DNA of 59,732 nt, the filler included, from Stramenopiles sp. TOSAG23-3 (taxonomy: Eukaryota): NCBI GenBank assembly GCA_900128585.1. It is 12 parts of 12 records of this genome, joined end to end, with 100 filler letters (N's around TTAATTAATTAA, not from the genome) between each part and the next. Parts side by side here need not be neighbours in the genome. Positions count along the whole stretch, not along the records: positions 10,025 to 14,932 come from LT643673.1; 11 more parts are not named here. One strand, written 5' to 3'. Below the pieces are notes generated by a model. It did no database searches. It saw only the letters and a program-made list of their open reading frames with translations, and was not told where the DNA came from. Below, piece by piece: positions 1 to 59,732 of this stretch. How positions within the stretch are numbered: the stretch's first letter is position 1; each line of letters opens with the position of its first letter. Position numbers and translations under genes: made by a program.

Positions 1-1015
1 TATATTAACGGCAGAGCAGAGAGTTGTTGTTATTGTTGTTGTTATTGCTAGTTTTTCTATTACATTTAATAGTTAGAATTAAGACGTCGTCGTCTTCGTA
101 GTCTACGAACGAAGAAAGTACTGTAGATATAATATAATAGGGAAAATATAAAAAAATGTAATAAATTTTAGATAGAGAATTATATTTATCAATTACAATA
201 TAAATATAGGATATACAAGTACAACGAGGACAGTTTGTTAAATATTCAAAGTTCTGATGGTGTGAAATGTATATAAATAATAATACTTTTTATAATAAAT
301 AGGCTATAGGCTAGGCTTAATTTAAATTAAATTAAAAATTAAATAAATAGGCACAATATTTGATAGTCCTTCAGTGTATTTAAATTATAATTTAAATTAT
401 ACAAGAAATAATATTTATGAACTCTTATTTTCTTGGATTTATTTATTAAGCTTTTAAGAGAATGAATTCTTCCAGCCGGTTGCCGGTTGGGTCGGTCTTT
501 CTTATTTTATATAGTCTACAATAGTTGTTTAAGTACATGTATTTAGTAGTCTCTATTTAAACTGGTAAAATAATGAAATTTTAATGTAAAGTTAGGGTAG
601 GGTTAATTAGTCCTAATATTTATATAATGAATAGTTGTAGTTGTAGTTGTAAGGCAACGAACGAAACGAACGAGGAAGAAGCAATAAGTTCGAAAGAAAA
701 TATTTATAATTAAAAGAGGAGGAGGAGGTATGAAGGAAAGGAAAAAAAGGAATATAATTAATTAATTAATATATAAAAGAATAGGTCCGGTACGTACCCA
801 ACCAAGTATTAATTAATCAATCGAACTTTACATTACCAACCAACTTACTGAACATATATATACTATCTATATTAAATCACTCATTCATTGCATTGCAGAA
901 AGTAATGTGAAGAAGGACAGGCAGGAGAGAAAAAATGTGTTGAAACGTTCGTGTTTTTTTAGAGAAAGAGTAAGAGAGAGAGAGAGAGAACGACAAGCTT
1001 GGTTTCATAGAAGCC

Positions 1016-1654
1016 GTGTGGACACCTTTGTCCCACCCGGACGAGAAACGGCATGATCCTGGTAAAGTGCGGCAAATAATGGACCCGAAAGACCTAATTG
1101 GCAAGAGCTTCACGTACAAACTTCAACTCTTTTCGATGAAAAACCTTCGCATGAAGGTTTCTTCGTGTTATTGTCAATACAATTTTTTTGGCGAAACATT
1201 TACCACCGAGCGCATTGAAAATTTGGACACCGACAACCCGGCGTTGAAATATGAGTGCATCCATCACGTGGATAAGGTAACAAAAAACTTTCTCAACTAT
1301 TTGGCAATGGATACGCTGAAACTGAATATATTCGTCCAGCCTGTCGTGCAAAATAGTACTGCAGAGCCATTGTCTACGAAGAACAGAACCTTAGCTTCTA
1401 GCTTAGGGGCTTATTCAGTGGTGGGTGCTGAGAATTCTGAAAATGCAACGCTAAAGAAAAAGGTAATCCAGTTAGAAAAGCACAACAAGACCCTCATTAA
1501 ACTGGTAGAGGAAATGAGGTTTCTGTTACCAGACGAAGACGAAAGCAATGACACTTCCAGCGATGGTCGCAAGTCGCTTACTAGTAGGATTAAAGAACGC
1601 ATCGACACAGCCATTAAAGTCGACCGTGAGCTGAACAATACGAAAATAGTTTGA
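1016..1654 (+). CDS. Probable terminal exon of a kinesin-3 (KIF28-like) protein: C2-like tail domain plus coiled coil
   Basis: DPKDLIGKSFTYKLQ...YCQYNFFGETFTT...NPALKYECIHHVDKVTKNFLNYL resembles the KIF28/kinesin-3 tail. The ORF has a GTG start preceded by a possible acceptor (tttcatag, ~1010). No motor domain is visible. Confidence 0.5.
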   Translation: MWTPLSHPDEKRHDPGKVRQIMDPKDLIGKSFTYKLQLFSMKNLRMKVSSCYCQYNFFGETFTTERIENLDTDNPALKYECIHHVDKVTKNFLNYLAMDTLKLNIFVQPVVQNSTAEPLSTKNRTLASSLGAYSVVGAENSENATLKKKVIQLEKHNKTLIKLVEEMRFLLPDEDESNDTSSDGRKSLTSRIKERIDTAIKVDRELNNTKIV

Positions 1655-1836
1655 AGGTTTTGGGGAAGTTTTCAGTGTGCAAAAATGAACAGACATTTTG
1701 CGTGTGGAAATTTTGGGAAACTATCAAATCATACCTCACTTTAGGTAAGCATATTTTTTTACGTAAGGTGAGTTATTAATCAAAATCATATATATTGATA
1801 TCAATTTAAACATACTATAAAAAATTTGTTTTTTCT

Positions 1837-1937
1837 CAATTGGGATAATCTTGAGAGTCTTAAAACATACTAAAAAACAAGAAAATTGGCTGTTATTTTT
1901 TAAGTAATTAAATTTTTTAGCGTCCTCATACCCTAAT
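1837..1937 (+). repeat. Dispersed intergenic repeat copy (GAGAGTCTTAAAACATACTA family)
   Basis: 1837-1872 is the exact reverse complement of 40636-40671. The modules AACAAGAAAATTGGCTGTTATTT and TCCTCATACCCTAAT recur, inverted and in the same order, at about 24730-24829. Confidence 0.85.
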
Positions 1938-2186
1938 CCTAACTTGGTTCTATAGTTTTGTTTCATTGTTGGTTATATCATTAGTTTCATTTTTATATGA
2001 TATCATACCCTTTCCCGTATATATATTTTTTTGTTACCTATACTATATAATTTGTTTTTTTAATATTTTTTTCATAGTCTATCATTACATCATTACCCTT
2101 TCCCAAAAATTAAAAAATTTAAAAGAAAAATCGAGATATTTGTCAGCTGAGGCAAAGTTGTAACACAAACTAAAAACACGTTATTT

Positions 2187-4466
2187 TTATATGTTGAAGG
2201 TTGTTCTTTGACGTTTTTGCGGCCTGTCATTCGAGGGCCGGCCTGCACCCCTCGAAGATGGGCCTGCACCACTCGCGGACGGGCCTGCACCACTTGTGGA
2301 TGACTCTTGAAATGCTTCATGTTTCACACATACATCGTCCAGCGCGTAGAGTTTTGTGGCATAGTAGTTTACATTTTCATTCATCACCATTTCGAAATCT
2401 GGTGCCCAATACTCGTTGTCCCCGACAATGTTGCCACTTTCATCTCGCAATCTACCGTACTTTTGTTCGTGCCAATATTCTCCCCAGCCAACCTCAACCC
2501 TCCAACCTGGACCAGAGTCCTTCATCTTTGCACAGTCCGCGCACGAGCAAACTTCCCCCATTTTTCGAACGTCATCAACGACGTAGTGCTCATCGACCTT
2601 GTGTTGAAACACATCATGTATACTCCACGCATCGTCATTCTCTACGTCGGTGCCCCGGAACGACTCAATATCCGGGACCTGTTCTTTGAGAACATCGTCG
2701 TACGATCGAGACTTTGAAGCTTTTAATATGGTCAAACCGACCGCCGTGGCCATTTGCACAGGGACGGCATTGTTGACAGTCTTGTACTGCCGTTCAAGTT
2801 TTCCAGGGAAAATAACATAGTCTGGTATACCTTGCATGCGAGCGTGCTCTCGAACAGTGAGCAACCGTTTCCTATTATAGTGGACCATCTTCGTATTCCC
2901 ATAGCAAGTTGTACCAGGATATGCTTTATGAACCTGGTTTAGACAATGGTCTATTGGGTTAATTATATTCCCATCAACGTCCCGGCTGCAGTTTCTCGTC
3001 ACTGTTTGATGGTTCCAAACGACTGGAACGTACAGCTTTCCGTTCTCCGACCTGTGCTGCAGCCTTTTTATTTCAGCCTTTAATGCATTGCCTTCCATCG
3101 TTTCAAACACATGTTCCTGGCGCATTACACGCGCATACTCCGATGTCTTTTTCCCGTTCGGGTCAGACCTTTCCTTATAATATGGGCAAGCCAAGCTGTC
3201 CTTGCTTAAATCAAACGGCAGGTCCCCAATTGCATCTAACATTGTGACATACGGTTTCAAGCTATGTCCAAAACAACGAGGACCATGTGTCTTAACCGGG
3301 GGGTCGGGGAGGGTGTAGTCTTCCTTCGCCGCTATTATCACACAGCGTTTTCGCTCTTGTGGGGCCCCAAAATCTGCAGCATTCAGCATGTTCATGCTGA
3401 CTTGGTAGTCCATTGACAATAGTTGAAAAATAAGCTTTTGTACAGCACCATCTTTATTACCTGAAAGGTTCTTGGTAGTTATGTTAGGAACCATTTCCAC
3501 CACTATATATGTGGGATTTAAACACTTTACAAACCGTGGCGTTGTGTCCACGTAATGAAGTTGGTCATCAAGTTGTGAGTTGGGTAGTTGGCTTGCCCGA
3601 ATCGCCGCCATTGCATTCGCCCCCGAGAACGCTTGGCAAGGCGGCGAGCAATGCAAAACATCAAAGGATGTCATGTCCACCTTTACTTTTTTATTGCTCA
3701 TATATAGATCTTTTAGGTGGGTTGGGACATCCTCCAGCGATGCCAAATGCAGCTGAATTGTTTGGACAATATGTTCCCCCCGTTCTACAGCTTTTTCGAA
3801 CTCCTCCAAAACCTCAATGGCATCCCTTTGGATGACAGCGCAGTCCGGGTGGATTTTTTCATAAACACTTGAAGCATAATGGCAGCGTTCTAGCCCAACA
3901 CCAGAGAAAATGCCGGCTTTGCGTAAGCCCAAGGCGTTTCCTCCAGCTCCACAAAACAAATCAAAACTGTTCATTGTTGTTCCTGCTAGGTCTTTATTCT
4001 CATAATCGAAAATTGAGGGGAGCTTCAACCCTTCTAAACGAAGGAATTCTTTCGTTTCTTTCTTGCGGGGTTTTGTATACACACACGAGCCGCTAATTTG
4101 ATTTCTTATTACGAACCGACACCCTGCGACATGTTCTTTTTTAATATCAATCTCTGTTCCAATGACCAACGCAGCTTGATCCGTGTCGTTGGTGAGATCA
4201 GCTAAAGTAGAAAAGGTTTTTTTTTGGTCTAAGTTTAATAGTAACTGATCTTTCCCACTAATTTTTGGGAGAGGTCGTTGAATTGACCACACCGCATTGC
4301 CTGGGACCAGGCGATACCAAATTGTGTTAATAGTCGTTACTCTGTCCAGGTTTATATACACTTCGTACCCTTGATGATCCGCCTTTAATATTTTTCTGAT
4401 TGGCCTTCTTACCACAGTAAAAAAATCTTCACCGCCATCGGTTGCGGTTGATTCGTTCCCGCTCAT
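2187..4466 (-). CDS. C5 cytosine DNA methyltransferase (DNMT1/DIM-2/RID-like catalytic domain) with N-terminal extension and C-terminal chromo-like region
   Basis: Motif I DLFCGAGG, IV SPPCQAFS, VI EMV, VIII QERKR, IX LTVREHARMQGIPD, X YKTVNNAVP. First ATG at 4466; the frame is open to 4541. Confidence 0.9.
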   Translation of the reverse strand: MSGNESTATDGGEDFFTVVRRPIRKILKADHQGYEVYINLDRVTTINTIWYRLVPGNAVWSIQRPLPKISGKDQLLLNLDQKKTFSTLADLTNDTDQAALVIGTEIDIKKEHVAGCRFVIRNQISGSCVYTKPRKKETKEFLRLEGLKLPSIFDYENKDLAGTTMNSFDLFCGAGGNALGLRKAGIFSGVGLERCHYASSVYEKIHPDCAVIQRDAIEVLEEFEKAVERGEHIVQTIQLHLASLEDVPTHLKDLYMSNKKVKVDMTSFDVLHCSPPCQAFSGANAMAAIRASQLPNSQLDDQLHYVDTTPRFVKCLNPTYIVVEMVPNITTKNLSGNKDGAVQKLIFQLLSMDYQVSMNMLNAADFGAPQERKRCVIIAAKEDYTLPDPPVKTHGPRCFGHSLKPYVTMLDAIGDLPFDLSKDSLACPYYKERSDPNGKKTSEYARVMRQEHVFETMEGNALKAEIKRLQHRSENGKLYVPVVWNHQTVTRNCSRDVDGNIINPIDHCLNQVHKAYPGTTCYGNTKMVHYNRKRLLTVREHARMQGIPDYVIFPGKLERQYKTVNNAVPVQMATAVGLTILKASKSRSYDDVLKEQVPDIESFRGTDVENDDAWSIHDVFQHKVDEHYVVDDVRKMGEVCSCADCAKMKDSGPGWRVEVGWGEYWHEQKYGRLRDESGNIVGDNEYWAPDFEMVMNENVNYYATKLYALDDVCVKHEAFQESSTSGAGPSASGAGPSSRGAGRPSNDRPQKRQRTTFNI

Positions 4467-4828
4467 CTTTAAAGAGTGGGACGGAATGCTTTGTTTTCTC
4501 TCTCTTATATATAAATAAAACCACTCAGTAAAATTCTGCAAAAAGATCTTTTCGTGACTTGATTTAATTTGAAATCAATATACAAAAAGATCAATTAGTT
4601 TTCATTTCTTTTTTGTTAGGTAAGTAAGTAAAAAATATGAAAGAGTTTTCTTATTAATAATTATTATACTAAAAAATATAAAACAAACTAAAACAAAAAA
4701 ACAAATAAAACAACAACCTCGAACGCCAACTACGTACAGTATGATACGCGTATCATTATACCAATAATATTAGACCTATTATACATTTAGGAACAATGAA
4801 AGAGGAGGAAACAATTGATGAATTCTAT

Positions 4829-4914
4829 AAGAAAGAAGAAGAAAGAAGAAGAAAGAAGAAGAAGAAGAAAGAAGAAAGAAGAAGAAGAAGAAGAAAAAGA
4901 AGAAGAAGAAGAAA
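4829..4914 (+). repeat. (GAA)n-rich microsatellite at contig end
   Basis: Seen directly. Similar tracts at ~9690-9786, 49918-50180 and, as TTC, ~58960-59060. Confidence 0.95.
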
Positions 4915-5014
4915 NNNNNNNNNNNNNNNNNNNNNNNNNNNNNNNNNNNNNNNNNNNNTTAATTAATTAANNNNNNNNNNNNNNNNNNNNNNNNNNNNNN
5001 NNNNNNNNNNNNNN
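4915..5014. other. Artificial contig-joining spacer (N44-TTAATTAATTAA-N44). Identical spacers at 9925-10024, 14933-15032, 19932-20031, 24928-25027, 29922-30021, 34911-35010, 39882-39981, 44851-44950, 49818-49917, 54782-54881
   Basis: The same 100-bp linker, with stops in all six frames, recurs about every 5 kb and contig lengths decrease steadily. Internal scaffold gaps without the linker lie at 11436-11565, 12588-12599 and 16599-16664. Confidence 0.98.
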
Positions 5015-5383
5015 TCTGATCGATTGTCCTGAAGTCAGTATAAGTACATCATAAACCTTAACTATATCTCTGAATGACAGCTGTGAGTTTCTATAGAATG
5101 AGGATTCTTTGTGTTCTTTCACTTTCTTTCTTTGTGATTACAAATGATAATTTTAGATTCTGAAGAGGGAGAAAAAAGAAACGCCTTTGTAGGTTCTTAT
5201 GTACGTAATTAGGTAAATATTTAGATCGATAGGTTTACTATACCAATCGTATGCGGTTGGTTAGTGTTAATACACACAGAGCCACACACAAGAGAGAGAG
5301 GCGGGCAGGGAAAGGGGGGTAGTTGGTTATTGGTACCGTGTTGTTTAACTCTGTACGCCCACATACCCTGCCAATCTTGTTCT

Positions 5384-7432
5384 ATGGAAAACAACGTTAG
5401 CGCCGTCGTGTTAGCGCTCGCGGAGCGGGTCGCGGCCGTCGAGGCCAAACTTGTGGCGTACAAGTCGTCAACGGAGACCATGTTCCTTCTAAGGGCGTCC
5501 TACGGTATCTTCTTCATGCAGCTCGGGTTTTGTCTCTTGGAGGCGGGCTCGGTGAAGGCGAAAAACGTCAAGAGCATCCTGTTGAAAAATGTTCTCGACA
5601 CGCTGGTTACCGGCATCGTCTGGTATTTGTGGGGGGCGTACGCGTCCAACGCGTTCGCCGCCACGCCCCCGGAGGTCCCAACGATCGGGGGGAAACCCCA
5701 AAGCGCGGACGCCTTCGCAGCGTGGGCAATAACGTTTACGTTCGTCTCGTGCTCCGCCACCATCGTCAGCGGCGGGGCGGCCTCGCGGATGAAGACCGTC
5801 CCGCACATGTTTATCACCTTCATTGTGTCCGGGTGGGTGTACCCGGTGTACGCGTACTGGTTGTGGGGCGTGGATGGGTGGCTGCACGGCCTGGGGGCCC
5901 TGGACTACGCGGGGGGGAGCAGCGTTCACATGCTCGGGGGGGTCGGGGCCCTGGTCTGTTCCGCCGCCGTCGGGCCGCGGTACGGCAGGTTCATTCGCAG
6001 CCGTGGGGGGGTCGTGAGCATCCGGGACATGAAAGGGCACGACGCGGTTGCCAAGCTCACCGGGGTCCTCATCCTATGGTACGGTTGGCTGAGCTTCAAC
6101 GGGGGCTCGGTGGGGTACAAAGGGAATGACGCATACATGCAAGGGCTGGCAACGACCAACACGATCGTGTCCGGGAGCGTGGGTGGGATGGTCGCCCACC
6201 TTGCCAGGCTAACTTCCGGCGAAACGAGCCTGGCCGCGGTCGGGAACGGCATTTTGGCTGCCCTCGTCGGGATCACCCCGGCGTGCGGCTTTGTCCCCGT
6301 CTGGGCGGCGCTGGTCATTGGGTTGCTCAGCGCAGTAGCCGCGGAGAAGACGGCCGCGGTGCTCATGCAGTACAACATCGACGACCCCGTGGACGCGTTC
6401 GCGACGCACTTCCCGTCCGCGGTCATCGGGATCGTGTCCGTGGGCTTCTTCGCCGAGCCGGCGCGGACCGCCGAGTACGCCGACCTGCCGAACGGGTTCT
6501 ACGGGCTGTTCATGGGCGGGGGCTGGCGCCTGCTGGGGGTTCAGGTGCTGACGTGCGTGGTTGTGACGGCCTGGTCGCTCCAGCTCGCCGTTATCTTGTT
6601 CGTCTACAAGCGGGCCTCGCCCAAGCTCCCGGGCTGGGCGAAGCTGCGGTACACCAAGTCCGAAGAGAAGGGGGGCATCGACAGCAGGTTCCACGACGGG
6701 TACGCCTACCCAGACCAGATATTTGTGCCCGACGACGGGCGTCTCGCGACGGACCGGTTGACAAGGGTCCGCGGGGAGAAGAAGGCAGGTGAGAAGGCCT
6801 CCGCCGGGGGCACAAACTTCAACGACACCATACTAGAAATCCCCCCAGTGAACCTGTCGCTGGGGGGTAAGTTTTTTGTGCGCGGGGCAAACTCCAGCGA
6901 CGTGTCCTCCATCTTCGACGTCGTCAATGCGGCGTACGGAGTGGAGAAGGAAACCCCTGGTGACACGGACCCGGCCCGGGTCTCGTTTAAAGATGGCGCG
7001 ATGGAACGGTTTCAGACCCACGACGAGGTCAGGAGATTGATGACGGGCGGGAAGGCCAAAGGGTTCGTCGTCCTGGAAACCAGCGAGATCAAAGTGGTCG
7101 GCGTGGCGTTCGTGGAAGAGACAAAGAAGAAATCGGGCGCTTTCGTCCTCGGGCCGTTGGCCACCCACCCGGGCTTTCAGGGCGAGGGCGTATCCCGGAA
7201 ACTGGTGGGGGAGGTAGAAGCGCACTGCATTAAGAACGGGGGAAAGAGCCTCGAGGCTCGTGTGGTGAACTGGCGGACCGATTTGACGGAGTTCTACGCA
7301 AAGCTTGGGTTTTTAGAGGCTAGTTCAAAGGTCAAATTCCACGGCCACACGGTCCGGGAGGGAACGTACATGGTTCCCTTTCAGAAAAGTTTGAAAGACG
7401 GGAAAGTGTCCCCAAGGACGCAGTCGGACTGA
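5384..7432 (+). CDS. AMT: Ammonium transporter (Amt/Mep/Rh) fused to a C-terminal GNAT acetyltransferase
   Basis: Amt motifs FFMQLGFCLLEAG, LDYAGGSSVHMLGG, LWYGWLSFNGGS, DDPVDAFATH and EEKGGID..FHDGYAYP. GNAT motifs LGPLATHPGFQGEGVSRKLV and FYAKLGF. One continuous ORF; ATG at 5384. Confidence 0.93.
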   Translation: MENNVSAVVLALAERVAAVEAKLVAYKSSTETMFLLRASYGIFFMQLGFCLLEAGSVKAKNVKSILLKNVLDTLVTGIVWYLWGAYASNAFAATPPEVPTIGGKPQSADAFAAWAITFTFVSCSATIVSGGAASRMKTVPHMFITFIVSGWVYPVYAYWLWGVDGWLHGLGALDYAGGSSVHMLGGVGALVCSAAVGPRYGRFIRSRGGVVSIRDMKGHDAVAKLTGVLILWYGWLSFNGGSVGYKGNDAYMQGLATTNTIVSGSVGGMVAHLARLTSGETSLAAVGNGILAALVGITPACGFVPVWAALVIGLLSAVAAEKTAAVLMQYNIDDPVDAFATHFPSAVIGIVSVGFFAEPARTAEYADLPNGFYGLFMGGGWRLLGVQVLTCVVVTAWSLQLAVILFVYKRASPKLPGWAKLRYTKSEEKGGIDSRFHDGYAYPDQIFVPDDGRLATDRLTRVRGEKKAGEKASAGGTNFNDTILEIPPVNLSLGGKFFVRGANSSDVSSIFDVVNAAYGVEKETPGDTDPARVSFKDGAMERFQTHDEVRRLMTGGKAKGFVVLETSEIKVVGVAFVEETKKKSGAFVLGPLATHPGFQGEGVSRKLVGEVEAHCIKNGGKSLEARVVNWRTDLTEFYAKLGFLEASSKVKFHGHTVREGTYMVPFQKSLKDGKVSPRTQSD

Positions 7433-7686
7433 GAAACAGAAAAGGGGGGGGGGCAGGGTCGTTTCATAAATTTAACACACCTAAAAAATTGCATCATCAT
7501 ACATACACGTTTTGGTACGTAAAGAAGGAATAAAAAAATTGTTTTTAGTTAATCTAGAGATAATTTTTGTTTTTTTTTAGAGTTAATAGAGCAGGCACGC
7601 AGTGATGGAAAACACCCATTGCCGATCGCTGGCCTTTGCGGGGCCTGCCTCCCCCAAGGTTCCTGCGAGCTCCAGGTTACATCATC

Positions 7687-9453
7687 TCACGTCATCGGAA
7701 AAGGCTCGGCCTTGCCAGCGTTGGGGCCGTCGCTGTAAAACAGGAGCGGTCGGTAGCTCTCTGGGGCCCCCCGCACCACGTTCGTTTTCAAAAAGTGCTG
7801 GATCAGGTTCCCCTTTCCCTGTATCCTTCCATACTTTATGGCGCAGATCTTGTGCGACTTGAACTGGGACCAGTTCCGATTGTTGAACTCGGTGAAAAAC
7901 TGTGCCGTCGTCTTGCTGTTCAAGAAGTTAACAAAAGAGTACCCAATGTTGCACTTATTCTTGTAGTCCATGGGCAAGTAGAAAAAGTCGTAGCTCCCTT
8001 TGAAGGAGAGGTTGATCTCGTCCAGCAGCATTTGCTGCGTGTAGTTGTTCGGAATGTTCTGAATCATAATCGTGGTCCGTTGGTCCCGTCCCGAAAGGAT
8101 GGAGTCAATGTCCAGCTCGTACAGCTTTCCGGACCGCGGGTCCCGCCGACGGCGACTGTTGCCTTTCTCGGCCTTCTTCGATGCCGTGCTGCCGCCCGCG
8201 GGAAAACTGATCTGGGGTGTGAACACGTTTGCATGCGCGGACATGGCCGGGCGGTGCCCGTTGTCGTGCGGGACCGGGGCGCTGTCCCGGCCGCGCCCTC
8301 CTTGGAGCTGCGGCGCTCCCCCTGCTGCGCCCCCGGCGCCGGTCGTGGACGGGGCGGGAAACGTGGCCGCAGCGCTCCCGAAGGCCATTTGGAAGTCCAC
8401 GCTTTGCTTCATGATGTTATTCAAGAGCGTGTTTGCCGCCGCCATTCGACGCTGCGACTCCGCAATGTGCGCGATCCCTTCCCCGTTTGCCATCTCCGCG
8501 ATCAGCGTCGCTTGCAAGTCGAGCAGCATTTTCTGCTGCTGCCCCATGGTGGCCACGATCGCAGTTACAATTTCGCCCGGGGAGGAGCCCGGGGCGGCGG
8601 CGGTACCCGTGGGGGCAGGGGAGGGCGCGGCGCCCAGCGGCGAGGACCGTTCGTTCTGTTGGCCGTTTGCTTGCATGGAGGTGTGCGCCTCCGTGTACGG
8701 CGACGTGCTGTTGGCCCTCGGCTGGTTCTGTTGGCGCAGCTGCGGCGTGGGGGTCGCGGTCGTCGTCGCCGCCGCAGCGTCCTCGGCCAGCTTCCCCGAC
8801 GCCGGGTCGTAGGTCACAAAGGCGGTGATGGTGTTGCCGCCCAGCTTTGCCCCCCCTTTGTTCATTTTTTGAAGCGCGTCGTACGCTTCGCGAACGTCAA
8901 AAAATTCTGCCTGGGCTGCCTCTACGTCCACATCCCTTACGTTCCCGTACAATGAGCAGAACTGGAACAGCCGCTCCTTCGTGAACAGGGGGGGCAGGTT
9001 TCGCAGGGTGATGGTCCCCCGCACGGGGTACGGGTACTGCGGGAAAAATGAACTCGCCAGGCCGGCGTCGGCTTTCAAAATCAAAAATGTTATGGTGATG
9101 ACGCAGTTCTGCAGGGTTCTCCCGTTGAACCGCTTCCTCGTGTCCTCTGCGCTCCGTATGTCAAAAAAGTGGACGACGATGAGCCCCAGCCGCTTCCGTT
9201 CGGTCGTCACTATGGTGTGTATGTCCCCAAGCTGCGAAAACAGCGCTTTTATGTCGCTGTCCCTTATTTCCAAGGGCAAGTTCCGCACCGCCAAACTTCT
9301 GGACAGTTTCGAGCTGGACGTCTGCGGCCACGAGCCATCGCCCCGGGATAATGCTTTGTTGGACGCTGGAAACGTCGGCAAAGAACGTGAAAACGAGGAA
9401 CGACGGGACGACGACGACGATGGCGTTGCCGACCACACCGAGTCCCCGAACAT
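7687..9453 (-). CDS. mei2-like: Mei2-like RNA-binding protein (two N-terminal RRMs plus the Mei2-type RRM3)
   Basis: RTTIMIQNIPNNYTQQMLLDEI...YDFFYLPMDYKNKCNIGYSFVNF...KICAIKYGRIQGK. RRM1 SRSLAVRNLP...VHFFDIRSAE. Start uncertain (ATG 9453; frame open to 9486). Confidence 0.92.
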   Translation of the reverse strand: MFGDSVWSATPSSSSSRRSSFSRSLPTFPASNKALSRGDGSWPQTSSSKLSRSLAVRNLPLEIRDSDIKALFSQLGDIHTIVTTERKRLGLIVVHFFDIRSAEDTRKRFNGRTLQNCVITITFLILKADAGLASSFFPQYPYPVRGTITLRNLPPLFTKERLFQFCSLYGNVRDVDVEAAQAEFFDVREAYDALQKMNKGGAKLGGNTITAFVTYDPASGKLAEDAAAATTTATPTPQLRQQNQPRANSTSPYTEAHTSMQANGQQNERSSPLGAAPSPAPTGTAAAPGSSPGEIVTAIVATMGQQQKMLLDLQATLIAEMANGEGIAHIAESQRRMAAANTLLNNIMKQSVDFQMAFGSAAATFPAPSTTGAGGAAGGAPQLQGGRGRDSAPVPHDNGHRPAMSAHANVFTPQISFPAGGSTASKKAEKGNSRRRRDPRSGKLYELDIDSILSGRDQRTTIMIQNIPNNYTQQMLLDEINLSFKGSYDFFYLPMDYKNKCNIGYSFVNFLNSKTTAQFFTEFNNRNWSQFKSHKICAIKYGRIQGKGNLIQHFLKTNVVRGAPESYRPLLFYSDGPNAGKAEPFPMT

Positions 9454-9803
9454 CGAGGAACGAAACGCGTGCGTGGTACTGGCCAATATAGATATATCAA
9501 CGTGTGTGACAAAGAAAGAAGTGTGGGATGGATGGATGGATGGATGAAGATGTTTCTATTTATCTATGTATATGGTTCTATTAAACTTTCCTCTTGTTCT
9601 GGTATTTCCGTTTTCTGAAAACCTATCTCTTCTTCAATCTCTCTCTTACTTGTAACTTCTTTTGGAATCCTAGAAATTTGTAATTACCAAGAAGAAGAAG
9701 AGAAGAAGAACGGAAAGAAGAAGAAGAAGAAGAAGAAGGAAGAAGAAGACGGAAAGAAGAAAAAGAAGAAGAAGAAAAAGAAGAAAATCATTATATTATT
9801 TTT

Positions 9804-9849
<46 letters not shown>

Positions 9850-10024
9850 TATATTATTATTATTATTTGGTAATAATAATAAAAAAAGAGAAGATGACGA
9901 CAATACTACTATTATAATTGGGGGNNNNNNNNNNNNNNNNNNNNNNNNNNNNNNNNNNNNNNNNNNNNTTAATTAATTAANNNNNNNNNNNNNNNNNNNN
10001 NNNNNNNNNNNNNNNNNNNNNNNN

Positions 10025-10103
10025 AAAAATTTACCTTTTGTTATAATTAAGGTGTCGGCCCTTTCAACATTCATATTTCTCACTAATTAAAATATATCCT
10101 TCC
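10025..10103 (+). repeat. Left arm of a perfect 79-bp inverted repeat bounding contig 3
   Basis: Exact reverse complement of 14854-14932. Confidence 0.97.
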
Positions 10104-10546
10104 TTCTGAAAAAGACAATTATTCTTTACCCTTTATTATATACCCTACTTCTTTACTAGAAAGCAACGAAGTCCTTTTTTTTGCCTCGAAAAAGCTTAGT
10201 TTAGTTTTGGATCGATTTTTTCATAATTTAAATAATTAATATAAAAATAGCATTGTTTAAAAAGAAATTAATTTCTATTTTTGTTATCAATGGATCTGAT
10301 TGGTGGTGAAAAACGTATATAGAAATAGTATGTATGTATGAATCTAAATTTACGAAAGAAGCATTTAAACGAAAGAAAGGAATAAATTACTCAATTTGAG
10401 ATGAAAAGAATTTATATATGATTACATTCTGTTGAAAAAAGACAAATTCATTAATTCTTATTGACGTAACATAGTTAGGTTATTATTTATATTTCATTGT
10501 AAAACGAAATCTGGAGAAAACGCAAACAAATTTAATTGCAAAGAAA

Positions 10547-11935
10547 ATGCGTACGTTTGTATTGTTGTGCGCCGCGTTGGCTGTGCTCCAAACAGTCACT
10601 GCTATGACCGGCCCCCCACCGGGCTGGCCGGACAACAAAGAAGATTGCGAAAACATGGAAGGAGGATTTTGGCAAGAAGATCGTCACCGTTGTGAATCGG
10701 AAAGCATGTGTAACCATCTGGGAGGACGTTGGGACGCCAACCGATGCGAATTGGAAGAAGAAGGCGAATCGGACGGGCCGGACAACAAAGAAGATTGCGA
10801 AAACATGGAAGGAGGATTTTGGCAAGAAGATCGTCAACGCTGTGAAACGGAACTGTTGTGCAACGAACATGGAGGACAATGGACCGGAGTCCGATGCGAA
10901 TTTGAAGAAGGCCACCATTCGACTACGGCCTACCCAGGCCACCATTCGAGTACGGCCTACCCAGGCCACCATTCGAGTACGGCCTACCCAGGCCACCATT
11001 CGACTACATCAGAGCCCTACTACACACCATCTGAAAAGTGCGCTAAATCCGGAGGTATTTGGCGTTGGGATGGCCCTGATGGATGGTGCGACCATAGTGG
11101 CACGAGTCACGCAACGACTGCCGCACCACACCACCATTCGACTACGATCTCTTACTGGGAACAAAGAGCACGCGAGTGTACCATGCACGGAGGAAAATGG
11201 CATTGGCACGGCGCCGATTATGGAATTTGTGAACACAGTGCAACAACTACGGCAAACCCGAACGGTTACTGGGAACAAAGAGCACGCGAGTGTACCATGC
11301 ACGGAGGGAAATGGCATTGGGATGGCCATAATGGATATTGTGAACACAGTGCAACAACTACGGCAAACCCGAACTCTTACTGGGAACAAAGAAAACACGA
11401 ATGTGATTCATCCGGAGGAAGTTGGCATTGGGATGNNNNNNNNNNNNNNNNNNNNNNNNNNNNNNNNNNNNNNNNNNNNNNNNNNNNNNNNNNNNNNNNN
11501 NNNNNNNNNNNNNNNNNNNNNNNNNNNNNNNNNNNNNNNNNNNNNNNNNNNNNNNNNNNNNNNNNAAAACACGAATGTGATTCATCCGGAGGAAGTTGGC
11601 ATTGGGATGGCCATCAAGGATGGTGCGACCACCATTCGACGACTGCCCACCCAGGCCACCATTGGACTACACCGTACCCAGGGCACACCGGCCACCATAC
11701 GACGACTGCCCACCCAGGCCACCATTCGACCACAGCCTACCCCCATACCACCACAGAACACTATGGCAACGATTGCATAGGAGATCAATGCTGCGGCGAC
11801 GGGACACAGTTTGAGAATGGAGTTTGTGTACCGACGTACGAGGGTGTCATGGACGCATGCCGCGAGGAACGCAAGGAATGGGGATGGACATGCGAAACAT
11901 CTTGCCCAGCAGACGGAGCGAACGGCGACATTTAA
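10547..11935 (+). CDS. Secreted His/Trp/Cys/Thr-rich repeat protein (CxxxGGxW modules); assembly gap at 11436-11565
   Basis: Signal peptide MRTFVLLCAALAVLQTVTA, two ~50-aa units, HHSTTAYPG units, 38-aa YWEQR..EC...GG.WHW units and a Cys-rich C-terminus. Confidence 0.85.
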   Translation: MRTFVLLCAALAVLQTVTAMTGPPPGWPDNKEDCENMEGGFWQEDRHRCESESMCNHLGGRWDANRCELEEEGESDGPDNKEDCENMEGGFWQEDRQRCETELLCNEHGGQWTGVRCEFEEGHHSTTAYPGHHSSTAYPGHHSSTAYPGHHSTTSEPYYTPSEKCAKSGGIWRWDGPDGWCDHSGTSHATTAAPHHHSTTISYWEQRARECTMHGGKWHWHGADYGICEHSATTTANPNGYWEQRARECTMHGGKWHWDGHNGYCEHSATTTANPNSYWEQRKHECDSSGGSWHWDXXXXXXXXXXXXXXXXXXXXXXXXXXXXXXXXXXXXXXXXXXXXKHECDSSGGSWHWDGHQGWCDHHSTTAHPGHHWTTPYPGHTGHHTTTAHPGHHSTTAYPHTTTEHYGNDCIGDQCCGDGTQFENGVCVPTYEGVMDACREERKEWGWTCETSCPADGANGDI

Positions 11936-12488
11936 AAACAATATGGCACATGAACAAATCGAGTTTGCAAAATCATGCACAGTTTACCAAAACGATGGTG
12001 GCATACCAAGGGTTGTTTTGCAAGAGTGGACTCTTTCGATAAAAAAAAAAGAAGAATTTAATTTCTGTAATTTAAACAAATTAATAATAATCCGATTTTA
12101 AATTTTTTGATTTTTTTACGACCGAAGTAGGATTAGGATAGGTATTTTTTGGACATTTATTATTAATTATTACTCCCTCCTTCTTTTTTTCCTTCTTCTT
12201 CTTCTTTTAGACGACTAGCACTGCAATAAGCCATACTACCAATTATATTATAGACACTATTATAATACTACACACCATCGCCAACAACCACCACAAATCT
12301 AGTTGAAATCTAGAAATCTTCTTGAAATAATTCAAACTACTGCAGACTCTCATAACTCATTCAACACAAGAACAAAATAGAAAGCATTCGAAACAATTAT
12401 GCGACAGAGGATTAATGTTCAAAGTCGCCGCCCGTGGACACTCTTAGACCCAGCGTATACAAGCTGGGTGCGGTACAGTTTAATAATC

Positions 12489-13780
12489 ATGTCGGCGAGC
12501 TCTACTTCGTCCTTGGTCTGCATCGCGCTGGCCTTGCAAACGGTCACCTTTGCGGCAGGGGTTACTTATAACTTTTCTGAGCTTGGCNNNNNNNNNNNNA
12601 CAAATCGCTTTCTAATTTGGCATCAGGAGACGTCCTTCTTTTCCCTAACACTACGTTTTACATGATGGGAGGCGTGAAGGCTGAGGGTTTGACGAACGTT
12701 ACGATTCAATTCGATGGGACAATTCTGTTTTCGAAGGATATGAAATCATGGCCGCGCGACGGCGCAACGACGAAAGCGCATGTGCACGAGTGCATGCATT
12801 TTATCTCTTGCGACCACATGACGTTTACGTCTTCCGGAAAGGGATTGATCGACGGCAACGGGGCAGTGTGGTGGGGCATTCCAGGGATTGGATATTTGGC
12901 CCGGCAAGAAAACCGACCGCGACTTCTGAACATAGAAAACGCAAAGCACAACCTTGTCGAAAATATTATTTTGAAGAATTCTCCATACTGGACGTTTTGG
13001 GCCCACGGTGTAGAATTCTTGGAGGTTCGAAATGTCGACATTTCTGCTCGGAGGACGGAGAGCGACGGCCACGGTATCATTGACCTTACAGCCTTTAACA
13101 CCGATGGCTTCGACGTTGCAGGGTCGTACGTTTGGATACACGATTGCACTGTTTGGAACCAGGACGATTGCGTTTGCGCCAAAGACGGCAGCCAGCACAT
13201 GTTGTTCGAAAGAATAAATGCCAGCGGACTTGGACTCACCATCGGAAGCATAGGTGGGTCTACTAACAAAAATATAACCTTTCGAGACATTTACATGCAC
13301 AAAACTTACAAAGGCGTTTACATGAAGTTTCGTGATTTGGACAATGGTGGAATAGTCGAAGATGTCCTGTACGAGAACATCGTCATGGACGAGCCCGAAC
13401 AGTGGGGCGTATGGATTGGCCCTGCACAGCAATCTGATTCTGACAATCTCTGCGCGGCGCACCCCTGCTCGATATGTTGGCCGGCCCTTCCAGAAAAGTT
13501 TGCGCCGTGCATGAGTGGAAGTGGTCGCTACAGAAACATTACATTGCGAAACATAACTATTCGCAATTCGAAGAAAAGTCCGGGCGTCATCATAGGAAAC
13601 ATGTCGACGCCCATGACAAACCTCACGTTTGACAATGTAAAGTTTGTAAACCCTGGGTCAAAACCATGGGGTTCGGACTATTACAGATGCAGCGGTGTTC
13701 AGAATGGAGTTGCGGTTGGAGACACGTGGCCCGTACCGAACTGTTTTAAGGACATGACAAATCGATCGCCATCGCCTTGA
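12489..13780 (+). CDS. Secreted GH28 (polygalacturonase-family) glycoside hydrolase; the frame break coincides with the 12-N gap
   Basis: Signal-like MSASSTSSLVCIALALQTVTFAA, then IDGNGAVWW, RPRLL, NSPYWT, FNTDGFD, NQDDC, GLTIGS and NITFRDI. Confidence 0.9.
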
Positions 13781-14067
13781 AGAGAAACAATGTAACAAGA
13801 GAACAAGTTTAAGAGAGCAGGAAATTTTAAAAATTTGTACTAACTTAAATAACAGCTTGCTTTTTAAATAATAGCCATTATGTGGTGTTTATATATCTTA
13901 CTTGTAACATACTTACTTTGTGTGTGCTGTGTGTTATTTTCAGATATTATGATATCATACGACTGTATTTTTATATCTAAAGGTTAAAGGCCACATTCTT
14001 ACATAATATTTTGCTCATTGTACACTCCTCCGTGAAACAAGAAATGTCTTTGGTTTTTTTTGAAAAA

Positions 14068-14817
14068 TTATCTGATTTGTTTTTGCATGTCTCCATCAAA
14101 CTCTAACGTATCAGTCAAACAAATTGACTCTCGGGTTATGTACAAACAGTTTCGACACCTAGGCTTTGGTATTCCTGTCATGATGTCAACGACTTTTAGT
14201 GTCAAATCTGTCAGTTTGCCATCTGCATTCAGGGTTTGATTAGCCACCTTGAACTCTGCACAAGTACCCCGCGGCCTGCCTTTCAAAAGGGATTTTCCCC
14301 AGATGGACTTGTGAATTTTTATTTTCTTGTACTGCCCACTCATTCCGTAGAAAATTCTATTCGCCCCTCTGTCGTACCCTATGGCAAGGGCTCTGATGCA
14401 ATCGTCGCGAGTCTCTTCGGCATTGCTTTTATCGATGATAAAATCTGCTCTACAGACACCTTTCTTGATCTGGTGTTTTTTCAAATTCTTCATTTTCTTC
14501 TTCTTTCTCTTCTTTGGGGCATCACCAGGCTGCAAACCCCCGTCGTCTTCTCGGCGACCCCGTTTGCACAGCAGTGGGTATTTCTTGTACGCGTTGCACA
14601 TCGCCACAGACAAAGCGTCTAGCGAGTTGGCAATACGAGAATAATTGTCGCCCCCCTCGTTCGTGGAAGAAGCCCGCAACAACGATTTCGTGACACCGAG
14701 GGACTCTCGAGCCAAATTTCGAAAGTCAATATTCAAAAGTTGGCGCTGCTTCTGCCGGTCGGACGCGACGTCCGAAGCAAGCGGGGTAGTATTCGGCGCT
14801 GGGACGGCCGCCGGCAT
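14068..14817 (-). CDS. Putative zinc-dependent deaminase (YwqJ-like toxin-type CDA fold) with a basic NLS
   Basis: C-terminal domain ...IFYGMSG...GTCAEFKVANQTL...TGIPKPRCRNC: a CAE plus CxxC Zn/Glu signature. PKKRKKKK lies upstream. The ATG is directly preceded by ttcacag, so this may be an exon. Confidence 0.65.
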   Translation of the reverse strand: MPAAVPAPNTTPLASDVASDRQKQRQLLNIDFRNLARESLGVTKSLLRASSTNEGGDNYSRIANSLDALSVAMCNAYKKYPLLCKRGRREDDGGLQPGDAPKKRKKKKMKNLKKHQIKKGVCRADFIIDKSNAEETRDDCIRALAIGYDRGANRIFYGMSGQYKKIKIHKSIWGKSLLKGRPRGTCAEFKVANQTLNADGKLTDLTLKVVDIMTGIPKPRCRNCLYITRESICLTDTLEFDGDMQKQIR

Positions 14818-14853
14818 CTGTGAAGAAGCATGGCTACACTCCGAGATGACAAC

Positions 14854-14932
14854 GGAAGGATATATTTTAATTAGTGAGAAATATGAATGTTGAAAGGGCC
14901 GACACCTTAATTATAACAAAAGGTAAATTTTT
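14854..14932 (-). repeat. Right arm of the 79-bp inverted repeat
   Basis: Exact reverse complement of 10025-10103. Confidence 0.97.
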
Positions 14933-15206
14933 NNNNNNNNNNNNNNNNNNNNNNNNNNNNNNNNNNNNNNNNNNNNTTAATTAATTAANNNNNNNNNNNN
15001 NNNNNNNNNNNNNNNNNNNNNNNNNNNNNNNNATCAGAATAAGAACAAGAGAGTGAGACAATATAAAAGAATTGAAAGTATGCGAAGAAAACGTCGATTG
15101 TTGCATCTTGACTATAACGTAGATTGAATACTTGATCCACGATATATTTTCTCGCTTTGTGGTTCTTTCATTTTTTCGGTTCAGTTTCCCTTTGATCAAA
15201 GTACAC

Positions 15207-16400
15207 ATGTTGCGTGAGGAGCCTGAGCAGTCCGGTGGTCGGGTGACAATAGGGTCTCGTCCAATTGGGCAAGACGCGGGGGGTGCAGGAGGGAAGAAGG
15301 GCAAGGCAAAGCTCTCAAAATCAAAAAAACGTATGCTGGCGTTTGCGCGAAAGAATAGGACGTACTGGCGTACTCGAGTGTCGTACATCGTAGCGAACAT
15401 TGTCATGTTAGTGTTGGTGTATACAACTGGCCATACCAGCCTTTGGCGGACGAACCGTACAACGCAGACGCAGGAATTGGTGACGGAGCATATCATTACC
15501 CAATTGTTGTTCGTCTTGTTTTCTTGGGTCGCCTACTTTTTGGTCCAAGGGTCGGATCCGGGGTCCGTATCGGACGAAATGACGCCCGACGAAGCCGTCG
15601 AGTTCAGCTCGGACGCTATTCGTGGCGACCCGTGGGACGACGACGAGTTCTTGGGGGACGGGACCGAAGACATTGACGCGGCGAAGCGGCACTTTGAGGA
15701 CATAGAGTCGGGCGATGCGGACGAAGGGGGGAAGCAAGGGGATGGCGGGGCGCGTGCGGACGATGTGGAGTTTGACATGTCGTTTCCCACCATGGACGAG
15801 GAGGGAGATGCCCTGATTCCCCGGGTCGAGACGAAGCACCCGAAGTTCCCGTACCGCACGATTTACTGCCGCCAAACGAGGCGGTGGGTTGCCACGTACG
15901 ATCATTACTGCGGCATGCTGTCGACGCCCATCGGGGAGAAAAACCATGCCCGGTTTTGGTTATTTTTGCAAATGCAGACGGTAACCCTGTGCTGGGCGAT
16001 CGGGATCGTTCACAGTGGGTTTCGGATATTCACGGGGGACAAAGGCTGGTGGGAGGTGAACGCGCACGCGTTCTTTACGGTCTTGATCCTCTACATCCTC
16101 CTTGCCTTTGTCGGTGGCCTGTACCTTTTCCATAGTTTCCTGGCCTGCTCGTGCATCACGACGTACGAGTTCATGCGGTCGGACCGGATCGATTACTTGA
16201 AAGGGACCCGGGACTTTGACTTGCCCTACAGCCGTGGGTTGGGTGGAAACTTGAAATTTTTCTTCTTCCAAGATGGTCTGCTTTACATTATTTTCAACCG
16301 AAAGTGGAAGCCTGAGAATTGGAAACTGCCGGGTAAAATCATCAGGGATGGGGACTGGCACGAGAACATATGGGAGAACAAATATTGGAGCTGCTGTTAA
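15207..16400 (+). CDS. DHHC-family S-acyltransferase (DHYC variant)
   Basis: Four TM segments, SDPG, YDHYC, IGEKNHARF and TTYE motifs, C-terminal WSCC. ATG at 15207. Confidence 0.9.
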   Translation: MLREEPEQSGGRVTIGSRPIGQDAGGAGGKKGKAKLSKSKKRMLAFARKNRTYWRTRVSYIVANIVMLVLVYTTGHTSLWRTNRTTQTQELVTEHIITQLLFVLFSWVAYFLVQGSDPGSVSDEMTPDEAVEFSSDAIRGDPWDDDEFLGDGTEDIDAAKRHFEDIESGDADEGGKQGDGGARADDVEFDMSFPTMDEEGDALIPRVETKHPKFPYRTIYCRQTRRWVATYDHYCGMLSTPIGEKNHARFWLFLQMQTVTLCWAIGIVHSGFRIFTGDKGWWEVNAHAFFTVLILYILLAFVGGLYLFHSFLACSCITTYEFMRSDRIDYLKGTRDFDLPYSRGLGGNLKFFFFQDGLLYIIFNRKWKPENWKLPGKIIRDGDWHENIWENKYWSCC

Positions 16401-16854
16401 GACTATAGCGGGCGAAAGTCTTCGAAGAGCAACATCCTATGATAGGGACGACTGGCAATTCATGCAATGGGGGCTGTTTCATGTTTGAGGACATGGTGGA
16501 GGAGGTGAAGAGTTCGCCCGCCGGGTGCAACCGAAGGTTGTGGAGGGTGGCAGTGAGAGTAGTATAATAGTAGTAGTAGAGAGAAGGAGGAGAGAGAGNN
16601 NNNNNNNNNNNNNNNNNNNNNNNNNNNNNNNNNNNNNNNNNNNNNNNNNNNNNNNNNNNNNNNNTTCTTCTTTCTTCTTCTTCTTCTTCTTTCTTCTGGT
16701 GGTTGCGATTTGCGATCTATTATCGATGGTGTGATTCGTGATTAGTACCAAGCACGAGACAAAAGCGGAATACATTTGCAGGTTAGAAAAATCCGTCAAA
16801 TGTATATCGTACCTCACAGCAGGTGTTCTCAGCAGGTTTTCTTCCCCCATCTCG

Positions 16855-18342
16855 ATGCGGCAGCGACGACAACGTGGAAAGCGGTCGTCGAGTGTGAGGG
16901 GGTCTGCACGGGGGAGCAAAGATGAGGCTCGAGCGTTCGAGACCGCGGAGAATGGCGATTATATAGGGGTGTTTGGGTGTCAGCTTGGGATTGGGGACAA
17001 AGGGTTTCAACCGATCCGGCGGAGAAAATCGACACTTGGGGACCTCTCCGCCGCCCTGTACGAGACCCGGCACGTCGCAAGCAAAACGTACCGGACGACA
17101 TGGTACGATAAGTTGGGAATGTACGTGGTCCTGATCCTGGTGGTCCCGCCCGCGCTGATGCTTATCGGTCCGTTCTATGTCCTACTCCGAGTTTTTACAT
17201 GTTTACCGTGGCCGCCATTTTTGCCTGTGGGGATGAAAAAAGCGTTTGGGCGGGCGTCGCTATCGGACGGGGCAACGGCAGAGGAGAAAGCGTTCCTAAT
17301 GGACGAGGCGGAGATCGCAAAGGTGGAAGCCTTGGAAACGTTGGCCTTGGAGACTCGAAGCATGGGCTGGGGGTTTCCGTGGGGGGAGGACAACGGTATG
17401 TTCTGGTACGGGTGCGGCAACGTGTGCTCAAAGGGCCCGGGGTCTGAATTTTTTGACAAGGAAAAGCCCAGCGTGATCTACATCCATGGGTGGGAGCCTG
17501 GGACGACAAAACGGGGGTTTCGTGAAACCATCAATTGGCGGTGGAAGGACGCGCTGTTCGCGCACGTGGATACGCTCGACGTATGGATCAGCAAAGGGTA
17601 CAACTGTGGCATATATTACTGGAACGGTCAATCGGACGAACTGGACAACGAGCTGGTGGAGCGAAAGATATACGACGCGGGCGGGGCGGGCGGGATGCGG
17701 TACATGTACCGTGGGGGGGCGCGTGGGGAGGCCCTGTTCTACGACGATCCACTGCCCGAGCACAACGTGCCCATCAGCGAGCAGGTGCTGAAATCCTACC
17801 TCCAGCATGGGTTCGACGATAGCGCGGGCGTTACAGTGGTCGGGCACTCTTTAGGCTGCCAAGTAAGCCTTGAATTTTTGCGAAAGCTACACGGGTTGAA
17901 CGAGTCTCGGTCGGCCGGGGGGCACAACCCACACCCTTTCCCTGCCCGGCTCAGTCTGCTGGACCCGTTCTTTTCCCGCGGGGCGAAGTCTTACCTGCCG
18001 CTGGCCAACTGCACGACCGCGGCTTGGGCGAGCAATTCCCTCAAACTGTTGGGGACGGAAACGGACCTTTCGATCGACAGCTACGTAACGTCAATCATTG
18101 GCCACGGGCTGATGGGGTCGAGCGCATCCGTTGCCCTGAAGCACTACTCGGCGTACAACGAAATAGGGTACGAGGGCATCTCGTGGGTGAATGTGAAGAA
18201 CCGCCACATTTGTGCAGTCCACATGTATTTCGTGTCGCTCGTCGATGAGCCAGGGAGCTTGCGAAGTTCTCGTGCCCTGCTGACGAACGCCGCGTCCAGC
18301 AATGCGGACGTCCAGTCCAGCATGCCGTGCCGCAAGAAGTGA
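16855..18342 (+). CDS. Membrane-anchored alpha/beta hydrolase (lipase-like)
   Basis: TM segment YVVLILVVPPALMLIGPFYVLL, PSVIYIHGW, nucleophile elbow VVGHSLG, RLSLLDP and a late His (RH). Start uncertain. Confidence 0.8.
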   Translation: MRQRRQRGKRSSSVRGSARGSKDEARAFETAENGDYIGVFGCQLGIGDKGFQPIRRRKSTLGDLSAALYETRHVASKTYRTTWYDKLGMYVVLILVVPPALMLIGPFYVLLRVFTCLPWPPFLPVGMKKAFGRASLSDGATAEEKAFLMDEAEIAKVEALETLALETRSMGWGFPWGEDNGMFWYGCGNVCSKGPGSEFFDKEKPSVIYIHGWEPGTTKRGFRETINWRWKDALFAHVDTLDVWISKGYNCGIYYWNGQSDELDNELVERKIYDAGGAGGMRYMYRGGARGEALFYDDPLPEHNVPISEQVLKSYLQHGFDDSAGVTVVGHSLGCQVSLEFLRKLHGLNESRSAGGHNPHPFPARLSLLDPFFSRGAKSYLPLANCTTAAWASNSLKLLGTETDLSIDSYVTSIIGHGLMGSSASVALKHYSAYNEIGYEGISWVNVKNRHICAVHMYFVSLVDEPGSLRSSRALLTNAASSNADVQSSMPCRKK

Positions 18343-18601
18343 AAGGAAAATTGCGTAAAGCCAGGAACTGTCTGCTGGGAAGCTGGAGCTGCTGAGGGGA
18401 TCAATATTATTACTGTACGACTATATTAAAAATTCAAGATACGTTTGAAATATTTTCAAGTCTCTTACCGCGTATTGTTTTTCTCTATGTATCATATATA
18501 TGTGTATACTCGCAAGAGTCTCCAAAGAAGGATGAAACTTTCAGGGACTTTGACTGGGAGAAGAATCGGTTCGTTGAATACAGATCACCTTGACAATCTT
18601 A

Positions 18602-18631
18602 GTAATTGATAAAATGAGAGTCTTAAAGCAT
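18602..18631 (+). repeat. Dispersed repeat copy (GTAATTGATAAAATGAGAGTCTTAAAGCAT)
   Basis: Near-identical to 24646-24677. Confidence 0.75.
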
Positions 18632-18747
18632 GTACTCTACTATAATTTGTGTTTTCGTATACCATTAGTTTTTTTCATATGTATGTATACGTATGATAAA
18701 AGTTTACTAATACACTCGTACGCCCGTCTTCCACGAACCCCCCAGGT

Positions 18748-19566
18748 TTACATGTAGTTGAACGCGCCGCTGCCGTCTATTTCCCCCTTTGGTTTGGTAA
18801 CTTTGTCCAAGTTTTTGGTGATCAGGTCGTACAAACATGCGTAGTTCGACCTAAGCTCGTTCAGGGCAAGTTTTCGACGGAGGTACTCTTGCTGGTCCCG
18901 CTCGACGACCGCTTGCCGGTAGTCCATGATGTGGGGGTGTTTTTTTACCTTTTCGACGTACTTTGCCCGAAGCTTGTGGTAGCTCAAGCAGGATTCCATT
19001 TGCATGTACGATTCCGATTCTACCCTGTCTAGTTCCCCGGACACTTCGTCCTGGACTTCGACGCCAAAATTGTTCCCGTCTTCCATCTTTGGGACGAGCA
19101 TTTGTATCCACAGCTTGATGGAGCTGGTGATCTGGACGGCCTCGCGCACTTCCTGCTTCAAAATAACAAGGAGTTCCGCCAACTTTGAATTCTTCTTGAC
19201 CCCCATGTAAAGCATCGGGTCCTCCTTTCCCTTGGCCTTCAGGTTTTCGGTAGTGGCGGCAGCAGTACTATCCTTGTTCTCACTCTCCTTCTCACCCGAT
19301 TCCCTTGCGTCGTAGAGCACGATTTCTTCCACAATCTCTTTCGGCGACTTTAGCTGAAGGAGGGGGTGCGTCAGCATAAGTCGGTCAAGTTGGACTAATT
19401 TTTGTGGAAGCATGATATCGATGTTGTGCCTTGCCCTTGTTTCGACGTTTTGTTTCAGTTCTTCCATGGCTTTTTTTGTCTCTGGCGACAGCTCCGCAAG
19501 CTTCGAACTCCCATGTTTTTTCTTCTTATGCCTACTCTTGTGTTTCTTTGACGGTGGCTGACTCAT
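18748..19566 (-). CDS. PSME3: Proteasome activator PA28 (11S REG, gamma-like)
   Basis: WIQMLVPKMEDGNNFGVEVQDE activation loop; HPHIMDYR; LYDLITKNLDKVTKPK. Confidence 0.93.
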   Translation of the reverse strand: MSQPPSKKHKSRHKKKKHGSSKLAELSPETKKAMEELKQNVETRARHNIDIMLPQKLVQLDRLMLTHPLLQLKSPKEIVEEIVLYDARESGEKESENKDSTAAATTENLKAKGKEDPMLYMGVKKNSKLAELLVILKQEVREAVQITSSIKLWIQMLVPKMEDGNNFGVEVQDEVSGELDRVESESYMQMESCLSYHKLRAKYVEKVKKHPHIMDYRQAVVERDQQEYLRRKLALNELRSNYACLYDLITKNLDKVTKPKGEIDGSGAFNYM

Positions 19567-20529
19567 AGTTATTTAATTACCAAAGGGATACTCGTTCCTT
19601 CGGTCAGCGGATTCGTGGATGCAATTTATGCTGCAAACAGCCGTTGCAATGCAAAAAAATCACGGGGTGCAAATGACAATAAGAAAACGGTGGGTACATT
19701 CTGTCCGACTAAAAATGATTCAAAGCACCACAAACTCAAACTCCAATACACTATATATTATTCGTAGTATACATTGAAAATAGAAAACATACCACCCACT
19801 CACCCACTCACTTCTTGTTTTCTGAGCTATTTACATGTGGACCACTTTTCCCGGACACTTTTTTTTTCGCAGTAAAATTGAAATATATTATAATATTCCT
19901 TAATATTAAGGATATAATGTAAATGGCCACTNNNNNNNNNNNNNNNNNNNNNNNNNNNNNNNNNNNNNNNNNNNNTTAATTAATTAANNNNNNNNNNNNN
20001 NNNNNNNNNNNNNNNNNNNNNNNNNNNNNNNAATTTGATGAATTTCTTGTCTTCCACAGTCATTATTTGCTCGATTTCTTTACGCTTTTGTCGTAATAGT
20101 CCTCGTATTTGTTTAGGTACTACTTCGTAAAACAACAGTTAAAAAATATTATCTTCTTTTTTTCCCCCTTCTTCCTTTTTTCTGTGTAGTATTTAATAAT
20201 AGTGGTGTGTGGTGTGTATATTTATAAATATTATAATATTCTTCCAAATGTTATTGTGATGGTGGTGTGCGGTTAATTTATTATTATTTTTTTATTCAAT
20301 TTTTTTATATACACAGTAGTAATAATAATACCTACCCGGAATGAAGGAAGTACGGAACGAAAACCAAATAATATTTTTTAACTTTTCAATGTTGGAATCT
20401 GTTGAACCGATTGCTTAAGCGAACAAAAAAATTGTTTTCCAAGCCGACAAAAATTGAAGGAAAGAAACCGAGGCTTGATCATAGAACTTCAAGAAGAAAA
20501 AAACCCTAGCTTCTTGCTTTTTCCCCATC

Positions 20530-22092
20530 ATGATGGCCGAGGAGGACCCTGGGTGCCAACGTTGTAAGGAGAAGTTGGCACTCCTGCGGGGTGAAGTGAC
20601 CAGTAAGAACCTAGAGTTGCTGGAAGCCAGGAACGTTGCCATGTCCTCTGTTGCGCAGCTTAGAACTAGAATAGCAAAACAGAATGCATCTATAGCAATT
20701 GCAAACTCTACGATACGAAAGTTCAAAGCGTCTCAGGTTGAAAATAAAGACAACACGGCAGCCGCGACCTCGGGTCCAAAGACCCTGGTGCCAGAAAATG
20801 TCATGGCACTCCGGCTTCGCCGCCGTGTGAAAGCTGCTATTGTTGAAATTAGAACGTTAAAAAAGGACCTTGCAGTGCACAAATCAGTTGCAAAAAAGAA
20901 CCACGACATGAATGTGCAATATAAAGAACAACTTGCACGCGCGCGTGCAAGGGTCGACGAGCTGGAGGAAAAAGCGGTCGCATCGGAAAGGACAAACAAC
21001 CACGTTGCCCGGCAAATGTTGCTGAAGGTTGACAACGTGGAGATTGAGTCCAAGCGCTTGAAACAATTGGTTGTAAAACGGGGTTCGGATGTTGTGCAAA
21101 TGGAAGATCGACTGGGACAAACGTTACGACTGCTAAAAGAGCAGCAAGAGAAGTACAAGGTCGCACTTGAAAAAATTCACGAGCTACAAAAGTCAAGGGA
21201 AACCGTTACTAGTTTAAAGAAAGACCTCGAGTCTTCAAACAGCCAACTTATGCAGTACAAACTGAAGTCTGAGCACCAAAAGCGAAGAATCATGCGAGCT
21301 ATAGAGCTGCAGAAGAGTTCGTTCAGTCGCCTCACGACACTGCAGCAAGAGGAAATTAGAGCCCAAAACCTTGCAGAGTCCTTGCGTGCCTCTGAGGGAA
21401 TTATAGAAGGTTTGGAAAAAAATACCAACTCTTTGGAGAATGAGCTCCAGCTAAAAGATGCGGAGGCGTGCACGGCAATTATTCGGTTGAAACAGGTGGA
21501 AAAAGAGCTTGAGTTTAAAAATAGTCAGTTGTTCGAACAGCAAAGAAAATCAGAGGATTATTTCTCACAGATTGAAGCGCTGCAAAACGAGTTGTCGAAT
21601 GCCATGGGGAACAATAACCTGTCGCGTACGATTCGTGAATCTCCAAAAGGCGCTTCTGATGGAAATACTTACCAAGTTCATAGAATTTCAAGTTTAGAAA
21701 AACAGTTAATGCAACTGTCGTCAAAAGTAAAGCGTTTCCGTACAAAATGCGAGGCTCTGACAATTGATAACCGAAAGCTGGTAGAATACCAAAAACACCC
21801 GCAAGCAAATCAAACGGAAACAGCTTTTATGAAAATTCTAGACAGAGAAAATTTGTCATCTGAGCTGAAACACACAGTAACATTGCTAGCGAATGTTAAA
21901 GATTTTTTTTCCAAAGCACTTTCTGAGTTGCCGTTTAACCTTCAAAATACGTCAAATGAGAGAATAGACAAAACCAGTCCCGAAGGCTTGGTGTTAATGC
22001 TGTCCGAACTAAACAGGGCGGTGAAACATTTATTTGAACAAGTTGTCCACCTTTATGCTTCTCGGACGGATTCGATATGCACGACGCAGTAA
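20530..22092 (+). CDS. Long coiled-coil protein with C-terminal CaaX (CTTQ), possibly CEP85-like
   Basis: Heptad-rich 520-aa ORF ending VHLYASRTDSICTTQ. Confidence 0.7.
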   Translation: MMAEEDPGCQRCKEKLALLRGEVTSKNLELLEARNVAMSSVAQLRTRIAKQNASIAIANSTIRKFKASQVENKDNTAAATSGPKTLVPENVMALRLRRRVKAAIVEIRTLKKDLAVHKSVAKKNHDMNVQYKEQLARARARVDELEEKAVASERTNNHVARQMLLKVDNVEIESKRLKQLVVKRGSDVVQMEDRLGQTLRLLKEQQEKYKVALEKIHELQKSRETVTSLKKDLESSNSQLMQYKLKSEHQKRRIMRAIELQKSSFSRLTTLQQEEIRAQNLAESLRASEGIIEGLEKNTNSLENELQLKDAEACTAIIRLKQVEKELEFKNSQLFEQQRKSEDYFSQIEALQNELSNAMGNNNLSRTIRESPKGASDGNTYQVHRISSLEKQLMQLSSKVKRFRTKCEALTIDNRKLVEYQKHPQANQTETAFMKILDRENLSSELKHTVTLLANVKDFFSKALSELPFNLQNTSNERIDKTSPEGLVLMLSELNRAVKHLFEQVVHLYASRTDSICTTQ

Positions 22093-22743
22093 CTACGGGT
22101 ATTGGTTCCCAGTTGTACCGGCACCGGCACAGGTAGGTACAGGTACCGAACCGAAGAAAGTCACCAGGAACAGGAATGATTACTAAACAAAAAAATCCCG
22201 TACCATACCCGTTCCATTCTATTATTCCAATTACAACTACCATGGTATTAATTCGGCTGAGACGTCCCGAGTCCCCGAGCACGAAATGTTTTTTTTTATC
22301 CCTCCCTCTGTCAATGTTACAACACCACACCGGCAGCGGCGGAGATGATTTATTTATAATAATAATAATAATATTTAAAAAAAAAGTATAATAATAATTT
22401 ATGTAGAAGAAGAAGAATACACACCAACCCGCTCTCTCTCCTCCTCTTCTGTCTCTGTCGGTCGTGGTGTAGATAGAGACGCGAATAATAATAATAATAA
22501 TTTTATTATTATATTCTTCTTCTTTTTTGCGGTCTTCTCTCTCGTGTCTGTGTAGTAAAATAAAAATTTGTCACCACCACCACCCATTTTTAAATAGTTT
22601 TCCCCTACCCCTAGTTTCATCCGTTTGTTTTACTTTCGGAGGCAATATATCAGACGAATGTTAAAGCAAAAGGTACGTTACAGTAATCTTACCAAGGCCT
22701 ATACGGGACAGTCCTCTGAAGCGTTTAAATTGCAACACCGAGC

Positions 22744-24336
22744 ATGCTAAAATTCGCGTCGCCTTTGTTGCGCTCCAGGGCCAAAGACATTTTAAAAGTC
22801 AGTCTAACACGTGCCAATCTCTCGACATCCAGGAATTGTTATCCAAATTTTAACGTCTCTTCGACAGTACAGGATTTCCGCTCAACTTGGTCCCATCTTC
22901 CTGCGGGTACAAGGAAAAACGATAGCGAGGGCGACATAGTATTTTTAGCAGGACGGGTGGTAGCGAAACGGGAAGCGAGCAAATCTCTCTCTTTCATAGA
23001 TATCAGCGACGGCAATGTTCATGGTCTGCGCAAAAATTGTCGATTACAAGTAATGGCGCAGAAACAAACACTTGAAGACAGTTCCGCGTTACCACAAGAA
23101 ATAAGCCGCGGTGATATTATTGGCATCAGAGGATTTCCAGGGAAGTCCCAAAACGGCGAGTTGAGTATTTTTTCGCAGGAACTCACTGTTCTAGCTCCTT
23201 GTGACCGCCCCATGCCTGACACAGCAAAAAACACCCTTAAGGACCACGACATCCGGTTTCGAAAGCGTTACTTAGATATAATGACAAACGAGCGCTCACG
23301 CAAAATTTTAATCGTCAGAAGTAATATCATATCTTTTCTTCGTAGATACTTGGAGGACAGGGGGTTTCTGGAGGTAGAAACCCCAACATTGTCCGTAGCT
23401 GCGGGTGGTGCGAATGCAAGAGCATTTCAAACAAAATCAGTTGCCTTTGGTAAAGATACCGACCTGTATTTGCGGATCGCCCCCGAGCTATACTTAAAAA
23501 AACTTATTATTGCGGGGCTTGATAGGGTCTTCGAGGTCGGAAAAGTGTTCCGAAATGAGGGTGTAGATTCAAACCACAACCCAGAGTTCACAACTTGTGA
23601 ATTCTACATGGCCTACACAGACTACAAGTATTTGATGTCGTTTACCGAAGAGCTAATACGAAGCCTGGTGTATGCCATCAACGGGAGCTACAAAGTAAAT
23701 GTTGCGAAATTCAAAAATGATGGCTCTGTTGACGCAGAAGCGTTGGAAATTGATTTTGAACTGCCTTTCGAGCGGATCAGTGTCATCGAAGGAATTGAGA
23801 AGTTTACTAATGTTGCAATACCCAGACCCCTTGATTCTGAACCAACGAGGGAGTGCCTAAGCGATTTAATTGATCAACATGGGATTGCCCTCTCTCACCC
23901 AAGAACAACGGCGAGGATGCTGGACAAACTTATTGCTATTTCTATAGAAGAACACATTACGGATCGCCCTACCTTTATTGTTGATCATCCTCTTGTCATG
24001 AGTCCGTTGGCAAAACCCCACGCCGAATCGGCCGATTTAACTGAAAGATTTGAGCTCTTCGTCAACCAGCACGAGCTGTGCAATGCTTACTCGGAATTAA
24101 GCAATTACGAAGACCAAATCTCAAGATTCGCAAAGCAGGCCGAAGCAAAGGAGGCGGGGGATGCAGAGGCGCACACAAATGATTTAGATTTTTGTGAAGC
24201 GTTGGCTCATGGGTTACCTCCTACATCCGGGTGGGGTATAGGGATTGATAGACTCGTTATGCTTCTGACAAATGTGACCCATATTCGTGAAGTTATATCG
24301 TTTCCAACTGTCCGCCCTCCCTCTTCTGAGCTATGA
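22744..24336 (+). CDS. KARS: Class II lysyl-tRNA synthetase, probably mitochondrial
   Basis: OB-fold, FLEVETP, YLRIAPELYLK, FRNEG.D..HNPEFT, ERFELF, ELCNAYSEL and GLPPTSGWGIGIDRL. The N-terminus is Arg/Ser-rich and transit-peptide-like. Confidence 0.96.
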   Translation: MLKFASPLLRSRAKDILKVSLTRANLSTSRNCYPNFNVSSTVQDFRSTWSHLPAGTRKNDSEGDIVFLAGRVVAKREASKSLSFIDISDGNVHGLRKNCRLQVMAQKQTLEDSSALPQEISRGDIIGIRGFPGKSQNGELSIFSQELTVLAPCDRPMPDTAKNTLKDHDIRFRKRYLDIMTNERSRKILIVRSNIISFLRRYLEDRGFLEVETPTLSVAAGGANARAFQTKSVAFGKDTDLYLRIAPELYLKKLIIAGLDRVFEVGKVFRNEGVDSNHNPEFTTCEFYMAYTDYKYLMSFTEELIRSLVYAINGSYKVNVAKFKNDGSVDAEALEIDFELPFERISVIEGIEKFTNVAIPRPLDSEPTRECLSDLIDQHGIALSHPRTTARMLDKLIAISIEEHITDRPTFIVDHPLVMSPLAKPHAESADLTERFELFVNQHELCNAYSELSNYEDQISRFAKQAEAKEAGDAEAHTNDLDFCEALAHGLPPTSGWGIGIDRLVMLLTNVTHIREVISFPTVRPPSSEL

Positions 24337-24660
24337 TAGACAAACGGCTCATCATATTTTCATTTGATTGGTAAACCACTCAGCATTACTCACATAAACA
24401 TTAAAAACAAAAACATACTTTAGTAGTACCATACAGATTAACTTTTAAAGACCCCAAACAACAGCCATTATTTTGTTACAAAAACAGTGTATCTTGCGCT
24501 TTTTTTAATACTCTCTCTTCTTTAAATGCTCTTATAAACTGGATATAAATGAAATTTAGAGTTCAGTTCGCAGTACATTAATTTTAATTACCTAAATACA
24601 GCCAATTTTCTTGTTTTTATAAATGATTTGTTTGGAACTGACATCGTAATTGATATAAAA

Positions 24661-24828
24661 TGAGAGTCTTAAAGCATACTATATATTAATTTAAAAAAAA
24701 ATAGATATCATCTGTTTTTATTAAATATCATTAGGGTATGAGGAAGCTAAATTTAATTATGATACGTAAATAACAGCCAATTTTCTTGTTATAAAAAACA
24801 AATTATATAGTATGTTTTAAGACTCTCA
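24661..24828. mobile_element. Candidate MITE-like unit: 24-bp inverted arms (1 mismatch) from the dispersed repeat family
   Basis: TGAGAGTCTTAAAGCATACTATAT (24661-24684) versus ATATAGTATGTTTTAAGACTCTCA (24805-24828). No clear target-site duplication. Confidence 0.45.
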
Positions 24829-25027
24829 AAAAAGAAAAGAAAAAAGAAAAGGTAAAACCGTTCAAGAACCCAAACTCCTCCTTGTTCCAGAATAAAACTT
24901 CTGGTATTCATCATTCAAACTATCATANNNNNNNNNNNNNNNNNNNNNNNNNNNNNNNNNNNNNNNNNNNNTTAATTAATTAANNNNNNNNNNNNNNNNN
25001 NNNNNNNNNNNNNNNNNNNNNNNNNNN

Positions 25028-25146
25028 TTGCGATCGAGATGACCGAGAGCAACGAGACGGCGGAGGCTGGCAATGCCGAACAGACTGGCGAAGAGGGACA
25101 GGCGGACGACGTGGAGGTGAAGGAGGAGGAAGAGCAACAAGAATAA
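25028..25146 (+). CDS. 3' end of an unidentified gene with an acidic tail (truncated by contig start)
   Basis: GC-rich frame ...EMTESNETAEAGNAEQTGEEGQADDVEVKEEEEQQE* followed by AT-rich DNA. Confidence 0.6.
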
Positions 25147-25835
25147 ATAAATAAAACAAAAGAAGAATACAAATTATTTTTTTGATTTTAGAAAATCCTA
25201 CTGCACTCAAAAGTATTACTTAGACTATCCTCGTACTCTCCTCTATTTAAATTATTTATGATACAATAAATGTTCTATTCTATAATATATATTTTTTTAA
25301 ATTAATTATATAGACGAAGACTTTATATAACTATGATAACTATTATTTATATAGACAATTGAATTAGTTGTCTAGAACGACTATATATCTCATAGTCTAT
25401 AGACGACTTAAATAGCTAACTAATTGGTTTTTTGTTTTGTTGCAACAACCTCTTCTACTTTCTCTCCTTCTTCTATCTAGCAGCTATTACTATATAGCTA
25501 GAGATTTATAATATAATTACCATACTAAACTAATACTATGTTACCTGATAATAATACAATTGAAAATCATTATCATCTAATATAATATAAATAATAATGA
25601 CAAAAAATATAATAATAATAAATTAATAATAAAACAACACTAAGCTTATATATATATAATAATACAACAACAAACAAACAGGCAGCAGAAAAAAAGAAGA
25701 GAGACGAAATAATCATCTACACTCTCGCGTTCACCGTCGTTCGCCGTTCACCCTCCCACCCGCCGCCCCGAAAAACAAAGAAAAGGGTCCACCCTCCCCC
25801 CCCACACACACATACACCACCACCCCAACTCAACC

Positions 25836-27311
25836 ATGGGGTGGCCCGTCTGCGCCGTTCGCCTGGCCGTGTTTATTGCCGCCTTTGTTCTCTACTTTGC
25901 CTTTCTGCACGCCGTGTTTCCAAGCACCCGGACGGTGCACCCGTCCGTCGCCGCCCTGGCGGCTTTGAAAAAACCGTACCCACGTTCCCTGAGCCCACGG
26001 GGGCACCTTGCGTCGACGCCCCAGGCCAACCGCGCTGTCGCTACCGTTCTGTGGTCGGACAATTTTGTGCTCCCCGCGCTGGTCCTCTTTCGGTCGTTGA
26101 GAATGTTCGGGACGAAGCTGGACCTGGTCGTGCTGGCCCCGGAGAATGCGCTGGGCGCCGAGTCGTTTGCAGCGTTTCGCCCGCTGGGCGTTCACGTCCA
26201 CCGGATCCCGGCCTCCCCGGCCCCCATTCCAAAGCACTGGTCCGCCCAGTTCTACAAGCTTTACGCGTTTCGGCTGACCATGTACGAGCGCGTCCTGCTG
26301 GTGGACGCGGACACGCTGGCAACGACCAACGTGGACGACGTGTTCGAGCAGTGCGGCGACGCCGACGTCTGCGCGTCGAAGAACCCGGGGCGGCTGCCGA
26401 CCAGTCGAATGCAGGCAACGATCGGGGTGGAAAAGTACGCGAACGGGGGGATGTTTGTGCTCACGCCAAGCGTGGGGATGTTCGACGATATGTACCGGCT
26501 CGTGGAGGAGTCGGGGACGTGCTGCAAGTGGGCGTTCGAGCAAGATTTTTTCAATTGGTACTTTTGGGGAAAGCGTGGAATGTTTGAGGGAAGGACGGTT
26601 CGGTTGCTCCCGTGGGGCCACTACAACACGTACCCTGCGACCCACCTGGTGCATTTTATCCGTGGAAAGCCGTGGCACTGGTGGGCGTACCCTGTCCCGT
26701 TCCCGTTCGCCCCCACCGGGCACGTCTGGGGCGCCGTCAGCAGCCTCCAGTGGGCCTACGTTCGTGGAACCCTTCCCGCGGGGGCCCTCGGCGGGTTCGG
26801 AAACCTTGGGTTTCTGGCCCACGCGCTGTTCCCCGTGCTTGTGGTCTGGGGGTCGACGACGGGGACGCGGCCCGGGAAGCGGGGGCACCGCAGGGTCCCG
26901 GTCGGCGCGGCCTCGGCGGGGCTCTTGGCGCTCTGGGCGCTTATTTTTGCGTGCGGGGGCCGGGGGTGCGACATGGAGTGGGTCCCAGGCTCCATGCCCC
27001 CGCAGCTTGCGTGGGCGCTCGTGGCCAGCCTGTCGGCTAGCGTGGTGGTGGTGGTAGTGGCGGCGGGGCGGAACGGTCGTTCGGCATGGTGGATGTTTGG
27101 GGAGCTCGTCGTGGTCTTTTTGGGAAGCGTTGGTGGAGTTGCCGTGCTTCGTTTCTTGTCGTACGCCCCGGCGTCTTCCGGGGGCAAGGCCTGGACCGTC
27201 GCGGCCCTGGCGCATCTGTACGTGGTAGAACGAATCGTCCAACGACACGGGGGGGGGTGCAGGGGTGAGGGGAGGGGCAGGGGGGCAGGGCTTCTCCCAA
27301 AGCACGCTTGA
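25836..27311 (+). CDS. GT8 glycosyltransferase with C-terminal TM helices (PGSIP6/IPUT1- or PGSIP7/8-like)
   Basis: YKLYAFRLTMYERVLLVDAD (DxD), NGGMFVLTPS, EQDFFNWYF and HFIRGKPWHWW, plus an N-terminal anchor and several C-terminal hydrophobic segments. Confidence 0.88.
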   Translation: MGWPVCAVRLAVFIAAFVLYFAFLHAVFPSTRTVHPSVAALAALKKPYPRSLSPRGHLASTPQANRAVATVLWSDNFVLPALVLFRSLRMFGTKLDLVVLAPENALGAESFAAFRPLGVHVHRIPASPAPIPKHWSAQFYKLYAFRLTMYERVLLVDADTLATTNVDDVFEQCGDADVCASKNPGRLPTSRMQATIGVEKYANGGMFVLTPSVGMFDDMYRLVEESGTCCKWAFEQDFFNWYFWGKRGMFEGRTVRLLPWGHYNTYPATHLVHFIRGKPWHWWAYPVPFPFAPTGHVWGAVSSLQWAYVRGTLPAGALGGFGNLGFLAHALFPVLVVWGSTTGTRPGKRGHRRVPVGAASAGLLALWALIFACGGRGCDMEWVPGSMPPQLAWALVASLSASVVVVVVAAGRNGRSAWWMFGELVVVFLGSVGGVAVLRFLSYAPASSGGKAWTVAALAHLYVVERIVQRHGGGCRGEGRGRGAGLLPKHA

Positions 27312-27439
27312 GGCGGGTTTGGTTTTAGTGTTTGCTCTTTGTACAAAAGCGAAACTTAATGTTGAGAGGGGAGAGGAGGAGGGGGTAAAATAGGAAAAAA
27401 ATAGAGATATACGTACACTGTTATTTATAAGTTTTAAAG

Positions 27440-28648
27440 TCAAAGGCTTATAAGAAAGCTATGGGGCTTGTTGTTGATGATCGGCGCCTCGCCAGAAACC
27501 AGTTTGACCAAATTATGCCCTCTCAATTTTACGTTTCCACGGTCATTCTCAAGCTGCACAGTAAAGATTAAGCCCAGTTTTCCCTCAGTTTCTTTTGACA
27601 CCACTTTACCAATGAGACCATTGTAACGGACGAACTTTTTCATCCCACAAATTTTTACAGTATCAGAGGTGCAAATATCGGGAAAGGGCCTGACCAACAG
27701 CTTGTTGGCGACCCGTACAACATTAGACGGTATTTTGTTTTTTTCCATCCCTGGAAAAACAAAAACCACATCTGTGTCTTGAATCGTCCAGACTATTGGA
27801 TGGAGTTTCCTCGCATTCTGGTACACTTCATTCTTGCCATCGTACCAAGCAGGAAAAAACTTAACGCTGGAGCTCAGCGCTTTCGCCGATCTGCTCTTCT
27901 CAGAGTAGGTTTCCCAGAAATGGATTTCCGCTGTTTTTCCAGAGCAACTTTCCAGTTTCCCAATCCTAAAGAAACGTTTCTTCTTGTCGTCCTCGGGCAA
28001 CGGCTTTATCACAATAAATGAGCCAAGCTTAGATTCTTTCAGGGTTGGCGGGGCGTACTCAAGCTCTTTCGACGACTTCTTGGCCACTGGGCCCGGCTTT
28101 TTCCTGCGTTTCCGCTTCCCTTCTGTGGCTTTCTTTTTCCGCTTGACGGTCACCTTTTTTCGACGTTGCTGCTGATCTGGTGCAAGTGTGCTCGCGAGCT
28201 TCTTGATGGACTGTCCGTTCTGCTTGACTGTCGTCATCCCATTCTCCCTCCTCTCCTCGTTTTCTGCGTAGTACCTGCAGCAGGCAGTGGCGAACTTGCT
28301 GAACGAGCCAAATTGGTACACACCGTGTTCTACAAGTTCGTACTTGGGACTGGTGGAAGCTTTCAAGTATTCCATTAGTCCACTGTCTACGTGCGCCTCC
28401 GTGTCTGCGTGCGCCTCCGTGTCTGCGTGCGCCATAACCAACCCACGACAAAGGATCATACCGTCCTGACGCAAGTCTCCAAAACAAATTACAGACGCTT
28501 TCCTATAGCGATACTGTAGCACATTTTCTCCACACAAAAGCTTGCCGACGGAGATCAGCAAAAGGGTTTTCTCTATCGGCTTATGTTTGGCGCCTTCGGA
28601 CAGGGTTTTGCGACGGGGCATATTGGCGGGGTGCTTGAACTTCGCCAT
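27440..28648 (-). CDS. Putative nuclear protein: RAMA-like domain, basic NLS, Tudor/chromo-like barrel and SH3-like barrel
   Basis: GENVLQYRY...FGDLRQDGMI...FGSFSKFA...NGMTTVKQNGQSI follows the MPND RAMA pattern. Also KRKRRKK; FRIGKL...EIHFW...FFPAW; and VKICGM...YNGLIGKV...NLV. Confidence 0.65.
   Translation of the reverse strand: MAKFKHPANMPRRKTLSEGAKHKPIEKTLLLISVGKLLCGENVLQYRYRKASVICFGDLRQDGMILCRGLVMAHADTEAHADTEAHVDSGLMEYLKASTSPKYELVEHGVYQFGSFSKFATACCRYYAENEERRENGMTTVKQNGQSIKKLASTLAPDQQQRRKKVTVKRKKKATEGKRKRRKKPGPVAKKSSKELEYAPPTLKESKLGSFIVIKPLPEDDKKKRFFRIGKLESCSGKTAEIHFWETYSEKSRSAKALSSSVKFFPAWYDGKNEVYQNARKLHPIVWTIQDTDVVFVFPGMEKNKIPSNVVRVANKLLVRPFPDICTSDTVKICGMKKFVRYNGLIGKVVSKETEGKLGLIFTVQLENDRGNVKLRGHNLVKLVSGEAPIINNKPHSFLISL
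28391..28432 (-). repeat. 18-bp in-frame tandem duplication (AHADTE x2 + AH)
   Basis: gtgcgcctccgtgtctgc is repeated. Confidence 0.85.
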
Positions 28649-29334
28649 AGAAAATAATATTTGCTTTTGGGTTGACTCGTTTTACGGTATTTACGTTTTG
28701 TTGCTTTTGAGAACTCAATATCTTTTAGTTGTTAGTTTAGTTAGTTATATGAATTATACGAACAAAAGATTTAAATGGTATAAATAAAATAAAAAGAGCC
28801 TCCTCTTCTTCTTCTCTTCTTCGTTTCTTTTATTATTATATATAATTAATACATAATAATTAGTCTATAATATATAATAATAATAAAATATGAGTGAGAT
28901 GATGATGACAATCTCATTATCTATACTATTTACCTGTAAGAATAATATATTATAATAATAATAATAAATAATAATAAAATATCCAAAAAAATCAATATAA
29001 ATTTTAAAAAATATAATAAAAAATAAAATAAAAACAACCTCTTCTTATCATAGGGTTAGTCGTCGTCTATAATCTATAATTTAGAGATTCTTTCTTCTCT
29101 TTATATAGTCAACCACCACGTTCATCAAGTACGGGGGGGGCTATTTATTAATAGTATGTTATTATATCTCCTTTTGTCCATTATTATTAAAATTTGTATG
29201 GTACAGTATTTCATTTTCTTTTCTTTAGTATTAGTACCGTGATAATAATACTAGACTATACAGTAGGAGGACTATTCAACATTTCTTTCTTCTTTTTCTT
29301 TTTTTCTTTTTTTTTAACTACTAACTCCTCTTTT

Positions 29335-29374
<40 letters not shown>

Positions 29375-30021
29375 TCGACTCTTTCTTTCTTTCTTTCTTT
29401 CTTTCTTTCGTCTGCCGTCTATTAAATTATTTTTTATTAAATAATTAAATATTTTTTCGTTCTTCTTCTTCTTCTTTCTTTCTTTCGTTCTTCTCCCAAC
29501 TAATAACTACAGTACCAGGTATTACTATACATATTACATTATAATCTAACTAACGAAGGAAGAAGCGCAACAAACAATAAAAATAAAAATAATAATAAAA
29601 TTATTAATAAAAATAATAAAAAAGAAAACGAGCAACTAAAATATATTTAAATACTAATCAACACACACACACACACTTTAACCATCATGAACAACAAAGA
29701 AAAGAGCAGGCATTGGTAGAATTGAGACCACTCGACTTTAGAACATTTTTGCCTTTCATTTGCATTAGAGTACATTTTACAACAGGTACTACCTATCAAC
29801 CAACCAACCAACCAGCATGCGAGTGGGGCTGGTTTGGTGGTGCGTGTACGCCTGGGCCGGGCTTCTGGGTGCCTTGGTCCTGTGCGACCCCGCGGCGGGG
29901 GCCCCCCCCCCCCCCCCCCCCNNNNNNNNNNNNNNNNNNNNNNNNNNNNNNNNNNNNNNNNNNNNTTAATTAATTAANNNNNNNNNNNNNNNNNNNNNNN
30001 NNNNNNNNNNNNNNNNNNNNN

Positions 30022-30023
30022 TT

Positions 30024-30095
<72 letters not shown>
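30022..30095 (+). repeat. (TTTC)n microsatellite
   Basis: Seen directly. Similar tracts at ~9807-9850 and ~29333-29409, and (GAAA)n/(AAAC)n at ~51402-51530. Confidence 0.95.
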
Positions 30096-30686
30096 TTTCT
30101 GCTGTCGTCCGCCTGATTATTTTTTAAATCTTGCTTCTTATAATATAGTTTAGTGATACAAGAAGAATATAAAAAACACTCAAAAAGAAGAAAGAGCAGA
30201 GGATGAAGAACCCAAAGAAGGAGAAAATAAAATCACTATTATGTATACAATTTAAATAGGTTCGTAGTAGTGTAATAAAAAAAGAACTCCCCTGTTGTTC
30301 CCTGTAGCTAATTATATAATGTAATCAGAACCCCCCCCCCCCCCCCTGTGTACTCTACACTGTATTGCTATTGACATTATAATATCAGACCACAGCACTC
30401 CAGCTCCTCCTCCTGGATATAATAATAGAGCGATGTTTTTATTTTAGAGTCAGAGAGTTAGAGAGTCACAGTCGTCCGTCAGCAAGCAGCACAACAACAA
30501 AAAAATAAATAAAATACTACACTATATCTTCTAAACAAAACATCTCTTGTTCCTATATTGTGTGTGGTATGTTGGTACAGTAAGGTATGTATGTACGTTC
30601 TTTTGTTCTCAGATAGTTTCATTCTGGTTTGTATATAAAAAAAAGGATTCTAACAAACGACCCCGTTTCTTTTTCACAGCCAAAGA

Positions 30687-32183
30687 ATGTTTCCCGTGGA
30701 ACGCATAGCGCGAAGTAACCCGAGCCAGTTGGTGGTTTGTTTGCTCTCGCTACTCCTTTCCACTGCGTGGGCCAAAAAACCCGGCACATTGCGCCCCGTT
30801 CTTGGTTGGAACACTTGGTGCACGGAGAACGAGTGTGGTGAGGATTGGTGCTCTTCGAAGGAAGTACTTTCGGTGGGACTGTCCATGAAAGAAAATGGAC
30901 TTCTAGCTGCTGGGTACGAGTATTTGAATCTTGATGACTGCTGGGGAGTGCGCAACCCTGAGACGTCACACATCGAGGCCGACCTGCGTCGGTTCCCTGA
31001 AGGAATGAAGCATTTTGTTGACAACGTCCACGCGTTAGGATTCAAGGTAGGAGTTTACACGGACATGGGATCGAAAGGCTGCCACCACCCCTTCACAGGT
31101 TCGTGGCCATTTTACGAGCAAGACGCGCAGGATTTTGCAGCGTGGGGCATCGACTACGTTAAATTCGATTATTGTTCGCCGCCAGAAGGCTATACTCCGG
31201 CAGCGCTTACTTCTAATTTTTCCTCTCGTTTGGAAGCATCCGGAAGGGACATATGGCTTAATTTCCATTGCAATTGGTTGACTTTTGAAGACGAAAGGTG
31301 CGCTGAGTACGGAAATTCGTTTCGTATTGCCCCAGACCATGTTGATAGATGGTATTCTACTCTCAAGACAAGTTTCGCCCTGATGGATAGGAGATCGTGG
31401 TGGGGCCAAAGCGCCGCCAGATCGAAGGGATTTCCCGATCCAGATTTTGTTTTCACTGGCGGGGAAGGATGTGGACAGCGCTCGCCCCCAGGCCAACGGT
31501 GTCCTGGCCAGACAGACGAAGAATATCGATCGGAATGGTCGGTAAACGCTATTGCGTCGGGGCAGCTTCTGTTTGCAAGCGATCCCAGAAACATGTCAGC
31601 ACTTCAGCGCAGCATATGGCTGAACCAAGAAGTTCTTGGTGTATTTCAAGATGCCAGCGGTTTAGACAAAGTGAGGATGGTCAGCAACTACAGCAAAAAA
31701 CCACCTGAGAATACGTGCAACGCGGAATTGATGGACCAGCTAAGTCATGGAACGAAGTGCATACGAAATGTAAACTTTGGATGTGTTCAAGGGGATGGGT
31801 TCAAGATCTGGGCAAGTGGTGGCTGTCGCGGTATGTTCAAATGTTTCGGGACACCAGACGTAAATTGCGAGTCAGGGGGGGAAGGTTTTCCAAAACATAA
31901 CAATGTAACCTGCAGTTGTTCCCCCCATGTCCCACAAGTCTGGGTCCGTCCACTGTCACCGCCCGGGCAGATCGCTGTATTATTGTTTAACGCGGGTAAT
32001 GAGGACTCTGACATTACGTTTCAGTTCAACGGTGCCCCGGGGTGGAAAGACACCACAATTGCGTCAGCTCGGGATCTGTGGTTGAAGAAAGATTTAGGAC
32101 GATTTGTGGCGAACTACACTGCAAAAGGCGTTCGTCCTCATTCTTCTGTCTTTTTAAAGCTTTCAATAAAACATGCGGTTTAA
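30687..32183 (+). CDS. Secreted GH27 alpha-galactosidase with an inserted Cys-rich DUF3011/lectin-like module
   Basis: PVLGWNTW, YLNLDDCW, RFPEGM, WGIDYVKFDYC (nucleophile), SFRIAPDH (acid/base), FPDPD and a C-terminal ARDLW sandwich. Confidence 0.93.
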   Translation: MFPVERIARSNPSQLVVCLLSLLLSTAWAKKPGTLRPVLGWNTWCTENECGEDWCSSKEVLSVGLSMKENGLLAAGYEYLNLDDCWGVRNPETSHIEADLRRFPEGMKHFVDNVHALGFKVGVYTDMGSKGCHHPFTGSWPFYEQDAQDFAAWGIDYVKFDYCSPPEGYTPAALTSNFSSRLEASGRDIWLNFHCNWLTFEDERCAEYGNSFRIAPDHVDRWYSTLKTSFALMDRRSWWGQSAARSKGFPDPDFVFTGGEGCGQRSPPGQRCPGQTDEEYRSEWSVNAIASGQLLFASDPRNMSALQRSIWLNQEVLGVFQDASGLDKVRMVSNYSKKPPENTCNAELMDQLSHGTKCIRNVNFGCVQGDGFKIWASGGCRGMFKCFGTPDVNCESGGEGFPKHNNVTCSCSPHVPQVWVRPLSPPGQIAVLLFNAGNEDSDITFQFNGAPGWKDTTIASARDLWLKKDLGRFVANYTAKGVRPHSSVFLKLSIKHAV

Positions 32184-32433
32184 ACTGGGTCTTTCGGGCC
32201 TCCTGGGCCGTGCTTGCAGCCAATTTGCAGCATGTCGGGGTAGGCCCAGCAGCCTGGGTAGGACAGGTTTGATTGGTGAAGCGGCTGTGCGATTTTCCAA
32301 GTAATTAAAAATATTCAATAAGAGATTCGGTATGAACTATTCGGTACCTCTCGTAAATTCTTAATGTCAATATTTTATCTTCTGAAGAAAAATAAACAAA
32401 AATGATGGCTGTCGCATTACCGCGCCCCTCCTT

Positions 32434-34910
32434 TTATCCACACCCCCACCTATACAGTAATCGGTCTGCATCTTCAAAAGTTTTGATTTCATGCACAGTA
32501 CCAAAACCCTCCTGAATTTGGGGCGCAACGAAGCGTTTTTCAAAGCTCTTAATTATTTTCATTTTCGAGGCCGCAGTCCCCGCTTTAATTGTTGGATGGT
32601 TCGTTCTTTTCGCAACGCGTTCACTACACACCAACGCAGGAAAATTGAAAAACACTGCTGCGGTGTGCTTTGGTTCTGGAGAAAACATGGTCTCGAGAAG
32701 TTCCTTTCGTTCTTCTACGGTAACATTGCAGCGGTCAACAACGACATGCTTGCCCCCCCCCCCTCCCTCTTCGACTCTTTCCGTTGCAGTGCTTTTGTAT
32801 TAAATTAAAACACGCTTTGCGACCCAAATCATCTTGATTGCAACGAACAAATTCGCCATGGCCATTCAATACCATTTGTTTTGCAAAAGAGCTTTTCCCA
32901 CTTCCGGGAAACCCGACGAGAACGATGTATTTTGGACATCGCTTTCTTGCAGATTTTCGTGCTTTCATAGCGTCTATTTCCGCTTTCTTGAGCTTTGCTT
33001 TGGTCCTAGACGTGCTTTTCTTGCACGAAACTTTCAGATCGTTCAACATGTCAGATGCCGATTGGAAGCCTTCTTCCGACTCGGAAGAGTTTTCCGACAG
33101 TTGACGCACCAATTCCAATGGCTTCAGATCACCACCTGCCATCAATGCACTGTTCTTCTCACGGTCTTCCATGTCCTTTGCAAGCCTCTTCCAAAGGAGC
33201 TTGGAATAATCTCGAATGAAACGTTCTTGGCGCTCAGTTTCTATAGATCCTGGGCGCCGAGAGCGGACGATTTTCATCACGCTTTCACTGTTCAAGAAAT
33301 GGGGAGCTGCGCTGCCAGCCCCAGCTTCGTCTGCCTCAATTTCTTTCTTGACTTGAGAGAGGATACCATTTGATCCGTACCGAAGCAGCAGACAACTAAT
33401 TACGGTGCCTGCTCGACCCTTCCCTCCCCCACAATGTACCATTACTTTCCCACCTCTCAAAATTTCCATTCGCACCGTTTTCTCAATCAATACCATTTGC
33501 TCTATAGACGGGGGGTTGTAGTTGGGAACAGGGACAAACATGTTTCGTATTGACTTCGTATGTTGAAACCAGCTTTCGTTCAAAGGCTCTTCTTCCGTTA
33601 AAGTGATTATCAAGGTAACTCCAAGGGCCTGTAGCGCGAGCACATGATTTTCGTGTTTGGGAGTCGAGGAGGCTGCAACCTCATCAGGCAAAATGAAGGA
33701 AAAGTTTCGCATCATTGTGATGCTCTTTTCTACTGTACCTTTGCCCTCTGGTGTTGCGACCTGCACTTGCAGCCTTTCCCGAGGGTTTGGCGCAGCATTG
33801 GAGGCGTGGACCAAATGCCCATGCCTTTCAAATGCAGCCTCCACCTCCTTCATGCATCCCCGTAAGTATTCGTAAGAATAGTCGACATCAATCTGATTTT
33901 TCTCCATTTTTCGTTTCATCCAATGGCCATCTTCTATGTTTTGTATAAAATCAGACCGGACCAGCTTGCAGCGGCTTCTGTTCCACTTCCTATCATCCAT
34001 GCGAAGGTACACCCCCTCCACTGTCCCACCATCCGTTCGAAACTCAGACTTTGTTTCTAAAAGGGGCAGCAATTCCAATGGGTCCCTAAATTTGCGCTTC
34101 GTGATTAGGGGGACGACAGGAATAGGAGATTGCTGCAAATCAAACCCAAGCTTTCTTCCAGCGTTTTTTATGGTCTCATGAAACCGCCGGACACTATAAA
34201 ACAAGTCCGTTTCTCGATCGTACAAATCAAATGCAATGAAGTATCCGGGCAGTTTCTTGTATGGAATGGAATGCCGAGCGACGCACCATTCACCGTACAA
34301 AATATGACGGCCTGGAACGAGCAAGATATGTAAAAATTGGGCATGGGAATCTAGCCACAAGTCCAGGGATCCGTATTGAGGGGAATCAGCACTACAGACG
34401 TACTTGGAACGGTTTTGGCACAAAAAGTTCCCGTCGTAGCCAATAGAAATCCCCAAGTTTGCACCATCGATCTTTTCTTGAACATAGATTTCAGTTTTTC
34501 CGTCGCAAAACTTTGCAATATCGTTCCTGCTGAGCAAAAGATCGTCTCTGGTAATTGCCGACTTGACGGTAGCGGCTTTTGTTCGCTGGGACCCACGCGT
34601 TTGGCAGCCCCACTTAGAACTGTCACTTTCCGACGCATCGTAGATATGCTTGGTCCTGGGGAACTTGCGGAACTGCGGCATTGCCTGGTTTATACCGAGC
34701 TGGGACCTGCATTGCCGCAGGAGCAGTAAAATCCTTTCTCTACGACGGCAAGCATTTGCTTTGACCTTTTGCTCTTCCGATAGGCTGTCTTCCATCCCAA
34801 ATGCCTGCTCCAAGGTCGGAAGGGCCTCGCTGTAGTCGCCCATTCGCACCTGGGCTGCGCCTTTGAACGATACTATCGCCGCAACAAGATTTTGCAGGTC
34901 CACCAGTTCG
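32434..34910 (-). CDS. Multidomain RNA-repair protein: TPR, ATP-dependent RNA ligase, Cys-based (DSP/PTP) phosphatase and P-loop polynucleotide kinase. 5'-truncated, with a one-base frameshift in the G11 run at 32753-32763
   Basis: Ligase KFPRTKH, EKIDGAN, ILYGEW, FIAFDLYD, EGVYLR, KLVRSDF. Phosphatase HCGGGKGRAGT, RPGSIET. Kinase GFPGSGKS, NQDDLG, then VVVDRCN...R.NHPTI...EGF in the shifted frame. Confidence 0.9.
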
Positions 34911-35151
34911 NNNNNNNNNNNNNNNNNNNNNNNNNNNNNNNNNNNNNNNNNNNNTTAATTAATTAANNNNNNNNNNNNNNNNNNNNNNNNNNNNNNNNNN
35001 NNNNNNNNNNGCAGGCAGACAGAAGAAAGAAGGAGGAGTCGGTGGGGAAGAGTGGTGGACAGAGGATTTACCACCAAATATTTTTTCTAATCCAAAGCCG
35101 ATTTAGTGGTCAATAATATATTTGATTTAATAAAAGGAGCAACCCTCACAC

Positions 35152-37659
35152 TCAGAGCTGAGGCGGAAAGAATTTCGCGGACGACTGCTCTTTCACCCTT
35201 GTGCCGTGTTGGTGGATGGAATAGTACACATCCAAAAGCGATTCTTTGGCGTTCGAGAGGGCATATATGCCACGCCCAAACGTCGCCACAACCAATGTGT
35301 CGCTGTAATGTTCGTAGCTGATGGCACTGCAGAGTACGTTGGGAAATTCTGCGCTGGATCCGAACCTAACCCATTGAGCATCATCGACCCTGTCGCCATC
35401 GCTTCCAATAAAGGCGACCATGACGCCTTTGCTGGTACTGACAAGGAGTGCCATTGCTTTGTTTTCCAGCAGATCCACAATCATAAGACCACTTGGTCGA
35501 ACAATTCCGACGACCCCGCTGGCTTCTCGAAGGTTCTTTGTCACGTTGTGCCATATGTACCCTGCATCAAGAGTCACCCACACTTCTTCGTTTCTGGAGT
35601 TTTCATGCACGGAGGGCCAGCCTGTCACTGCAATTATGCTCGAGTTGGAGGCAGAGACTGCCATGGAAACGGTCCTGCCATGGGTCACGGGGCCAAGGAT
35701 CCTTGCCCCCTTGTTCGTTGCATCGTACGGGAGCGTCACAGGGACGGCAAATGTTGTGGGAAGGGCGTGCGTGATCATGTCCCCGCCGGTGTTGGCACTT
35801 TTTACGTAAAGATTGTTATTGCTCATTCCAATGATCAGATCCTGGTCAGGCTTTCCATTCGTATACCCACCAGAGACAAAGTCCAGGAAGAAGCTGCCTT
35901 CGGGGCTTTTCAAGATCATGTCTGGAGGCGGGATGTCTTTCTTACTCTCCACACCCGGCTTTATTACGAAGCGGTAAAAAGCGCTTGCCCTGTTCTCGGT
36001 ACCATTTGCCCAGAAGTACAGATGCGTTGGATCTTGAGAATTCAAAGCGTAAGGCTGAACGAAGTACGGAAAGGAGGACGGCTCGGGAAAGTACACGTCG
36101 ATCGGCACATTGATGAACTTGTCGCCTTGGACAAAGCACAATCCACCGCAATCATCGCCGTCGTCGTCTTTCTCCCCGTCGTCCCCTTCCAAGGTGGGGT
36201 CGATGTAAATGGTGCCAACCCCGAGAAACTGCGTCGTTCCGTAAAGCCGGGCCGGGGACTGGACGTTGTCCACCAGCGTAACCGTGCCATCGCCTTCCAC
36301 AAACCCAACCGCGGTGGAGGTCGGTGCAGCATTTGGTTCAGTCACTTGGGCACAGTTGTCTTGTGCCCCAGCGACAAACCGGTTGTTCCGGTTGTCGTAG
36401 TGGGCGCTCAGAAGCTCCATTGACCCGTAGTTGCCGTTCAAGGAAACCCACACGGAACCAGAGACCCGCGGTTGAAACCGCGCGAATATTCCTCCGTCGG
36501 ATACCAGGACCAAGCGACCCCCCTCGTGGTCCCAAGCGTAGTTCCTGCAATCTCCGTGCGGGAGCGATCCGTCCGGGACATCGGGTTTGTCCCACATTTT
36601 TGTCCAAGTGCCGGTCGTAACGTTGACCCGCCACGCCAAAGCGCCCGCATTACCTGCAACGTACATCAGGTCCGAGACCTCGGGGTCTGCAATCACCGCC
36701 ATCCGGTCCTTCGGCATGGCGTCCTGGTCCATCGATTCGTCTTGGGGAAACGTTTGCCAGGCTTTGGACCCAGCTTTCTTAACAAAGAACTGGGAGTTCG
36801 TAGACGACACGTTTGCAGCTTCTGCTGTGAGTCCCGCAACGATCAAATCCCCATTTCCCATTTCCGCAGCGCAGGTGTAGAAAGGGTACGTGTTCTCCTC
36901 CCAGGCTAATTGCCCAAAGTCGTTCCACGTTACGCCCGCGTCTGTACTGATCGAAACGGAGTTCTTTGCGGAGCGTGCATGCGTCGCCACCAGCACGTGG
37001 CCGTCGTTCTGGACACTTTGCAGAGCAGTCAGCGTAAAGGTTGGCAAATTGAGCACTTTGACAAGGGCACGCTGGTCCGTTGATGTGTCAAGTCTCCAAA
37101 CGCCCCCGTCGTTGCGGTCCCAAAGGTGAGACTGCGCCGCGACAAGAATGATGCCCGGCTCGGTCTCGCGGATTGCGGTGATGTAGTAGTTCGGTGGAAA
37201 ATCTTCCATCATTTTCCAGGTTGAGCCTTGGTCAGCTGAGTACATGACTCCGCCCCAGTCTCCAGAATTCATAACATTCCAATCAGAGCCTTGCTCGCTA
37301 GAAGTAGAACCCCCGCAGCCAGCGTAAACCCGGTGGGAATCCGTGGACGAGACGTGAAGTGCAGATATGGACGAGCAAGTAACTGGCTGACCGTCGAGAA
37401 CGTTTTCCCACGACGGGTTTTTTTCCTGAAGGGTTCGAGTCCGCCATACGCCGCCGTTTACACTTCCAACGAACCACGTCCCTTCCGAGGACGAAACGGC
37501 ATCTTGGATCGCACCAGCGCTTGTGATCTTTAAGTCATCGTCGCGGGTGTAGTAAGTCGTTGGGCCTTTCCATTCCCAACCGGCCGCGGCAGCGCTGCAC
37601 CCGACGATGGCCAAAAGCCCCAAAACGACAAAGCGGGTGGAGCGGAGTGGTTTGTTCAT
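35152..37659 (-). CDS. Secreted BNR/Asp-box beta-propeller protein (GH74/VPS10-like fold)
   Basis: Signal peptide; GSVNGGVWRT, YSADQGSTW, STDAGVTW, TLDAGYIW, SDGGIF, AGAQDN and ATFGRGIY. Single exon. Confidence 0.85.
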   Translation of the reverse strand: MNKPLRSTRFVVLGLLAIVGCSAAAAGWEWKGPTTYYTRDDDLKITSAGAIQDAVSSSEGTWFVGSVNGGVWRTRTLQEKNPSWENVLDGQPVTCSSISALHVSSTDSHRVYAGCGGSTSSEQGSDWNVMNSGDWGGVMYSADQGSTWKMMEDFPPNYYITAIRETEPGIILVAAQSHLWDRNDGGVWRLDTSTDQRALVKVLNLPTFTLTALQSVQNDGHVLVATHARSAKNSVSISTDAGVTWNDFGQLAWEENTYPFYTCAAEMGNGDLIVAGLTAEAANVSSTNSQFFVKKAGSKAWQTFPQDESMDQDAMPKDRMAVIADPEVSDLMYVAGNAGALAWRVNVTTGTWTKMWDKPDVPDGSLPHGDCRNYAWDHEGGRLVLVSDGGIFARFQPRVSGSVWVSLNGNYGSMELLSAHYDNRNNRFVAGAQDNCAQVTEPNAAPTSTAVGFVEGDGTVTLVDNVQSPARLYGTTQFLGVGTIYIDPTLEGDDGEKDDDGDDCGGLCFVQGDKFINVPIDVYFPEPSSFPYFVQPYALNSQDPTHLYFWANGTENRASAFYRFVIKPGVESKKDIPPPDMILKSPEGSFFLDFVSGGYTNGKPDQDLIIGMSNNNLYVKSANTGGDMITHALPTTFAVPVTLPYDATNKGARILGPVTHGRTVSMAVSASNSSIIAVTGWPSVHENSRNEEVWVTLDAGYIWHNVTKNLREASGVVGIVRPSGLMIVDLLENKAMALLVSTSKGVMVAFIGSDGDRVDDAQWVRFGSSAEFPNVLCSAISYEHYSDTLVVATFGRGIYALSNAKESLLDVYYSIHQHGTRVKEQSSAKFFPPQL

Positions 37660-38504
37660 ATTCGTTGCCAAACGATAAGTTTTATAATTTCTTCCTGAAA
37701 ACGAGGAGATGCAATTGTTTGAAAGGTGAAAACGAAATATTTCATCGCGTCACATTACGCACTATTCGTTTTTAAGTAAACTAAATCAACAGTTATGAAA
37801 TAAATGGAAACGAGTTACTGTGTGAAAATATTGGATTTATTAATTAATATATCCGCCGGATAACTCAAAAAAAAAAAAAAGATATTTCTTCTTCTTTCTT
37901 ATATTAATTACTCCTCGTATTATTACTTAGACTATTAGACTAATAAATACTACTTCTTCTATTTTTATTAGAACTAATAAAATATTATTATATTATTATA
38001 TATGAAATAGCAAGGTGATAGAAAAACAAGAGCAACCAAGGTGGCTGAAGAAGAAAAGTTGAAAAAAAACATAATAAAATTAAAAAAATTGAATCTATAA
38101 AGCATTCACCAAAATTTCTATTGTAAAGTATTACAATAGTAGTTAGTTAGTTAGTTATTTTTTTAGAATAGAGTTATCCTATTTTTTTATTTTAGACTAA
38201 GCTTGCAAATAGTCTATGCTGTTTACTGCCGTTCAAATATTCCTCCGTTTAGCTTCGTTCTTTTTCTTTTTTCTCTGTCATATAGAACGTATGGTGACTA
38301 TCATATTTAGCTAACGTTCATATTCTTTGTGCTGTCACGTGTTACTTTTTTGTTTCCTATTTTTCGTAAATGGTAATCTTGAAGTCGTTGTCGTTATAGG
38401 TCGCTTCCCCTCTTTTTTCGTCGTTTTATTGTCATCTTCTTCTTCCTTCGTCTTCTTGTTGTTTGTATACTTTGTTGTTATTCTTATTTCCCTTTATATT
38501 GGTG

Positions 38505-39881
38505 TCATTCATTCCCATTGGGTTTGTTAAGAAGTTGCCATTGGTAGTGGAGTATTTTGTTTCTTATATCGGGTTTGCATCGTTCAAGTCTAGTACGGGT
38601 TGTCGTCCCAAGGTTTTTCTCTTTTGGGAATTTCGGTCTTCCTAGTCGTATCCCGTACGGGTGGTGTGGGTACATCGCCATTGTGATTTTCTTTTTTATT
38701 GTTTTCCACTGGTGGTCGTGTCCTTCCATCTTGTTGATGCTTTTTAGAATAGTTTGCGGTGGGTAGCCGTTTTCTAGGCATTCCTCTATGTATGGTATCA
38801 CCGCGTGTGTTAGTCGTTTGTCTTTCTTATGCTGTCTCTGCCCCGTGAGTATTTCCATTCTTAGAAATTTTCCCACGATTTTTGCCTGGTGTCTTTCTGT
38901 TGGGCCCCACGATTCGTATGGAACGATGAGTTTTAGCTTTCTTTTTTCTCCATGTTTAAAGTGTTCTTCGTTCTTATACTTGTATCGTATGGTGAGATCG
39001 TCGCATTTTTTCGTTGTGTTGATTTCAACTTCTAGGAAGTTTGATGATCCGTCTTTATTTACTGGTTCATCTATTATCCTGATTGGTGTTTTAAACACTC
39101 CTTTTTTGTTGTTTCTTTTATCTGTGTATAGTTCGTCCAGTATCTTTTTTCCTGTTTCCAGTGTTTCCTTGTTTGTTTTATCGTATGCAACTACCGATAT
39201 CATGTCGTCTACGAATCGGAGTATTGTTGTGCGTTGGAATTCTGTAGGGTTTTGGTCCGCCCATTGCTCCATAGCCGTTGCTGCTATGCTGTTTGCGCCT
39301 GGTGGTGCGACCGCTTCTCCCATAGGGAATCCAATTTTTTGCTGTTTGATTTTCTTCCCAAGTTTATAGTACTGGTTTTCGAGTGCGTATTGGAGTATAT
39401 CCATCACTTCGTCTCCGGATATGATGGTGTATCGTCGATCTCCGAGTGTTCCTCTCGTTGTGTTTGTGACTCCGTTTCTTCCTCTCTTTCTAACTTTGTA
39501 CAGGTTCGTTTTCTTTTTGTAGCGTTGTCGGAGGTATTTGACCGCTTGTAGTGCTTCGGTGTGTTCGCATGTGGTAAAGAAGTCTTTTATATCTCCGGGT
39601 TTAAATAGAAATCTCGTATTTTTTCCATATATGCTGATTCTGGTTTTTTCTCTTTGCCAGTGCGTTTTTATCTTTAGTACGTTGTCTATGTGCCAGTTTC
39701 GTGTTTTTAGTGTGGCTTTGTTTATCCAGAAATTTATTACTCGCGCTGTTATGCTTAGTAATGTTTTATTTCTTGTCCTGAAGCTGGGTCGTACTGGTCG
39801 TTGTCGTGTAATATCTTTTTCTTTATTGAGATTATACACTGGTCCTGGTATTTCTCCACTCTCTTTGAGTCGTACGATATG
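38505..39881 (-). mobile_element. Penelope-like retroelement reverse transcriptase; 5'-truncated, no endonuclease after the thumb
   Basis: YNLNKEKD..RQRP (motifs 1-2), GDIKDFFT (A), QKIGFPMGEAVAP (B'), RFVDDM (C), NFLEVEI (E) and thumb ENGYP. The frame is open to the contig edge and the coding strand is strongly A-rich. Confidence 0.8.
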
Positions 39882-39981
39882 NNNNNNNNNNNNNNNNNNN
39901 NNNNNNNNNNNNNNNNNNNNNNNNNTTAATTAATTAANNNNNNNNNNNNNNNNNNNNNNNNNNNNNNNNNNNNNNNNNNNN

Positions 39982-40130
39982 CGTCGTTGTCAGCCATTGG
40001 GTCACAATACCGTCCAAAGCCTGCGATTGTTCCGGTCACCGGAAAACTTAGAGTTGTCGACGCATACGCTCCTTGCCCCAACACTGGCGTGATTACGGCG
40101 GACGCGTTCGCATCACTCGCCTACGATTAA
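39982..40130 (+). CDS. 3' end of an unidentified gene
   Basis: Stop-free frame ...SQYRPKPAIVPVTGKLRVVDAYAPCPNTGVITADAFASLAYD* with coding-like GC content. Confidence 0.45.
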
Positions 40131-40298
40131 AACGAAAATTTTATATTTAGAATATATTATGCAGTGATTACATTATATAATATTATTTTATATATTATTA
40201 TGTATTGTATATTATTATAGACCTTCGTGTTGCACTTGGTTTGATGCGTACCAAAAAAAATAATTAACCAACAATTCAACCTCAACCCTCAAGATACC

Positions 40299-40510
40299 AT
40301 GTTCCTTTTCTTCGTCTTAATAGCTACGGCGCACGCGTGCACCTGCAACCTCCCTCCAGGAACCTACTACGCCGTAGACGACGCAAACGCTTTGGCGTGC
40401 GAGTCCTCCAGGTACGTCGAGTGTCCGAAGGGAAGTTTCTGCCCAGGCGGACTGAGATGCGGCGCAGATCAAGGCATCTACAAATGTCAAGCAGGGAGAT
40501 ATGGCGCGTT
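40299..40510 (+). pseudogene. Start of a secreted Cys-rich (GCC2/GCC3-like) protein that runs into AT-rich DNA; truncated gene or first exon
   Basis: Signal peptide, CPKGSFCPGG and CQAGRYG. Coding character ends at ~40508. Confidence 0.5.
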
Positions 40511-40598
40511 TATTATTATTATTATATCATACCTATAATATCTATTTATTTTTTTTTGAAATTTTCTCTCTCTGTATGTGATGTGTGGTGTAAAAAAA

Positions 40599-40671
40599 CT
40601 GTTATTTAAGTAATTAAATTTAGCTTCTAATTATATAGTATGTTTTAAGACTCTCAAGATTATCCCAATTG
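40599..40671 (-). repeat. Dispersed repeat copy
   Basis: 36-bp exact inverted match to 1837-1872, plus the CTGTTATTTAAGTAATTAAATTTAGCTTC module. Confidence 0.85.
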
Positions 40672-40782
40672 TAAAATCAATTCATTACAATGACTAATAA
40701 AAATCAAAATCGGTCAAGACCATCATTATTCATTCCTATGATATGTGTGGTGTATATTATTAGTTATTAAATAAAGAAAATG

Positions 40783-59732: not shown

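Follow-up and report, generated by a model that had tools for sequence, protein, structure and literature searches.

A conserved single-exon fusion of an ammonium transporter and a GNAT acetyltransferase in a probable MAST-4-like stramenopile

Introduction

What would an acetyltransferase do at the cytoplasmic end of a eukaryotic ammonium transporter (Amt), and is such an arrangement a real gene at all? The question is raised by a locus in a 59,732-nucleotide stretch of DNA from Stramenopiles sp. TOSAG23-3 (the window, i.e., the whole stretch that was analysed), in which a preliminary description made from the sequence had noticed an Amt that continues in frame into a GNAT N-acetyltransferase. 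To our knowledge, every dedicated ammonium receptor described so far is an Amt that carries a fused cytoplasmic module. Two such receptors have been characterised, both of them bacterial, one with a histidine kinase and the other with a diguanylate cyclase as its output, and other fused forms await study, according to PMC11152129.

An Amt that carries a fused C-terminal module is an already known kind of protein; a GNAT as that module would be new. The preliminary description knew of no characterised Amt-GNAT, and our literature searches likewise found no description of the fusion, although the Amt-fusion survey of Tremblay & Hallenbeck 2009 or the supplement of PMC11152129 could still list such an architecture.

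Results

The fusion is encoded on the plus strand by a single exon (5384..7432) within an open frame that runs from 5264 to 7432: translation from the ATG at 5384 gives 682 amino acids, and the stop codon lies at 7430-7432. This ATG is supported because fused relatives begin at the same aligned position. The layout given in the preliminary description holds at each point: The ORF is uninterrupted, with neither stop nor gap between the two halves; the Amt is complete, with its named motifs in place (LDYAGG at residue 173, SVHM at 180 with H182, SFNGGS at 237 and ATHF at 340 with H342); and the GNAT, which had been placed from about 6865, opens with its first β-strand (GGKFFVR) at residue 494, i.e., nucleotide 6863, and contains both motifs ascribed to it, FQGEG (as FQGEGVS at 598) and FYAKLGF (at 637).

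The same fused ORF recurs well beyond this assembly. Among the best 120 of 228 matches, PF00909 and GNAT Pfam domains occur together in at least three clusters, P0002 (99%), P0003 (51%) and P0004 (39%), and a fourth fused lineage, P0302 (708 aa), has both domains; Amt-GNAT proteins are present as single ORFs in four sequence lineages at 38-52% identity, one of them labelled as a MAST-4 stramenopile. Eight of the ten members of cluster 1 have the full 682 aa (sources ENA, JGI, Logan and EukProt), all nine members of cluster 2 have 680 aa, and three independent metagenome contigs (L001-L003) carry single fused ORFs of 680, 733 and 733 aa. The four fused Amts form one clade in the tree (SH-like support 99). 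Downstream of the fusion and outside it, a convergent gene for a Mei2-like RNA-binding protein (7687..9486, minus strand; PF04059 and PF00076) serves as a synteny marker: in L001, too, such a gene lies downstream of the Amt-GNAT ORF, the two products being 51% identical, and the L001 locus is syntenic with the window. Three further searches were unsuited to counting fused forms. A word-based homologue search with residues 470-682 returned the window's own cluster only, and the same search with the fused-clade GNAT alignment returned only four fragments of fused-clade proteins, both being too insensitive for counts; an exhaustive search of representatives gave no full-length Amt-GNAT in the best 150 of 273 matches, the fused proteins apparently not being representatives there.

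Contigs from RNA library X1 cover the stretch 5257..7486 (plus strand) in two pieces, 5257-5915 and 5973-7486, which give no transcript ends. RNA spanning the Amt-GNAT junction had been named as a check in the preliminary description, and contigs do bridge it in two of four runs, X1 (5973-7486) and X9, an oligo-dT library (6648-6934), each colinear and with no joints or indels reported; those of X6 and X7 stop in the tether (at 6827 and 6817), short of the GNAT. Depth falls to zero at about 5115-5214 and at 7515-7814 in all four runs, X9 resuming at 7815, and these gaps are usable neither as transcript ends nor as proof that the libraries are free of DNA. The RNA evidence consists of assembled contigs, and the libraries may also contain DNA. 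The stretch is at least partly present in 20 of the 24 RNA runs listed, which come from seven studies and are marine libraries.

That the two halves were joined by an assembly chimera, or by read-through of two neighbouring genes, might be suspected in an uncultured-type assembly with many N runs elsewhere in the window, but the chance of this is negligible: 5015-9924 is free of any N run, frame and codon composition are continuous (GC3 = 0.87, 0.77 and 0.75 across the three parts of the coding sequence), the junction is spanned by RNA-library contigs, and the fused ORF stands on independent contigs from several sources in four diverged lineages. The fusion is neither an assembly nor a gene-model artefact.

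The Amt/Mep ammonium transporter domain (residues 34-442; 5483..6709, plus strand) matches PF00909 over profile positions 2-399 of 399 (E = 4.4e-80; 269.8 bits vs. a cut-off of 23.2), and PDB sequence matches include Mep2 (5aex, E = 8e-43), which is the best over the full length, and Ks-Amt5 (6eu6, E = 1e-37). The AF2 model predicts 11 long helices between residues 30 and 414. The domain is preceded by an N-terminal extension (residues 1-30; 5384..5473, plus strand) that is predicted to be helical, as part of a model helix at residues 2-56, and that contains the sequon N4-V-S; an N-x-[S/T] sequon stands at the matching place in P0003 (NTT) and P0004 (NST). Because N-out is the established Amt topology (PMC10433425), we take the window Amt to be N-out, and by analogy the extension is probably extracellular.

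Pore residues were compared in an alignment of 69 rows (64 unfused homologues and 5 fused sequences). The twin histidines, H182 (5927..5929, plus strand) and H342 (6407..6409, plus strand), are histidine in 69 of 69 rows and align to the pore histidines of Mep2. The Phe gate F120/F238, the recruitment residues W161/S242 and the aspartate D174, which we take to be the equivalents of AmtB F107/F215, W148/S219 and D160, are kept in all five fused sequences and in 63-64 of the 64 unfused homologues. In Ks-Amt5 the pore is reported (PMC10433425) to be occluded by F27, Y30 and F34. The corresponding columns of the window hold F49, L52 and S56, of which only the first is bulky, and phenylalanine occupies that column in at least 90% of the family. 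Since only one of the three occluding residues is matched, the pore is probably open.

The TM3 segment (5729..5788, plus strand) has clade-specific I116, T117 and S134 for the usual F, Q and E, with F120 kept. The earlier reading of ITFTF and ASR in place of FQ..F and AER is real by column counts: the unfused homologues have F at 116 (64/64), Q at 117 (59/64) and E at 134 (64/64), and the five fused sequences have I/F/Q/Q/Q at 116, T/S/S/S/S at 117 and S throughout at 134. A tie between these changes (at F116, Q117 and E134) and the GNAT fusion was considered and rejected: The TM3 glutamate is likewise missing from two sister Amts, the truncated P0025 and P0007, whose C-terminal extension is a different one.

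The ammonium-site signature N1/N2, QX6EX15NX2D[F/T]X54-60TX2[S/T], is taken, together with the ligand list and the receptor/AMT1 class, from Pflueger et al. 2024 (PMC11152129). Its first half falls on Q46, E53, N69, D72 and T73 (5519..5602, plus strand), which align to Q22/E29/N45/D48/F49 of Sd-Amt1 and, in part, to E31/N47/D50 of Ks-Amt5, and its second half falls on T126 and S129 in TM3 (5759..5770, plus strand), aligned to Sd-Amt1 T104 and S107; the spacer from D72-T73 to T126 is 52 residues, two below the published X54-60. When residues 30-200 are compared with the PDB, Sd-Amt1 (E = 6e-19) and Ks-Amt5 (E = 5.5e-18) come first, followed by Mep2 (E = 8e-13). Among the 64 unfused homologues the same ligands are found in 47 (Q), 53 (E), 64 (N), 48 (D), 64 (T) and 64 (S) cases, and the signature's first part occurs in 23 of 121 homologues. 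Plant AMT1 transporters share the receptors' N1/N2 cluster and Mep2 belongs to cluster 1, as stated in PMC11152129. Judged by these residues the window Amt is of the receptor/AMT1 class, an assignment that does not separate receptors from transporters, because AMT1 transporters lie in the same cluster and the ligands are common in unfused homologues.

The canonical cytosolic C-terminal region of the Amt (residues 421-445, LRYTKSEEKGGIDSRFHDGYAYPDQ; 6644..6718, plus strand) retains R422, G431 and D433, which are invariant in the 69-row alignment. By column counts it has two basic positions of the fused clade, K425 and K429: position 425 is K/R in 5/5 fused sequences vs. D/E/P in the others, and position 429 is K in 5/5 vs. 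L/D/I/E. It is followed by a variable tether that is predicted to be disordered (residues 446-476; 6719..6811, plus strand) and by a short conserved motif before the GNAT (residues 477-493, NFNDTILEIPPVNLSLG; 6812..6862, plus strand). Identity to P0003 and P0004, respectively, is 58 and 46% in the Amt, 68 and 60% in the C-terminal region, 13 and 13% in the tether, 59 and 47% in the motif, and 48 and 38% in the GNAT, i.e., the Amt and the GNAT are conserved and the tether is not, the motif forming a conserved island within an otherwise unconserved linker. A linker of about 50 residues had been proposed, which fits an Amt C-terminal region that ends near residue 445 and a full-length model in which residues 449-493 have pLDDT <50 and almost no secondary structure; the motif, too, has low confidence in this model of a monomer. 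The full-length model (pTM 0.70) does not indicate that the domains are held in any fixed orientation to each other; it was built on the 69-row Amt alignment, in which five rows only cover the GNAT part. A complex prediction for Amt residues 1-448 with residues 470-682, run without supplied alignments, returned a score of 0.00 ("no answer") and speaks neither for nor against docking.

The GNAT N-acetyltransferase domain (residues 494-670; 6863..7393, plus strand) is recognised by Pfam, by its AF2 model and by VIA-align. The Pfam matches are PF13673 at residues 543-655 (E = 5.8e-9; 36.4 bits vs. a cut-off of 23.6), PF00583 at residues 557-643 (E = 8.2e-8; 33.0 bits vs. 20.7) and PF13508 (E = 1e-6; 29.4 bits vs. 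27). The model of this domain (pLDDT 87.4, pTM 0.81) aligns with Z 20.1 to 1wk4 (rmsd 2.1 Å, 166 aligned), Z 19.6 to PaiA (1tiq) and Z 18-20 to many GNATs; 994 of 1000 chains have Z of at least 8, with GNATs throughout among the matches listed.

An acetyl-CoA pyrophosphate-binding motif, Q599-G-E-G602-V-S604 (7178..7195, plus strand), is placed by a 121-row alignment of the GNAT subfamily, whose columns hold Q in 109 rows, G in 111 and, at the last position, G in 101, A in 16 and S in 3. The window motif thus ends in S604 where the subfamily has G/A in 117/121 rows; the relatives read QRRGVA (P0003) and QNKGIG (P0004). Y638 (7295..7297, plus strand) is Y in 121/121 subfamily rows and presumably sits at the place of the general-acid tyrosine of many GNATs. 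Subfamily-conserved positions that are kept include R500, D506, N515, Y518, E521, F535, R542, Q599, G602, R631 and Y638, the subfamily consensus being roughly VNxAYxVE...F...R...GPLAV.P..QG.G.G...VVN.RT.L..Y..LG.

Members of this subfamily are mostly stand-alone proteins of 160-240 aa, and independent fusions join it to an EamA transporter (for which the best transporter match is a 'carboxylate/amino acid/amine transporter' model), to a Swiss-army-knife RNA-repair protein, to a PAS-GGDEF protein and to itself. In the tree, the window GNAT groups with the fused-clade rows P0003, P0004, P0302 and P0122, and then with the stand-alone P0124, P0127 and P0147. P0122/P0303 (183 aa, 45% identical), which is nested in the fused GNAT clade and lies on a 24-kb contig, may either stand alone or be a fragment of a further fused gene. 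The nearest solved relative by sequence, in a PDB search with the family profile, is YpeA (C-terminal core only, E = 9e-15). For a specific function, all NCBIfam matches were far below their cut-offs and the ESM Atlas gave generic bacterial GNAT clusters only; for a specific acceptor, Foldseek, VIA-align and the PDB profile search gave only generic GNATs (10-22% identity), the nearest structural neighbours being amino-acid, polyamine and protein N-terminal acetyltransferases with tied scores. By its conserved residues the domain looks like a working enzyme with an acceptor of its own.

Discussion

We consider it almost certain that the locus is a real eukaryotic gene with one exon, probably of a MAST-4-like marine stramenopile, and that it encodes in one polypeptide an N-out, 11-helix Amt belonging to the receptor/AMT1 class (its N1/N2 site complete and its pore residues intact), a cytosolic C-terminal region, a disordered tether of about 45 residues with a conserved 17-residue motif, and a cytosolic GNAT. 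As to what the protein does, we tentatively favour an Amt-coupled cytosolic acetyltransferase of transceptor-like character. Three GNATs would be held at the cytoplasmic mouth of the trimeric Amt, the C-terminal region and the conserved pre-GNAT motif would relay ammonium occupancy or flux, and this readout would modulate the acetyl-CoA-dependent N-acetylation of a soluble acceptor that the GNAT subfamily uses elsewhere. As the pore looks conductive, transport by the Amt has probably been retained, which would make the protein a transceptor and not a pure receptor.

The preliminary description had also proposed a transceptor, and that proposal stands in part: All N1/N2 ligands are present, and the N-terminal half of the Amt is closer to both solved receptors than to Mep2. 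Against it, the signature is also found in true transporters, and the tether is predicted to be disordered, not helical. Since the tether is disordered and unconserved, unlike the helical linker/HAMP of Sd-Amt1, mechanical coupling is doubtful. A more specific version, in which NH4+ occupancy of N1/N2 would be transmitted by way of the remodelled C-terminal region and the pre-GNAT motif and would switch the cytosolic GNAT, making this eukaryotic transceptor the first ammonium-gated acetyltransferase, is possible, though we would not expect it to hold.

The dependence could also run the other way. The GNAT might open or close the pore as a tethered module that senses acetyl-CoA (i.e., carbon or energy status) or acetylates lysines of the Amt C-terminal region, a role like that of GlnK/PII in prokaryotes and like that of C-terminal phosphorylation, by which Mep2 and plant AMT1 are regulated. 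Because PII-Amt fusions occur among the homologues (12 PF00543+PF00909 rows among the matches listed, in one clade), there is precedent for a regulator fused at the C-terminus of an Amt. The retained C-terminal region with its fused-clade basic K429 and K/R425 agrees with such control, a flexible tether bearing a single short conserved motif would suit a module that docks and undocks, and a pore that looks conductive would leave a channel to regulate. We nevertheless regard this explanation as unlikely: the acceptor-side residues retained by the GNAT are those of a subfamily found mostly as stand-alone proteins or in fusions with unrelated partners, which favours a shared soluble acceptor over the Amt tail, and the GNAT also keeps the catalytic tyrosine and the CoA motif, and is therefore not a degenerate module for binding only.

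If the fusion served only co-localisation or co-expression, it would provide a fixed stoichiometry and an acetyltransferase at the Amt membrane with no allosteric link between ammonium and acetylation. A disordered, unconserved tether and a full-length pTM of 0.70 would be compatible with so loose an association, and the subfamily's fusions to EamA, Swiss-army-knife RNA-repair and GGDEF proteins and, in tandem, to itself are what a promiscuous accessory enzyme domain would show. Yet the fusion persists, both domains being conserved, in lineages whose identity is as low as about 38-46%, the 17-residue linker motif is conserved (59 and 47%, vs. 13% for the rest), and the fused clade has changes of its own in the C-terminal region, which together suggest that the halves interact and leave mere co-localisation quite unlikely.

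A metabolic channel, in which the GNAT acetylates an amine leaving the pore (ammonia, methylamine or similar), is very improbable. The cytosolic GNAT would, by topology, be near the pore exit, a GNAT from the same broad subfamily is fused to an EamA-type transporter matching the 'carboxylate/amino acid/amine transporter' model, and the fused clade has altered residues at 116 and 117, beside the outer recruitment site. But no enzyme is known to us that N-acetylates ammonia or methylamine, the GNATs fused to Amt and to EamA belong to different subclades, the nearest structural neighbours (with tied scores) act on amino acids, polyamines and protein N-termini and not on small amines, and the TM3 changes are common to sister Amts with a different or unknown C-terminus. 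The acetylation of an imported amine, the alternative offered in the preliminary description, fits poorly with a GNAT whose conserved acceptor-side residues are those of cytosolic stand-alone and otherwise-fused members.

Should the favoured transceptor-like reading be true, an acetyltransferase that appears catalytically intact from its residues would tie nitrogen status and acetyl-CoA chemistry together in a single eukaryotic Amt polypeptide. The fusion would also provide an entry point to an uncharacterised GNAT subfamily that was joined independently to several kinds of partner. If the ammonium-gated version were true, external or phagosomal ammonium would be turned into an acetylation signal or a metabolite in abundant uncultured marine grazers, and a new class of Amt-receptor output would stand beside phosphorylation and c-di-GMP; a GNAT that gates the channel would, by contrast, be the functional equivalent of GlnK in a eukaryote. 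The fusion may bear on how MAST-4-like heterotrophic flagellate grazers handle or sense ammonium, because the protein is found in MAST-4-like flagellates and related sequence in marine RNA libraries from seven studies.

Among known systems, the Amt-HAMP-diguanylate cyclase receptor Sd-Amt1 of Shewanella denitrificans (PDB 8qj3/8qj4/8qpf) likewise carries a C-terminal cytoplasmic enzyme, and its Q22/E29/N45/D48/T104/S107 correspond to Q46/E53/N69/D72/T126/S129 of the window. It is bacterial, however, and its GGDEF cyclase is attached through a mainly helical linker/HAMP (PMC11152129), whereas the window has a GNAT on a tether predicted to be disordered; Sd-Amt1 also keeps the FQ and AER motifs that are changed here. 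The Amt-histidine kinase sensor Ks-Amt5 of Ca. Kuenenia stuttgartiensis (PDB 6eu6) has a C-terminal transducer too, without HAMP, and shares with the window the conserved N1/N2 ligands and all classical pore motifs. Its output is a kinase and not an acetyltransferase, and in PMC10433425 it is described as not translocating ammonium, with an occluded pore, in contrast to the F49/L52/S56 of the window. The receptor-type Amts have a histidine kinase or diguanylate cyclase transducer, with a structured helical connection to the output in Sd-Amt1 and an occluded pore in Ks-Amt5; the window protein has as its C-terminal module a GNAT, a domain not recognised as a signal transducer, a connection with pLDDT <50 at residues 449-493 and 13% identity at residues 446-476, and, by sequence, a single bulky residue (F49) among the three occluding positions.

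The fungal transceptor Mep2 (PDB 5aex) and the plant AMT1 transporters are eukaryotic, as is the window protein, and in both the C-terminal region controls activity, in Mep2 signalling as well; the alignment of the window to Mep2 runs to residue 454. Unlike the window protein, neither has a fused enzyme. Plant AMT1 shares the N1/N2 cluster with the window, and Mep2 is without the N1/N2 ligands, its aligned columns being different and its place being in cluster 1 (both cluster assignments from PMC11152129). AmtB-GlnK complexes and PII-Amt fusions resemble the window in placing a metabolite-reporting cytosolic module on the cytoplasmic face of an Amt, but PII is a trimeric signal protein and the GNAT an enzyme, PII-fused Amts form a separate clade, and the window protein gave no Pfam match to the PII domain PF00543 at E up to 0.1. 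Compared with the uncharacterised GNAT subfamily to which its acetyltransferase belongs, the window protein keeps the conserved positions but has its GNAT behind an Amt.

A conserved Amt-GNAT gene

The Amt-GNAT gene occupies one open frame at 5264..7432(+) of the window; read from the ATG at 5384, a start supported by its alignment with the starts of the fused relatives, it encodes 682 residues and ends with a stop at 7430-7432 (ORF listing and translation). Pfam recognizes in its product a complete Amt domain (PF00909, residues 34-442, profile positions 2-399 of 399, E 4.4e-80) followed over residues 543-655 by three GNAT models, each exceeding its curated cut-off (PF13673, E 5.8e-9; PF00583, E 8.2e-8; PF13508, E 1e-6). 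All of the motifs that the preliminary description read from this protein are present where it placed them, and its claim of an in-frame fusion is borne out by the single ORF, by four lineages and by independent metagenome contigs, such that several independent lines establish the fusion as real.

Pfam domains of both kinds, Amt and GNAT, occur together in three clusters among the 120 best-scoring homologues (228 in all): P0002 (99% identity, 682 aa), P0003 (51%, 680 aa) and P0004 (39%, 733 aa). A fourth lineage comprises the fragments P0005 and P0006 and the full-length P0302 (708 aa), which has both Amt and GNAT. Full-length members account for 8 of the 10 in cluster 1 (four sources) and for all nine in cluster 2, each at 680 aa. 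A scan of metagenome contigs returned four loci, three with a single ORF (680, 733 and 733 aa) and one truncated at the contig end. At one of these, L001, the convergent downstream gene (2646-4307(-) of that locus) is 51% identical to the Mei2-like gene of the window (RRM_1 + RRM_2; 7687-9486(-)), and this shared neighbour identifies the locus as orthologous and syntenic with the window. This Mei2-like arrangement, shared with L001 and thus with the MAST-4-labelled lineage, is absent from a second metagenome locus, L002, whose neighbour is unrelated.

A FastTree phylogeny of the Amt parts (119 rows) unites the four fused proteins in one clade (SH-like 99) and places two long-branch Amts, P0007 and P0025, as their sisters; this fits a single origin of the fusion. 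P0007 (757 aa), the closest unfused Amt lineage, continues C-terminally for about 280 further residues in which Pfam recognizes nothing at E up to 1e-3, so the Amts of this clade may differ in the cytosolic tails they have acquired. Identity to P0003 and P0004, respectively, is 58 and 46% in the Amt core, 68 and 60% in the C-terminal region and 48 and 38% in the GNAT; within the linker it is 13 and 13% over residues 446-476, and 59 and 47% over residues 477-493. Judged from sequence, the Amt and the GNAT halves are both constrained and the tether is not.

Values of GC3 over the three parts of the gene are 0.87, 0.77 and 0.75, against a flank GC of 0.39-0.42. Neighbouring ORFs in the window are long, without introns and eukaryotic (PA28 proteasome activator, DHHC palmitoyltransferase, JmjC/JmjN, Mei2-like RRM protein, class II tRNA synthetase, sugar transporter and C5 DNA methylase), and no tRNA genes were found in the window. 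The C5 cytosine DNA methylase domain (PF00145, E 1e-40) belongs to a 784-aa protein encoded immediately upstream on the opposite strand, 2187-4541(-), and an RNA ligase + PTP-SAK 'Swiss army knife' protein is encoded at 32735-34903(-). Since the window protein is a EukProt entry and one member of the 51%-identical cluster is source-labelled 'Stramenopile-MAST_4', we infer that the organism is probably a MAST-4-like marine heterotrophic stramenopile.

An N-run scan detected none within 5015-9924. Elsewhere in the window, paired runs (44 N either side of 12 bases) recur about 5 kb apart at 4915-5014, 9925-10024, 14933-15032, 19932-20031, 24928-25027, 29922-30021, 34911-35010, 39882-39981, 44851-44950, 49818-49917 and 54782-54881, and three irregular runs lie at 11436-11565, 12588-12599 and 16599-16664. 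These runs look like masking or scaffolding rather than biology, and none touches the Amt-GNAT gene.

Representation in RNA libraries

At least part of the stretch was found in 20 of 24 listed public runs (seven studies), 16 of the 20 being recorded as RNA. Assembled contigs of four runs (X1, X6, X7 and X9) were aligned to the stretch, and no joints, insertions or deletions were reported in them. A 1514-nt contig of X1, gap-free and with two differing letters, is colinear with 5973-7486 and spans the latter half of the Amt, then the tether, all of the GNAT and the stop codon; in X9, an oligo-dT library, a 287-nt contig matches 6648-6934, from the C-terminal region into the GNAT; and those of X6 (6412-6827) and X7 (6581-6817) end inside the tether. 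The check for RNA-derived sequence over the Amt/GNAT junction was thereby answered by assembled contigs bridging it in two of the four runs, X1 and X9. Such contigs establish presence and colinearity, not a measured transcript; libraries of this kind can also contain DNA.

The Amt half

All five fused proteins retain the pore features of the family, i.e., the twin histidines H182/H342, the Phe gate F120/F238, W161, S242 and D174, and the trimeric Amt is probably conductive. Amt proteins have an established N-out, C-in topology (PMC10433425), with which both the 11 long helices of the full-length predicted model and an N-x-[S/T] sequon at residues 4-6, kept in three lineages, agree, placing the GNAT in the cytosol. 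Ahead of TM1 (residues 1-30, window 5384-5473), all fused lineages have a conserved amphipathic N-terminal helix (consensus roughly LLE+VAxLE) together with the sequon, and this segment may be an extracellular glycosylated helix.

Across the full-length protein, Mep2 is the best-matching solved relative (E 8e-43). Over residues 30-200 it is outranked (E 8e-13) by Sd-Amt1 (E 6e-19) and Ks-Amt5 (E 5.5e-18), the two ammonium receptors that have been structurally characterised. Residues Q46, E53, N69, D72, T73, T126 and S129 align with Q22, E29, N45, D48, F49, T104 and S107 of Sd-Amt1. These residues make up the N1/N2 ammonium-site ligand set and signature put forward in Pflueger et al. 2024 (PMC11152129), although the window protein has 52 residues in the last spacer versus the published 54-60. 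Because this signature is also that of plant AMT1 transporters and may mark bifunctional proteins (PMC11152129), and because individual ligand residues are also common among unfused homologues (columns of the 69-row Amt alignment), the Amt half can be assigned by its residues to the receptor/AMT1 class, with sensing not proven by that assignment. The transceptor suggested in the preliminary description gains some support from this signature. In Ks-Amt5, F27, Y30 and F34 reportedly occlude the pore (PMC10433425); the corresponding columns of the window protein hold F49, L52 and S56, and provide no argument for a blocked pore.

The unusual 'ITFTF' and 'ASR' motifs are genuine, in that residues 116, 117 and 134 depart from the F, Q and E of unfused homologues. 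Within TM3 (window 5729-5788, residues 116-135), the 64 unfused proteins have F at 116 (64/64), Q at 117 (59/64) and E at 134 (64/64), and the five fused ones have I/F/Q/Q/Q, T/S/S/S/S and, in every case, S. The sister Amts P0007 and P0025 likewise lack the TM3 Glu, with A and G at that column.

C-terminal region and tether

The canonical Amt C-terminal region is recognizable from R422, G431 and D433, invariant in all 69 rows; five of five fused proteins have K/R at 425, K at 429 and F at 436, positions that are acidic or aliphatic in the others. In the full-length predicted model (69-row alignment, pLDDT 83.8, pTM 0.70), residues 449-493 have pLDDT < 50 and are nearly devoid of secondary structure. 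All fused lineages conserve the 17 residues of the tether that immediately precede the GNAT, NFNDTILEIPPVNLSLG, which might reasonably be guessed to act as a short docking motif.

The GNAT half

When modelled by itself from an alignment of 121 relatives, the GNAT is confidently predicted to adopt the standard fold (pLDDT 87.4, pTM 0.81). VIA-align gave Z 18-20 to dozens of GNATs, including 1wk4 (Z 20.1, rmsd 2.1 A, 166 aligned), PaiA 1tiq (Z 19.6), RimI, Ard1/Naa10, and phosphinothricin and methionine-sulfoximine acetyltransferases, all tied at 10-22% identity, and Foldseek agreed in returning tied GNATs. The best solved match of the family profile was YpeA (E 9e-15, C-terminal core only), NCBIfam matches all fell far below cut-off, and the ESM Atlas returned only generic GNAT clusters. 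With ties and generic matches throughout, no acceptor is assignable to the GNAT.

An exhaustive search of residues 470-682 against 1.84 billion representatives recovered 273 proteins at E <= 1e-3, seven of them at <= 1e-10; among the best 150 of the 273, most are stand-alone proteins of 160-240 aa. The subfamily has a distinctive set of conserved positions, every one of which the window protein retains (R500, D506, N515, Y518, E521, F535, R542, Q599, G602, R631 and Y638, the last being Y in 121/121 rows), and the sole deviation is S604, where 117 of 121 rows have G or A. By these residues the domain appears to be a catalytically intact acetyltransferase.

The same broad subfamily has entered other fusions independently. 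P0210 and P0304 carry it C-terminally on an EamA/DMT transporter (PF00892 + PF00583), a second, independent transporter-GNAT fusion. It terminates P0238, a Swiss-army-knife protein of RNA repair whose other domains are R2K ATP-grasp, HAD (HAD_SAK) and DSP phosphatase and which differs from the Swiss-army-knife protein of the window; it occurs in a bacterial PAS-GGDEF protein (P0181); and it forms tandem self-fusions (P0123, P0125 and P0130). In the GNAT tree, all these fall outside the Amt-fused clade. P0122 (183 aa) nests within that clade, and so represents a piece of some further fused gene or else a secondary split.

Proposed function and comparison with known systems

What the gene encodes is a conserved polypeptide, found in RNA libraries, with an intact-looking acetyltransferase flexibly tethered at the cytosolic face of a receptor-class Amt. 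Our leading, still tentative, reading is an Amt-coupled acetyltransferase or transceptor with the GNAT as output, favoured because receptors have twice been built from this Amt class: the Amt would control the tethered cytosolic enzyme, and the GNAT would act on the acceptor of its stand-alone relatives. It also favours this reading that the acceptor-side residues of those relatives are kept, so that the GNAT probably acts on their acceptor and not on the Amt; this weighs against the reverse arrangement, in which the GNAT senses acetyl-CoA or acetylates K425/K429 and so gates the channel. We consider such regulation the main rival, less likely than the leading reading but in keeping with the PII fusions to Amt among the homologues; Amt channels elsewhere are gated by GlnK, PII fusions and phosphorylation of the C-terminal region. 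Slightly less likely again is plain co-localisation of the two activities, which agrees with the predicted disorder of the tether and the promiscuous fusion record of the GNAT family, but is harder to reconcile with a linker motif that is conserved and a C-terminal region that is remodelled. Acetylation of an amine transported by the Amt, the other function envisaged at the outset for an imported amine, is improbable and without positive support. An artefact is scarcely credible, being contradicted by the ORF, lineage, contig and RNA-library evidence.

Full-text literature searches yielded no description of an Amt-GNAT fusion, in agreement with the earlier statement that none characterised was known; 'undescribed' is limited to these searches. 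The main text of the two Amt-receptor papers contains neither 'acetyltransferase' nor 'GNAT'.

Amts with C-terminal fused modules are themselves known, i.e., Ks-Amt5, Sd-Amt1 and the PII fusions. Where Ks-Amt5 has a histidine kinase, the window protein has a GNAT; where Sd-Amt1 has a HAMP-GGDEF output, the GNAT follows a tether predicted to be disordered; and where PII fusions carry a PII module, it again carries a GNAT. The protein falls within both the Amt and the GNAT family definitions and bears the N1/N2 signature of the Amt-like ammonium receptors, but differs from these in having no recognised signal-transducer domain, structured coupler or Ks-Amt5 occlusion, and so is not classed with them. 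The fusion is real and conserved and, within the full-text searches made, undescribed, among Amts for which fused modules are already known.

Follow-up and report, generated by a model that had tools for sequence, protein, structure and literature searches.

A gene of Stramenopiles sp. TOSAG23-3 (assembly GCA_900128585.1) encodes a 249-amino-acid protein, P0001, that is most likely a domesticated nucleic-acid cytidine deaminase. The predicted fold, four clade hallmarks and a profile match to bacterial toxin domains (hhalign probability 99.7%) support the original assignment of this protein to the zinc-deaminase fold of the bacterial polymorphic-toxin type, within the YwqJ-like clade and with the CxE variant of the catalytic motif. 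On balance, we favor the reading that it is a catalytically competent YwqJ-clade zinc deaminase taken over by marine protists, with cytosine in single-stranded (ss) DNA, by analogy, as the likeliest substrate. The gene is intact, conserved and intronless, its product is unsecreted, and it comes without a toxin-delivery part or an immunity gene; it is apparently expressed in the protist.

The window, that is, the whole stretch of 59,732 nucleotides that was analysed, consists of 12 length-sorted contigs with spacers of the form N44-TTAATTAATTAA-N44 between them. Translation and codon arithmetic confirm to the base the open reading frame (ORF) and the motifs that had been predicted: the minus-strand ORF 14068-14817 is an uninterrupted run of 249 codons plus a stop, with PKKRKKKK at residues 101-108 (14494-14517), ALAIGYD..NRIFYGMSG at residues 143-161, C186-A187-E188 at 14254-14262 and PRCRNC at residues 219-224 (14146-14163). 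The features of the locus are as follows.

14068..14817, minus strand: ORF of the YwqJ-clade deaminase family (P0001); translation and comparison with contig L001.
14566..14775, minus strand: N-terminal helical hairpin, residues 15-84; AF2 model, pLDDT 94-98 over most of it.
14398..14562, minus strand: low-confidence, probably disordered insert, residues 86-140; block pLDDT 41-61 over 91-140, alignment gaps.
14494..14517, minus strand: PKKRKKKK K/R run, residues 101-108; translation, conservation of the run.
14341..14391, minus strand: strand 1-strand 2 hairpin, residues 143-159; AF2 model, strands 143-149 and 154-159.
14263..14340, minus strand: strand-2/helix-2 segment containing the WGKSL motif, the GRPRG motif and H169 (14311-14313), which is invariant; conservation, AF2 model.
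14254..14262, minus strand: C186-A187-E188, predicted first zinc ligand and catalytic Glu, at the start of helix 2 (187-197); conservation, model.
14185..14205, minus strand: strand 3, residues 205-211, followed by a 9-residue insert before CxxC; AF2 model.
14146..14163, minus strand: P-R-C221-R-N-C224, whose two cysteines are the predicted zinc ligands two and three, where helix 3 (222-227) begins; conservation, model.
14068..14145, minus strand: C-terminal tail, residues 225-249 and stop, with helix 3, a short strand and the motif L.FDG..K; alignment, AF2 model.
14854..14932, no strand assigned: right arm of a 79-nt perfect inverted repeat, outside the gene, probably a chimeric contig end; left arm at 10025-10103.

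A tblastn search within the window found one copy of the gene only. A 99%-identical contig, L001, has an in-frame ATG 15 codons upstream of the ATG in the window, where this upstream start was removed at a chimeric junction at 14858; in the K/R run, the window is one AAG codon short relative to L001. The contig that carries the deaminase gene also encodes a GH28 protein and a repeat protein, and the composition of the deaminase gene (GC 0.48, GC3 0.548) matches that of the adjacent GH28 gene (0.487 and 0.555, respectively). The upstream DNA of the gene is absent from the window because the contig ends there; no immunity gene was found on this contig. The assembly is very fragmented, with a chimeric contig end.

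The AF2 model of the protein (pLDDT 80.4, pTM 0.75) consists of helix 56-78, strands 143-149 and 154-159, helix 187-197, strand 205-211, helix 222-227 and a short strand at 232-233, which is the core order of the deaminase superfamily (helix 1-strand 1-strand 2-helix 2-strand 3-helix 3-strand 4). The superfamily motifs are in place as well, with [H/C]xE directly before helix 187-197 and CxxC (C221-C224) at helix 222-227, and helix 4 and strand 5 are absent from the model. An extra helix (15-49) forms an N-terminal hairpin with deaminase helix 1 (56-78, then 81-84), in which the motifs SDRxxQR and AYxxYPLLCxR are conserved. Among the Foldseek matches listed, 33 of 33 are deaminases (best E 0.041, probability 0.97), albeit with weak E-values, none of the 293 matches reaching E<=0.001. 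When the model was aligned to blasticidin-S deaminase (3oj6_C) with VIA-align, the Z score was 8.7 (rmsd 4.0, 114 aligned residues, model residues 57-247), and scores for blasticidin-S deaminase and tetrameric cytidine deaminases ranged from 8.7 to 8.0, values around 8 being middling on the tool's own scale. A Foldseek-independent search of 48,161 chains gave, among the best 50 matches listed, 3 that span the beta core, all of them deaminases (Z 8.3-7.5). The wide structural search mostly returned helical-hairpin matches to residues ~1-105; these are generic and give no clue to the origin of this region. The structural alignments to deaminases begin at model residue 57-64 and extend to 247; hence helix 1 of the fold is the one at 56-78, which places the lysine run inside the domain. 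The original prediction described a C-terminal domain of ~110 residues preceded by PKKRKKKK: the motif and the hairpin are present, but the run does not stand in front of the domain.

The YwqJ clade is otherwise known from toxin domains at the C-termini of bacterial polymorphic toxins. Iyer et al. 2011 (PMC3239186, Table 1) characterize it by four hallmarks, and all four are found in the window protein by inspection of its sequence, the alignment and the AF2 model. The Gx[CH]xE motif is represented by G184-T-C186-A-E188, with G184 nearly invariant and C186 and E188 invariant. The histidine-containing insert that separates strand 2 from helix 2 comprises the 27 residues between strand 154-159 and the helix that starts at 187; it includes H169, invariant in 25 sequences, and the IHP.L motif of the bacterial relatives occupies the same place. 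The insert between strand 3, which ends at 211, and CxxC consists of 9 residues (MTGIPKPR plus one) ahead of C221. The truncation after helix 3/strand 4, described for several members of the clade, corresponds to a protein chain that continues for only 25 residues past C224.

Homology to bacterial toxins is detectable at the sequence level. A phmmer search of 1.84 billion representatives gave 39 matches at E<=1e-3, the distant ones being bacterial, namely, a PAAR/prePAAR protein and the C-terminal end of an RHS protein of 1557 aa; 8 of the 15 hits that were scanned match PF14431 at 16.6-25.1 bits, just below the cut-off of 25.9. In a profile comparison, the eukaryotic family aligned to 12 bacterial domains over 96 columns with E 1.9e-25 (hhalign). 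A 639-aa protein of Anabaena azotica, whose domain scores 35.2 bits against PF14431, above the cut-off, and whose gene lies next to a downstream SUKH-3 immunity gene (100.9 bits), shares 33% identity with the window protein over 91 columns (BLASTP, E 1e-10). PF14431 is matched by more family members than any other family (11 of 25 at E<=10, best 5e-4), and the dCMP_cyt_deam_1 model is touched by only 4 of the 25. The window protein itself has no match to PF14431 at E<=10; the indirect link through the bacterial domains, one of which scores 35.2 bits, is significant (hhalign probability 99.7%). More generally, Pfam and NCBIfam searches with this protein returned nothing significant (for Pfam, nothing at E<=10), and neither did phmmer and profile searches of PDB sequences. 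In the top ESM Atlas clusters, 13-14% of the members carry PF14431, which we treat as a lead only, the score of 0.88 being below the tool's line of 0.9. In a tree of 20 eukaryotic and 18 bacterial cores, from which the motif filter left out one sequence (P0097), the eukaryotic label needs 2 changes, and 1 is also compatible, given that a single eukaryotic group is not rejected by the AU test (p 0.326); neither the donor nor the direction of transfer can be read from the tree.

In an alignment of 42 eukaryotic and bacterial sequences, C186, E188 and C224 are invariant and C221 is conserved in at least 90%; in the set of 25 eukaryotic sequences, H169, W173, G174, K175, S176, L177, R183 and F189 are also invariant. 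The 29 relatives that contain both the N-terminal and the catalytic motif keep the whole architecture in the same order, relatives with 28-60% identity likewise have an intact ORF, the insert between helix 1 and strand 1 varies in length across the family, and no fused forms occur among the 39 hits of the exhaustive phmmer search. The named sources of the relatives include a MAST-4 stramenopile, Paulinella micropora and an MMETSP transcript. Two homologues are flanked by ordinary eukaryotic genes (phosphatase, WW-domain protein, GNAT, GH63), with no SUKH-3 among the ORFs of at least 120 aa beside them. The neighbors in the contigs L002 and L004 are unlike each other and unlike those in the window, so that the genomic context provides no functional hint. 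Viral contigs scanned with the family alignment contained no relative. In three studies, RNA libraries, of which one is metatranscriptomic and two are oligo-dT, yielded contigs that span the ORF with no joint; such contigs may contain DNA. Some RNA runs lack cover over parts of the stretch, which is a weak hint at most. The combination of strong conservation and a single architecture makes the gene resemble a housekeeping modification enzyme more than a gene engaged in an arms race. The literature searched, which was incomplete, yielded no published description of such protist proteins; the supplements to Iyer et al. 2011 and to Zhang et al. 2012 may list protist members.

Of the 29 family members, 25 have a run of at least four K/R residues in the loop that joins helix 1 to strand 1 and 4 lack it; none of the 11 bacterial relatives has such a run. 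In the window protein, KKRKKKK (residues 102-108) lies inside a stretch with block pLDDT of 61 and 44. The classical monopartite nuclear localization signal has the pattern K-K/R-x-K/R in an exposed, disordered segment, and PKKRKKKK fits this pattern. Judged from the sequence, nuclear localization by way of this run is plausible, and the lysine-rich loop could equally bind nucleic acid. In AID/APOBEC enzymes, the loop at the same position contacts the substrate.

Catalysis would proceed as follows: C186, C221 and C224 are predicted to bind a zinc ion where helices 2 and 3 begin, and E188 would shuttle protons to the zinc-bound water, which would attack C4 of cytosine. The substrate pocket would probably be lined by four residues of the strand-2/helix-2 insert, H169, which is typical of the clade, and W173, K175 and R183, which are invariant in the family. 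Compared with the bacterial relatives, the eukaryotic family appears to have gained the extra N-terminal helix and the long, lysine-rich and presumably disordered insert that follows helix 1 and precedes strand 1. This insert may act as a signal for nuclear import, as an arm that binds polynucleotides, or in both ways. Our best guess for the substrate, cytosine in ssDNA, is drawn from the analogy with the YwqJ toxin domain of Bacillus subtilis, which, according to a preprint (bioRxiv 10.64898/2026.09.29.755374), deaminates cytidine in ssDNA and is barely active on double-stranded (ds) DNA. The same source states that earlier screens of other YwqJ-family members, with <22% identity to YwqJ, detected no activity on ssDNA or dsDNA. 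The enzyme might then act as a nuclear C-to-U DNA deaminase, either in defense against viruses and mobile elements or in programmed editing.

The original prediction also envisaged a swappable C-terminal module as in Crinkler-type effectors, and a secreted or translocated protein of this kind, with a deaminase cassette spliced or swapped onto different N-termini, would account for the 'cag' that precedes the ATG at 14817, for the repeat arm 37 nt upstream of the ATG, and for the bacterial relatives being cassettes on varied delivery proteins. We consider it extremely improbable. The 'cag' exists, yet the RNA-library contigs read through it without a joint, being collinear with the DNA for at least 41 nt and then following the L001 version, which argues against a splice acceptor or an upstream exon. 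The N-terminal helices, including helix 56-78, belong to the fold and are common to 29 of 29 members, all with the same motif order, and no eukaryote-type member with a different N-terminus turned up in the exhaustive search. Secretion is not supported, given the lack of an N-terminal hydrophobic segment or signal-peptide-like N-terminus in all 29 members, the highest 15-residue hydropathy in the first 40 residues being 1.13, below that of a typical signal-peptide core; the family shows neither a secretion/translocation header nor the interchangeable C-terminal modules of Crinklers. The repeat arm is real as a sequence, 79 nt long, but is not supported as a biological feature: 14854-14932 is the perfect reverse complement of 10025-10103, the two arms are the ends of one 4908-base contig, and the simplest and probable explanation is a chimeric contig end. 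A biological terminal inverted repeat or a mobile element was considered and rejected, as both L001 and contigs from two oligo-dT runs diverge from the window sequence exactly at 14858; a contig from run X3 shows that the other end of the contig is the true place of the 79-nt sequence. A catalytically dead or structural relic, or bacterial contamination of the assembly, would be compatible with the absence of a direct Pfam match and with the fragmented, partly chimeric assembly, and is very improbable in view of the conservation of the catalytic residues across eukaryotic and bacterial relatives, the intact ORFs, the matching contigs in oligo-dT libraries, the eukaryotic-type neighbors and the composition shared with the neighboring gene.

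The remaining alternatives concern the substrate. A deaminase that modifies or edits RNA (tRNA, rRNA or mRNA, C-to-U or A-to-I), with the lysine-rich loop serving in RNA binding or nucleolar retention, is possible although doubtful. The housekeeping-like conservation of a family with one architecture and no fused forms would suit such a role, as would the insert at the position of the AID/APOBEC substrate loop, and other toxin-derived eukaryotic deaminases, for example, the DYW clade, are described as editing RNA (PMC3239186); against it, Pfam detects no RNA-binding domain in the window protein, and the preprint reports that B. subtilis YwqJ was inactive on the single RNA oligonucleotide tried, although the assay lacked a positive control with an enzyme (bioRxiv 10.64898/2026.09.29.755374). 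Deamination of free nucleosides, nucleotides or other small molecules, of the cytidine or blasticidin-S kind, in salvage or detoxification, is improbable: the best structural matches are to enzymes of this type, and the CxE motif is that given for the CDD/CDA group (PMC3239186), but the sequence homology is to SUKH-3-linked toxin domains rather than to CDA, dCMP_cyt_deam_1 falls behind PF14431 among the family members, the elements after strand 4 that complete CDA subunits are missing, and it is hard to see what a long disordered loop with a lysine run would do in small-molecule metabolism. Returning to the favored reading, a nucleic-acid deaminase with ssDNA as its likeliest substrate, a bolder form would be that heterotrophic stramenopiles of the sea, along with other protists, independently domesticated a bacterial YwqJ-type ssDNA deaminase toxin into a nuclear APOBEC-like mutator for innate defense against DNA viruses or transposons, with an import and DNA-gripping loop inserted at the substrate-loop position; as a whole, we regard this scenario as unlikely.

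Several acquisitions of bacterial toxin-system deaminases by eukaryotes are known (AID/APOBEC, DYW and others). To these the present analysis adds a conserved, apparently expressed protist family of the YwqJ clade, distinct in its build by having one more helix and, within the fold, a lysine-rich insert. If these proteins are active nuclear DNA or RNA deaminases, they would point to deaminase-based defense or editing in uncultured marine grazers, would exemplify the taming of a toxin without an immunity protein, and would provide a compact enzyme, adapted to eukaryotes, to compare with deaminases used in base editing. Should the nuclear mutator scenario hold, it would represent a second, unrelated invention of deaminase-based genome defense in eukaryotes.

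Among the known systems, one of the closest counterparts is YwqJ of B. subtilis (PF14431), which, judging from the description of the clade, has in common with the window protein the Gx[CH]xE motif, the histidine in the strand-2/helix-2 insert, the insert before CxxC and the truncated C-terminus. The PF14431 model matches the B. subtilis protein, used as a control, and is sub-threshold in the 11 family members that it detects. YwqJ has HxE where the window protein has CxE, both variants being recorded in the clade (PMC3239186). By description, YwqJ is the tip of a secreted, LXG/T7SSb-delivered toxin with the immunity gene ywqK and lacks the extra N-terminal helix and the 55-residue lysine-rich insert; the window protein has no delivery part, and no immunity gene was found on its contig or beside two homologues. 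Nor does the protist protein have the architecture of a polymorphic toxin, its 249 residues containing no trafficking domain detectable with Pfam and no adjacent SUKH-3 or Imm6 having been found on its contig. The bacterial SUKH-3-associated toxin domains, from the 639-aa A. azotica protein (L018), a 418-aa protein of Coriobacteriales (L019), a 3131-aa frame of Actinomycetota (L020/L022), the RHS protein (P0089) and the PAAR protein (P0096), are homologous to the window protein from strand 1 to strand 4, with the motifs IH..L, (G/N)xCAEF..N..L, DL, PKP.C.NC and VLTD-like. Unlike the window protein, they end at strand 4, have a short helix-1/strand-1 link without the lysine run, and form the C-terminal ends of large delivery proteins, with SUKH-3 next in line.

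The YwqJ-clade deaminases of basidiomycetes, for example, Laccaria bicolor, are a eukaryotic offshoot of the same clade and the only eukaryotic members listed in Iyer et al. 2011; they come from a different lineage than the MAST-4 stramenopile and Paulinella relatives. Blasticidin-S and tetrameric cytidine deaminases (PDB 3oj6, 1wn6, 4wif and 4f3w) are the best structural matches (Z 8.7-8.2, 104-114 aligned residues) and, following the published classification, belong to the same C-terminal-hairpin division with CxE (PMC3239186). Their identity to the window protein is 12-19%, with no sequence-level match, and compared with cytidine deaminases, the window protein lacks the last elements of the fold and has two inserts. 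AID/APOBEC enzymes, ssDNA cytidine deaminases of the nucleus and the cytoplasm, are assigned to another division of the superfamily (helix-4 division, HxE; PMC3239186), of which the window protein is not a member; APOBEC3H appears only at rank 49 in the Foldseek search with the model (E 0.9). The likeness to AID/APOBEC, for which Iyer et al. 2011 propose a toxin ancestry, lies in the proposed mode of action, that of a zinc cytidine deaminase that would work on polynucleotides in a eukaryotic cell.

The minus-strand ORF at 14068-14817 encodes, with no interruption, the 249-residue candidate deaminase P0001, and upon translation every sequence element named in the original prediction was found in its predicted place:

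14494-14517, minus strand: lysine-rich run PKKRKKKK, residues 101-108
14254-14262, minus strand: C186-A-E188
14146-14163, minus strand: P-R-C221-R-N-C224
residues 143-161, minus strand: hairpin ALAIGYD..NRIFYGMSG

An alignment of 42 relatives, both eukaryotic and bacterial, shows no variation at C186, E188 and C224 and at least 90% conservation of C221; in the 25 eukaryotic sequences, H169, W173, G174, K175, S176, L177, R183, F189 and N193 are invariant as well. Such motif conservation is well beyond chance. Two additional cysteines flank the lysine-rich insert, at residues 84 (14566-14568, in YPLLC) and 140 (14398-14400). Conservation reaches at least 90% for C140, which belongs to a C.R..A motif just ahead of strand 1, and extends to most family members for C84; the pair may pin the insert in place or coordinate a second metal.

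The YwqJ clade of bacterial polymorphic-toxin deaminases (PF14431) is characterized by four features, including Gx[CH]xE in helix 2, an insert before CxxC after strand 3, and frequent truncation past helix 3 or strand 4 (Iyer et al. 2011, Table 1, PMC3239186). All four are present in P0001: the helix 2 motif is G184-T-C-A-E188, an insert of 27 residues holds the invariant H169, nine residues separate strand 3 from C221, and just 25 residues follow C224, with neither helix 4 nor strand 5 in the structural model. P0001 itself has no Pfam matches at E≤10; 11 of 25 family members match PF14431 (best E-value 5e-4), more than any other model. The distant matches of an exhaustive HMMER search are bacterial toxin tips, namely the C-terminus of a 1557-aa RHS protein, a PAAR/prePAAR protein and membrane-anchored proteins, and PF14431 was matched by 8 of the 15 hits scanned, at 16.6-25.1 bits against a cut-off of 25.9. 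A scan of species genomes yielded three bacterial loci carrying the domain. In Anabaena azotica, it ends a 639-aa protein (PF14431, 35.2 bits) whose gene is directly followed by a SUKH-3 immunity gene (100.9 bits); a Coriobacteriales locus shows the same pairing, and in an Actinomycetota locus, a 3131-aa frame ends in the domain. SUKH-type immunity proteins are the partner recorded for YwqJ deaminases in the same survey (PMC3239186). When the profile of the eukaryotic family was compared with that of 12 bacterial domains, the probability was 99.7% (E-value 1.9e-25) across 96 columns that reach from strand 1 to strand 4, and P0001 is 33% identical to the Anabaena protein in a BLASTP alignment (E-value 1e-10). 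Thus, the clade-defining features together with transitive homology to PF14431 toxin domains place P0001 in the YwqJ clade, with the CAE variant that had been proposed, and we consider it very probable that P0001 is a deaminase-fold protein of this clade with an intact active site.

An AlphaFold2 model of P0001 built with the 42-sequence alignment (mean pLDDT 80.4, pTM 0.75) contains the following elements:

helices: residues 15-49, 56-78, 81-84, 187-197 and 222-227
strands: residues 143-149, 154-159 and 205-211
low-confidence stretch: residues 86-140

A Foldseek search of the PDB, the check suggested for the predicted cytidine deaminase fold, returned no matches at E≤0.001 (best match: E-value 0.041, probability 0.97), yet all 33 matches listed are deaminases: cytidine, dCMP and tRNA-adenosine (TadA/ADAT2) deaminases and APOBEC3H. 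Upon re-alignment of the 293 Foldseek candidates with VIA-align, 26 chains reached Z≥8, the top matches being blasticidin-S deaminase (3oj6_C; Z 8.7, rmsd 4.0, 114 aligned residues) and mycobacterial cytidine deaminases. When 48,161 representative chains were searched independently of Foldseek, generic helical hairpins at residues ~1-105 dominated the output; only 3 of the 50 matches listed span the beta core, and all three are deaminases (Z 8.3, 7.5 and 7.5). Because these Z values are middling on the tool's own scale, the fold assignment draws on their combination with the unanimous matches, sequence homology and motif placement, the CxE motif opening helix 2 and CxxC opening helix 3. The deaminase alignments start at model residues 57-64 and end at 243-248, so that helix 56-78 is helix 1 of the fold, and the lysine-rich stretch 86-140 is, accordingly, inserted after helix 1 and ahead of strand 1; the lysine run, which had been thought to precede the domain, lies within it. 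Helix 15-49 is an addition to the deaminase fold.

Of 510 candidates from a word-indexed search, 24 were relatives at E≤0.01, with identities of 99% for one and 28-62% for the rest, and the exhaustive search of 1.84 billion representatives yielded 39 hits at E≤1e-3, 12 of these at E≤1e-30. Named sources include a MAST-4 stramenopile protein, Paulinella micropora (EukProt) and an MMETSP transcript marked complete. Family members are 239-417 aa long and align along a single plan:

element 1: N-terminal SDRxxQR, many members starting straight at M-S-D-R-E
element 2: AYxxYPLLCxR
element 3: a variable low-complexity stretch containing the lysine run
element 4: the core IHxSIWGKSL.GRPRGTCAEF...PKPRCRNC...L.FDG

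Each tblastn match in the metagenome loci is one unbroken segment (in L002, for example, it covers residues 9-249), so the gene appears to be intronless in the relatives too. A separate group of metagenome loci (L010-L017) comprises stand-alone frames of ~160-185 aa that also contain the motifs IHPEL and VCAEFHV.N, on a very long tree branch (length 4.08).

A K/R run of four or more residues lies between the YPLL-type and CxE motifs in 25 of the 29 members bearing both motifs, a set in which P0002 is the same gene as P0001; the exceptions are P0073, P0074, P0076 and P0018, whose C-terminus is basic instead in the case of P0018. The run is missing from all 11 bacterial rows. The run in the window is one AAG (Lys) codon shorter than that of the 99%-identical metagenome contig L001. 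Compared with the pattern of classical nuclear-import signals, a short basic motif kept in an otherwise freely varying, low-confidence loop would fit such a signal. In AID/APOBEC enzymes, the position between helix 1 and strand 1 contacts the substrate; given that the lysine-rich loop occupies this position, nucleic-acid binding is no less plausible a reading and is compatible with nuclear import.

The gene was also suggested to encode an effector with a swappable C-terminal module. Hydrophobic N-termini are absent from all 29 members, in whose first 40 residues the Kyte-Doolittle mean over 15 residues peaks at 1.13, and no eukaryote-type member with another N-terminal part turned up in the exhaustive search; we therefore reject an effector cassette. 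Around two homologues, the neighbors are ordinary eukaryotic genes (purple acid phosphatase, WW-domain protein, GNAT, GH63), with no shared gene order and no SUKH-3 among the ORFs scanned.

The window consists of 12 length-sorted contigs (4,914 down to 4,851 bases) separated by N44-TTAATTAATTAA-N44 spacers (4915-5014, 9925-10024, 14933-15032 and so on), so that gene adjacency across spacers is meaningless. The P0001 gene is carried on contig 10025-14932 together with two other ORFs:

10475-11935, plus strand: Cys/His/Thr-rich repeat ORF with a signal-peptide-like start
12602-13780, plus strand: GH28 (polygalacturonase-type) glycoside hydrolase, 119.8 bits, convergent with the P0001 gene

The former has tandem repeat units of 27, 111 and 150 nt, is broken by a 130-N gap and resembles a secreted protein of a mucin-like or adhesive kind. 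A DHHC-family palmitoyltransferase ORF (15123-16400, plus strand; 66 bits; catalytic motif DHYC in translation) sits past 14932 and hence is not a neighbor. The contig ends at 29902-29921 and 54882-54902 are homopolymers (~20 C or ~21 G) and resemble artefacts of library preparation or assembly.

Parts of the stretch were found in 19 listed runs from 11 studies, six of the runs being recorded as RNA. Four were examined (X3, metatranscriptomic; X7 and X13, oligo-dT; X1, RNA by guess only), and all four contain contigs of the ORF, covering most of it in X1 and X3, about half in X7, and only the part from 14407 upstream in X13. RNA libraries may contain DNA, so these contigs, which are no proof of transcription, provide a hint of it that is strengthened by the transcriptome-derived relatives. 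In all four runs, depth rises to 46-894 at 14455-14564, compared to ~3-7 elsewhere; this spike does not indicate high expression, as it is made up of AAG-rich low-complexity contigs of 31 nt that probably stem from other organisms. The putative splice acceptor and upstream exon at the ATG do not hold up, given that 'cag|ATG' (14818/14817) is crossed by four contigs, with no joints reported in contigs of these runs:

X3: 14531-14835
X7: 14754-14858
X13: 14640-14858
X1: 13991-14845

The X7 and X13 contigs diverge from the window at 14858 and then match L001, where a further in-frame ATG precedes the window ATG by 15 codons (14859-14862 region of the window versus L001 at alignment columns ~368-372); this ATG is absent from the window because of the junction at 14858. 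Gene-caller models for this gene are 250, 281 and 308 aa long, and either ATG may be the true start. The segment 14854-14932 is a perfect 79-nt reverse complement of 10025-10103, which forms the opposite end of that contig; none of the other 11 contigs has inverted-repeat ends. In X3, a contig continues from the 79-nt sequence into sequence found inside the left contig end; upstream of the gene, L001 and the two oligo-dT runs differ from the window. Public contigs thus agree with the window at the left end and disagree with it at the right end, and the repeat is most simply read as the probable product of an inverted, chimeric joining of sequences with 5 nt of overlap. The repeat arm, once taken as a hint of a swappable module, would accordingly not be a gene feature.

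A tree was built from 111 columns with 20 eukaryotic and 18 bacterial cores; on it, two changes of the eukaryotic label are needed, though the starred branches force only one, and a single eukaryotic group is not rejected by the AU test (p 0.326); neither donor nor transfer direction is readable from this tree. The GC content of the gene (0.48; GC3 0.548) is similar to that of the adjacent GH28 gene (0.487 and 0.555) and so carries no compositional trace of recent transfer. A scan of viral contigs yielded no relatives.

Catalysis by P0001 would involve a zinc-activated water, with C186, C221 and C224 as predicted zinc ligands and E188 shuttling protons. Its likely substrate is taken over, by analogy, from the one characterized clade member, the toxin domain of Bacillus subtilis YwqJ, for which a preprint reports cytidine deamination in ssDNA with no 5' context preference and barely any dsDNA activity (bioRxiv 10.64898/2026.09.29.755374). 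According to the same preprint, the YwqJ domain showed no activity on one RNA oligonucleotide, in an assay that had no enzyme positive control, and no DNA activity was seen for other YwqJ-family enzymes in earlier screens. On balance, we lean towards P0001 being a polynucleotide cytidine deaminase that uses its lysine-rich loop for import and/or substrate binding. An RNA substrate, for which strong family conservation and the single architecture are the main support, seems rather unlikely.

Full-text literature searches returned no publication on protist YwqJ-clade members or on such an insert. Recruitment of eukaryotic deaminases from bacterial toxin systems is already known, and the eukaryotic YwqJ-clade members recorded in the 2011 survey are from basidiomycetes only (PMC3239186). 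In the family described here, the delivery and immunity parts have been lost and conserved eukaryote-specific parts added. The bacterial relatives have only a short link at the site of the long insert of P0001.
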